From Hyaloraphidium curvatum SAG 235-1 (Eukaryota > Fungi > Monoblepharomycota): a DNA stretch of 64,000 nucleotides. Below the pieces are notes generated by a model that made no database searches, was not told where the DNA came from, and was given only the letters and a program-made list of their open reading frames with translations. Below, in pieces: positions 1-64,000 of this stretch (the first letter of the stretch is position 1; each line of letters begins with the position of its first letter). The DNA lies in assembly GCA_025558095.1 (NCBI GenBank), contig JAIVFI010000002.1, positions 434,001-498,000 on the forward strand, read 5' to 3'. The translations under genes and the position numbers were made by a program.

Positions 1-1564
1 GATTATGCCTCCCAGAACGTTTCCCTTATCAAGGCCCCAATTCTCGACGATCTTGGCCAGGTGGGGCTTCAATCCCCTCTTGATGCTGCCGTTCGTGTCC
101 GGGACGCCATCCATGCAAAGAGTCAAGAATTCTTCCTCAGAGACGGCTGCAGAGAGGTCCACATTGCGTCCGGCCGTAGTGGCAGCCCAGATCTGGGGCA
201 AGAATTGGCGGGTCAGAGTGCAGTCGCACAAGGAGGCGCCCCCATCCGCGCGACCTACCCGACCCAAAAGCGCGTTCCTCGATGCCAGTCCTTCCGCCTG
301 CACTTCAGCGCCATTTTCCTGAGCGGGAGCCGCGTGTTCGGCCTCCGGCGTGGGGTCCAACCGGTCGGGAACTGCGCCGCCCCGTGAAATGAGCCCCGCC
401 GCCGCCGCCGCGTCCTCGCCCCTTACCGTGCTCGCTTTCGCCCTTGCAGTGCCCTGCGTCATGCTCAGCGCGGTTTCTGCACATTCTTGCTGTTCTAGAC
501 GCGATTGTGTGTCGTTTTCGTTTTCTCTTGCTCGGCGAATCCGATCAGCCTCTTCCTCGCTCAACCTCACGCAGTGCCGAAACGTCGGCCCCAAATCCAT
601 CGCCGCAATTTCGGCAATCGCCCTTTCTATCGATCTGACCAGCTCCTGGACCGTGGACGGGCAGTCCTTGCGGACCCTGCTCTTGATAATCCAGAACACG
701 TGTCCAGCAGGGTCAAACTCGGGCGATCGCGGCCTCAAATAGACAATATCCAGGCCGTTCCTGCGAGCTACTTCCTGGACTGCTTGGTAGGCCTTGCCAG
801 TTTTCTTTTCGACGCAAGATCGGGACCCGTCGGGCCTCCGGACGGTCTGCCAGGGGGAGCCGTGGAAGCCCGCGTTGTCGGCGATGACCTTGACGGGACC
901 AGTGCTATCGCCCGCCTTGACGGAAGGCGCAGAATCGCTCGGTGGTCATGTTGCCCTCGTAGATCACATAGGATACTATGTTGCCGCCAAAGTTGCCCTC
1001 CCTCGGCGTCATGGAGACGCACAGGCAGAGGAACAGTTTCTTCCCGCGACCGGAAGGCAGCTCGATGACCGCACGCTCTCCCTCGGAAGCATAGCCGTAG
1101 GAAAGGGGCTCGTTGATGTGGAACGACGACTCGTCGAGGGCGAGCAGGTTGCCCGACGCGGCTGCAGCCTGAATGGCCTCGTTGAAGTCGAGATGGCGCT
1201 GCGGCTGCTCCAGTCGCTCCACGTTCCTGATAGTTAGCCGCTTCCGAGTAATCTTTCGCGCCCGAAGCAGCCGCGAGACGTGCTGCTGACAGATGGAGAC
1301 GCCGAACTCCTCCTTCACAGCCCTTGCCAGCTCCTTCTGCGTCACGACGACCCTGCTCGTCGCCATCTTGACGATGAAGTCGACGACTCCAGCTGTCACT
1401 TTACGGGGTTGTGCCGAGCGTTCCCCCGACCGAGGAGCGTAGCCGTCCCGAAGGTAGTTGCGGACCATTCTCGGCGAGACCTCAACGACGGCGCCAATTT
1501 CGGCGACGCTCATCTGAGTGCGCTGCCGCAAGCGCTGGGCAACGAGGTGCTTTGCGATTGACAT
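1..1564 (-). mobile_element. IS630/Tc1-like DDE transposase-derived gene; frameshifted, third catalytic residue E->G, long C-terminal extension truncated by the window edge
   Basis: ATG at 1564, then an HTH-like region (SVAEIGAVVEVSPRMVRNYL) and LLALDESSF (D at 1133-1135). After a 1-nt frame change near 922 come VKVIADNAGFH (D at 877-879) and VYLRPRSPEFDPAGHVFWIIK, matching the IS630/Tc1 LPPYSPELNPIE motif but with GGA at 703-705. The frame stays open to position 1 and contains a likely in-frame intron at 193-258. Confidence 0.8.
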
Positions 1565-1672
1565 TGTCCCGCAGGTTTGGTTGAACGTGCGCGGCGCGAC
1601 CTTGCGGAAATACAGGGAGAGGCACTTGTGGAACTGCACCACGCAGTTGACACGCAGTTGAACCCGCGCCCG

Positions 1673-4079
1673 ATGGCGAGCATTCTCGCGGAACGCGTTG
1701 AAGAAATCCAGCGCGGGTCGAATGGCGCTCAAAGTAGCTTTAACTTGCTCGTTCGCGAGCTTATGCGGATCGCGGACCGCTTCCCAGGGGGCCTGAGCGA
1801 CTCTGTCATTCGTGGCGAACTGGAGCAGGTGCAACCTATGGCAGCCACGAAGTTGTGCTCCTGATGCATTGAAGTCGGCAGGTCGTATCCAGAGGACCAA
1901 GACGGACCCACGGTCAGCGCCGGCGGACTGTTGCGTATCCGCAATCTCACGGACTTTGCAGAGAGCGAACAGGCGGTCGGGGCATCGACTTCCGGAGCTG
2001 CTTACGCGGAATACGAGGCAAAGCTGCGAATTGTACCTGGCACAGAATTGCCCGTGCTGGTGCTCGAAGACAGGAGCAAGGCCTCGGTTTTCGAAGCTTA
2101 CTTGCACCAGCGCTTCATGCCACTGGCATCACAGCCGTGGCGGAATCTGGTGTTTGGGGTAAGTTGCTGCCCTTCTTGGTGGTGCGTCTCACCGACATCC
2201 TCGCAGGGCACCACAAAAGTGCGTCTTCGGACTACGGGGCAGAAGAGGGCCAGGCTTTTCCCGAGCGAGGATCTATTGTTCCTGCTGAACGATCCCAGCG
2301 AGCTTGATGATGCCGTGGAGTACGTGTCGGCCAGCGCCTGGCCCAGCGGGGGCCGGACGCCTGCCGTAAAGGCGCAAGTCACGCACATTCACATTCCGGA
2401 GACGTTATCGTCACCCGATGGCCCGCTTGAACGCGTTAGAGTCGACCTCTTGAACATTGACGACTCGGGCCCCATGCGCCTCGACTTGTGGGGACCGTCG
2501 GTCCGTTATTCGGACCTGCTGAAGCATGGGCAGCAGTACATCGTCGTGAATCCACTCCTGGAGCTGTCCTCAACGCCTCCGACGTTGGAGTACGCCAGCG
2601 CTACCATCATTTTTCAGATCCCGACCGCGCACCGGAGTCTGGTCTCGCTGCGGAGTCTGGTCTCGCTGATTCCAGGTCGCGCGGCGAAAGACTCTGATTC
2701 CAGGTTGGTTGCTGTGTACAGCTGGAAAGGGAACCTGCGTTTGCCCGGAGGAGCTGAAGGCAATGATCGTCGCTTGTTTGCATTTAGCACCAACGTGTGC
2801 CGGCTTCAGACCCTCGCCGCGAGCACTTCGAGTCGCGTATCGAAGACGCTTGCCGGCTTGCGAGACATGTCTCAACATCCGGAGAGGCTCATGATCTCCG
2901 ATCTCGAAGAAAACATGCGTGGTGTGACTCTTTTGGGAAGGGTCTCGCTCGTGCGTGGGCACGTGAGTGGGGTGGCTCCATTTGGTCGGCGAGGTGCTTG
3001 ATTGTTTCGCAGCTCTCAATGCGGGGGGCGGACAGCGATGATCCAAAGGCCTCAAACGCCTGCATTCGGGTCGTGGACGAGACTGGATGTGAGTTCCTGG
3101 GCATCCTTCAACCCTTCAGCGTCTCGACATTCAGGCCCGCAGCACGGGTCGACGTGACGCTATGGGAAGGGCTAGCTGCGTGCGATTTCGAGCCTGGGCA
3201 CGTTCTGCTCCTCGAGAACTTGTGGTCAAAGCTGAGCGCATCGCGACGTCTCGTGTTGTCGGCGGCTCCAAGACACCAAGCATCATTGAAGAACAGTGGG
3301 TAAAACTGCGCCACGAAAGTGTAAGCCAGCCGCTGATTGCAGACTGTGCAGTCTCCACATCACGATCGCTGCTCTGTTCGCCATGGCTTGTGCGCATGGT
3401 CACTTTGGCCTCAGCACAAGACGCCGAGCTCCTCAACATCACGGCTCGCGCAACGATTGTGGGCTGGAAGGCAGTTGGAGACGCGTTCACGCACCCGATC
3501 CGTAGTTTCTTTGCCCAGTCATGTGCACTTCTCACGGCCTGACACTGCCATTCGCAGACGTCAAGTGCCGACGTCCGCTCAACGAACGAAACGGACCGGG
3601 GTTCTTCTGCAAGCACTGCGATGTCGATGCGGTGGAAGTGGACAACGTGCTTTCCGTCGCCTGGATCCTCGACGATGGGACCCGCCAAATCACCGCCATT
3701 GGACGGCAAAGTGTATCTCATGTCAGTGCAGGAGCCGGCGATCTTCTTTGCGCTCGTGACTCACGCACTCCATCACCCGGCAACTGAATGCTGACCCAGG
3801 AGATCTTGGGAATTTCGCCCAACGAGCTCTATTATCTTGCGGACGCCGAACGGCGCCGGGCGCTTCGTAAAGCTACAGGGACCGAATGGCTTTGCTCCCT
3901 GAGCTACAGTTACGGCGCGGATCGAGAGGTGGAGTTCATCATCGCGGTTCGAGATGGAAGCTCATCGGCAGATCAAGCCCCAGATTTACCTGGACAGCGT
4001 CGTACCTGCTCGAGACCCCGCCCTGTGGTTAATCGATCAGTGTCCGGCCACGCAATCAAGGACCGAAGCTCGCACGTGA
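1673..4079 (+). CDS. Multi-OB-fold protein with C-terminal Zn ribbon (CDC24_OB-like), multi-exon; boundaries approximate
   Basis: Motifs RLFPSEDLLFLL, RLDLWG, LEYASATIIF, DMSQHPERLMISDLEENMRGVTLLGRV, a CxxC-containing segment (FFCKHC), WILDDGT and ILGISPNELYYL resemble OB-fold ssDNA-binding proteins of the CDC24_OB family. Several GT-AG introns. Confidence 0.6.
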
Positions 4080-4154
4080 ACCGACGAAGGTCCTGAAGCT
4101 CGTTTCTCAAGAAAGCACGGACTTGGGCGCGCGTGCCTTCCCCTTATTTTGACT

Positions 4155-4663
4155 TCATTGCTCCCGCCATTGTGTTCCGCATTTCGGATTGGCGCATTTG
4201 TAGAATGTTGTCATGGGTTCGTCCGCGGATCGCGTCTGCACTTGGAAAAAGAAGGCACGCCGGTGCTCGCAGCGCGGACACAAAGCTGCCGAAGGTGATC
4301 AATAGAAAGCCGACCAGATCCAGATAAGCCGAACCATCGGTCTGGTCGACATTCTCCCAGGCTTTCTCCCCGCCGAGCACGTCGTCCAGCTCCTTGCGCT
4401 TAAACGTCGTCTTTGACGCGTGCTGCGATCGGAACCTCCTGTCGGTCCGCGTCGTCACAATAACTGTGGGCGGCACCCACGGTCTTCATGATCTCGAAGA
4501 CATAGGGGCATGTCTGGCAAAAGAACTCCTGCTGTCCGCTGGTGGAACCCGTCCGGAGGAGCAGCAGGTTGGAGCAATGAGGGCAGTACCACCTGCTCCG
4601 GTCAAATGGCAATCGAATCGATGAATGTCTCCGAAGGATCGCGAGTCCGGTGGACACACACAT
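4155..4663 (-). CDS. RPC11: RNA polymerase III subunit C11 (RPC10/RPC11), multi-exon
   Basis: WYCPHCSNLLL, FFCQTCPYVF, KRKELDDVLGGEKAWENVDQTD and the TFIIS-type ribbon QVQTRSADEPMTTFYKC; stop at 4155-4157. Confidence 0.92.
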
Positions 4664-4811
4664 CTGTTTCCTGCGAAAGGTTGAGCCGGCTTCGGTGTGA
4701 AAGGGAACGACGGTGGTAGTATTCGGCGGCCGCGGCCAGGTGCCCACGAAACTGACCGCACTCTCCGTCCCACCGCGCGCCGGCCACTCCTCGTCCGCGG
4801 CTGCTACAACC

Positions 4812-6764
<1,953 letters not shown>

Positions 6765-6851
6765 ATGTTGTACAGAGCCCTCGCACAGGATTACAGAAGG
6801 ATTATCTGAACGCGGAAGGGGACGGCGGTCCGAAGGGAATCAACCCTTTAC

Positions 6852-8228
6852 ATGCTCCGTTCTCGTACGGCTGCGTTCTTGCCATTCCTTGCCGCCGTTG
6901 CTTTCCTGTTGGCTCGCGAGGGAATTTCAACAACGAACTTTCCTCCACCGCCTCCTGGCAATGTTACTCGGCAAAGAGTGCTGCCAGGCACGATTGGCCC
7001 AGGTGGACCGGGTCGGGCTTGGCTGCTCCTCAACAACGCGCTCCTTTTCAATGGTCAAGTCCTCGTTCATTCAACCTCCCTTCCCATGGGTGCCCAAGCT
7101 TGGTCTTTGTGTTCAAATTTGACGCGCCGCGCCGGAGAATGCGAGGTTGAAGTCCAAGCAGTAGAACGGCTGCCCAACAACGGTTCGTTCACTCAGTACT
7201 TTCACGGCACTACGCTCGTTGCCGGCATTTTCAACTACCCGCATTACGGTCACACTCTCGGGAATGGTGTCTTCAACATCTTTGGCACGATAGTAGAGAC
7301 AGCGGCTTCACAGTCGTTTCACCGGATCGAACGGATTGCGCTCGATGCATGCAACGGAGCATATCGCCAAGCCCATTTGGCTCGCCATACTAGACGTGAC
7401 GGCACTGTGGATGTCCCCCAGCTGGGACCTTTGTTCAGTCTCCTCTCAAACGAAACACTAAGCTGGCGCTACTTGGTAAAGCAATCCAACATGAGCTCGA
7501 TGTTCTTTGAGCGCCTTGTTCTTGGTATTTCGCGTACCCTTGATCACTACAACGTAACTAACCCAAACTTGCTTCGAAGTTTCTCCGAAGTCGCTCGTTC
7601 GGGTCTTGCGCCAGGCAGCGGGGGCACAGCTTCGATATCAGGACCACGGATCCTTGTTGTACATCGAAATCACTCGCGAAGAATCTTGAACGAAGCGGAG
7701 CTACTTTCCAACCTCTCTGACTGGGCTCATGCCCTTCAGCCTCCTGGTGCCGTCAAGTCTACCCTTTTGGAGGGACTCTCAATGGCCCAGACGGTCACGC
7801 TCATGAGACACACGGATGTCCTTATTGGATTGGATGGGACCGGTCTCTTGAATGCAGTGTTTATGAAGTACCCATGTGGCGCCATGATTCGGTTGCAGAA
7901 CTTTGGTGGGGAAACGGTTCTTCCTTCGAAAGGCGAGAACTTTGATAAGGTTGCAAAAGCTGCAGCAGGACTGGCGTTGTTTTGGGAATGCAAAAGCCGC
8001 AGTTGTGCCGGACTCAAAGCTGCCCAGAGCAGAGAAGATGAGATTGCCCTCGAGGCTGCGGATACAAAGAACGAAAGTGCTGTGCAGGACCTCTCCTACC
8101 GGGACAAGTTTCGCTTCGTTGCTGGGCAAGACTTACGCGTTGATTGTGCGGAAGTGCTTCAGCTAGTGCAGCTTGCGTATAGGCGTCTCATTGAGCGTGG
8201 GTGTTTCAGTAGACTTCCTAATACCTAA
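6852..8228 (+). CDS. Intronless type II membrane glycosyltransferase, GT61-like
   Basis: N-terminal hydrophobic anchor; HYGHTL, ILVVHRNHSRRILNEAEL and MRHTDVLIGLDGTGLLNAVFM match GT61 (DUF563) motifs; visibly lower GC than the flanking genes. Confidence 0.75.
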   Translation: MLRSRTAAFLPFLAAVAFLLAREGISTTNFPPPPPGNVTRQRVLPGTIGPGGPGRAWLLLNNALLFNGQVLVHSTSLPMGAQAWSLCSNLTRRAGECEVEVQAVERLPNNGSFTQYFHGTTLVAGIFNYPHYGHTLGNGVFNIFGTIVETAASQSFHRIERIALDACNGAYRQAHLARHTRRDGTVDVPQLGPLFSLLSNETLSWRYLVKQSNMSSMFFERLVLGISRTLDHYNVTNPNLLRSFSEVARSGLAPGSGGTASISGPRILVVHRNHSRRILNEAELLSNLSDWAHALQPPGAVKSTLLEGLSMAQTVTLMRHTDVLIGLDGTGLLNAVFMKYPCGAMIRLQNFGGETVLPSKGENFDKVAKAAAGLALFWECKSRSCAGLKAAQSREDEIALEAADTKNESAVQDLSYRDKFRFVAGQDLRVDCAEVLQLVQLAYRRLIERGCFSRLPNT

Positions 8229-8491
8229 TACGTAGGGAAAGCTAGATGCGGGGTGTGCGGCTTTTTTGCGTCCACGAGCTCAGGGAAGGTCGTGACAACA
8301 CGAGGTGTCTGAACCATTCCAAGGCCATTGCCATCAAGAACGGTATCGGCGTGCACGCAAAGAAAGCAGTATGAGATTGGAGATCGTCGACCTTCTGCAT
8401 CGGAGCATTGCAGTAGCCGGGAAGATTGCTGAGCTCATTGATACTCGCACGTTGTGCCCACGAAGAGCTCTGTGCACGCTACATGATTTGA

Positions 8492-8764
<273 letters not shown>

Positions 8765-8816
8765 CGAAATGGCCTACAGAACTACCGAAGACCCGATAAA
8801 ATGGCACAAAACTCCA

Positions 8817-9614
8817 TTACCGCCTGATTGTCGACGCAGGGCGGCCAGCAAGCACAACATCATTGCCGAAGACCTGCCAGGCTACATCGTGTAAGCCATC
8901 TCCCCCTGGCGCGCCATGGGCAGAAAACTGTGGGCGAACACCGTGCCTGCCGACAAGGCGCGGCGCAATCGTCACAACCAGCGAATCCACGAGGGCTGGC
9001 CCCCGACCGACCGCGAGCTCGTCCAGAAGCGCGGCGATCACCGATGCCCCCCCCTCGATCATGACGCTGCGCAGCTCCTCTGCGAGTGCGAGCATAGCCA
9101 TCGCAGCGCGCAAATCTACGCGGCGACTGCCTTCCGCTTCGCTTGGCACGACGATCACCCTGCAACCCGCGGCTTCGAGGTCTCGCCGCCTGCTCTCGTC
9201 GTGCCGTTCGCCTGCCACGAGCACAGGAGGTCCGGAGGGATGCTCCATGAGCTTACAATCCACGGGAAACCGCAGCAGGGTGCTGTCCACAACGACCGGA
9301 CGGGGCTGCCGCACCGCAACGGCAGAACCGTCCCTCCGCGCTGGAGGGAGGTGCCGCACCGTGAGGCTCGGATTGTCGGCCACCACAGTCCCGACGCCGA
9401 CCAGTATCGCATCGTGGTGATTCCGAAGCACGTGGGTCATGATCATCGACTCTGGTCCCGACAGCGCTATCGGTCCGCGTCCGTCCGAGGATTCCGCGCC
9501 GATGCACCCGTCGAGGGACTGGGCAAAAGTCAGCGTCACGTGTGGTCGGACCTGATCCGAGGCTCTGGGAAGATAAGGAGCGAGGAAAATCTCTGCTGCT
9601 TCGAAGGTGTCCAT
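8817..9614 (-). CDS. RIB7: 2,5-diamino-6-ribosylamino-4(3H)-pyrimidinone 5'-phosphate reductase (RibD_C)
   Basis: RPHVTLTFAQSLDGCI, THVLRNHHDAILVGVGTVVADNPSL, QPRPVVVD, SVMIEGGASVI. Confidence 0.92.
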   Translation of the reverse strand: MDTFEAAEIFLAPYLPRASDQVRPHVTLTFAQSLDGCIGAESSDGRGPIALSGPESMIMTHVLRNHHDAILVGVGTVVADNPSLTVRHLPPARRDGSAVAVRQPRPVVVDSTLLRFPVDCKLMEHPSGPPVLVAGERHDESRRRDLEAAGCRVIVVPSEAEGSRRVDLRAAMAMLALAEELRSVMIEGGASVIAALLDELAVGRGPALVDSLVVTIAPRLVGRHGVRPQFSAHGAPGGDGLHDVAWQVFGNDVVLAGRPASTIRR

Positions 9615-9984
9615 AGCTGGCGGCCGGGCTGCGCATCCCGGGCAGCCAGTGCAAACAACACTTCAAATCTCCCCGAAGCGCTGCACAAGGTGAGTTGCGG
9701 AGGGGAAATCAACAAAGCAGAGAGTGTTTTGGCATCGTATGGTCATTCTCGGGCCTCAATCAGTCCTGCATGCGGACTTGGGACGAGGAGGAGACGGCCC
9801 CGCCCGGATGGCCCGAGCGGCGCGGCGCGGCCTGACTTGGAGGCTCCAAGCCTGTTTGATGCCCTTGATTGCACAAAACAGCGCTCTGCTAGTAGCCAAC
9901 GCACCGCAGGCGCAGTACGCCGGCCTTTTCCCCCGGTCTGCAGCTTATCAACAAACACTGACACGACGCTCCCCCAGCCACATC

Positions 9985-11496
9985 ATGCGCGGCCTCGCAG
10001 CAGCAGCCTTCCTCATCGCCCTCGCGACCCCAAGCTGCTTGGCGCAGGGCTTCAGGGAGAGCGCGCAGATCCCCCTGAACGACACCTCGACGGGCTGCGC
10101 CTGGTGTGTCATCGGCGTGAACCTCGTCGGCGGGAGTGAGCCGAGAGAGATACCCGCCGCTTCGTACTTTTACGAGAGAGCGACGCTCACTGCGTAAGTT
10201 TGTTGGCACAGTTCCACGGGCACCGCTGATCGTATCTCATAGTTCGTCGAACGTCACCACGAACTTGACAATCCTCTTCACGCAAAAGCAAGAGATCCAG
10301 AACGGCTCTGCCGGGTCGTCTGGGTCCGAGTTGATGGGCAGGATCCTGGCCGAGACCGACGGGCGGCTCGTCAACTGGGTGAACGCAGTCAACAACGGCT
10401 GGGCGTACAGCGGCCTCCGGATTTCCTCCTCCAACGCATCTGCAGACCTGGCGATTACACTCAAGCTCAACGCACTCCAGTTGCAGGGTGCCCGGAACAA
10501 CTCCGTCTTCCAAGGCGTGCCGGGCCGTTCGCTTGTCTTGTTCCGATTCGACCGCACCCTGAGGAATGTTGTTGGTCAACCGATCAGGAACGCGCTGAAC
10601 CTGAACAACGTCGAGAACCGTGGTCTCTGGGAGTACACCTACAGTCTATCCGAGGGCGAGTACATCTTCGTCGCGGTGAGTTGTGGGCCGTCGTCCGCAC
10701 GTGAGAAAGCTCTGAACATGCTCGCGTAGTACCCCAACACCTCCCGAATCCCTCAGGAGCTCACGAAAGATGTCTTTGTTCCTGGCGATTCCATCTATCG
10801 GACCTTCGGGTTCTGGCTGAAGAACCAGGTCCCGGCATCCACATTTGAAAAACTCTCTGTTGGACTCGCATCCGGCGAGCCTACCCAAATGGTCGTCGAT
10901 ACTGCCGTGGCCCAGACGGTGCCCAACAGTACCTACACCCTGCTGCCTAACGCAGCCTGGCAGATCCTCACGAATCCGGTGGTTGGACCCACCCAATTGT
11001 CGTCGAAGATAATGTACGCATACGACCAAGCAGACACCGCGGTGATTCCGGTAAGTGCGAAGTAGGTCGACGCCCGGCATTCATGCTGACCAGGGTGCAA
11101 TCCGATTAGGTGCAGCGCATGAACTTTGCTTTCTTCAACGGCACGGATTACGAGCCCCTGCCTTCCTACTACGATGGCAACGTGAGAGCTCGCCGTCTTC
11201 TCGGCGATCATTGCTGACACGGAGCACAGACACTCTTCACCAACGCCACCTTCGTTGGCAACGGCTGGACATCCCTCGCGATCACGAACCAGATCGGTTC
11301 CAACTTCTCCATCCCGGCCCCGACTACGAGCGCGACGGCATCCGCAACAAGCACCATGACCAGGACGGCATCGAAGACCATGCGCCCCGACGCCATTCCG
11401 GATGCGACAACGCAGGGAAGCGGTGCAAGCCGCCTGGCCTTCTCCCTTCTCCAGCTCGTGGCCCTGATGCTGACGGTTGCAATCATGCAGCTCTAG
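9985..11496 (+). CDS. Secreted, probably GPI-anchored Ser/Thr-rich surface protein, multi-exon
   Basis: Signal peptide MRGLAAAAFLIALATPSCLA; many N-x-S/T sites; Thr-rich stalk; hydrophobic C-terminus SGASRLAFSLLQLVALMLTVAIMQL*. Confidence 0.65.
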
Positions 11497-12027
11497 TATT
11501 TGCGAGAATTGAGTGTATGATAATCCCATCACCAAGTGTGCCGGCAAACGGAGGGAGAGGCGTGATGATTTTCCCGTCAATCTCCCCGTCCCCACCATCC
11601 CCGCTGCTACTGCGGAGGGGAGAGGAAAGCCTCCACGCTTTCTATTTAGCGGACATTGCGAATTTCGCGGATGTGTCGGCCGACGGACAGGACGACGCGG
11701 GGTGCAGCAGCGGGAATACTGGCTCGGCTCACATGGAAGCTGTCGCCGCGATGTCCGTGACCCTGCTACGTCGCCACGCGCGCATCTGAAGTGAGTTTGA
11801 AACGAAGCTGAATCGGATGGAGAACGCGCTCGTAGTAGCGCGTACGGCAACGCGACCTGCGGGCCGGCGCGTGCTCCAGCAGATGATGACTACAGATTAG
11901 GGACATCTGAGCTCTTTGAGGAAATCTGACCAGTGGAATGATAGTCCTGATGCTGCGAAGGCGGCGCGCGCGGGACAGCGGCTACTGGGGACCTGATTCA
12001 TTGATTCATTTTCGTTCCCGCACCAGA

Positions 12028-13204
12028 TCATCCAAGCAGCAATCCGATCAGGGCCGCTACAAGCATTGCTGCAGTCGAGTTCAGGCGGACAGCACTGTTG
12101 TCTGTGGTGGTTGCGGTTCGCGTGGTCGTCGCCGTGGGAACGCTCGTTGCAGAGGTGCCACTGGACGACGTCGACGAAGCTGAGCTCGGGACGGTCGTCG
12201 ACGTTCCCGATCCCGGCGCCACAGTTCCACCGAAGCCGCCCGTTGTCGGAGCGCCGGTAGCTTGACTGCCCCCCGATGCTGTTGTCGAGCTCAGACTCGA
12301 GGTCGACGATACAGTCGCCGATGCGGCCGGCATCGTGGTGTTCCGGAAAAGCGCGAGCACAAATTGGCTCACGTCCGATGGTAGATCGGCGAACGGAACG
12401 AAAGCCAGGATTGCCTGCATAGACATCAATCAGATGGCAAGTCTCAAGCCACAGCATGTCACATACGTTTGCTTCCGAATCGTAAAGGGTGTAGTCCGCC
12501 CCGCTTACGAACGTGAGAGGAATCGAGGGCCCAGAGAACCTGTCCATGGAGCTGTTAGCATTGAAAGTTGGCGCTGTCTGACTGGATGCGCACCCCCAGA
12601 TCAAATCCGATGCATCCTGGAACTCGCTGCCATCGTAGCGGAGGAATAACCAACCATCCATGGGTTTGGGGAGCAAGAGATCGATCTGCCAGTAGTTCGA
12701 TCCCACGGCACTGTCGATCCCGACTTGGCCGGGATCGCGCTCGTAAAGGACCGCCTCATCCGAACGGCGGAAGTGAGCTCCGACTGTCCCCGTCGTCTCC
12801 GGCGTTCCGGTGCTGCCGGTCGCGGACGCAAAGGTTTGTGATTGACTCGTCCCGGGAGTTGGATGTATCGTCACAGTAGAGGTGGGAGCGGGCGCGAGCA
12901 CCTCCTTGTAAACCTTCATTGCACTCTCTGTGCCGGTCGCGAAGCCGACCCAGAGTTTGTAAACGCCCTCGGAATCCCGCAAACGCCAGATACGGAGGTA
13001 GTCCGGCTCGTTGTTGATGTTGATCTGAACGGTCGCGATAGTCAGGCGGCGCGTGAACCCGGGTTCGAGTTGTCCCACCCATGACCCGTACTCGGCTTCC
13101 CCGTCCGGGACGTAGACGGTGCCAGCAACAGGCGCGTAGGTTCCATGAGTGGCTCTAGCTGCCACAAGAAGCCCTAGAAGAATGGCAACTGTCCACCTTC
13201 GCAT
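12028..13204 (-). CDS. Secreted, probably GPI-anchored Ser/Thr-rich surface protein (one intron near 12416-12467)
   Basis: Signal peptide MRRWTVAILLGLLVAARA; S/T-rich stalk; C-terminus NSAVRLNSTAAMLVAALIGLLLG*. Confidence 0.7.
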
Positions 13205-13422
13205 TTTGCGTGCTCTGATGCTGGCGCGGAAACCGGAAGGGGGACCAGGGTGCCAAGGCCTGTGAACGACGGTTCCGGCACCCCCGAAGGCCCGGAGGCA
13301 CGCACCGAGACCAGGCAATTTGGTCTTGCTGAATCTCTGTTGTACTGAGCTTTGGCCAGACACTGCTGGGTCAGTCGGAATTGCGGAAGGAGCATAAACA
13401 CCCCGCCACCAATCACAAAACA

Positions 13423-16122
13423 TCACAAAATGGCGTGTGCCTGATACAGCAATGACCTAACCCTGTAGTAATCCTTGCTAAGCAGTCCTTCCAGAACCAG
13501 CTTCCCCGTGCTCGACTGGCAATCACCGATTCATATTGACATACGCGCCACGGAATCAGCACAAACCCACCTTGCGCACAGATACCGTGCCGCTATTGCA
13601 GACGAGGATGCCCCCCTCTTGAAAGTCCGCCGTGATTCCCGCGCTTTGTAAAATGCGGCGGAACTCCGAGAGTTTCAGATCGCCGACGATGACGGCGGCC
13701 TGTTGGGAGGTGTTGGAGTTTTCCTGCGCTGGCAGGTCCAGGACGGGATCGCCGCCATCTGACGGCAGATGGATCACCCCATCCACGAACGCTAGCTGGT
13801 ATTCTTCGACCTTCGACATCTTGAGCGAGCTGACCAGAGTGTCGGTCAAGCGCAGCTGAGGTGAGTGCATCAGCGAGCACAGTTGGTTGCGACTGTCCGC
13901 CCGAACGGGCAAGGAGCTAACCTGATAGATGTTCTTCGCCATCGACACGTTCACAGTCTCATTGACGGCCGGAGCGAGGACGTCCCGCGTAAAGTTGACG
14001 GCGGAGAGGCAAAACTGCTTCATCGCATCCGTTGCCTCATCCGTCCCGCGCACAAGGATCTTTGCTAGAAGTTAGAACCCGTGCGCAACACTTCCATGCT
14101 TCGAACGCACCAGCTTCTTGGGCTGGACTTGGGGCAGAATGTTCTTGATAGATCTCCCGTCTGTCTCCCCTTCAAAGTCGACGTACTGAACCTTGCAGCG
14201 GACGTGGATTTCGAGCTCTTCGACCAAATACTTGCTGGGAATCTCCGGAACAACTGGCGCAGCTGGCTTTTCAACTTCCATGGCATCCTGGCAACAAGAA
14301 ATGAGCGTCCCGGATTCGGATCCGTCGGGCCGCAAGGACCAACAGCAGCAGCGATGGCGACAGGAGCAGCTCTCTGTTGCCCTTCTGTACTCGCGTCCCG
14401 GGAAAGGAAATCCTCAGGATTAATGACTTCGCCGTAGTCATCGAACCTCCGCTTCAGCTCCAGTGCGGGAAACATTCTGGAGGCTTGCTGGCCTTTGAAA
14501 AGTGCCGACTGGTTTCCCGTGTCCCGCACATACACGTCGAACTTGTAGAGCAGTGGATTCCGAACGTCCTCCGTTTCGGCGACAAAGTCCTCCTCGGATT
14601 CGTCATCGTCCACGACGTCCATCAGCGAGTCGTCCCTGATTTTCGCTGCCAGGGCTTCCGCGGCCTCCTTCTCCCTCTGCATCTGAATGTCCCGGAGATG
14701 TGCAAGCAGCTCCTCGCCTTCGAGCGGAATTTTGCGCTTCACGCGCAGAGGCAGCTTGAAGTCCATCTGCAGCAAGCCGTTGACGGAGACGTCCTCCGCG
14801 CTGTCCACCTTCGTCATCCATTCGTCGTAGAGCTGTCTGCACAAGCTTCCCGGCGGGCCTTTGCTCGTTAGCAACACAATCTTGTCCGGATCTTGGCACC
14901 ACTTCAGAAATAGGTCCTGGGAGAATCCGAAGTCGAGGGACGGCAGTGAGGCCGTGACAACTTTCGATTGCTGGATTTTCTGCAGCTCCACATGGTTCGA
15001 TAGAAGCTGAACGTTCCTGGGAGCAAAGCGCGTGTTGGTCGCACGAATGTCCGCGTCTTTGCCGTGAATCGTACCTGAAGTCCAGCGGGTTTTCGCGGCT
15101 TGTGCTGAACGTCCGGTTCACATCGTCCCCCATCCATTCTATCATGCTCTTGGCATACTGTATTGCGCGGTACGAGTTGTGGCTCAGAAAACAAATCGGG
15201 TAGACATAGCGCCGCTCGTTCCAAGTCCTGTCCAGGAAATAGCAGAGCTCCAAGACTCTCGAGGAAGCATCGCAGGGTATCAAGACGGACTGGTCGCGCT
15301 TCAGCGCCGCCACGATCGTTTCTGCAAAGGCCATGCGTAAGATGCTTCACTGCCAACCTTGTTCACGGGATCCCACCGAGGATGTTGTTTTCTCGCTCTC
15401 TCCTGGTCACCTGCATGTTGTAGAAGTTGTCCGAGTCCGTTATCATGAGCGACGGCTTCAACAGCGCCTCAAGGATCCCGTTCGGGGTGTTGAGGTCGGA
15501 AGCGTTCAGAAGGCGCTCCTTGCTGTGGTTGTAGTTCACAGCGTAAACGATCTCGTCCGTGTCCTTTTTGATCTTCCAAACCGTTCCCCCGATGGTGTGG
15601 CCGGCGCTGTACGCCGTCACAGTGATCCCCTGGCAGTTCTTCCCCTGGAGGCTGTAGGGCTGCGAGTACCGGAGCTGTACGACCGGGTCGAACGCCTTCT
15701 TGACGTCCTCGACGGTAAACAGCTCAAACGCCTCCACCGCGGTCCGCGACAGCACCGCATCCTGGACCGCCAGCATTCCCATGCTGTGCACCGGAACAGT
15801 CGCATAGACGGGGCAGTCCAGCCCGAGCTTCGCGGCTGCATAAGGCAGGGCCCCGAGGTGCGCGAGGTCCGCATGGCTCAGCAGGACGGCATCGACTTGC
15901 TTCGCAATCCTAAAGGAATGGCGCGGCGTCATTTTGATGCCCTCGGAACAGCTAGCCCTGAGAAGAGCTCTACCTCTTGAGGTGCTTGAGATCGTCGGGG
16001 TCGAACGTGTCGGACCATCCGCAATCGAGCAGCACTTTGGCCTCGTCGATTTCAAGCAAGTAGCACGGAGGTTGCTCGTTTCGTGCGCCCGATAGGGCAG
16101 TAAATTTGACGAAGCTAGTCAT
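13423..16122 (-). CDS. CFT2: Cleavage and polyadenylation specificity factor 100 kDa subunit (CPSF2), multi-exon
   Basis: MTSFVKFTALSGARNEQPPCYLLEIDEAKVLLDCGW, DAVLLSHADLAHLGALPY, AGHTIGGTVWKI; C-terminal LVLEGLLSKDYYRVRSLLY. Confidence 0.95.
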
Positions 16123-16408
16123 GTCACGGGAGGCATTCTGAGTGTGGTGCTGTCCGGCGGCGAACGCGAGACACGGCGAGCTAGTCAACTAGCTACCCGC
16201 CCCCCCCCCCCCCTCCTCCGGCGGCCGCGCGCGCTAGACGCACTTAAACGGACGCGTCCTCGATGAAAACGACGCGTGCTCGCGTCGTCGTGCGGACGGC
16301 TCGCGTTACATTTCTTTCTGGCTATTGACAGCGACCAGGGGCGTTCAATACCACGGATTCGAGAGCTGAGGTGCCATGATCCTGCAGACTATGGCCAGCC
16401 GTGTATTC

Positions 16409-19400
16409 TCAGTTTGCGATAGGATCCGGCGAACCCGCCGGGTTAGCTACCGGCGGTTTCGGTCCCGCGATCATCTTGCGCACTGCGGGCGACCTCTTGG
16501 CGTAACTGTGATCATAACGGCCCTGTGTCCGCACCTCCAGGGCCGGAGCGTTCGCACGGCCCGGAAGGGTCGGATACCGAACCATCCGTCCTCGCGGCGA
16601 TTTGGTCCATTTCGCCTTGTTCAGCATGATCAGCGGATCCCCGGCGTTGCTGACTGCTTGGAGCTCTTCCAAACGTTGCAGGGCCTCAATGAGTTGTTGG
16701 GCTGGTTCGTCGATCTCGATGCTGAGGGCGCCACCGCTCCCCGAAAACGATGTGGGTGGCCCCAAGTTCCGCGCAGCGAGGTGCTCATCTGTGAGATGCC
16801 CGGCCCACTCATCCGTCTCCAGCAGCTTTACAATGGCCTCCTTCTCCGGACGAGCAAGCTCCGCCGCCTGCGATCGAGTCATTTGCCATCCCGACGAAGC
16901 ACGAGCCACCTCCCGAGAAGCACGAATCGGCGGTAGGCCGACGGAACTCAGAACAGCATCGAGAGCCGACGTCTCCACATTCCAGGGATCGGTGAGGGAA
17001 GCCGAATCGTTGCGACGAGGTCCTGGTCGGTCCACTTCCATTGCCACAGGAGAGTGCCTCTCCGCACGCGCCGCTGGTTCCATGCCGATCTGTTCGCTTA
17101 AGCCACCAGTAGCGTTCGAATGTGTAGAATCGGGTTGGGACCGCTGTTGTATCGCGCTTTGCTGGCCAACCGCGGCGGCGCCTTCCAGTTCGAGTGCCGC
17201 GTCAAGGGCACGAGAGGAAGGTATAGTGCCCACGGTTTTCGGCGCAGACACGGATGTCGCCCAAGCGCCGGTCGGGGCGACGTCGCGCTTGTTTCGTGAC
17301 GAGGGATGTGGATTGGTTTCCGGTAAGGCAGCCCGAGCGCCAGCTCTTCTCTGAGCCGGCAACGGCAATCCATCCAGAGGGACCTCCGCAAAGCGTCCCT
17401 CAGGACTTCGGAGCTTCTCCGAAGGGCTGGTAGTGCCCAGCTTCGGAGCGGAAACGAGTGCTGCACCTGACCGGTCCCGTGGTGGCTTTAAAGGCGGCGG
17501 AGGGTCCGCCAGTCGTGCTTTGCTGAGCATGGCCTGCTCGGTGATCGCCTCCGCCATGATAACCCCTCCTTCGAGAACAGTGCGCCGCTTTTTCGCCTGC
17601 GAAGCGTCCGGCACGTCGTTGCCGGTCCGTGTTTCTGTGGGGCCAGCTCGCCCGACGTCTCTGCGGGCAAGAACAGCCGCTTCCGAAGGGCGGACCGGCT
17701 GTTGATCGTCGGCGGGACGGAGCCTCTTCGTGCCGACCTCTCGCGAGCGGTTATCAAGCCTGCGCTCGCGCAAATCTTTCACCTCGGCGGCAGCGTGGCC
17801 AGGCAAAGCCTGCCCAGTTGAGGCCTTGTCGGGTCGTGCAGCTGGCGAAATGTCGAGCTGTGGCACCGCACCAAGAGCAGACAGCTCGGCTCCAGATGCT
17901 CTCCTCTCACCCCCGAAGCGATGGGGGCTCACAGGGGTGATCTCCGTAGTGGAAGGGATAGCGATAGGTCCCGGCAAAAAGGATGCGTCTTGGTTCGGCG
18001 CTCCATCAGATCGGCGCAGTCCTCCAGCGCTGACGGCAGGGCGATCATCGTGCAATCCCGCCCTGGAAGAGCGCATTGGGCTGGGACTGCGGTTGCGTGC
18101 CGATTCAAATGTCGCATCGCGTCCCCAGCCTGGATCCGGATGCGGCCAATAATGGTTCGGATAGCCAAAGCCGGGGCCAGCGAAACGATCTTCTGGCGGA
18201 GCTTCTGACGGCCCTGGCGGGTGCCACCGAGCATGGCCATGGTCGAGACCGTACCGGTCCGAGTGCGCCGAGTAAGCGTCCAAGGGTTCCTGCCCATACG
18301 GACCACGCAAGCTGCCGGACGACGGCCGCGCCCAGTATTCGGCGAACTCTCGAGGATCGTTGCCATGACCCTGCTCATCCACGAATCATCGTCACACACG
18401 CGCGAAATGCAATGCCGCCGCTCACTTGAAAACGTTCGTCCATGCGACCATCTTCTGGGAACGTGCCGTGCGACGAGTCCGAAACCGGTGGCGCGAAGTA
18501 GCCAGGAGGGGGATAAGTGCGCTGGCCGGGCACATAATCGCCCGGGTACTCGAAGGGTCTGTCGCGAGGTCTGCCATATTCTGCCGGAGAGTAAGGCTCG
18601 TAAGCATTCTGGTGCTGGCGCTGGTAGAAATCGGAGTCCCCAAAACGACGATCCGTGGGGCTATGTGCTTCCCGACGAAAATCAGCGTAAAGCCGTGTCG
18701 CAGCTGGCTCCGGACCTGGTCCGGGCTGACTCCACGGCGCGTACGCATCCGGTCGACGTTCCAGTGGGGAGCGAATGGCGGCAGTACGACCAAAGCTGGC
18801 CCCCTGGGCAGCCCGATCGCCTACTTTTCGGGGACTCTCGCCGACATGCCTGCCAGCATCGCCTTCAGGTCCGCCGGCCTGGGCGAACGAGGACTTGGGC
18901 AGAGCATGGGGTTCCGTGAAGGCGGGCGCTGACGGCCCGCCGCCGGCCTCGGGCGTAGAGTTGGCCTCCTGTTTGCCGTTCCTCTTCTTGCTTTCGAACT
19001 CGTGCCAGCTTCGGCCCTGCGTGTTGATGGGTATGTGGGGCCGTTCACACGGCAGTGGATCCGACGAGAACCACGGATGCTTGATCGCCTCTCGCGCCGA
19101 AGGCCGGGCGGACGGGTCAATTTCCAGCAGCTTGTCCACCAGGTCCGCCGCGAGCTCCGGCAGCTTCCACGCTCGACAGCTCGCGAGGAGGGTCCGGGGC
19201 CGGACGACCTTGGGCTTCAGGTACGAGTACCACTCCATGTGCACAATCCCGGGCCAATTGCTCTCGTTGGGGGTGCCGCAGATCTGCCAGATGGAGTTGA
19301 GCTGCGAGATTTCGTCCGAGCCTGTGAACACGGCCTTGTAGGTGAAGAACTCGAGCATGACACAGCTGCCGGGAGGGGATCCTGTCAGCCCCTCGCGGCG

Positions 19401-20400
19401 GTACGGCCCCGCGCGAGTCGGACGGACCCAACGCTCCAGATGTCGATTTCCGGCCCGTACTTTGTGCTCCCGAGGCACAGCTCCGGGGCCCTGTACCAGA
19501 GAGTGACCACGCGGTTCGTCATGCAGTCGGCTTTGGTTTCGGATCGCCGGCCAGTCGCATGGCGCGCGAGCCCAAAGTCGGCGAGCTTCAGCTGCAGCTT
19601 TTCGTTCAGCAGGACGTTGGCCGCCTTGATGTCGCGGTGGAGGATCCCCTTGCTGTGGAGGAAGTCCAGGCCGCGGAGCATCTGGCGCACGAGGCACTTG
19701 ATCTGCACCTCCTCGAAGGCGTGCTGCTTCGAGTGCAGCAGGCCGGCGAGATCGTGATCCATGTACTCGAACACCAGCGCGTACTCCACCTTCCGGCCTG
19801 GGGAGCGCGGGTTGGCATGGTCCGGGACGGCAGCCGGCCGAGCACTGGCACCTTCCGCGGTGTTGATCCGGTAGGACACGGCCTCCTGCACCTGCAGGAT
19901 GTTCTCGTGCGCCAGCGACGTGAGGAACTTGATCTCGCGGATCGCGGTGAACGGGAACTGCGGGCCGCGGGCGGTCAGCAACAGTCCGGCCGCCAGCAGA
20001 CGCCGCGGTCGGCGGTGCGGGGCCCCACCCCGTCCCTCTCGTTCTCCATGCGCAGCCGCTTGACGGCCACGAAGCCGCCTGTGCGCTGGTTGCGGGCCTT
20101 GAACACCTTTGCGTACGTGCCCTCGCCGACCTGGCCGATCGTCTCGTACACGTCCGCGTCCAGCCGCAGCCGCTTGACGCGCGGCTCGTCCACGGCGTCG
20201 GGCTCCGCGGCGCGCTCCCGGGGGTCCGGCGCGGCGTGCGGGTCGCGCCAGGCGGGCGGCGGCGGCAGCGCGGGCGGCAGCGGCGGCGGCGGCGGCGGGC
20301 GCTCCCAGAAGTCCGGCGGCGTCGGGGCGTCCCGCCAGCGGTCGTCGCCCCACCGCGGCGCGCGCGGCCCGCGCTCGCGCCCGTCGTAGTCGTACGCCAT
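16409..20400 (-). CDS. CTK1: CTD kinase CTK1/CDK12-like with a very long low-complexity C-terminal tail, multi-exon
   Basis: GQVGEGTYAKV, FPFTAIREIKFL, ILHRDIKAANVL, DFGLAR, MTNRVVTLWYRAPEL. A phase-0 GTGAGC..CAG intron near 18371-18425 links the kinase ORF to ORF 16409-18382. Confidence 0.85.
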
Positions 20401-21070
20401 CGGGCGCCCGTACTACTGCTCAGCGGGGCTATTAACTAGAAGTCGCGATATCTCGATCCATGTACGGGGCCTCTCAGACCGTGAGTGCCAGGCAGTGCCA
20501 GGAGCCTTATGGCCGTTTGGGCAAAGCTTGCCCACCCCAATTTCCGCGAACGAAACGCTTGCCTAACTGCAACCGCACTCACCCCGTAACCGTTGGAGCG
20601 AGAACCAGCTAACCGGCGCGAAAGTTTCATATTTGCCGCTTTCTTTCTGCCGCCGTGGGGTGTGTGGGACGAAACACAGTGGTTTGCTGCTGGGTCTCGT
20701 TGACCGGGTGCCCCTCAGCGACGGCCAGGAAGACTGCTCAAGGCGCTGCTCAGCAGGCCTGGGTACGGCGAATGCAGTCTGCACATTGTTTTGGGATATG
20801 TACGCGGACCAGTGAGGCGCTGTAATCCGAGAACCGCGGGTTGAGCCCAGCACGGTGCTTTGGGCCTCCCGCCCTCGGCAGTTTTGCAAGCAGACAACGG
20901 AACAGATACATAGAGCGCATCAAATATGAAACATTTCCGGGTATTTCCTATTGGTTCCTGCTTTTGCCGTGGCCTGGGGGATGGGAGATTCGGCGCCCAG
21001 TTTTGTGTGCGGGGTGGGGCCGGGTGGGCAAGCTTTGGAGAAACGGCAATAATACTGTAGCAGGAGTGGG

Positions 21071-21745
21071 ATGACCGAGCTCAAACCGTACCAGGCGGCG
21101 TTCCTGGAGCTCTGCCTGCGCCAGGACGTGCTGCGCTTCGGCAGCTTCACGCTCAAGTCGGGCCGCGCGTCGCCGTACTTCTTCAACGCGGGCCTGTTCA
21201 ACACCGGCGGCCTGCTCGCGCAGATCGGCCAGCACTACGCCGCGTGCCTCGCAGACTGCGGCCTCGACGCCGCCGCCGACGTGCTCTTCGGCCCGGCCTA
21301 CAAGGGCATCCCGCTGGTCGCCGCGACCGCGATCGCCCTCGCCGAGAAGCACGGCCGCGACGTGCCCTTCTGCTTCAACAGGAAGGAGGCAAAGGACCAC
21401 GGCGAGGGCGGGACAATCGTCGGCACGCCGCTCGCGCCCGGCATGCGCGTCGTCGTCGTGGACGACGTCATCACGGCCGGCACCGCCATCCGCGAGTCGG
21501 TCGCCGTCATCAGGGCCCACGGCGCCGAGCTCGCCGGCGTGCTCCTCGCCCTGGACAGGCAGGAAAAGGGCCTCGGGGATCTGTCGGCGATCCAGCAGCT
21601 CCAGCAGGACTACGGCGTGCCGGTGGCCAGCATCGTCCGGCTGGACGACATTGTCCGCTTCCTCGAGGGGAAGCAGGACAGGGCCGCGGCCCTGAGCGAC
21701 ATCCGCCAGTATCGAGACAAGTTCGGGGCCACGTATTCGTTGTGA
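21071..21745 (+). CDS. URA5: Orotate phosphoribosyltransferase
   Basis: [59 protein letters not shown]. Confidence 0.97.
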
Positions 21746-21984
21746 CGGCGCTGCGCATCGACCCGATACACCAGCTCTCCGTTCAGCAGATCGTAGGCTA
21801 GGAGCGCTGGTGCTGCGGTGCTCGGCGCGGAGCAATAGTTGTTTGTAGCTGCTCTTTGTAGCTGCGAATGATGCCAAGTGGCATCGTGGCATCACTGGTA
21901 CCACAGGATCGAGTGAACCGAAGTGAAAGTTCAACGTCACGGACGGCACACCCGCGCCATCGTCCTTCCGGTCGCCCCGTGCCG

Positions 21985-23820
21985 ATGGCGTTCCGGTTCA
22001 ACTGGCCCGGTCTTTTCTCGCCGGACTTCATAGAGCACGCCACGGCGCGGCTCGAGGCCGCGCTCAACGGCGGCGGCAAGCCGGCCCAAATCGTCGGCAC
22101 CATCTCCGTCAAGGAGCTGCACCTGGGGACGCAGGCGCCCGAGCTGGAGATGCTCGAGATCGGGGAGCTCGCCGAGGACAAGTTCCGGGGCATGTTCAAG
22201 CTCACCTACGGGGGCGACGCCTACCTGGTGCTGCAGATGAGCGTGCAGGCGAACCCGCTGCCCGACGTGAAGCACCACCGCTCCGTGCCCTTCCGCTCCG
22301 CCATGGTGGCCGCCAACAAGCCGCTGGTTGTGCCGATGCAGCTCAGCATCTCCAACTTGAAGCTCCGAGGGGTCGCGGCGCTAGTGGTGGACAGGGCAAA
22401 GGGGGCCACGCTGACGTTCAAGAACGATCCGCTGGACCGGGTCGACGTGTCGAGCACGTTCGACAACGTCGCAAACATACGGCGCTTCCTCCAGAACGAG
22501 ATTGAGCGCCAGCTGCGCAAACTGTTTACCGAGGACCTCCCGGCTCTGATACACAGCCTGTCGCTTCACCGGTTGTCGCCGCAGTCGGCTTCGTCGACGG
22601 AAACGCACCACGGAAGGCCCGTAGACGGGCATGCGGACGTGACTTTCGGGGCGGACGGCATCCCCATCGTGACCGCGGGCTCCTACTCCGCAGGATGCGG
22701 TCGCGGAGACAGCCGCTCCGTCGGGTCGGCGGACAGCGGATACCACTCGGAAGGGCCTGTTTCGCTCGAAGCCTACCGTGACGTTTTCGGCGTGTGGCCC
22801 GGATCGCCAGAAGTGGCCGCGCGTCAACCGGTGCACGCCGGCAGATCGTCAAAATGGGTCGGGAACGAGGCCTGGGAAGCGGAGCTGCGCGGTGGCGCGT
22901 CGTCATTGTCGCCCTATGCCTTACCCGGTGTTGACGGAGACTGGGCGCACCAGGAAGTGCTCCTAACGAAGGATCTCGCCGACATGTGGCGGGCGGGGAA
23001 GATGGGCATCTACTCGAGGAGGGTCAGCGTTTACGGGCTCATATCCGTGCCGACGACGCTCTCGTCCACAGTGGGACGGATGGTGCCGGAAGGCGGCGGA
23101 CATCCAAATCCCGGTGCCCTGGGACTCCGTGTCGCGCTGGGGCCTGAGAACACGAAGCAAGACAGACTGGCGGTGTGGCGCCGCCAGTTGCATTTGGCGG
23201 ACGACGACAGGGCGCACGGTCGGAGATCTCCACCCGCTTCGCTTGCCCCGCAGGCTTTTCGCAAATCACTCGAGATGACCCATGGCGGTGTATCGCCTTT
23301 GGGAGAGCGAACGTCGGCCGTTGACTGTCTCGCGGGCACCGTCTATGGAGTTTCATCGCCAGGGACCACCATTGCACATCATTCCGACGGTCATTCTTCT
23401 CTTCCCACTGTTATGGAGGCAAGGTCAGTTCCGGCTCAGCAGCTAAACTTGCTGTTCACAGCAAACCGAACCCTTTCTTTGTACGTACGCCCTTCGCCGT
23501 CCTGCGTGGCTTTCCGGACGCACCCGCGACAAGGCAGTGGGTCGTTTTTTGTGCCCGGTTCCGCCCATGGGCCAGCCCAAGGCGTCAAGGCGCAGCGGCG
23601 GATCCATCGTTTTCGAATGCCAGCAAAACCTGTGCAGGGTATCGGACTTGTGCCAACTGGCTCGCCGCGCTCGGTTTCTTCGAGCAGCTTTGCTGACATC
23701 GAGTCTGTCAAATCTGCTGGATCAGCGCAATCGCGCGCTTCTTCAAAGCCGACAAGCGTTCGAAGCGCCCCACTATCATCCTCCGGACATTGGAGGAAGT
23801 TGGAAAAGGCTCCGGTGTAG
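21985..23820 (+). CDS. MDM34: ERMES subunit Mdm34 (SMP domain)
   Basis: MAFRFNW..F, LEAALN..GKP..IVGTISVKELHLGTQAPELEMLEIGELAEDKFRGMFKLTYGGDA, FKNDPL..VDVSSTFD. Confidence 0.93.
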   Translation: MAFRFNWPGLFSPDFIEHATARLEAALNGGGKPAQIVGTISVKELHLGTQAPELEMLEIGELAEDKFRGMFKLTYGGDAYLVLQMSVQANPLPDVKHHRSVPFRSAMVAANKPLVVPMQLSISNLKLRGVAALVVDRAKGATLTFKNDPLDRVDVSSTFDNVANIRRFLQNEIERQLRKLFTEDLPALIHSLSLHRLSPQSASSTETHHGRPVDGHADVTFGADGIPIVTAGSYSAGCGRGDSRSVGSADSGYHSEGPVSLEAYRDVFGVWPGSPEVAARQPVHAGRSSKWVGNEAWEAELRGGASSLSPYALPGVDGDWAHQEVLLTKDLADMWRAGKMGIYSRRVSVYGLISVPTTLSSTVGRMVPEGGGHPNPGALGLRVALGPENTKQDRLAVWRRQLHLADDDRAHGRRSPPASLAPQAFRKSLEMTHGGVSPLGERTSAVDCLAGTVYGVSSPGTTIAHHSDGHSSLPTVMEARSVPAQQLNLLFTANRTLSLYVRPSPSCVAFRTHPRQGSGSFFVPGSAHGPAQGVKAQRRIHRFRMPAKPVQGIGLVPTGSPRSVSSSSFADIESVKSAGSAQSRASSKPTSVRSAPLSSSGHWRKLEKAPV

Positions 23821-23903
23821 TCCTGGCACGATGATACTTTACAAGCTTCCAATTGTTGAGTGCGGCAATACCCAGTGCTGCGGGTCCCGCCAAGTCGTCC
23901 ACG

Positions 23904-25237
23904 ATGATCACGCCGTTCTCGCCCGCGGAGCTCCAGTCGCTCCGTGCACAGAACTATGCGAAGCACGCGGCCCTCGTTTCGGCCAACCTGGTCGAAGAGC
24001 AGGTGCCTCGACGCCCATCGAACGCGCGGGACGCGTCTGACAAGGGCCGATGCCAGAAACTCGGGGGAATGGACGACACGCTTCCCATCGAGCTCATCAC
24101 GTTGGAAGAGCAGATGCAAATGCTCGCGCATTATTCGGTGCTACTGAGGAAGTTCTGCTCGGGCAAGGAGATTCGCTTTCCGGACGGCGTCAAGGTCCGT
24201 CTCTTGCTCGCGCAGTCACGAGGCAGCGAATCTCATGCGACCCAGGCCGCAGCGATGATCTACTTCTGGCGATTCTATCTCTACGAGTCTGTGATGAACT
24301 ACCATCCCCGAGACGTACTGTGCGTCGTTTCCAGGGTCCTTTGTGTTCACAGCTAGATGATCGCTTCGCCAGACTGACCAGTGCGCTCCTGGCTTCCAAG
24401 ACGGAGAGCTTCGCGATGGAGCTCAAGGACATACTGCAGATCGCGAATCCGCCGGACAGGAGTGTCATTACCAACCTGGAGTTTGTCCTGTGCCAAGTTC
24501 TGCAGTTCGAGCTTCAGGTCCGGCATCCATATCTGCCGATGCATGGCATCTTCCTGGACTTTCAGCAGTTTCTGCTTTCTGCGGATGGACCGCGGTCTAC
24601 CTACGCGACCGGAGAATCGGACCCCGCACGGCTGGGAGACAGATCTGGTCCCGTCGGGCCCCGCAGGGCTCACGACGCCGTTCTGCAAGAAGCCTACGCC
24701 ACCGCGAGAAATGTTGCGGAGCAGTGCCTCTCGACCGACATCCTCCTGTTGTACCTTCCGAGCCAAATTGCTTGGGCGTGCTGGATGGTGGCGTGCAAAC
24801 GCCATGCGCTCGGCGAGGACTGGGAGGCGTGCGTTCGCCCTATTGCCTCATTGCGCTCGTTGCTAAAATCTTTCTTGATTTAGCTTTTTGGAGAGCCGTT
24901 TTCGGGATCAGGCGGACCCGGGCCAGGTCGAGCTTCTTCGTTCGAAAATGCATGAGATCGACGGCCGGATTGCCTCTCTGACCCTGGAGCTCTCGCCGGA
25001 ACGCAACGCCGTACTGCGCGACAAGCTGTCGCGCTGCTCCAATCCCGCACACCGCCCAGACAGCAAGCTGTAGGTGTCTTGGCGTTGCAGGGCAGTTGGT
25101 TGCTTCTCACCCGTCTCGATCGCTCAAGCTCGCAGCGCCGGCGCCAGGAAAATGCGAAGCGCTCAGAGGCGAAGCAGGCGGCGAAGCGGGCCGTGCAGGT
25201 TCGGAAGCACGAGGAGCTTGCCAGGGTGTTTTCGTGA
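23904..25237 (+). CDS. CCL1: Cyclin H / Ccl1-like, multi-exon; start approximate
   Basis: YFWRFYLYESVMNYHPRD, LLASKTE, LEFVLCQVLQFELQVRHPY, TDILLLYLPSQIA, KLSRCSNP. Confidence 0.8.
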
Positions 25238-25354
25238 ATAAGTGAACGGACCCCGTTGGCGCTCTAGGGTTGGCACCCTTGATTTTTAGTTGGCGTCCGG
25301 TCCGGTCCGATTTGAAAGTCCCTTGACCAGAAGCAGTCTCATCAATCATCAATC

Positions 25355-26395
25355 ATGTCGGTTCGTACCGGCCGCCGCGCTTGCTCTCGCTGGCCAGTCA
25401 CTCATCTTGCGCTTTTTTGTGCTTGTTTGGCTGCCCGCATCGCCGGCTTCCGTGATGCGTGGCTCCTCCTCGGCCGCTCAACCGGCCACACTCTGGCTGC
25501 ACTCGGCGCCTGCGCTCGACGCGACTTGCGGTTCCATTTGACGGCATTTCTGGTTTCGCTTTGGCTCGGGTCTTCAGAAAATCAGCGTCTCCGCGGTCCG
25601 GGAGTCGGTGAGGGAGGTTCAGAAGTTCTCCAAGGAGGAGAAGGTCCGCAAGTTCCAGGAGACCGTCGAGCTGCAAATTGGGCTCAAGGCGAGTCTGGGC
25701 GGCACCGACGTCCCGCCTAGCTGGAGCTTGGATCCCGCAGAACTACGACCCTCAGAGGGACAAGCGTTTCTCCGGCACCGTCAGGCTTCCCACGGTCCCT
25801 CGCCCCAAGCTGACGGTCTGCATCCTCGGCGATGCCAAGCACTGCGATGAGGCCAAGGAGCTCGGACTGGACCACATGACGGTGGACGACCTGAAGAAGC
25901 TCAACAAGAACAAGAAGCTCATCAAGAAGCTCGGTGCGTGTCGGACGACTTGGCGTTGTTTTCACCCGTCTAACAGCGCTCCACGTCCTCTTAGCCAAGA
26001 AGTATGATGCTTTCCTGGCTTCGGAAGCCCTCATCAAGCAGATTCCCCGCCTTCTCGGCCCCGGTCTTTCCAAGGCCGGCAAGTTCCCCACCCCAATCAC
26101 GCACGCGGATGACATCAACGCCAAGGTCGACGAATTGCGCGCCACGATCAAGTTCCAGCTCAAGAAGGTCCTCTGCCTTGGTGTCGCGGTCGGCCACGTG
26201 GGCATGACTGAGGACCAGCTGCTCTCCAACATCATGATGTCCATCAACTTCCTTGTGTCCCTTCTGAAGAAGAACTGGCAGAACGTGAAGTCGCTGTTCA
26301 TCAAGTCAACCATGGGCAAACCCGTCCGGTAAGCTCGGCGCAACCGGCTGGAGGAAGGATTGGCAGCTCACCGCCTCGGATGCAGCATTTACTAA
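25355..26395 (+). CDS. RPL1: 60S ribosomal protein uL1 (L1/L10a), multi-exon
   Basis: [63 protein letters not shown]. Confidence 0.97.
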
Positions 26396-26577
26396 GCCAT
26401 CGCGCTCGCTTGCTTTTGCAAGCAGCGAGCTTCTTCCCTCCACCGACTCTCGGCGCCGACTGAATACCCAGCAGCATGCGGATGAGGATCATGTTGTCAT
26501 GGGGAGCCGAATGACATGAGTGACTGCCGGTCTTCCCTCCCTTTGCTCCGGTCCGCAATGCCTTTGGTTGCATCTTC

Positions 26578-27807
26578 TCAACCAACCCCAAGACCACGGT
26601 CCTGGCTCACGTCCAAGGCTTCCAGTCGGTGCAACCCTCGGCCCCGTTCCGTTAAAGAGAGTCTTCGTTCGCTCGACGCGCTGGACTTCCTACGCACTGT
26701 GCCGGGCACTGGCTGTTCGCCAGCTGCGTTCTCAGCCGGTGCGAAAAACTCGGGCACGCCCCATTTGAAGCAACTTGGTTCCACCAATTTCTCCTCAAAC
26801 ATGCTGCGGAACCGTGATATAAGCAGATCCGTGAGCTTCGGCAAGTCCTTGATCTTTGTCCGGTGACCCAGAAGAGAACGAACGTCAAACTCCGTGTCGT
26901 AATCCTCTAGCACGGAAAACGACAGAAAGGAGCCCTCTCCGGCATCGAAGCCATTGTTGACGAGCTCGACTGCGAGCGTTCCGCTGAATCTGACGACGGA
27001 GAGGGCAAGCGAGACCGGGAGTGTGGCAAAACCTGGCCTCGGCCAGTTGACGATCAAGTGAGTGTCGATGCCAACGGTGATGTGGTCGCGCAGCTCGAGC
27101 GATAGTTCGGCACGCTGCAATCGTAGAGGGCATCAGGCTTGGTAACCTTTATGAGCTCCGGCAGCTTGCTCTGCTTACGACGTTGGCGCTGTTGTGGGAC
27201 GGCCGGATCCGCGCGCTCTTAATGACAGGGAAGTCCTCGCCCAGAGAGAGCTCGGTGATTAGGATGGGCCCCTGCCGACAGACAATTGTCAGCGGCGTCT
27301 GCAGGTTGGTCCAAAGCAATGAGCACCAGCCAAGAAGGTCTCGTGACCCCGTTGAGCCCCTTGTCAACCCAGCCGACGATGGAGTCCAGGAAGTGCGCAT
27401 TGCGGCGGTACTTTTCGATTCCCTGGGCGATGAGCACATTGAGCCAGTCGCACGACTCCTCGACGTGGTTTTCGACATCGGCGTATATCTTGTTTAGAAT
27501 CAGCGTGTTGGTGAGATACCTGCTCGCCTCCTCGGTCCCCAGGTGGGGAGTCTGATCCCGCGGCAGGCAGAACGTTTCAGCCTCCGGCGGGCTCCATTGT
27601 ACGCGAGCGATCGCTGCTCGCCTTGCGTTTCGTGGCCGCCTTGTCCCTTATCCTCCGCTTCATTTCCGCGTCCGCCTCCTCGGCGTTCCGCAGGAAGACC
27701 ATCCTCACGAGAAACCACAGCAACAGAAAGACCACCAGCTGTCCCGAAATGAAGCCTTTGATAAATCCATCCGACGAAAACACTTCTCCAGCCCCGGACG
27801 CCGCCAT
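26578..27807 (-). CDS. MMM1: ERMES subunit Mmm1 (SMP domain), multi-exon
   Basis: FIKGFISGQLVVFLLLWFL TM anchor; GPILITELSLGEDFP; IDTHLIVNWPRPGFATLPVSLALSVVRFSGTL; VRSLLGHRTKIKDLPK. Confidence 0.92.
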
Positions 27808-27870
27808 GCGCGCGTCCCCTTCCCGACGCTGATGATCGATCGTTTCTATGCAAATTGGGCGCGCGCCTTA

Positions 27871-27894
27871 TCCGCTGCCAGTTAGAAATCGGAA
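27871..27894 (+). repeat. Left terminal inverted repeat
   Basis: tccgctgccagttagaaatcggaa, preceded by TA. Confidence 0.8.
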
Positions 27895-29478
27895 CAACAA
27901 CAAAACCACAGACCCCCCGGCGTCGCCACTTTCAAAGGCCCTAGTGCGGGCGGTTCGGAAACACCGGGCCCAGGAAACCCGCATGGCCGCTCTCCAGATG
28001 TAGCGACGCGGCAACCGTTACCGTCGTGGCAGTCCCCAACGCGGAAACCAGCAAGACAGCTCCACCGGCGCCACTGCACAAGCAAACCAACTTTCCCTAC
28101 CTCCGGCGCTACATCGCAGACGACTTCTATATTCAGTGTTGCCTTTTGAACACCTTTTTGAAGAATGGTCCCATCACCAAGCTACAGGTCAAATACAACT
28201 CCAGATCCCGCCTTGCCTCTGCTTCCAGCCGCGCCTGCTCCTGTTTCAACGCTCCCAAGTCCGTCTCCATTTGCCGCCAAATCTGCCCAATCCTTTCCAC
28301 TTCCCTCTAGAGTTCATGGATTGATGAGCTCGCTTCGACATTCGGTCGCCGTCGTGCTGCATCCGTCCCTAACGTCCGTGCGCAGTTTGAAGCTCCATTG
28401 TCATGCACAGAGGGGGTTTGTGGTCCGGAGACGTTCCGAGATGGCAAAGGCGGGATTTGAAGCGCGTTCGCGAGGAAGAAGTGCGAACGCAGACCGCGGT
28501 CCAGAACAGCACAGCACGTCACCCTCGACGACCTCACCCTCAGCTCGTAATGCCGCACCGATATACGGTGGAGAACCGCGCGGCCGTCAGTAGTCTCTTA
28601 CGCGATTCCTGGTTCCACCCCTGGGATGGCAGTACGGGCTCGCGCGTGGACCGTGGCCCGAAAAACTGGAAACGAACTGCCGAGCGAACTCCCCTCCCCG
28701 ACCTGCAAACGCATCCCGCTTAAACGGCACCTAGGCGGCGCCAGGAGCATCTCGGAAGGCGATGCCGACGGCGCGGCTCCGTTTTGCGCCCGATCGTCGT
28801 CGCTACGACGACCGAAGTGCCGCGGTTGTGTCGAACCGCTGCGCTCCCGTTTCGCGACGTGGCATTCCACAGAAAGGTGGCCGAGCTCCCAGAATTCCAC
28901 GTCGGAAAACGACTCAAAGGGGATCTCGGCCGCTCAGAACCCGATTCTGGGGAACCCGCACCGCATCGGTTTGGCGCTAGACCATGTCGCCCGCCGGAGC
29001 ACTGGAAGCGACGGAGGTCAGGTGGTAGCGGCTCTCCTCCTCTGGAGCTTCAATGGATAAAATGCTTCGCTCGCCGGTGTCTGGAGCCGCGTTGGCATCC
29101 GCCGGCGCGCGGACGGTGCGGCGCCCGAATCCCTCGGAGCTAGTGGCCGATTCGAAATAAGTGCAAAGGCGGCGCGAGTTCCTTCCGGTCTAATCGTTCG
29201 GCCCTATGGAGTGGAGCAAGGAGCTTTCGCGGGTCCCGGGAGTCCGATCCCGCTTTGGCTGGTCCGAGCGCGCCGGAGCCGGGACCCCCCGGTCAATCGA
29301 CTCGGGCTGGTGAAACCCCCGGCAACCGGGCGGAGCTCCCAGCGGCAGAGGGCCGGGAACTGTATGGAATCGGGCTTTTTCGACGCGCGGCCTTGGGTTT
29401 AGGCGGGCCGTGTGGGCGCCGCACATTCCATCACCGACCCGCACGCCCGCCCGCCCCACCCGTGCCCCGCCCGCCACG

Positions 29479-32400
29479 ATGGGCGTCGGCAAGGGAAGAT
29501 GGCAGGGTGTTTCTCTGCCGCCGCGGCCCCCCCCGCCGCCGCCGCCGCCGAAGCCCAGGAGGGGCAAGCGGTGGACCATCCCCGAGAAGGGCGAGAAGCC
29601 GAGCCTGCTGTGCGCCGCCGTGCTCGCCCTCCTCGGCACCATCAACGCCGCCTCCGCTCTCGCGCTTGCCGTGCACGGCACCTCCAGCCTCCCCACCCCC
29701 ACCCCGGTTGTCCTTGCCGACCCTGCCCACCACGTCATTGCGCCCCCCCAAGTGACGCTGCTCCATGCCGCCTGCATGATGGCGGCCGTCGCCGCCCTGT
29801 TCGCACTGGACGCTGCGATGGACTTGCTGGCTGAGGTGCTCGGGGTGAGCGAGGAGGTCGGCTGGATGGGTGCCGTTGCCCGTTGGGTGGGGTCGGCGGC
29901 GTCCCGGGTGCGGGAGTGGGCGAGGAAGAATATGGGCTGCCGGGCACGCAAGAACGGCGGATTTCCGGTCGCTCAAATCGTCACACGCACCCTAGCCGCT
30001 TCGGCCGCCGTCATCGCCATCTTGGCCGCGATGAGGCGTGCACTCGGCGGATCCGTGACCTGGTCCAACCTGACCGACGCGGCCATGCTCCTCCCTATCG
30101 GCTTCTTCACCGTGACGATGCTCCAGTGGATCCAGGCCGATTCGGCGCCCCGCAAGAGCAAACAGCTTCGCCTTCTGCGCAGGTGCAGGACCGCCAAGAT
30201 CCTCAAGCCCTCCGCCGCGCCGCCCGGATTCGTCAACGTCGCCAGCGCGACCGGACTCGTATTCGTCGCGGCGTTTGCGTACATTCTGTCCTCTCCGTGG
30301 TTGCATTCGTTCCCGTTCGACGCCGGCGTCTCCATCCTCGTCGCGGCAGTCTTTGCCTTCGCCGACAGCCAGAGATGGCACAAGTCGGACACAACTGGCC
30401 GCTGGATCTCGGACGTCAGGATGACCGTCGGCGACTGGGTGAATGTGTTGTCAGATCCGTGCCTCGTAACCTTTCGCAGCGTGCGCGCCCACGTGAGCGA
30501 GGCACTGGAGCGGGAGCGCAAGCTACGCGGCCTCTCGCTCGCCGCACCGAACCGCCATGCCCGCCGGCGCACGACGCGCACGGCGCGCGGCCTCTCTCGC
30601 CCAAGGCTGCTGCCTCGGGCGCCGCGATGCCGCCTGCTCTTGGCCGTCGCTCTGGGAGTGGTCCGCGTGCTCTTCGGCGCGCGGTCGCTGGTCGGTAGCA
30701 TCACCGCGCTGGCAGCGCACGTGCTCGAGACCCTGTGGAGCTGGGCGGCCGAGGAAGGACAGAAGGCCGGCCCGCCGACGGTCCCTGGTGCCTGGATGGA
30801 CACGGACGAGGGGCCAAGGCAGCGCCTTACCACTCTGCTCACCGGTAGGCACATGCACTCGGGTCGTTGGCAGAGCGTTCTGATCGACGTCGTCCACTGA
30901 AGCCAAGGAGATCAACTGGTTCGTCCAGTCCGCCGCGCAACAAGGCTCCGACCACGATCAACTTGCACGCACCTTTACCTCCCCCGCCTTCGCGGTTCAG
31001 GACAGACGCCTTTCTCAATGGCTCACGGGTTCGTCTATTCCGCTTCGGGCCACGCGCATTCTGATCAAATGCCCACAGTGGACGAGATCCTCGCCGCGAA
31101 GCTGTGCCGCGCGTGGTTCCGCGCCCCGTGGGACCCTGACGCGCAAGCCTGGATGTCTGTTCCTGCGGCGGCCCAGAGCCGCTCGACCCGGCGGCGGCGG
31201 CGCAGGCGGTTCAGGCTCCTCCTCGGTCCCGTACTCGCACTCGCGACCAAGACAGCTTGGCTCGCCAACGAGGCTTTGCTGAGCATAGGTGCGCAGGCTG
31301 CGGAGCTCAACGGCGGGGAACCTGCACTGGGAGCCGACGACCTCCCGCCGGTGCGTTGCAAGACCCGCCAGGTGATCGAGGCCGAAATTGCATTCCTGAG
31401 CGCTCCCAGGTAGGCCGCGGTGGTGATGGCCCTTCCGAGCGTCGGTCCTCATTCGGACCATTTCGAAAGGCAAGTGCCCGGCTCCGAGGGCACGGCCAAG
31501 GGCAAGGGTAGGGCCAAGGCACCTCCTGCAGGAGCGGACGGAGACGGGTTGGAGCCGCCGCCGAGCAAGGTCGGCAAGGTGTGCGCGAGGTGCGGGGGGG
31601 CCGACCATGAACGGTCCAGCAACAGGCTGTGTCCGTATCACAAGCCAACCATCAAGGCGACGGCGAAGAAGGACGTCGAGCAGGTGACGGGCAAGACGGT
31701 TCCGTCGACCATCAAGCTCCCCCTTAAGGGCCTCTGCACCTCGTCACCCGCGTCTTTCGCATCTGTTCACGACACGCTCGCGCTGGCCTACACGCCCGTG
31801 GCAATCGCCGCCGCGCTGCTGCTCAACGAGGGCGTGGCGGCCTGGGTCACGGATAACCGCGTGCTGCCCCAGCTCAACCAGTCGCTGTTGCGCAGGGTCT
31901 TTTTCCTTTGCGCCTCCGGGGAGCTACGCATTCAGGCGAGCGATTCCTTACAGGGACAGGAAGAGTTCTTGCGGTCCTTAGAGCGCATCTGGCTGGGAGA
32001 CGGAACCACGCCGGGCCTTCGGGCGAGCTACCCTGCGCGCTTCGCAGCATTTCGGGCTCCAGGGGCTCAGCGGATTGCGTCGCCGGACCGCATGATCGAC
32101 CAGTACTTCAGCTCCGAGTTCGACAACATCTACAACGCGACGTTCAAGGACTATCAAGTCAACATCGAGGTGCACCTGGAAAGCGCGGCGAACCGCAACT
32201 TCAAGAAGCTCGCCGAGCTCCGGTTCGACAAGCTTCCCTGGTGGAACGCGGTGGTGGACGGCGACCCGGAGAAGGAGCTCCCTGCCGAGCGCAAGTCGGC
32301 GATTTTTTCAAGCCTCCTTTCCGCCAGCAAGAGCCGCCGCCGCCCGCTTAAAATCTTCAGCCGCACCGCCGCGGCCGGGGATCATTACCTGACGGAGCAG

Positions 32401-34596
32401 GACGTGGAGCTGGCTGTTGCCGCTGGCCAGTCGCTGACATATGGCTGGAAGACGCCGTCGATGCAGCATCACCGAAGCGCTGTGCTGGGGCCACACTTTC
32501 TGGAGGCGCTGCTGCGTGATGTCCGCGCCGGGCGCGACCTCCACGTTTCCATGCGAGGGGAATTTGCGTCGTGGTTCGAGGAGGAGTTCGAGACGATTAT
32601 GGAGACCGTGGTGCTCAACAAGGTGGCGAGGGCGCAGCTGGCCAAAGACCTCGTGGCCCGCATCACGAGCACCGGTGCGCACAAGTTCAGCGCGCGGCAC
32701 ATAGCGTTGGGGGAAGGTCCGGCCGCCATCCCCTGGGATACATTGCAGGCCGCTGCGAACACCGGAAACGACCTTCTCCTGCACCGTCGGTCGGGCAAGG
32801 CGGTCGTGCAGAACACGCTGCAGCACGGCACGATTGTCCTGCTCGTTACGTTCCTCCAGGAGGCATGGGCACGGCAAAACGATATCGAAAGGAACGGGAT
32901 GCAAGGCGGCGTGAAGGACTGGAACACGCGGCTACGGTTTCTGCACAGGTCGAACTGCCTGATCGGTGCTCTCTATGACATTACCGTGCCTGCCGGGCCC
33001 TTTGATCCGCAGTGGCAGCCGCCCTTGCCGCCCACCTCGGCCCTCCTGCCCTACTTCAACTACCAGACCAAGCACGTCAAGGTCGCTACATTCGATGCGC
33101 TGCTGGAGGTTGTGAAACGCCACAAGCGCATGTTTCCCGTCGAGCACGCAGCCGTCATGGACGATCACTTTCCTTTCGGGGAAGAGTTTGACGAGACCAA
33201 CGAGTACCACCGGCGGCGTCTGTGGGCTGCGGTCTACGATACGGACAGCCTGCTGCAACGCGAGGTCCGAGGCGGCTTCAGGGACAACTACGTTGGGGAC
33301 AAGACGCGCGCCTTCGCCTTCGCCGTGTCCTCCAATGGTGTCGAGGCTTCGGTGCTCTTCAACAAGGCGGTGCCGAACGACGACTTCGAGCCGGAAGGCG
33401 AGGCTCGCGAGGCCGGTGGTGCGGATGACGAGGCCAGGATCGTCCGCGAGGCCGCCGCCGCTGCCTTCCACGCGGGCCTACGCAGGGGCATGGAGCGGGC
33501 GGTGCAGTTCGAGGACCAGGCGAGGCGCGGCGAGATCAAGCTGCACGTCCAGGGTCTGGACCCCGGACCGGGCGGCTTCACGCTGGCTCGGCGCACGGAG
33601 GATGGCGAGGCTCGGAGCAAGGTCTTCTTCTACTCGTTCAAGCAGTATCACTACGAGTCTGGCGTGACAAAGCGCAAACGGCAGCAGGAAGCCCTGACAA
33701 AGACGATGCACGTGACCACGGCCGCCGGGCCAGTCTCGATCCAGAACATCATCAACGCCATCCCCGCGAGCACGATCACCGCCGTCGACGACAGCCACCG
33801 CCGCAACATGTACATCCTCACGCATCTCGATACGCTGGTCCGCTTCTACAGCGAGTTCCGGGACGAGCGTTTCCAGAACTACCGCGGCAAACAGATCGCC
33901 CTGGAACGCATGGCGCAGGAGCTGCTCGCGATGGAGCATGAGAGCAAGACCGGTTCGCCGAAAACCGTGGAGACCAAGGCGGCGCGGCGGAACCGGAAAG
34001 GCTGGCGCCGGTGGTTCAGGAGCAAAAGGAGGAAGCGCGCCGGCGGGAATCGTTTGCCGGAGCGCTACGTGATCGTTTGGGGTAACGCCAAAGTCGGCAG
34101 CATGTCCTGGATCAAGAAGCAGATGCGCGGCCCGTTCAAGAAGCTCATCGCGCTGCTGGAGGCACGGTCTGACGTCGTCATAGTCATGGAGGACGAGTAC
34201 GGCACGAGCAAGTGCTGCCACTCGTGCGACCAGTGGAGCCTGGACACGCGCAAGTGCCGGCAGATGCCCAAGGAGCTGGAGCCGACGTACCGGCCCCCGG
34301 TGGTGGCGGAAGGGGGGCAGGGGGAGGAGCGCAAGTGGCACGTACCGATGGTCATCCCGACCAAAAAACCCTGGTATGTGCGCTGGTGAGTGTGCTGGCT
34401 TCTGATCCTTTTCTCGCTCTAACATCGGCAAAGGTGCTTCAACCCCGCCTGCCCCGTCGACCACATCCACCGCGACGTGAACGCGGCGCTGAACATGCTC
34501 CGCCTTTACGAGTGGCGCCTCTGGCAGTGGCGCACGGCGCCGGGGATCGACGTGGAACAGACGGGGCGGCCCCCGGGCCTGAGGCGCTTGTCGTAG
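29479..34596 (+). CDS. Predicted 5-exon, 1633-aa fusion: N-terminal multi-hydrophobic (membrane) domain + CCHC knuckle + Fanzor1-type RuvC nuclease
   Basis: ATG in GCCACGATGG context. Exons 29479-30844, 30903-31028, 31079-31409, 31470-34385 and 34434-34596 total 4902 nt with no internal stop. Introns are 58, 50, 60 and 48 nt, all GT-AG and phase-compatible. The fusion itself is inferred. Confidence 0.6.
31470..34596 (+). CDS. Fanzor1 (eukaryotic TnpB-derived RNA-guided endonuclease) core
   Basis: CARCGGADHERSSNRLCPYH knuckle; FAFAVSSNGVEASVLF; RuvC-I VQGLDPG; YVIVWGNA and rearranged RuvC-II VMEDEYGTSKCCHSC. After intron 34386-34433 (GTGAGT..CTAAC..AAG): WCFNPAC, RuvC-III HRDVNAALNML and terminal RPPGLRR. 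Confidence 0.92.
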
Positions 34597-34602
34597 AACT
34601 GC

Positions 34603-34790
34603 ACCCATCATCTGGGTAACCTTCAACTCTTCAGAACTCCCATCGACCGACGGCGGCTCGCGAGGGCTGGCATACCCTAGGACCGAGCTCGGTGAACGAT
34701 GGGATCTCATTGGCCGCTTACAGTCGGGATTCTCGAGGATCTCAGCATTCCGATTTGTAGTTGGAAGCGGACTAAGGACGTCATCGATGG
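34603..34790 (+). ncRNA. Candidate Fanzor omegaRNA (scaffold to the element end plus flanking guide)
   Basis: Hairpin ACCCA/TGGGT (34603-34617). Nested stem TCCCATCG/CGATGGGA (34638-34704) enclosing ACCGA/TCGGT, GCTCG/CGAGC and AGGG/CCCT. Second long stem CCGCTT-ACAGTCGGGAT / ATTCCGATTTGT-AAGCGG (34714-34770). Lies directly after the Fanzor stop and ends at the TIR. Confidence 0.7.
34748..34772 (-). repeat. Right terminal inverted repeat
   Basis: ttccgatttgtagttggaagcgga(c), followed by TA. Confidence 0.8.
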
Positions 34791-34833
34791 CCCCGTCGGC
34801 ACGACGATCTCTATTCGGTCGATGCCGCGAGTA

Positions 34834-36794
34834 CTACAGTTTTGCTTTGCTGAAGCTGCACGATCTCGTACGATCAGCAAAAGGAAAGGCGGGGGATTCG
34901 AGGAGGACACGCACACTTTCGGCCAATCGTACTCGAGCTCATGGCGCTGGAATCCCGAATCGATCAGGAGCCGGTCGGCGGCCGCCGGACCCCTGCTGCC
35001 GTACGGGTATGGCTCGGGCTGGATCCGCTCCCGATCGATCTGGTGCAGGAGCGGGGTGAAGATCTTCCAGGACTCCTCCAGTTCATCGTTGCGAACAAAG
35101 TTGTTCTGATCGCCTTTGAGCACGTCGAGGATCAAGGATTCGTAGGCGTCGGGGATGTAAGCGTTCGAAAAGCGCTGCGAGTAGGAGAGGTCGAGCTCGG
35201 CGATGGTAGGCTCGTTGCTGTAGCCAGGCGTCTTCGTCATGGTCTTGATGTAAACCGCTGAGGTAACGTAGCATGAGAGGTCGGTCCGGCCCGTCGCGGG
35301 TGAGAGTTAGCATGTGCAAACCTTCGTTGGGCTGGATCCGAATCACAAGCTCGTTGCGGGCAATCTTCGAGAACAATGGGTTCCCTGGCACGTCCCGGAA
35401 CTGGATGCGGATGTCTACTTTCTGGTCGTCGAGCGCTTTGCCGCACTTGACGATGAAAGGCACGCCTGGCAAGGCAGCGGCCTCAGTAGGAGCCCCGAAA
35501 TGCACCGGCTTTCTCGTTCCCACCATCCCACCGCTCGTTGCTGACGTAGAATCTCGCCGCTGCAAAAGTAGGCACGATCGAGTCTTTCGGCACCGTCTTG
35601 TCGTCCTTGTACCCCGGCTTCTTGCCATCGAGCGACGCGGTGTACTGCCCGAGCACGCAGTCCTCGAGCGCGAGCGGGCGGATGTACTTCAACACCCGGA
35701 CCTGGTGCGGAACACCATCGGCCGCAAGCGAGAGCGTGCGGTTAACGCATGTGACCGCCACCAACATGAGCCGTACGTACCTTTTCGTTCCTGACATCTT
35801 GGGCGTCCAGCGACATTGGCCGTTCCATAGCAATGAGGCTGAGAACCTGGAGCAGGTGGTTCTGCATGACGTCTCTGATGATTCCGAACTGCGGTCGCGC
35901 GGGCCAGTCAGCCGTTGAATGCGTCGCTCCGCGATGTTGCGCACCTCGTCAAAGTAGCCGCCTCGTCCTGCACATAGCGTCAGCGAGCGCCAACGTGCTC
36001 GAGCCCGGCCCATCCTCAGCTCACCTTCGGTACCGATCATTTCCTTGAAAGTGATTTGCACGTGCGCAATGTGGGAGCGGTCCCAGATGCCGCCCAGAAA
36101 CTGATTCGCGAACCGCAGTACCAGCAGCGACTTGACCATCTCCTTGCCGAGGTAGTGGTCGATGCTGCCGGCGGACGGAAGAAGTTGGCGCAGGCAAGGA
36201 GGAGCGGCGACGACTGGCGTCGTACCGGTAAACTTCGTCCTCTGCCCAATGTTTGGAAATGGCGCGGTCAAGCTCGTTTGACGACGGCAGGTCCGACCCG
36301 AACGGTTTCTCGATGATGAGGCGGTTGTGGCCCCGCTTCGAGTAGCACAGCGACCGGAGGTTCGCAGACGCGGCGGCGAACACGTTAGGCGGCAGTGCGA
36401 GGTAAAAGATCCTGTTTGCGACCGGGCGGTCGCCCTCGAGCTCCGTACAGAACGCGTCGAGCTTGCGGAAAGGCTGCGGGAGGTTGAGCATGGTCGTCGG
36501 GGGCGAGTCTGGGCATCGCACCTCTTCGACGTCGTATTGGCCATCGAGGTAGCGCAGCAACAAACGGAAGCGCGCCAGGTGCGTCTCGTCGCCCGGGGCG
36601 CGCAGCTTGATGTTCTGCGTGACACGCGCCCGGAAGTCGTCGAGCGGCAGCTTCGTGCGCGCGTAGCCGACGAGCGCGCACGAGGGCGGCAGAAGGCCGT
36701 TCTTGAACAGGTTGAACAGCGCCGGGAAAGTCTTTTTGAACGCGAGGTCTCCGCTCGCGCCGAGCACAACGACTGTCGTGTGCTCGTCGGCCAT
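34834..36794 (-). CDS. ZWF1: Glucose-6-phosphate dehydrogenase, multi-exon; likely ends in PTS1 (-AKL)
   Basis: [61 protein letters not shown]. Confidence 0.97.
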
Positions 36795-36868
36795 TGATGT
36801 GGGTGACGTGGGGGACAGATGGCGGGTGATCATTTCATGTTTACACTCCATCCAAACCAATTCCCTCT

Positions 36869-39800
36869 CTAGATACGAAGGACAAGCTCCAAAATCCGCT
36901 GCAACGGCTGCGTCACCACCTCGTAGACCAGGCGCGGCACCTTCTCCTTCGTGACTCCGAGGTACTCCAGCCATTCTGCCGGGGTAGCATCGCCCATCAC
37001 CCGCAGCTGGGGCTCGAACTTGACCGGCCCGGTGGCCACGAAGCGCAGGATCGCCAGGTCATCCGGCGCCTCCTCGACGGCGGCGGTCCGGGGTGGTCCA
37101 CTCGTTGGCTCCTCCGCAGTCTCGGCCGACGCATATGCAACGTTGTGCCCTTGGCCTGCATCCAGATGGGCGTTGCCTGCGCGGAGGGCTTTCAGGTAAA
37201 GGTTGCCTAGCTCCATCAGATACTTGTAGAGGGAGAAATTCAAGGCCACGTCGACCGGTCCGGAGAAGTCCGCGTCGAATGAGTACTCGACTGTCCCGAT
37301 TGCCCGAAGAGCAGCAGATCGAAGCATCATGGCGAATGCTGGCAATACGAGGATGGGGATCGACCTGAACGATTCCGTGTGCCGAAACCAGGCGCTGTTT
37401 GACCACGACCTTTCCTCAGACGTGCCGACGGGCCTTGCCGCCGCCTTGGCAACACGGAGGGTCGCTAGCGACACGGCCGTGCTGTGGCGGCGCGTGCCGG
37501 GCTCCGAGTCGCGATGCTGTGCCTGCAAATCCAGCACAAGCTTCGAAAGCGAGGAAATTGCGCAGTCCAGATCCCGGAAATTGTAACCGAAAAGAACGAC
37601 GAACCCATTCCGGACGACGGCACAGACACGTCCTGCAGAGTCGCCAAGAATGTCTGGGGGGCGTGCATCTTTCGGTCGTTCACTCAAGCTCCGATGTGCA
37701 GCTTCTGCCCCGGAGAAGCCAAAGGATGTCTCGCTCGGCACGCTTCCCAAGCCCGCCGACATCGCTTTGGAACGGACGTAGGCCCGCTTTTCTCCCACCA
37801 GACCAGTGACTTTGCGGAGCACGTGGGTAATGGTGGGAAACGATCTCCTGGAAGCCATGGCTCTGAGTGATCCCAGAACACCGGCAAAGTCGGCTGCCAG
37901 TGGCGCACGAAAACCTCCCCCTCGAGCTTCACGGAGCATTGAGGCGCTCAAAAAAGACAAGTCCAAGATGATGATCCGTTCAAACTGGTACTCCAAGCTG
38001 CACTCCGCCCCGAGCATCTGGAAAAGCACTAGCAGGTCGCCCCCGAAGGAGTCAGGGATTCGAGCCGAGAGAAGCATGTTCGAACAGAAGTTCACGGCCT
38101 TGGCCTCCATATGTCCCGAAAGACGGCCTTCTGACCTCATCGCAATCGAGGTTGCCGAAAAAAGCCCGGTATGTCGCAGCTCCTGCGGAGTTTCTGACCG
38201 AACATAGTCGAGCACAGCATCGTTCACCGACCACGACATGTTGCCAATCGAATGACCAAGCTCCGCAGCCAATTGGACAGAGCGGATCCTTACGATCACT
38301 GAAACAGACATGGAAGCTTGCGGCGGCGAAGCATTGGAGTTCCGCTCCGGATCCGTTGCGTCAACGTTCAATGCATTGAGCGACGCGGACGCAATTCTCG
38401 GTTCGGAGATCAGCTTCTGACGTCCGCGACTGCTTCCCGCAGTAAGAGAGGCGAGAGAACCTAGCACACGAGATTGCCGCCGCGCATGACCAGGATGTAG
38501 GCTCAAATCATGCGCAACGCGTCCTCTGTCACCATGTCCCGGTGGGCTCCAGCATCTCTGCAAGAACATCACGTCTTGCAGATGCCTGAAGTTCAGTCTT
38601 CCCGTGATGACGGGTATACCAATCAAAACAGAACTTTGCACCATCCCGTTTGATGGCGTGAGAGCTAGATTGAAAGTAGACGGCCCCACCGTGCCGTTAA
38701 ACGAATCCTCCGAGGCGTATCCGTGACGCACGCGGCATGCGACAGGCCCCAACTTCAATGTTGCAGACGTCGATAACCGGGAAATTCCGTCGCGCGTGAG
38801 GAACAGAAGAGCGTCCGAACGGTCTATCTCCATTGTGCCTGTAACTCTGGATAGCGGTTGGCATGTTAAATCCACGCGGGTGGTGTCCAGACGGAGGAAG
38901 ACCGATATCGTATCGTGCTCCTCGCCCACGCGAACGATGGCTTCGAGACTCTTGGGCAGCTCGCTAAATGAACTACGGGGGTCAAGGTGCTCCCTCCGTA
39001 CTGTAATCTCCCGGGCGTTAGCTGAAAGAGAATCTGGCGCTGTCCAAGCTGTGGATGCGGCTGTGGCAATCTCCGCCACAAAGGGAACAATTGAAGGGAA
39101 AAGAGTGTTCTCGCTCCTTGCAACGACAAACTCCACGTGCATGCGCCGACGAAGATCCTCGCGCTCCTTGAAGGGTGTTCTGCGCTTGAGGGCGTTCTCT
39201 GAGCGCACCGTGAGAGAGAAGGACGGCACCGAGAGCATGTGCGTTCCAGGCTCGCTGCTTGAAGTGTCAGTATGTGGAGGTGTCGACGGCGTTGCGCTCC
39301 ACTAGCCTTTGCAAACTCGAGGCATTCGAGGGTGGGTGCTTCGCGCCAGACAAACGTTTCGGATGGATGCGCACAGATCCGCCGCGCTCAAAGAGAAAGG
39401 CCGCGCGCACATTCAGCAGCAACGGCGGTTGGTTGACTTCCATGGAATCGGCCGTGCCCTTCTCTTCCTTTGCGGAGTCTGGGCGGCTTCGGGGGAGAAC
39501 CTGAAGCATCCGGAGCCTGCTGGACCGCCAAACCGCGGCCATGGCGCTGACATGACGAGCCAGGGTCGAATCGAGATCTGCATCAAATCCTCCGACGGAA
39601 CCATTCGCGACTAACAACTGTCCGGACGAGTCCCGCCTCACGTCCACGTTGCCTCTTATCTCGGGAATGCGGAGACGATTCCGGTTGAGCGACCCACTAT
39701 GTGCCGACGGATGGAAATGCTTCTCGTTGGTGACATCGAAACCGGCAACGAACTGGAGGCAGAGACTCCGTATCACTGCTTGGTTGATGTCCAAGTTCGC

Positions 39801-42800
39801 GCTTGTGAAGGTGACACTATCGATCGACGCAAGGAACGCACCGACACTGGCGTGTTTCGAGGGTTTCACGCCGGTGTCGCGGCTGTTGCCCGAGCTCAGC
39901 TGGCCCTCAATTGGAACGGCGGCCGCAACCCTGGCCATGTCCAAGACAACCACCTTGTTGCGGAACAGAGAGCCGGATGGCTTCGATGTCTTCGTCAGGT
40001 CTACGTCCATTGAGCGCAAAAAGAGCGTCGTGCTCTCGCGGAGCTTCTCAATATCCAAAGCTCGCTGCATCCTTCGCCGATCGAGTTCCATTGAGTAGAA
40101 GAGCCCGAAATCAAGAACGGTGCTGACCGCTGAAGGTTGCATAACGACCTGCAGCTTTTTGACGCACGCACGGAACGGTTCCAGATCCCGGCCTGAACCG
40201 ACCATGGCGGAGTCCAAGTTACTCAGCCACAAATCCGATGCGATGGTGGCCAGTTTCGTGCTCTTCAATTCGCTTTTCAGCGCCTCGTCGCTTGCTGACC
40301 CGCCGTTTTCCGGAAGGTATTGTAGCACATCCAGAACTAAACCGTCGGCAAAAGCCTTCCAGTATAAAGGCAAATGCGAGTCCGCAGTTGATAGTGTGCC
40401 GAGCTTGGCGAGCTCTCCGCGTTGATTCGTCACAAAGCCCCCCAATACTCCGGAGCCAATCAAAACTGCCGCAGAAGGGGAGGAGGCTTTCACAAGCGGT
40501 CGCTCCAACGCGACCTTCAAGGCAAAGTCTGGACGGTGCGTGGCTGCGCCTTTTGTCTTCATTGCGAGCTCAGCCTGAGGTCGCCTTCGAGCAACAATGA
40601 AAGCCTCAACAAGGTCGTTGATTTCATTGCCCACAACCGACTGAGCCGTCAGCAAATCGTCGATGATATCAGCACTCAATGCGGAGTATAGGGATTCGAC
40701 CGCAAAATAGGCATTCACGAATCCTGCTGGCGACCCAGACGTCTGCGGCTCAGCAAAGGAACTGTAGCCTCCGATCGACGGAAGGGAAAAGCCGGGTTTC
40801 CTGGCGCCTCCAACGGAGGACTGCGTGCTGGGCCCAACCATAGAGGTGTCCGCCACAGAGGTCCTGGTCTCAAAGCGACATCCCTGCCGCGAAATCCGGA
40901 AGGCAAAACGCCAGGGACTAGGCCCGATGTCCGCAAAAGATAGGACGTCCGCGACGTCGTACAGCACCCGTAGTTTCGACAAGACGTCAAGGTTCATTTT
41001 CAACGAACGAAGTGAAGCCTGGATTCGAAAATGCGATGTTGGAGGCTGCGCTTTCTTTTCGACCAAAAAACGATCGGAACCTTTGGCTCGACTGTTGTCC
41101 AGCTCCTTGAAGACGTCCTGGATCAAAAAACCGTAGCGCGGCAGCTTCTCGTCCCGCCAGTTCTCCACGAATGCATGAATGCCGAGCAGGCTCTCCGGCA
41201 TATCGACCACCACGGATTGCAACGCAACTACAACTGCCAGAGGATCTATGCTCGTATCCAGGGTCGGGCCGGGCGTTGCGTTCACCATGAGCTTAGTCAG
41301 AAGCGCGGCAATCAATTGCCGAGACGAATCCGTTGGTTCCGCCCGGTAGGATCGTTCCACGAGGGAGCAGCGCACCTGATCGACCCGACCGAACACGGTT
41401 TGCCCGACCATCGGCTTCCGCGTCGAGAAGGTGGTTGATCGTGAGTGAAGACTGGGAGATTCGCGCACCAAACACGCGCTCCAGGATGTTATCCGTATCT
41501 GGGCAATCGCGTTCTGGGCAGAAGCCGTGACAACGAACGTGCCAACGTTCACAGTTCCATGCAAAGATGCAAAAGACATCGGATCCGAGTCGAGCTTGGG
41601 CGAATCATGGCTTCCATCTGCAGAAGCGTCCCCTTGTAGCAGAATCTGGCTCCGCCGTCGCCGCTCTACTTGGCGAAGTGATCCACCAACGGACAACGTG
41701 TGCATTGTGTGCTTTAAGAAAACTAGCACGTTCGGATTCAAGGAGACGCCAATCATGCCCACAGACCCGTGAATGACGATGTCTGGAGCGACAGGGGCCA
41801 AATCCGCCAAGGAGGAATCCGAAACGGATGCCCTTCCGTCCAAGCAAACAGGTCCCAGGACGACCGCATTGTCGTCGTTCTGAAAATCAAAAGCCGTAGC
41901 TCCGAACTTACCAATCTGCAACCCCATGAACGTTGGCCGCGATCGGATCACCTCGAAAAGCCATTGTCCAGGTGCACGTGAAGGCTTGGCGCCCATCAAA
42001 CTGTCAGGTCGGAGAATGGCCAGTGCGTCACCCCTCAACAAAACCCGAAATGCATCATCAGAGAGCTTCGAAACCTCCACGAACTTCGAATCGAGAAATT
42101 TCGGAGATAATGAATGGAACTGGAATCGCAGTCCGTGGAAGATGCGCCAAGTATCGTTGCCGCGTTCACCCCGGTGAGGAAAAGGCCATAAAGGCGCCGG
42201 ATAAGAGAAGAACGTGGCTTCAACGGTTCTGCCATCGTCGCCGCCGGCGCCGAGTGCTGCCAGCAGCTGGATCCTGGAATGCGTCTGGCGTGCACGGTGT
42301 TCGGAAAGCATGGACGACAACTCTTCCGTGAAGGCCATCCACGGTCGACTCGCACCGTAAAGGATCTCGAGGGTCTGATTTACCGCGCCAACTCCAATCC
42401 CCGAGATGCGTGAATGGAGATGGTTCGCTGCACCAGCCCCGTCTTCTCGCAGGGATGCAGAAACTGCAAAGCTCTCCGTGAAAGCGTCGAGAAGGACGGG
42501 AGCACCGTCATCATCGTCCGCATGATGTTTAGGCTCTCGGAGATGCTGTTTTGCTGCAGGCAATCCCGGCAGACGGGCATCACGCGCAAAGTCCGCAAGA
42601 CGAAGGCTGAGACAAAGAGAGCCCAAAAGGAAATCGATCTCGATCCCGACACGGGGAAAGGGACGAGGCTGATCTTCCATGGCGCGGCGGATCAATCGGA
42701 GGCGGAGAGAACTAAGCACAAGAACCGCGTGAGACGGCACTGTCCGTTCCCCCCCAGGACTATGCTCAACGAAGGAGTCGAAATCATCAGGTAGGAACAG

Positions 42801-45800
42801 CTTCTGCGCGAAGTGAAGCCTCGCCGCCGGCAACGAGACCACAAAGTCGGTTGTGTGCATGCTTCCAAAACCCAAGCTTGGGGTAGGGAGCCCATATTCA
42901 AGCTCATCCATTTGAAGCTCTGGATCGTTTGAGCTCTGGGGCAGTAATCGTTACCACGGTGGCTTCAGGGTTCAACGTCATCTAACCTCTCGATCGATAG
43001 AGTCCAAGATGTCCTGCACAAGCTCGAGGCAAGCAGGAATGACGAGCACTTCGTTCGCCTGGCCAAAGCGTAAATGAACCGTTTTCTTGCCCTCCCCCCG
43101 TTCCGGAGTTTCAACAGTGAACGCGCTAGCGTCACCACCACCTTCCCTCCACTCATTTGGCCGCCCAGTATACGCCTGTGCACCGATTGCACCATCCCTA
43201 GCAGCCCCCTGCAAAATGCGTTAGCTCTGATTGCCAGAAGCATCGAGTTACCAACCAGAAAGCGAAGGCTCCAAGAAGCCCTGGGAACGCTTCGAGCCAA
43301 TCCGAGCTGGAAGCGACGACCAAAAGTTCTTAAAGGGACGGGCTTCGATGTAGATGCATTGGCAATGGCGAGTTGAATGCCCTCGAGCTCCGCATTGGGC
43401 ATCGCACGCAGAGGCCTGGATGCGCGGTGCAGAGAAGTCAAGGGACGTAAGCTTAACGCCGAGCACGCTACTTACGATTCTGTGTCCGCCGTTGCAAGTG
43501 GTTCCGAATAAGTGTAAAAGTTTGCGCTGTCGGATTTTGCAGCGAACTCGATCGCAGAGGGCCATACCAAGGGCTCTGAGAAGGATGTGTCTTCCGCTGT
43601 GCTCCGACCCGTAAGACCAGCAGCCACCGCGAAAACGTTCATAGACCCACCGAGTCGCAAATTGAACGGTGGCAAGTAGAAACGCGAGGGCAGGTCCCGG
43701 CGCTCTTGGGCTTGGTTTCAGTGCCCTGCCCTTCCGACCCTAAGCCCACGTGACTTACCTTCTACATTCTCCCGGTAGAAAGGACGCACTCTGCTTGTCT
43801 TTACATCCTGCGCTTTGAGAAAACTGCGCTGGCGGTCCCAGAAGGCTTCCCAGTCGGGCCGATGAACATTATGCCGCAAAGAGAAGCCGCTTTCGATCCT
43901 TGCGACTTCGATCCAGGGGGCGAGCTTGTGCCAGTCCTGACGTGACGTACGGCTTCGAATCAATTGGAACAACAAATGCAGACCGGCGGTGCTCACGCTA
44001 GTCTCAACCCCTCCATGCATATCACTGTCCGAAAAGGTTTTCAGGCTGAGCAACAGCACCGGAATGCCCATAGTGATCGATCGTGTGCCCCGTGAGCTAG
44101 CAAGGTCGTGCGTGTGGAATCCGATTCCCCGAACCAGCTCCAACGATGAAATACTGCTCCAACCCCATACACACGCCTCAATCCTTTCCACCACAAACTC
44201 CAAAGAAGTGACGTCGAGAAGCTCAGGGTACGGCGTGCAGAGGTTGTCCAGGTCCAAAAACGTCTTGCGGAATGCCTTCAGCGCCGAGACCATTCGCAAG
44301 GAGCACGCAATGGAGGACATGGTGACTACGGAAGCGCAACAGATGCGCCAATCGATGGCGTAGACCGTCGCATTTGGCTGCGGTCCAAAAGAACGATGTC
44401 CCCGGACAATTAGGCCTGAAGGACGTAGCGAACGTGGTGAGCGCGGCGAACAGCGCGTGCATGAAAACCCACTTTCCAAGAACCAATGATCATGAACCGG
44501 AATCTTTACAGCGTTCAACGCCTGCTGAGAGGGCTTAGCTTCGTGGACGGTGACGTGTTTGCAAAGAAGAGTGAGATCTGCAGCAGCGGCACGTTTGGAA
44601 CGATAAGGCCCGCGCGGAGCTAAGAGACGACGAAATCCCACCTTGGTAATGCTCAAAGTTGCGGTTATCGAGCAGAAAACATGGTGCCGCGAGGGTAGCT
44701 CCATGCTCCCCCGAGTATAGGGCACTTGGCAACAACACGGTAGGCCGATCCAATGCGACCGAAATACGCACGTCCGTCGTGTTGCTGGCCATGGATGCGT
44801 CCTGCAAAGCCTTGACCTTGCGCCGCAAGGTGGGGTTTGCGGAGACTATGCGATAATCTTCCGCCAAAAAGAAGGTCGTATTTGGTCCCACGTAGTTCTC
44901 CTTCAACCAGATGAGATACCGCATGAGAAAGCCGAACGAAGTGAGGTTGAGCCCGACAGCCTGCGTGTTGCGCCGCGAATGAGCCGCACATGTCTGCCCA
45001 GGCCAGAAGATTCCTACCGCAATTCGCAGTGAGATACTGTCCCAGGTGCTGGCGTTGGCCTCTCGGCATAGAAGCCACATGATTTGCATTTCCATGCGCT
45101 GTGCGTGTGCAACCCGGCAACGAGAGTCCGGAATGTACGAACCCAGCGTGCTCCACTTGGGGAAGCTGATGCCTAATGTCAGGTCTGCCGACTGAACTCC
45201 GGCATAAATGAGCATGTTAAAGCAGCTGGGCGGCTTGAAGCGCACCTCAACAGTGATAGGGTATGCTTGTAGGACAGGGGCCAGCCGCCCGAAAGGCAAA
45301 CTGAAACTCCATCTCAGTTGGGGCCCGCTGAGGCAAAGGTAGACTAAGCGGACTATCAGCGTCGGATTGCTCAGTGCAGCGACACAATTCCAATTCAACC
45401 CAACCATTATCTGCCAAGGAGTTTGGGTGGTCGATCACGTTGCTTTCATTGGCACAAAGGAAAAGCTCGAACGGCTCGAATGTGAAGCTGAGCTTGTAGA
45501 CAACGGGAATGAACAAATCTGGGTCCGATCCTGGATTGCTGGACCAATCTTTGGCCACATCCACTAGCAAGGCAACGTGATCACGGAGGAGCCACGCTTG
45601 GCAAGAGCGCAACGAAACAGCAATGCTCCACTCCCGCTCTTGGTTCCAAACCAACGGTCCTGGCATGGTTACCGCAATCTAGCGAGCAAAGCAGGGCCCG
45701 TGAGGCATGGTAAACACAAAAGCGATGAGGTGAAAACCTACCTGAGCTTCGGCGCCGCTCAGCCAAACAGCATAATTCACGCTGGATGTGAAGTTCGGAT

Positions 45801-47631
45801 TCAAGATGTGGGCTCGGACGCTCGAAACGTATCCAAGATCTCCGTTTGTGAGCGGAAGAGTCCATTGGACGCTCGAGCCATCGGTGCATCTTAAGTCAAG
45901 CCAACCGAAGGGTCTCTCTGCACGTCGAGAAGATGCCCCAAGATCCATCTCGCCGAGCGTATCGCCAGGGAACTTCCAGTCCTGCAATAGACGATGAACC
46001 TGAAACGACAAAGCACCGGATAACCGTGGGCGGCTCACCTTGCTGTGCTGTTGAGTCGGGATTCGCCACAACGTATCGCCGAGAAAGGTGAGCCGCGCCA
46101 CGAAATCTTCGAACCTGCGCAGATGGGGAGCCTGTAGCTCTGTCTTCTGCTGGTTACGGAACGTGGGCGGGAAAAAAAAGCGCTGCAAAGAAGTTCTGGA
46201 GCGCCGGTGAGAATGCGGTGACCTGCAAGCGGAAGAGGATACCTTTGCCGATCGGCCCATGGTCCATAGTGGACTTCGTTGTTGGTGGCGACGAGTGCAA
46301 CATTCCAATCGGCACGCTCCACCCCCCGCTCAATGGGATTAGTCACATCAAGCAAGTCCATGGTGTGATCCACAAGAAGCTTCCTCGTGGAGAACACGTC
46401 AGACACGCGCGCATATTCCCCCCTCAGATTGTGCTCGCCACTGCCTCCGACTGCTTCCTGATATCGAGAAAGACCACCCCATTCCGAATCGGCTTCCGCA
46501 GAACCACCGCCAGAAGGTCCACCCGGGAAATGTACTCCAACCAGAAAGCCGAGAGCACGGTCTCGGAAGGACAAAACACTGCCGAGTTTCGTGAACTGCG
46601 GGAGCGACCTGATCGGCCCATGTCCAACTCACTGGTGCTCGACTGTCCCGTTATCCGGCTTGGCTACTCCGCGACGTCCGTTCGCATCTACGTTCGGCCG
46701 AAAGGAAAGCTTGGCACGTTCGAACTGCACCTCATGGCGCGTCCGAAAGGTCCCAGGGAATTGGTCGACCTGAGTGACGAATCGTTGATACGGCATGCAT
46801 CCCGGAAGCGCGTGCGAAACAGACCTCCTGAACCCGATACACTCCTTGTGCGCTCTCGAACTGAAATGTCAAGATCGAGGGAAGGCTTGGATTGCCCACG
46901 ATGACCGCACCCGTTCGGAGCGCCGCGTCCAGAGGCAGGTACCACGGACGATGAAAGCTCTGCCGCTTCTCATCCGAGCGATGCGGAGAGCCTCCCTCAC
47001 CTCCCGAACCAGGACTTGACGTCCTCTGGGCGGAATTGTCTTCTTCCGCAACCAGCAGCTCATCAATGAACCAGTAGACCGACGTCCGGTTGTAAATGAA
47101 CCACTCGATGCCCTCGACGTAAACCCCCAGCCGGCACGGGGTATTTCCGATGCCGAGACCTTCTTCCTCGTTGCCCCGAGACTTTGAAATCCAGTATCGC
47201 AGGACGAGGTAACCTCGGAATGCAGCCCAAGTTTGATCCCTGGTGACGATCCTCAGATTCCGGAAAAAGATTCGGCCGCTCAACGGAGCAAATATGAACG
47301 ATTCTGACGCAAACGTGGTGAGAACAAGGAGCTGAAAGGGTCGCGAGACGGCCCACCGCATTCCACCGAAACGCGGAACCTCTTCCACGTGTAGATTGAA
47401 ACCAGCCGGAACACGATTTGCGCGGCCAAGCGATGCGCGTAGAAGAGGACGAAGAGAGTCACGCTCACGACCACCATGCAGAAGACGAAGAAGGACCAAA
47501 ACGCGACTTCCGGGTCTTGGATTGGGGCGTGGCCGCGGTCCGGAGTTTCGCGGAGGACCGCCGTGAATTGCGGCGCTTCGTCCGACCGAGCACGTCTGCC
47601 TACCGCCATAATAGCTTGTCACGGAGGACAT
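36869..47631 (-). CDS. CSF1: Bridge-like lipid transfer protein Csf1/BLTP1 (KIAA1109-like), multi-exon
   Basis: N-terminal TM followed by LFYAHRL..VSIYTWK, FAPLSGRIFFRNL..GYLVLRYW, EGIEWFIYNR, VHYGPWADRQ..LQRFFFPP; C-terminal FEPQLRVMGDATP..EYLGV. About 10.7 kb. Confidence 0.88.
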
Positions 47632-47838
47632 GGCCTCCGTCCTGCGTCCCCCGGTCGCGACCGGGGGTAGTGCACTTCAAGGTCTCATTGGGTGATTGGG
47701 CGACCTGAACGCGCTTAATGGACGATCCCGTGCCCTTCCCCTATTTCCAGAGCCTTCCACTACACTCTGTGCGACTCTGTGGCTCGATACTCTTCACGAT
47801 ACCTTCACGTATTCCGAGGGTCGGGCTGAAGCGCACTC

Positions 47839-48508
47839 CTACGAACGTCCCCGGAAGCCCCCTCCGCCCCGGCCACCGCCCCGCCCAGTGCCCCTCCCGC
47901 CTCGCGGACTCCCACGGCCTCTTTCAGTGCCGAAGCCTCCGCGTCCACGACCGCGACCGCGTCCCCGGTCGCCGAAACCTCCGCGCCCGCCGCGCCCTCC
48001 CCGCTTCTGCACCATGCCCTGCAATCCGGTCGGTTTGTCCGCTGCCAGGAAACGCGCGTTCACACGGCGAAAAGATTGGCAAGCGCGGCAACTCACGCTT
48101 GGGACCCGTTGTAGGCTTCGGGAGAAAACGTTCCAATGGCAACAGCTTGTCCGGCGCAATGTACACCCTGTCCTCCGCTTTGAAGGAAGTCGCGACAAAG
48201 CCGTCCGACAGTTTCACCGTGAAGAACACTTCGTTCAGGGGTCCTAGGATCTCGTCCACTTTGCCGATCTGCGACTTGTTTTCCAGGTAGATGGGTGCGT
48301 TGAAGTAGGGGACCTTGGAGTTGGTGGACTTGCAGACCATCTCGCCCTCGCACGCGTGCATGTACCGTCCCATTTCCAGCACCGAATCCGGCGGGCCGGC
48401 GTTGAAGCTCTGGAACCCGCCGCGCCCGCCGCGGCCCGAGCCACGGCCCCGGTCGCTGCCGCCACGGAATCCGCCGCGCCCGCGCCCTCCGCCGCCTCGC
48501 GAGCTCAT
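47839..48508 (-). CDS. GAR1: H/ACA snoRNP subunit Gar1
   Basis: RGG repeats flanking [54 protein letters not shown]. Confidence 0.97.
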
Positions 48509-48638
48509 GATGCGCTGACCGGAGGCCCGAAATGAGGCCTGGGCGAGCGATGCGTCGGCAGGGAAAGGGAATGGAGTAAACAACTTCAGGAGCGTCCGCC
48601 GTGCGTCCGCACTGCACAAAAGACTGGACCTTTAGCAA

Positions 48639-49366
48639 ATGGCGGAGCACGACACGCTCCTGGAATTCTTGGAGGTCCTCATTCACCAGATTCTCTATAC
48701 TCGCGGCGTTTATCCTTCAAGCATGTTCGAGAGGCGACGGAAATGGAATGTGCCCGTCTGGCAGAGCAGGCATCCGGAGCTCAATTCCTATGTTCGGGAG
48801 ACACTACTTGCCTGCGCGGGCGACCTCGAGAAGGGGAGGATCGCCAGGACCCACATCCGTTTAATCGATCGCGACGGAAGCGTGCTGGAGACCTTCAGCC
48901 TCAGCATTCCGAGCGGAGCGCCGACTTTTGGGACCGATCAACTGTACGTGAAGACCGGACGTCAGGGGGCTTTGTCGCTGACGTTCTTCGCAGTGCCGCG
49001 GACGACTTGGAGATGGATTTCGCTACGGCCTGCCAGAAGATAGCCCTTTTGGCACCGAGGGCCCCGAACGTCATGCGCGGAGACCGAAGAGGTCCTGCAG
49101 CCACGGCGCGCTTGTCGGCTGTCACCGACGACCAGGGTTTGGAAGCAGACCGAAGGCATGTTTCTTGGGCGTTCGAGGTGGATATTCGCGACCGGCCGAA
49201 GGGGGAGGCGTTCGACGACTTACTTGGTGCGGAGCGAGTGTATGTGCCGATACCATCGAGGCCCATGGTTCGGACGAGTCGCACCACAGTGTTCGCGGGA
49301 CGGATCGCACCCAAGCGTGGGGTGGCGGCTGCGGAGCTGATGTGGACGATCCATAGTCACGACTGA
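48639..49366 (+). CDS. REV7: HORMA-domain protein Rev7 (Pol zeta subunit), multi-exon
   Basis: LEFLEVLIHQILYTRGVYPSSMFERRRKWNVPVWQSRHPELNSYV. Confidence 0.85.
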
Positions 49367-50059
49367 CGTACTGCAAGGCACTAGTCTTCGATCTCATGAA
49401 TAAAACATCAGCGAAAGAAGGCATACGGAGTCCAGAGGTCTGGAAGTCTTCCCAGACGGCATTGCTACTTTTGCCAAGTTTGGTCGCGCAACATCAAATG
49501 TTCCGCGACCCCTGCAAGTGAGGTTAGCGGAACAGGAAGGCAGCCAGGTTGGTTAGCACTGCAGCGAGAGCTTGTGTTGCTGGACTGCATGGATAGGATA
49601 TCCAGCGCCGTAACTGAGGTTGCCGGGTTGCTGCACATCAGAACCGTTGGCAGTGCCAGTCCAACGTCCACTCCGTCGTTCAGTGACTGGATGAGTAATC
49701 GTCGAAACTCGGATTGCTGCTGGTGGATCTTGCGTAGACTTTGCGAGTTTCCGCTTCACCTCTCAGCCAGAAAGCTACCAGACCTGCACTGCTCAGGGCG
49801 GGCCGGAGAGCGGCGCGGATGATGGAGGGCACGGAGGGAGCCGGCCTCACTGCAGGTCCAACTTGGCCCTCATGTCACAATCCAGTCGTGTGCCGTGCGA
49901 TATGCTGCACCCATGGGGCCGCAAATCCCACAACCATCGCAGTGATTTGTTCCGGGTGTATGTGCGGGGGCTGGGGAAGGAGCACTGCCAATAGGACTCT
50001 TGTGACATACTGTTTCGCATACTGTCCCTCATGCACAACTGTGACTGTGGCTACCGGAT

Positions 50060-51463
50060 TTAGTTCAATATTGTCGCTTTTTGTCCCCTCCATTGTGTTG
50101 GTGTACCTATTAGTGACTCACACCCGACGCCAGATTGCACATTTCTGGGGCTTCTTCCATCCCGACTAATGGCGAGATTCAATAGAGCGGAGCTACCAAA
50201 GGTGGTGATCACGTCACAGTTTCCAAGAACTCGCATTTCTCGGAGGGCAACTACGGCTCGGTTCATTCCCTCTGAAACATTGGCATCCACGCCTGCTTGG
50301 AATCCCAGTGCCCGAAATCTTCTTGCCGCATACTCCAAAGGGTGCATCTCAAGGATCTGTGCCATGCGACTCACAAACTTTTGCCCAATGTCAACAGCAC
50401 CATGAAGCCCAATATCGGCCACTAGAACAACCGAGGATGTACTCCATTGCTTTGCCAAGCTCCCTGTGCGTGACACAATCGCCTTCCAACAATCTGTGGA
50501 GTACAGGGTGGCTTCTTCAGCGGAGAGCCTAAGGTTGTCCATTCCCTTGTAGCGATAAGTACCACCAGGGATGTCGATTGGCACAGCCCTCAGAAACCTG
50601 ACGTGAGCCCCAAACACCGGTCGTGGGAGGGAGTCTGTGTACGCATCAGCTACCGCAGCAGAAGAGCTTGACAGTTTGAAACAAGGGCCCCTCCGAGAAG
50701 GGAGCCTGAAGGAAGGGTCAACCACGCGTGAGGAATCCGAACTGGATAATCCCCGCCATTCAAAAAGAATCACAATATCATATTGATCGGAATGGGCGAG
50801 GGTCCTGATCGCGTTCGGAAACCCCCTAGATCCAACGCATCCCATGTGGTGCCTGAATATAACATCTTTCCAGTCACTGTGAAAGGAGGTTGAATCGAAG
50901 GAACAATTCCTCAGTGGACCACTGGCAGTTCGGGGGTCGGGGTCGTGCTCAATCCTGAGCAGGAGTGTGCGGGCTGCTCCTGCAGCTGCGGCCAAGGCGC
51001 CGAACGGAATCACACTGACGTTGGTCATGCATGAAACAAAGGTTTCCCGGTCAAAAACTTGAAACAATGGTGTCGCTTCACCAGTCAGCAGCCCTGGTAA
51101 AGGGTGGCCGTTGAGCGCGCTCCAGGCATGTCTTGCATCGTGGCCAATCCACGGCTCAACAAGATCGCACGAAAGCGGGCGCAAAAAGGCTGCCAACGTT
51201 GTGAATTGCGCAGTCGCCGCACCGGTTTGCTCCCATGATTTGTGAATGGCAACCAGTAGGCGTCGTTGTTTCTCCGGGGTCCCATCGTTGGGGTTCCGAT
51301 GTTCGGTTGTCGCGAAGACGCCTTTGTCCGTCGCCAGAGACCTGGCACCGGGTAATGGCGTCCGTCGATTTACCACCAGCAAAATCAGTAGAAGAGCAAA
51401 AGCCGAGACATACAGCCCCGTTATCAAAGCGGCGGCCGCATTGCGTGTCCAACGGACAATCAT
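50060..51463 (-). CDS. Intronless type II membrane protein, O-fucosyltransferase-like (GT-B fold)
   Basis: N-terminal TM; LVEPW, PVFGAHVRF and ALREMRVLGNCDVITTFGSS resemble O-FucT family motifs; lower GC. Confidence 0.5.
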   Translation of the reverse strand: MIVRWTRNAAAALITGLYVSAFALLLILLVVNRRTPLPGARSLATDKGVFATTEHRNPNDGTPEKQRRLLVAIHKSWEQTGAATAQFTTLAAFLRPLSCDLVEPWIGHDARHAWSALNGHPLPGLLTGEATPLFQVFDRETFVSCMTNVSVIPFGALAAAAGAARTLLLRIEHDPDPRTASGPLRNCSFDSTSFHSDWKDVIFRHHMGCVGSRGFPNAIRTLAHSDQYDIVILFEWRGLSSSDSSRVVDPSFRLPSRRGPCFKLSSSSAAVADAYTDSLPRPVFGAHVRFLRAVPIDIPGGTYRYKGMDNLRLSAEEATLYSTDCWKAIVSRTGSLAKQWSTSSVVLVADIGLHGAVDIGQKFVSRMAQILEMHPLEYAARRFRALGFQAGVDANVSEGMNRAVVALREMRVLGNCDVITTFGSSALLNLAISRDGRSPRNVQSGVGCESLIGTPTQWRGQKATILN

Positions 51464-51945
51464 GTAACTGGTCGCGGGACCCCGCGTGATCAGTCAAGGC
51501 GCCAACGCAACTCTCTTTTCTCTCATTCCTTCTGCACTCCGTAGTTACAAGCAAGAACCTGAACCTTAAAACCGTCAGTCCAGAGATAGCACATATAAAG
51601 CTAAAAGAGTAACGTTATGGGTGGCCAGTATCAGTTGCCTTGCGTACTCTTTTCATTCTCGACCAACAGTGCCGACGGAACGAAGCCAGGGAACGGACGA
51701 CGACGGATGTATTTCGGAATGGTACGAAAGGCGAATATGTACAGGGGAAAGACGTAGCTAGAGGATAAAATCAGCGGAGTGCATGTTCGCGAAAAGAACG
51801 TTCAAATCAGTGCCTGCGCCGGCGCTTGGTTGTTGCAGGGACATGACGGATGGACTCTCTTTGTCTTGGCAAAGGGCAAAAGCATATTACTGGTGACTAT
51901 ATGGTTCGAGCCCAAATCCACTGGTGGAGGAGGGAGTAGACCAGT

Positions 51946-53190
51946 TTGCCTCCCAAAGACAAAAATCAAATTGGTGAAATGTGGTGCCAAGAGAGATTCC
52001 AAGAGCTCCAAGTCTCCACGCTCTACAGCGTCCTCATTGCCGCCGGCCTGCTTGGATGTGTCCTGTACGCCGCTGTTGCCTCTCCAACAGCCTCCGAGCC
52101 CGGTTTTGTTTCACTCCCCCGGAAGGCCGCTTGTTTTGCGGAAGGCAATGCGAACTATTCTCGCTGCGAGTTCCGAGAAATCTGCTACAATGCGAGGACG
52201 AACTTCTTCGTCGACGGCAATCTGCAAATGCCTATCGAGTACCCTACATCCGGTTTTCTATACGTGACGCCGAGGGAACACGTGTACGACGTGCCTTGCA
52301 GCAGATTCTCTGTCTCTCGATCCCATCCCACAAGCGAAACGATCTCGCACATTAGTAGCGCCATCCTCATATGCCCTCTCACGTCGAGCCATTATGGCCA
52401 TATTTTGATGGAGACTGTACTGCCAGCGTACAAATTGCTCGAGAAATTCAACTATAACACCGAGAACTTGACCATGGTATACAACAGTCATTGGCAACCC
52501 ATTACCGACTTGACCAGACAGTTATTGGATCTGCTTGGGCCTCGTCGCCATATTTCCATGATTGAACTTGACAAGCAACCAAATCACACTTTCTGCTTTC
52601 AAAATCTGCTTGTAGGTGCTGGCCGTAATGGATTGTTCGGCCCAGAAATTACTCCTGGGGACTTTTTGCGATTTCGCGACCATGTTGTGTTCCATGTGCT
52701 AGGGATGCAGAGCCCCCCATTCAACCGGTTCGCAATAGGAATAGTGGGGCGGCGAACCAATCGACATATGGTTAATGCCGTGGAGGTGGAGCAGGAGGTG
52801 GCCACGGCATTTCAGCATCGGGCGATCACGACAATTTACTTTGAGGACCATAGCCCACGAGAACAAGCTCTCCTTGTGAGCCGTCTTTTCGGATTAATCG
52901 GAGCCTCTGGTACCGGTATGCACAATGCTATTTGGCTTCCTGATGGCAGTTTCTACTTCGATATTGTGAACAGCCACATACATTACGCGAATGGTTACGT
53001 GTGCGCGGCGGAACTGACCCGCAAATGTAGCACTGTAAAGGGCTTTGTGGTAGCCAGTAACAGTTCACACGACCGCGGTGCGGATTACGCTGTTGACATT
53101 GGTGATTTGCGCCGCGCATTGAACGTGACCGCTGCTTGGTACAAGGATCAATGTGCGAGACATCACTTTCCACACTGCCCCCCTCCATGA
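51946..53190 (+). CDS. Intronless GT61-like glycosyltransferase
   Basis: TM anchor; HYGHILME, FCFQNLLVG, IVGRRTNRHMVNAVEV, LIGASGTGMHNAIWLPDG. Confidence 0.75.
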   Translation: MPPKDKNQIGEMWCQERFQELQVSTLYSVLIAAGLLGCVLYAAVASPTASEPGFVSLPRKAACFAEGNANYSRCEFREICYNARTNFFVDGNLQMPIEYPTSGFLYVTPREHVYDVPCSRFSVSRSHPTSETISHISSAILICPLTSSHYGHILMETVLPAYKLLEKFNYNTENLTMVYNSHWQPITDLTRQLLDLLGPRRHISMIELDKQPNHTFCFQNLLVGAGRNGLFGPEITPGDFLRFRDHVVFHVLGMQSPPFNRFAIGIVGRRTNRHMVNAVEVEQEVATAFQHRAITTIYFEDHSPREQALLVSRLFGLIGASGTGMHNAIWLPDGSFYFDIVNSHIHYANGYVCAAELTRKCSTVKGFVVASNSSHDRGADYAVDIGDLRRALNVTAAWYKDQCARHHFPHCPPP

Positions 53191-53449
53191 AGTGGTAGAG
53201 TCTTTCGTGTCTGAAAGTGCAGCTCCGCCTTACGGAGTCGTAAGCTCGTAAGCCGCCAAGCAAATTTGAACGGGACCCTTTGCAATGGCATTCAGATTGA
53301 TCAATTCTGCTTGGCTTCCTCACGCCGCAGCGTCTATGAAAATAGGCATGATCTGCTCGCTGGAGGTGAATCGTGAGGAGATCATCTCTCTTCGAAAAGG
53401 ACGCCTTTTCACCCGTCATTTCCAAGCAACGCCGCTGACCACCTTTCCT

Positions 53450-53680
53450 TCATCTCGGCGGAGACACGAGGGCCAGAAGATCTTTCAGCAGGTGGTGGGT
53501 CCTGACTTGGCCTGGCGCCGGGTGCTCGTCTTCACCGGCTACAAGGCGCGCGACCCCCACGACGAGGCCGTTGCTCAGCTGGCCGCCGCCGACAGGGTGC
53601 CCGGCGTGCAGGTGCTCGGCGGCTACCGAGACGCGTACACGAGCCTGCGCGCCGTGAAGCCGCTCCGGAGCATGTCTGGC
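53450..53680 (+). pseudogene. GC-rich fragment resembling a GT31 (galactosyltransferase) N-terminal segment
   Basis: RRVLVFTG...VQVLGGYRDAYTSLRAVK resembles the GT31 FvvG...D.Y.nL..K motif; abrupt high-GC patch inside lower-GC sequence. Confidence 0.35.
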
Positions 53681-53831
53681 TCGGCCTGTAGAGAAGATCA
53701 ACATATCAGGCCATTACAAGTTACGACTCGTCTGTTGTTGAAGGTGTACATTGTAGAGCCGACAACGGGAGTCCGCCGTCGGGGTTGGTGAGACATCGGC
53801 GAGCCTTGCCGTTCGTCGTCCACGAATGAGT

Positions 53832-54773
53832 TTACCTTCCCAACCCTTCGCGATCCGTGCCCAGGTCCTCGACTTCCGCCACTGCCTTCAGGAAATCGTC
53901 CCAGGGTACGTTTGGACAGTGATCAAGCCAGAATCCGATCCTTGCCCCTTCCGGGGATACAAGACTATACTCAGCACCGCCATACCCACCCCATATGTTA
54001 AGTTCTTTATGAAAGATGCGAAAGCCGCACATCTCAAAAGCCTCGAATAACTTTTGCAACCTCGAGAATGTGCTTTGTCCGTGAACCTCTATCAAGATCT
54101 GTGTAACGGGCAATGCAGTTGTATGGGAAGGAGACCTGGCGCATTTTCGAAAAAAATCCAGGAAACCTGACTGATGCTCACAGCCTTCACAATCGATCTT
54201 GAGCACATCAAGGCGCGGCCGCGACGTATGATTCAAAGACGAAATGATGCTCTCCACGCTTTGGTTGCCCCAAAAAAGTGGGTGAAATGAAACTCCCAGC
54301 GGTTCTGCCCGTTGGCGTGACGTTTCAAGATCTGTGGTAGGATCAAATGTGTGGATCTCGCAGTCCTGACCATGCTTCCGCACAGATGCTTCGAATGTGA
54401 AGTCGTAGTTGGAACCGACACTATAGACAAGGCAAGGCTCCCCGGGCCTCGCAAGCGCCCGGAAGCAAGTCCACTTTCCGCCATCCCCGATGGGCCGGCC
54501 TATACGTCGTTCGATCCCGCAGGTCCAATCAGGTTCCCATGGATCATACAGCTCTTTGTCAGAGAGTTTCCTTGTGCTGTACTGTTCGACTGCATCACGA
54601 CGAAGCAGACGTTGCTCAGCAGACTCGGCTTCCCTGGCCACGAGGATCCTCGCGCATCCGAGCCCAGCGGAAGGGCCAGACTTCACGAAGTACCCCTTCC
54701 GAGCAGCGGGAGAGAGAAGTGCGACAACCAATAGACCGAAGAGTAAGGAGTAAAGCAGGGTCTTGTTCATCAT
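53832..54773 (-). CDS. Intronless Methyltransf_22 / METTL24-like SAM-dependent methyltransferase with N-terminal anchor
   Basis: WEPDWTC..RIG..GDGGKWTC, CLVYSVGSNYDFTFE, CEIHTFDPT, LDVLKIDCEGCE, QILIEVH, GFRIFHKELN. Confidence 0.85.
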   Translation of the reverse strand: MMNKTLLYSLLFGLLVVALLSPAARKGYFVKSGPSAGLGCARILVAREAESAEQRLLRRDAVEQYSTRKLSDKELYDPWEPDWTCGIERRIGRPIGDGGKWTCFRALARPGEPCLVYSVGSNYDFTFEASVRKHGQDCEIHTFDPTTDLETSRQRAEPLGVSFHPLFWGNQSVESIISSLNHTSRPRLDVLKIDCEGCEHQSGFLDFFRKCARSPSHTTALPVTQILIEVHGQSTFSRLQKLFEAFEMCGFRIFHKELNIWGGYGGAEYSLVSPEGARIGFWLDHCPNVPWDDFLKAVAEVEDLGTDREGLGR

Positions 54774-55356
54774 CGATCTGGCTCGGCCGGCCTTGCAGTG
54801 GTAGTGTTGTCACCGGCTCGGACGTGACGAACGTGATGAACGGCCGGCGCGCGTGCAATGAGAGAGGCGCGCGGCCGCGACATCATCCATTTCCTCTCCC
54901 TCCTCCACACCAGACCAGCCCTGTCCAACAAAAGTTATTGGAGCCGCGACATTTTGATACGATAAAGTACTGGCACCTGATTACCTTCAAGCCGCTCCGC
55001 CACCGCAGATAGCTTCACATCTGCAAAAGGTTATGTCTAGCTACTGGAACACCTCGGTGGAATCTTGTTCCTGGGCAAGAAGTGCTGAAGTTGCAACGAA
55101 CGCAAGCTCATGGACGTCACCGGGGACAGTCCTTCCGAGAGCAAGGGCGCCTGAGTCAGTGATCAATCTGTACACTGCGCGCGCGAGTACGACGACGAGA
55201 AAACGGAAGCAGGCTCGGATCGATTCCTGCTGGACCCAGAAGCCGGCCGCGCTCGGAATTCGTAACTCCAGATCGGCGGGCCCCTTGGGGGTCAGGGATC
55301 GGGCGTGCGCGACGGCCAAGGAAGATATTTGCAGGGCCTGAACATTGAGATCCCCT

Positions 55357-57205
55357 TTACAGCGCTGCCCTACCAAGAAAAGCCTTCAAATCAAACACCT
55401 CCGCGCCGGGCACCTTGGCCACGGCCCCCCGTTCGGTTATGATGGCGGTGATGAGGCCCGCCGGCGTGACGTCAAAGGCCGGGTTCCACACGCCGATCCC
55501 TTCGGCCGCGATCCTGACGGTGCAGGTCGTGACCCCGGCCTTGACGTCGTCATCAGCGCCGTCGGCCCTCGAGGGCTGCGAGTGCTGCCCGTTCACAAGG
55601 CCCTCGAACCCTTCCAGGGCATGCGAAACAACGTGCCCGATCCTGTCAATGAAGGATTCGATGATTGGCGAGGCCGGATTTCCGTTGCGCTCTCCATCAG
55701 CCCCATCTGTCTCCAATCGATCGGGCCGTGGTTCACACTCCGTGCTCAGATCTTCCCCTTCGTCCGTTTGGGGTTCGTTGTCGCGCCTCTGGATGATGCT
55801 GCCCGACCTGACGAGATCCGCACCGGAATGCTCGCTGCCCTTTGGGCTGCCACTCCTGCTACCCCCGGTGTGAATATCCTCCACCAGAGGTGGCGGCGGC
55901 TCCTTCATTCCCGCCTCGTCGTCCACGGTTTTGCCGCGAATCAACGTGACCTCCACGCCGGGCCGTTGTTCCACGACGATGCCGGAGCCCGAAGCTGTTT
56001 CCAAATCGACACTGGTAGTCGGCGCTGCCACCAGGAACGGGACCCCGTGGTACTTGGCGCTGATGGCCAGCTGATAGGTCCCGATTTTGTTTGCCGTGTC
56101 GCCGTTTGCCGCGACGCGATCGGCGCCCACGATGATTGCCGAGAGCGAGCGGGTCGCCAGAAGCCACGAAACCATGGAGTCCGTGATGAGGGTCGCCGGA
56201 ATTCCCTCGTGGACGAGTTCGTAGGCCGTGAGCCGACCTCCCTGATTGTAGGGCCTTGCGAGGAGCCACTCAGAGGCGCTTGACCACCAACCGCGAGCCA
56301 AATCTTACCTCGTCTCTGTGCAATAGCAGTGGGCCAACTTCCCCGAGGCATGAAGGTCCCGAATGACGCCCAACGCGGTCCCCTGGAAGCAAGTTAGACG
56401 CCGTCGATCAACCTCGGCAGAATCTGGGAGACGCTCACCCAGCCTGCGGTGGCCAAGCTCCCGGTGTTGCAGTGAGTCAGTACGGCGGCGTTTGCGAGCT
56501 GCCTTTTCCCTTCCACACCCTTGGCAGCGGCCTCTGCCGACCCGTCAAGGATGTAGTCTGCCCCGCAACGTCCGATTGCGCGATTATCCGCGATGTCCTG
56601 GGCGAGCATAGACTCGGCTTGCGCCAGGTACAGCTTCAGCAAGGCATCTCCCGCCGGCGTGATCCCGCCTGGGCAGGCATCACCCGCGGAAGCTGGCTTG
56701 AGGTCCCGGGACGCTGACACAACGGCGTTCCAAAGCTTCCCTGCGGCATCCGAAAGGTTCACCGCCGTCGGCCGCGAGGTCTTGAGGTACTCCAGCCGCG
56801 AAGAGATGTAGTCGAGGATCTGAGGCGCGTCCACGCTTTCCGCCGCCTCGCCGTCAGCATCTCCCTCAGCAGATTGGTAGAAGCGCTGCCAGATCTCCAC
56901 GGCCAACGAAAGTGCGCCGACAATCGCGATAGCGGGAGCACCTGTCGGACGTATTCCTGCCGTTAGTCAAGAGCCACAATTCCCGCCTACGCGGAGAAGG
57001 AAAGGCTGCGGGCAATCAAGTGCATTGCCGAATGATGCTCACCGCGGACCTTCATCGTCCGGATGGCGGCGTGGCCCTCCTCGCAGTCCGCCACATCCTC
57101 GTAAACCTCCTCCCATGGCAATAGAAGCTGGTTCAGGATCTGCAGTCGGCCCCTCTGGTACTTTATTGCTTCCAAAGTCGAAGAAGGGCGCGTCTCCGCG
57201 GCCAT
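55357..57205 (-). CDS. MRI1: Methylthioribose-1-phosphate isomerase, multi-exon
   Basis: [74 protein letters not shown]. Confidence 0.95.
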
Positions 57206-57304
57206 CGTCGCGCAACAGTCTATTGATTTGGGTCGCGTGTTCTAAAGCTGCCTTAAAAAAAGGCGAAATGGACAAACTTGCCCAAACGCCGGGCCGTCGC
57301 GTGA

Positions 57305-60232
57305 TCACCAGACGTCTTCCTGGTAGTGCCCTTTCGCCTTCAGCTCCTTGAACCACTCGCGGCCCGCCTCCTCACTCGCTCGACCACCATGCTCAACCGC
57401 AAGCATGATGATGGCATGTTCCACGTCCTTGGCCATGTGCTTCGCCTCGCTGGCGCGATCCGTCAAGGTCAAGCAACGGCCCGATTCCGCCAAAAATCGC
57501 AACACCCACCCGCACACGTATAGGTTCCCTGAAAGATCGTTCAGGATCTTCCACACTCGCTCGCCGTGCTCCTTTATCCGGTGCTGCACGTAAACTTTTG
57601 CCTTTGTTTCCCGAGAAAAGGCGGTCACGAGCTGCCAGTCAAATGCCCGGGGCTTCCCGGGGACCGGTCCACCCGCCGCCGCCTCTGCCGCCCGCCAACC
57701 GTCGACCTTGCGCGTGATGTCCTCCCATTCGTCCCGGTACAAAAAATCCTCGTCCGAACGTCGGCATCCGAAGAAAAGGAGCGTCGGTCCCACCTCGAGA
57801 CCTGCAGGGCGCGGAACGGGTGAGCCTTTGAGTCGGACGTCGACGGCGCACCTGCTTACCGTGCTCCGCATCGTAGACCCTGTCGCGCACAAAACCCCGG
57901 AACGGTGCCACGCCCGTCCCCGGGCCGACCATAACTACAGGCACCCTGGGATCCTTTGGCAGCTTGAAGGCCGAATGGCGGATGTACATGGGAAGGTGGA
58001 ACTTTGGGATCGCGTAATGCGTGCCCTGTTCCGCCTCCGAGACGACGCCGATACCCGGATCGCCGTAGCGGTCGTTCAGGTCCTCCTGGAGCCGCTGCAA
58101 CCAACCCGTCGCCAGCCCCGTCTTGATGATGACCTTTTTGGACGCGGTGCCGCCGTCCTTTGCCCGGATTTTCTGGTGGATGGCGTAGCGAGTGACCACG
58201 GCCGTGATGCCGACGCTCTGGGGCTCCATTTTCGACGACGTTGAGATGGAGTAGTATCTGATGCCGATCCTCCCGAGTATCTCGGCCAGCAGGACGCCCG
58301 GAGGCAGCTCCACCGACGAGAACTCCTCGAGCATCTCCCGCGCCGACTTTTGGCCGCTCTCGATCCAGTCGTTGTACTGGTCACGCTCGGTAGCGAGCTG
58401 CCACAGCCGCTGCTTCTCCTCGTCGTCCTTGGCGTATTTTGCAATAATCTGGCGGTGCAGAAGGATTGGGTATTACAAGCCACGAAGATCAGGCGCGGAA
58501 TCAAGGCTATGGCGTCCAAAAGACTCGCACCTCCAGGTGGTACTGCTTCAGGGGGTCCCGAAGGTCGCAGTAGAACGCGAGGGCGGTGCGCCAGGTGCAG
58601 GGCGTCGGGAAGGGCGGCTTGCTGTTGGGATCCGCCCCCTTGAGGTCGATGGATGCGTCGAGGTCCGAGTCGGAGAGCCCGAGCCTCGTGGCGACCTTGG
58701 CAACCTCCTCGGGATCGTTCTCGGGCCACACGCCGACGTGGTCTCCGGTCTCGTACTTGATCCCCGTGCCTTTGGGAATGTCGAGCTCGATATGCAGGCA
58801 CTGCCGCTCCAGCTTGAGCTCCAGCGCGCCGGAACCCGGTTGGGCGGCCGCCAGCATGGCGCCCTTGGCGTGGCCGTTGGGGTGCCCGTTCTGCGGCGCC
58901 GAGCCCCCTGTCCATGCGCGGACGTAGCGTTTCGCGGGGCGGATCTCGGAAAAGTCGAGGTGCTTTTGCTCGGCCTCTGCGAACCTGCGGCCAGGTTGAG
59001 CGGGAGAAGCATCTCGATTACCGTGCCCTCACGTGTAAGAGTCCAGGCAGTCCTTGAACAGCGTGTGTGCCTCCGTAACGGGCGAGTAGTACGGGTGCTT
59101 GGCGTCGAACGTGACCACCTTGCCGTCCTCGGTCCACTTGGCGACCAGCCGGCCGAATCGGCCGCCCGTCCCGCCTAGCGGCATCTCGGAGGCCAGCATC
59201 CACCGGCGCGGCACGAACGAGTTGGTGAGCTCGCCGCTGAACTTGCTGGTCTGAGCCGGCACGACGGCAAACAGCGGCACGTGCGGCTTGTCCAGGGAGG
59301 GGCCGCCCGCGGCCGCGGGATCCAGGCCAAAGTACTCGCCGATCTTGGACATGACGTCGGGCTTCCACTTCAAAAAGTCCTCCTCCAGGCTAAGCAAGAA
59401 GCGTAGCAGATAGTTCAGCTTCGTGGGGTTGCCGAAAACGAGCCGGCTCGGCGACCCACCTCCCGTCGTCGTCGCCCTCGCCCCGCTCGCCGATCCGAGT
59501 CGCACCGCCCCAGCGGAGGAACCGCTTGTCGACCAGGCGGGCCATGCCGTTAAAGTGCTCGTAGGTCTTGTTGCCCAGGCCGAACATGACGTAGGTCACG
59601 TTGGACAGCGGCTGCCCCGACGAGTCCTCGTCGTCGTCGGGCTCGTCCAGGCGGGCCAGCACGTCGGCCACCTGCACCTTGCCGCCCATGATCCACTCGA
59701 AGAACTCGACCGCATTGTCCGTCGGCTCGCCCTCGCCGTACGTGGCCAGGAACATGCCGACCAGCCAGCGCTTGTCTGCCGGCCAGCGCTCGAGCTCGGC
59801 CATGTCGTACTCCTCGGGGTCGCACACGACTGCCGGGATGGACAGGTTCGCCGAGACCTCCTTGGCCATGCGGTTGGACAGGTCCTCTGCCGTGCCGGTC
59901 TGCGAGCCGTAGAAGAAGACGACCTGGTCGTCGTGGCCCTGGGCGGGGGAGCGGGCGTCAGCGGATCGGGGGTTCCGGGGCCGGCGGCCGCCCACCCTCT
60001 CCTCGAGCATCTGCAGCAGCGACTTCTTCTTCGACTTTGCGGCGGCCAGCGGCGCCTTTGCGTCCGCCTTTGCGGGCGCCGATGCGACGGCGACGGCCGC
60101 GGGGGCCGCCTTGCGCGAGCGCGAGTAGAAGTACATTGCCGTGAGCGCGGCGACGACGAGAAGGATGGCGATGTCCGAAGTATCGAGCAGCCGCGCGGGC
60201 GGCGCCGGCTCCTCATCGCGCTGCGCGGCCAT
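57305..60232 (-). CDS. NCP1: NADPH-cytochrome P450 reductase, multi-exon
   Basis: N-terminal TM; FYGSQTGTAED, ATYGEGEPTDNA, FGLGNKTYEHFN, RYYSIS, MVGPGTGVAPFRGF, YQEDVW*. Confidence 0.96.
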
Positions 60233-60293
60233 CGCTGGACAGCGAGTGAGTGCAGCGGACGAGCGGTGACGGGTGAACGAGCGACCTACGTAG

Positions 60294-61618
<1,325 letters not shown>

Positions 61619-62068
61619 ACGTGAGGTCGGAAGGGAGATGCTGCGTCCATTGGGCGCCGTGGAGCCCGAGGTTACCCCAAGATTAGATCTGAGGCGCGAT
61701 CGAGGCCCGGTTCGCGTACTGCAGTGACATATGTAGCTTCCGAATGCGCGATTGTACTCGGAGGATTCAATTTGAGCGCGCTGAGGACAGGTAGCAAGCC
61801 ATGGTCGTAGAAGCGTCGAGGAATGCGCGTGATGCGCGACGACGTTTTCTCCTCCCCCAACCCCAAGGCCCGGCCCCAAGCATCGAGGCTCGACTAAGGA
61901 AGGCATTTGAAGCTTGCGTGCTGGCTCGACACGTTCGGCTCTCGAGTTCCTCCATACATCGCTCGGCAGGACATCGGCATTTCTGCCGTGACGCGACCGG
62001 GACTTGCTCTCACGTCTCATCGCGCCTCTCGTTTCATCTCGGAAGGAGCGCGGCTCCTGCCACGGACG

Positions 62069-63256
62069 ATGACGAGAAAGAACATCAAGATTCGCGTCCC
62101 GGCTTCCACGTCCAACATCGGGCCCGGCTTTGACTCTCTCGGCCTCACGCTGTCCCTGTACCTGACCGTGGACGCATCGATCCCGCTGGATCCCCCGCCG
62201 GCCGCAAACGAGCCCGTGCGCGTGACCTACGATGGCGACAGCGCCGCAACGGTGCCGCTCGAGCCCGAACGGAACCTCGTCACAAAGACGGCGCTTTTCG
62301 TGGCACACACCTACAGCACGACCCTGCCTCCGGGCATGCTCGTCGAGATCCACAACCCGATCCCCCTGGGCAGGGGCCTCGGCTCGTCGGGAGCGGCCGT
62401 GGTTGCCGGGACGCTGCTGGCGAACGCGGCGTGCGACCTCGACCTACCCCCCGAACGGCTCCTCGACTTTTGCCTGCTCGAAGAGGGACATCCGGACAAT
62501 GTCACGGCATCGCTCATGGGAGGTTTCGTGGCAGGATACCTCCGCAAGGACCTGGAAGAGATCCTGAAGCAGGACCTGGACACGAAGGTCGCGAACGAGT
62601 ACGAAGCCGAGCTCGCCGCCGCCAACGGCTCCTCCGTTCTCCGCCCGCCGTCTCCGCGGCCGTCGACGCCGTCTTCCCAGACGCCAGCAAAGTCTTCCTC
62701 TACTTCCCCGCTTGCAAATGGCAGTGTTGCGCACATCAAGGCCGAGCTCCGTGTCCCGGTCTGCATCGGATCGTACCTTCCCTTGCCGGTGAACCCCGCC
62801 ATTCGCGCCGTAACTGTCGTGCCCGACTTTGAGGTGCAGACCAAGCTCGCGCGCTCGGTGTTGCCTCCGCACTACACCCGACCCGACGTGGTGTTCAACC
62901 TGCAGCGCCTCGCCATCCTCACGCACGCACTCGGCCGCGACCACCTGGACCCGGTGCTCATCTCAGAATGCATGCAGGACAAGGTCCACCAGATGTACCG
63001 CCAGCATCTCGTTCCGGGGCTGCCGCAGATCCTGCAGCTGACCCCGCAGAACTGCCCGGGCCTCCTGGGCATCTGTGTCTCTGGTGCCGGACCGACGGTG
63101 CTCGCGCTGGCGGACCGCAACTTTGAGGAGATAGGTGCCTTGGTCAAGGGCATTTGGGACAAGGAAACGACCGGGGACGGCCATCCGATTGAATCGAAGG
63201 TCTGGATTCTCGACATAGTAAAGGATGCAGCGGTGTGCGAGACCGCCATCGCATAG
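62069..63256 (+). CDS. THR1: Homoserine kinase
   Basis: IRVPASTSNIGPGFDSLG, NPIPLGRGLGSSGAA, EGHPDNV, MQDKVHQMYR, SGAGPTVLAL. Confidence 0.96.
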   Translation: MTRKNIKIRVPASTSNIGPGFDSLGLTLSLYLTVDASIPLDPPPAANEPVRVTYDGDSAATVPLEPERNLVTKTALFVAHTYSTTLPPGMLVEIHNPIPLGRGLGSSGAAVVAGTLLANAACDLDLPPERLLDFCLLEEGHPDNVTASLMGGFVAGYLRKDLEEILKQDLDTKVANEYEAELAAANGSSVLRPPSPRPSTPSSQTPAKSSSTSPLANGSVAHIKAELRVPVCIGSYLPLPVNPAIRAVTVVPDFEVQTKLARSVLPPHYTRPDVVFNLQRLAILTHALGRDHLDPVLISECMQDKVHQMYRQHLVPGLPQILQLTPQNCPGLLGICVSGAGPTVLALADRNFEEIGALVKGIWDKETTGDGHPIESKVWILDIVKDAAVCETAIA

Positions 63257-63299
63257 ATTGCCGTGGGAACAGAAACATGTACAACCGCCAGAATAGGAA

Positions 63300-64000
63300 T
63301 CACTTCCGTTCGAAGGTGCGGCCCCTGCCAAGACCAATGTAAATGCCACTCAGTTCCGAGCATTGTAAGGACTCACGAAGCGGTTTTGAGTTGCCGTTCC
63401 TTTGCTTCCGGTTTGGCACGGTTGAGCACCTTCAACATCTCCGCAACTCGAGTCCTCATACGCGAGTGCATGTAAGCTTTCGAGCACTTGATGTGGTAGT
63501 GGAGGTAGTTGCGGAAGAGCTGGATCTTGGAGATGCAGTCCGCCGCACTCGCAGGCGGTGTAAAGTGGCGGGGAAACAGGACTGCGGTAGGACAGAGGAG
63601 ATGAACCTTCTCTAGAGGAAGGAGGGAGGTAGTTCGTGGCACTCACCGAAAGTAACGTATCCGATGTTCTCGGAATCCTTAAGCCCTGGCTGCCCGCGGA
63701 GCTCCAACGGCGGTTCTCGGGAGCTGTAAAGCACCTGCGGTGAGTTCTGCGTTTGCGGCTGTCTCCTTGCGTCGACAAATTCCTGGCTCGACGCGTCAGC
63801 GCGTCTTAACGGAGGCGGGATTGCGACACACACCTGGAGAAAGACTTTGCCAAAGATCCTGTCCTCCTCCTCCTTGAACTCGGTGGAAAAGACGACCGTG
63901 ACGCGATCCGCCATCCCCTTGATATAGATCGCCTCACTCTCCCTGTACCGCACCACCATCATCGGAGAATCCGATCCCTCCTTCTGCGCCTCGAAGGCTT
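63300..64000 (-). CDS. ARC35: Arp2/3 complex subunit 2 (p34), 3' part, multi-exon
   Basis: [61 protein letters not shown]. Confidence 0.95.

Follow-up and report, generated by a model that had tools for sequence, protein, structure and literature searches.

A probable TIR/TA DNA transposon of Hyaloraphidium curvatum carries a spliced, transcribed Fanzor1-type gene and no recognizable transposase

Results

Structure of the locus

The window, a stretch of 64,000 nucleotides of the Hyaloraphidium curvatum genome, contains a 6.9-kb element at positions 27871-34772. It lies between MMM1 and G6PD, two minus-strand genes, in agreement with the original prediction. The cargo of the element is one gene on the plus strand (29479-34596) with five exons, four short introns and 1,633 codons. 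The features of the element and its immediate flanks are as follows.

27869..27870, no strand: left TA, putative target-site duplication; T ahead (TTA); TA abuts the left end in 4/4 copies
27871..27894, plus: left terminal inverted repeat; terminal G absent here, present in the three sister copies (GTCCGCTGCC...)
27895..28699, plus: 5' subterminal non-coding region; from 28339 on 85% identical to the C37 locus
28700..29335, plus: conserved non-coding leader of 640 bp, upstream of the gene
29479..30844, plus: exon 1; ATG conserved in all copies; 455-codon N-terminal extension with hydrophobic stretches
30845..30902, plus: intron 1, 58 nt, GTAGGC..AAG; a loose RNA end at 30902 matches the sister copies' upstream exon
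30903..31028, plus: exon 2
31029..31078, plus: intron 2, 50 nt, GT..AG; RNA joint in run X1, retained in DNA contigs
31079..31409, plus: exon 3
31410..31469, plus: intron 3, 60 nt, GTAGGC..AAG; RNA joint in a contig of the C12 copy's type
31470..34385, plus: exon 4, Fanzor core with CCHC-type zinc knuckle, REC/WED, RuvC-I GLDPG, acidic MEDEYGTSK stretch and first zinc-ribbon half
34386..34433, plus: intron 4, 48 nt, GTGAGT..AAAG, branch CTAAC; RNA joint in X1, X2 DNA contig contiguous across
34434..34596, plus: exon 5 with second zinc-ribbon half (CFNPAC), RuvC-III motif HRDVNAALN and stop codon TAG at 34594-34596
34597..34772, plus: 3' tail of 176 nt from stop codon to element end; more conserved among copies than any other part, with the right repeat at its end
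34748..34772, minus: right terminal inverted repeat, reading ...GGAAGCGGAC
34773..34774, no strand: right TA, putative target-site duplication

Gene model and transcription

All four GT..AG introns are backed by RNA contigs, and the DNA contigs keep them. A 1-bp indel and an in-frame TGA lie within intron 1. A reading of the 496-residue open reading frame and the Fanzor open reading frame as separate genes divided by a frameshift was dropped, since removal of this 58-nt intron, as shown by the loose RNA end, takes out both the indel and the stop and joins the two frames. A further 1-bp indel between copies falls within intron 3. The open reading frame is continuous in three copies, with 1,633, 1,624 and 1,628 codons, and one sister copy is broken. 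The public gene model corresponds to the unspliced open reading frame and omits the last exon with its catalytic RuvC-III motif; the five-exon model corrects this.

Indels between copies in exon 1 are multiples of three only, and exon 1 is in frame with the downstream exons. Comparison of the copies gave dN/dS values of 0.46-0.82 for exon 1 and 0.19-0.50 for the Fanzor exon, in which 25, 35 and 80 variable sites fell on codon positions 1, 2 and 3, respectively, an excess at third positions. For the N-terminal 455 codons, the codon-position bias fell short of significance and the Atlas recognition score was low; the coding evidence for this segment is weak. In total, the N-terminal extension of the Fanzor amounts to 607 residues. 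The exon 1 product showed no family match. A decayed transposase was rejected as the origin of the extension, with BLASTP against an 822-residue DDE_3 protein giving E values above 1 and Pfam giving nothing.

Identity of the nuclease

Pfam searches on the long open reading frames, as well as phmmer and profile searches against PDB sequences, yielded nothing useful, and the identity of the gene was therefore derived from relatives and fold. An AlphaFold model of the Fanzor, computed for a sequence other than the joined five-exon protein, reached a pLDDT of 76.5. In a Foldseek search against the PDB the top seven matches were all Fanzors (E 3e-11 to 2.6e-8, probability 1.00), with SpuFz as the best structural match (E 3e-11 to 2e-10) followed by PpFz and GtFz. 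The Fanzor1 motif has been described as D ... [TS][TS]xx-C4 zinc finger ... RD (PMC3627910), and exons 4 and 5 contain GLDPG, YGTSKCCHSC, CFNPAC and HRDVNAALN in Fanzor1 order. The domain PF07282 (OrfB zinc ribbon/Cas12f1-like TNB) was matched by 8 of 18 aligned relatives (best E 3.7e-11). The window's exons gave weak split matches at model positions 17-43 (E 0.11) and 49-60 (E 0.12), the two halves being matched separately by exons 4 and 5 because intron 4 splits the zinc-ribbon (TNB) domain. A metagenome scan returned no relatives, and the contig of one outside relative contained no terminal repeats.

By fold and relatives, the gene most probably encodes a Fanzor1-type nuclease, which would act under RNA guidance. 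A nuclease gene had been predicted as the only recognizable cargo. The cargo is indeed a Fanzor with no transposase, but it is more than a plain nuclease open reading frame, with its five exons, its 607-residue extension and its leader.

Copies and termini of the element

Four copies, 95.3-97.2% identical, are present in the genome on contigs C2, C20, C12 and C18. A search for sister copies sharing termini and TA sites found three in the genome, and MITE-like ghosts sharing these termini were not found in it. The flanks of the four copies are unrelated, and homology ends at the element termini. As the copies are 3-5% divergent, activity may be old.

A TA lies directly outside both termini in 4/4 copies and likewise in copies of a second family of Fanzor elements, termed family C. 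Terminal inverted repeats are present at both ends of 4/4 copies and coincide with the limits of copy homology, which bears out the predicted inverted termini each adjoining a TA. In a genome search, the repeat patterns were found only at the ends of the present element (family A) and of family C. In the window the arms (27871-27894 and 34748-34771) are 24 nt long and complementary at 20 of 24 positions. The full terminus of the sister copies reads TA/GTCCGC...GCGGAC/TA, with a 25-nt repeat and 21 of 25 matches; the window's copy is without the first left G, and its arms are therefore offset by one base. The element had been called complete: its ends are real, but the left repeat of this copy has lost its terminal G.

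In dinucleotide shuffles of an 8.8-kb stretch, such 20/24 pairs arose about 0.8 times per shuffle, compared to 2 in the real sequence. An inverted repeat of this quality is thus expected by chance here and is no proof on its own. The decisive evidence for the element is its copy number, not the inverted repeat.

Insertion sites

Removal of the element and one TA from the window predicts the junction ...GCGCCTTAAGGACG... in the MMM1-G6PD spacer and yields the palindrome CCTTAAGG, which had been proposed as the target. The sites of the remaining three copies read TGTTAGGA, CCTTAGGG and CGGTATCA. Since these differ from CCTTAAGG, the palindrome holds for this insertion and in part for one sister, and is not a general target. 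TA is the sole sequence common to all sites, usually with a T ahead of the left TA: across the present family and its sister family, 5 of 6 insertions carry T before the left TA, but only 1 of 7 carries A after the right TA. TTA and CATA motifs have been reported for Fanzors (PMC10530073, PMC10432273), and the left-flank T fits these. The C2 and C12 copies, which are closest in their Fanzor halves, occupy near-identical sites (CCTTA / TA(A/G)GGACG, 10 of 11 positions). A 3-bp duplication of the PIF/Harbinger type and a TTAA target of the piggyBac type were both ruled out by the flanks. Among the contigs checked, at one junction only, none bridged an empty site; the TA could therefore be part of the termini instead of a duplication.

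Non-coding leader and 3' tail

The leader shows 74-75% DNA identity to that of Fanzor families with just 30-36% protein identity; to the C37 locus, which carries another Fanzor-like gene, the DNA identity is 85%. At least its 3' part is transcribed. A coding leader was rejected, as its frames differ between copies and 1-bp indels shift them. The leader had no match in Rfam. Covariation amounted to 9 compensated pairs vs 5.1 in shuffles, with the structure taken from the same sequences and from few lineages. The 3' tail is a candidate omega-RNA scaffold; it folded no better than shuffles (z 0.5), and neither strand had an excess of folding energy. Among the assembled contigs, the RNA contig ends at 34771, the first point of difference between the copies.

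Search for a transposase

Six-frame genome searches with PF13358, PF01359 and PF03184 gave no match inside any copy, and Pfam detected no transposase domain in the open reading frames of the element. At least 39 IS630/Tc1-type DDE_3 matches were found in the genome, all outside the copies. An 822-residue HTH_33 + DDE_3 transposase gene or its remnant lies upstream of the leader at three other loci (C5, C3 and C15), and C23 holds a further copy of this gene, the leader region there lying outside the sequence covered. Family A has no such gene upstream of its leader. No transposase-bearing element with the present termini occurred among the repeat-pattern matches of the genome, and a search for the ends of transposase-bearing relatives, or for A- or C-like repeats near them, found none within the sequence covered at those loci. 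With DDE_3 genes elsewhere and neither a partner nor ghosts sharing the termini, the movement in trans that had been proposed is plausible only. Domain searches being empty in all copies, the predicted lack of a recognizable transposase was upheld, and the combination of terminal inverted repeats, TA and a Fanzor looks like a non-autonomous element of the IS630/Tc1/mariner type, as described for SPu-1 (PMC3627910, PMC10432273).

Discussion

We interpret 27871-34772 as one of four copies of a 6.9-kb TIR/TA DNA transposon that has no transposase and whose sole gene is a spliced and transcribed Fanzor1-type gene, and assign this reading a probability of about 0.7. The element would be moved by cut-and-paste through a DDE transposase supplied from elsewhere, many IS630/Tc1-type DDE_3 genes being present in the genome. 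By analogy with SpuFz1 and TnpB, transcription of the right end may yield a guide RNA that runs on into the flanking DNA. Sites free of the element and with a TTA-like motif beside that flank would then be cut by the Fanzor, and such cutting might favour retention or copying of the element.

An unlikely alternative dispenses with a DDE transposase: the element's own Fanzor, alone or with the 607-residue extension, would spread it by RNA-guided homing or targeted insertion. A guide-matching site would be cut and the break repaired from, or by capturing, an element copy, and the left TTA would be a nuclease motif, not a transposase target. The genome search, with neither ghosts nor a partner with matching ends, agrees with this idea, as does the asymmetry of the flanks, which is unexpected for a transposase that targets TA symmetrically. 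The near-identical sites of the C2 and C12 copies also point this way, but only a single pair of copies shows this likeness, and it was spotted post hoc. Moreover, inverted repeats and TA at both ends are the product of a DDE cut-and-paste enzyme, of which the genome is full, and homing by repair needs homology that the unrelated flanks do not offer. To our knowledge, no Fanzor or TnpB inserts DNA.

We also consider it improbable, if worth stating, that the Fanzor steers target choice or persistence of the element. The left TTA would then be its motif, copies would sit at sites like the donor's right flank, and the 640-bp leader would serve this process as a functional RNA or DNA module. The site likeness of the C2 and C12 copies suggests landing or survival at sites resembling the donor's right flank. 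If true, a Fanzor-steered element would constitute a naturally occurring eukaryotic system for RNA-aimed insertion or homing.

It is similarly doubtful that the TA belongs to the element, with termini TAGTCC...GGACTA, no duplication or a different one, and an affiliation other than IS630/Tc1/mariner. Excision of both TAs here also leaves a palindrome (CCTAGG), and the flanks therefore cannot decide which side owns the TA. Against this reading, Fanzor1-only elements with Mariner-type ends as a rule have inverted repeats flanked by TA (PMC3627910), and in the related family on C7 and C21 a TA likewise stands outside termini that otherwise differ. Segmental duplication or assembly artefacts in place of transposition, compatible with the modest copy number and nothing beyond, are already contradicted and hardly tenable, as the copies lie on four contigs with flanks unrelated right up to the TA and the C12 junction is reproduced by independent DNA contigs from another sample.

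Comparison with known systems

Under the preferred reading of a transposase-less TIR/TA transposon, the element has close precedents. Spizellomyces elements in which terminal inverted repeats and TA enclose a Fanzor were already described in 2013 (Bao and Jurka, PMC3627910). Like the present element, SPu-1/SpuFz1 of Spizellomyces punctatus (PMC3627910; Saito et al. 2023, PMC10432273) resides in a chytrid-grade fungus, carries a Fanzor1 as sole cargo, and has inverted repeats (30-33 nt in SPu-1), TA flanks and several copies per genome. Both show conserved bases only upstream of the left repeat, CA in SPu-1 and T here. The repeat sequences themselves are unrelated. The present element is larger (6.9 kb vs 2.1 kb), its gene of 1,633 codons is interrupted by four introns in contrast to one open frame of 633 residues, and the 607-residue N-terminal extension and the conserved leader are absent from SPu-1. 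SPu-1 occupies 42 loci with 134 ghosts, compared to four copies and no ghosts here. With neither the size of about 2.1 kb, nor an intronless open reading frame, nor ghosts with the same repeats, the present element falls outside the SPu-1 family. A guide RNA has been shown for SPu-1/SpuFz1 and would be expected here by analogy. A literature search found no paper on Fanzors for the fungal lineage of Hyaloraphidium.

Fanzor1-only elements with Mariner ends, e.g., PUl-4 (PMC3627910), combine, as the present element would, a Fanzor1 with TA duplications and a Mariner/Tc1 transposase presumed to act in trans. PUl-4 shares its exact repeats with Mariner elements confirmed to carry a transposase, whereas no such partner was found here. 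TnpB-only derivatives of IS200/IS605 also place an RNA-guided RuvC nuclease on a transposase-less mobile element, and, as in the TnpB/omega-RNA retention model, the right end would be expected to supply the guide and the left flank the motif. These derivatives lack both inverted repeats and duplications and depend on a Y1 or serine transposase, in contrast to the TIR/TA ends and spliced eukaryotic gene described here. The sister Fanzor families of the same genome (family C on C7, C21 and C15; loci on C3, C5 and C37) have the leader in common with the present element, but differ in terminal sequences and have no N-terminal extension. Family C shares TA/GT... termini and the inner motif ATCGGA, with a Fanzor that is 30-36% identical.

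The element is a well-resolved further case of TIR/TA Fanzor elements, the central claim being already known from Spizellomyces. Few eukaryotic Fanzor elements have precisely mapped ends, a census of their copies and a gene model backed by transcripts; this element is one of them and provides material for asking what moves transposase-less Fanzor elements, whether the left-flank motif reflects the nuclease, and what the strongly conserved non-coding leader common to divergent Fanzor families is.

Termini, copies and insertion sites of the element

The Fanzor element on contig C2 had been predicted to end in inverted termini matching at 20 of 24 positions, each adjoining a TA. Both arms and both dinucleotides are present at the following positions of the window.

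27869-27870, left TA
27871-27894, left arm of the terminal inverted repeat (24 nt, 20/24 complementary)
34748-34771, right arm of the repeat
34773-34774, right TA

By itself the inverted repeat is weak evidence, since about 0.8 such 20/24 pairs arise per dinucleotide shuffle of an 8.8-kb stretch whose real sequence has two. A nucleotide-level search of the genome to which the window belongs (55 contigs, 31.9 Mb) returned four full-length copies, on C2 (the window copy), C20, C12 and C18, with pairwise identities of 95.3-97.2%. A test set beforehand asked whether homology among copies ends elsewhere; it breaks off no more than one or two bases from the predicted termini and the flanks are unrelated, so the boundaries held. 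From the sister copies the full terminus reads TA-GTCCGCTGCC...GGAAGCGGAC-TA, a 25-nt repeat with 21/25 matches; in the window copy the first G of the left end has been lost. Both termini are retained in the C12 copy (locus L003) despite a 124-bp insertion within the left repeat (C12:399820-399958), flanked on both sides by GAAATC. The copies are mosaics: over the 5' half the window copy is nearest to C20 (dS 0.011), over the Fanzor half to C12 (dS 0.019), pointing to recombination or gene conversion between copies.

Insertion sites of the four copies, one TA kept
C2: GCGCC-T-TA-AGGACG
C20: GTTG-T-TA-GGATAT
C12: AGTCC-T-TA-GGGACG
C18: TTACGG-TA-TCAAGA

The palindromic target of the original prediction stands for the window site but is not general: only TA is common to the four sites, CCTTAAGG being confined to C2 and CCTTAGGG to C12. 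Patterns spotted post hoc include a T before the left TA (5/6 insertions, sister family included), an A after the right TA (only 1/7), and 10 of 11 positions shared between the C2 and C12 sites (CCTTA / TA(A/G)GGACG) within unrelated wider flanks; over the Fanzor half, no other two copies are as close (dS 0.019). Three-base and TTAA duplications were ruled out, as the flanks do not fit. An RNA contig on the G6PD side (34779-35090) begins five bases from the right TA, which places the element almost exactly at the G6PD transcript end and upstream of MMM1, both genes lying on the minus strand.

Gene structure and transcription

Contigs of sequencing run X1 skip 31029-31078 and 34386-34433, both with GT..AG ends, and an X1 contig of C12-copy type also skips 31410-31469. 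The DNA contigs, from runs X2 and X3, are contiguous across these segments; thus X1 represents RNA and the gene is spliced. A further intron, making four, lies at 30845-30902, where an RNA contig carries 29 unplaced letters identical to the exon that precedes it in the sister copies. A frameshift in the window copy was rejected, because this intron removes the 1-bp indel and the TGA. With the four introns out, an exon-by-exon phase check found no interruption of the frame between the conserved ATG (29479) and the TAG (34594-34596), giving 1,633 codons in the window copy, 1,624 in C12 and 1,628 in C18. In the C20 copy an 8-bp deletion disrupts the gene, and the zinc finger carries a Cys-to-Phe change.

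About 16% of the RNA depth at 31586-31590 bears letters unique to the window copy, which is therefore transcribed too. The Fanzor exon shows purifying selection (dN/dS 0.19-0.50; 25, 35 and 80 variable sites at codon positions 1, 2 and 3). In exon 1 the sign of purifying selection is weak (dN/dS 0.46-0.82), although all its indels are multiples of three. Some X1 RNA contigs depart from the element at 30226, 31188, 31497 and 31653, with at least 255 letters unmatched in the loci compared; chimerism, other relatives or alternative transcripts could account for them.

Identity of the encoded protein

Searches were run exon by exon. Pfam PF07282 matched exon 4 (E 0.11, model positions 17-43) and exon 5 (E 0.12, positions 49-60) weakly because intron 4 splits the domain, and PDB sequence searches with the exon-level protein gave no useful match. 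The motifs GLDPG, YGTSKCCHSC, CFNPAC and HRDVNAALN could be read. Among 1.84 billion cluster representatives, HMMER recovered no more than 32 relatives with E values of 0.001 or below; of the 18 that were aligned, eight match PF07282, the best at E 3.7e-11. The relatives' alignment served as the basis of an AlphaFold model (pLDDT 76.5, pTM 0.73) covering exon 4 alone, rather than the joined five-exon protein. When this structure is compared with the PDB, the seven top matches are without exception Fanzors, led by SpuFz of Spizellomyces (E 3e-11 to 2e-10) and followed by PpFz and GtFz.

The C12 copy corresponds to the NCBI entry 'hypothetical protein DFJ74DRAFT_53291 [Hyaloraphidium curvatum]' (P0001; 981 residues, equivalent to window 31426-34389). 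In this model the ORF is left unspliced: it begins within intron 3 and terminates within intron 4, and hence lacks the exon of the RuvC-III motif and the second zinc-ribbon half. Outside relatives begin just ahead of the zinc knuckle, so that the putative 607-residue N-terminal extension is special to this family. Six or seven hydrophobic stretches occur in it, its Atlas recognition score is low, and a search for a family match returned none.

A leader shared between Fanzor families

Directly upstream of the gene lies a leader of about 640 bp (28700-29335), ending 143 bp before the ATG. Its copies in loci extracted from the same genome are as follows.

L012:4766-5400
L013:8950-9581, minus strand
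L014:9075-9703, minus strand
L015:8495-9165, minus strand
L016:8270-8943, minus strand
L017:7365-8060

Leader DNA is 74-87% identical across Fanzor element families, including 74-75% to families whose Fanzor proteins share only 30-36% of residues and 85% to a C37 locus bearing another Fanzor-like gene. On C37 this divergent gene (AIDFG ... EEYTSQ; L025:561-1907 and L017:8683-9999) lies downstream of a leader copy. Single-base indels distinguish the leader copies and their open frames are inconsistent, indicating that the leader is non-coding; RNA contigs show that at least its 3' part is transcribed. In the consensus fold, compensated pairs number 9, whereas shuffles give 5.1 +/- 1.4 and slid partners 0-3; this structure, derived from the same sequences and from few lineages, hints at compensated hairpins. 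Rfam gave no match for the leader. It is a candidate promoter or 5'-UTR module, or structured RNA.

Transposases and the proposed mode of mobilisation

A six-frame search of the genome returned 39 DDE_3 (PF13358) matches, one DDE_1 match and none to mariner-type PF01359. None of the DDE_3 or DDE_1 matches falls inside the four copies, in keeping with the nuclease gene as the only recognisable cargo. The genome check of the termini was also meant to reveal MITE-like ghosts; it recovered the sister copies (four in total with the window's) but no such ghosts. Except for a single isolated match per pattern, on C11 and C12, the terminal 24-mer (up to 3 mismatches) and a looser pattern covering the sister family turn up nowhere but at the element ends. 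Neither ghost or MITE-like derivatives nor an autonomous element sharing these ends is therefore present.

An 822-residue ORF with HTH_33 and DDE_3 domains (IS630/Tc1-like), or its remnant, lies upstream of the shared leader on C5, C3 and C15.

L024:2274-4739 (C5), minus strand, 822-residue HTH_33 + DDE_3 ORF
L030/L032 (C3), L029/L031 (C15) and L028 (C23), copies of this ORF

At the C23 copy, the locus DNA did not reach the leader region. Downstream of the 822-residue gene, the flank shares homology with the left subterminal region of the sister family, Fanzor family C. Position and homology together hint that autonomous relatives exist, of which this gene's element may be one; repeats like those of the window's family or family C, and the ends of those elements, were not found in the DNA extracted around these loci.

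The element is most likely a non-autonomous one of IS630/Tc1/mariner type, moved in trans by a DDE transposase. RNA from the 176-nt tail (34597-34772), reading into the flank, would pair with Fanzor, and the two would cut element-free sites, as in the models for TnpB and SpuFz1. We count in support of this account that no other part of the element varies so little among copies as the tail, that an RNA contig reaches 34771, exactly where the copies first diverge, and that the left-flank T plus TA resembles the TTA and CATA motifs reported for Fanzors (PMC10530073, PMC10432273).

Comparison with known Fanzor elements

A literature search found no paper linking Fanzor with Hyaloraphidium. The element belongs to the Fanzor1-only kind. 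Descriptions of such elements, bearing inverted repeats and TA duplications, date from 2013 and include SPu-1 of Spizellomyces as well as elements with Mariner ends (PMC3627910); a dissection of SPu-1 followed in 2023 (PMC10432273). It differs from these earlier elements in that neither ghosts nor a partner are visible here, and in its own size, its four introns, its N-terminal extension and the leader that it shares with other families.
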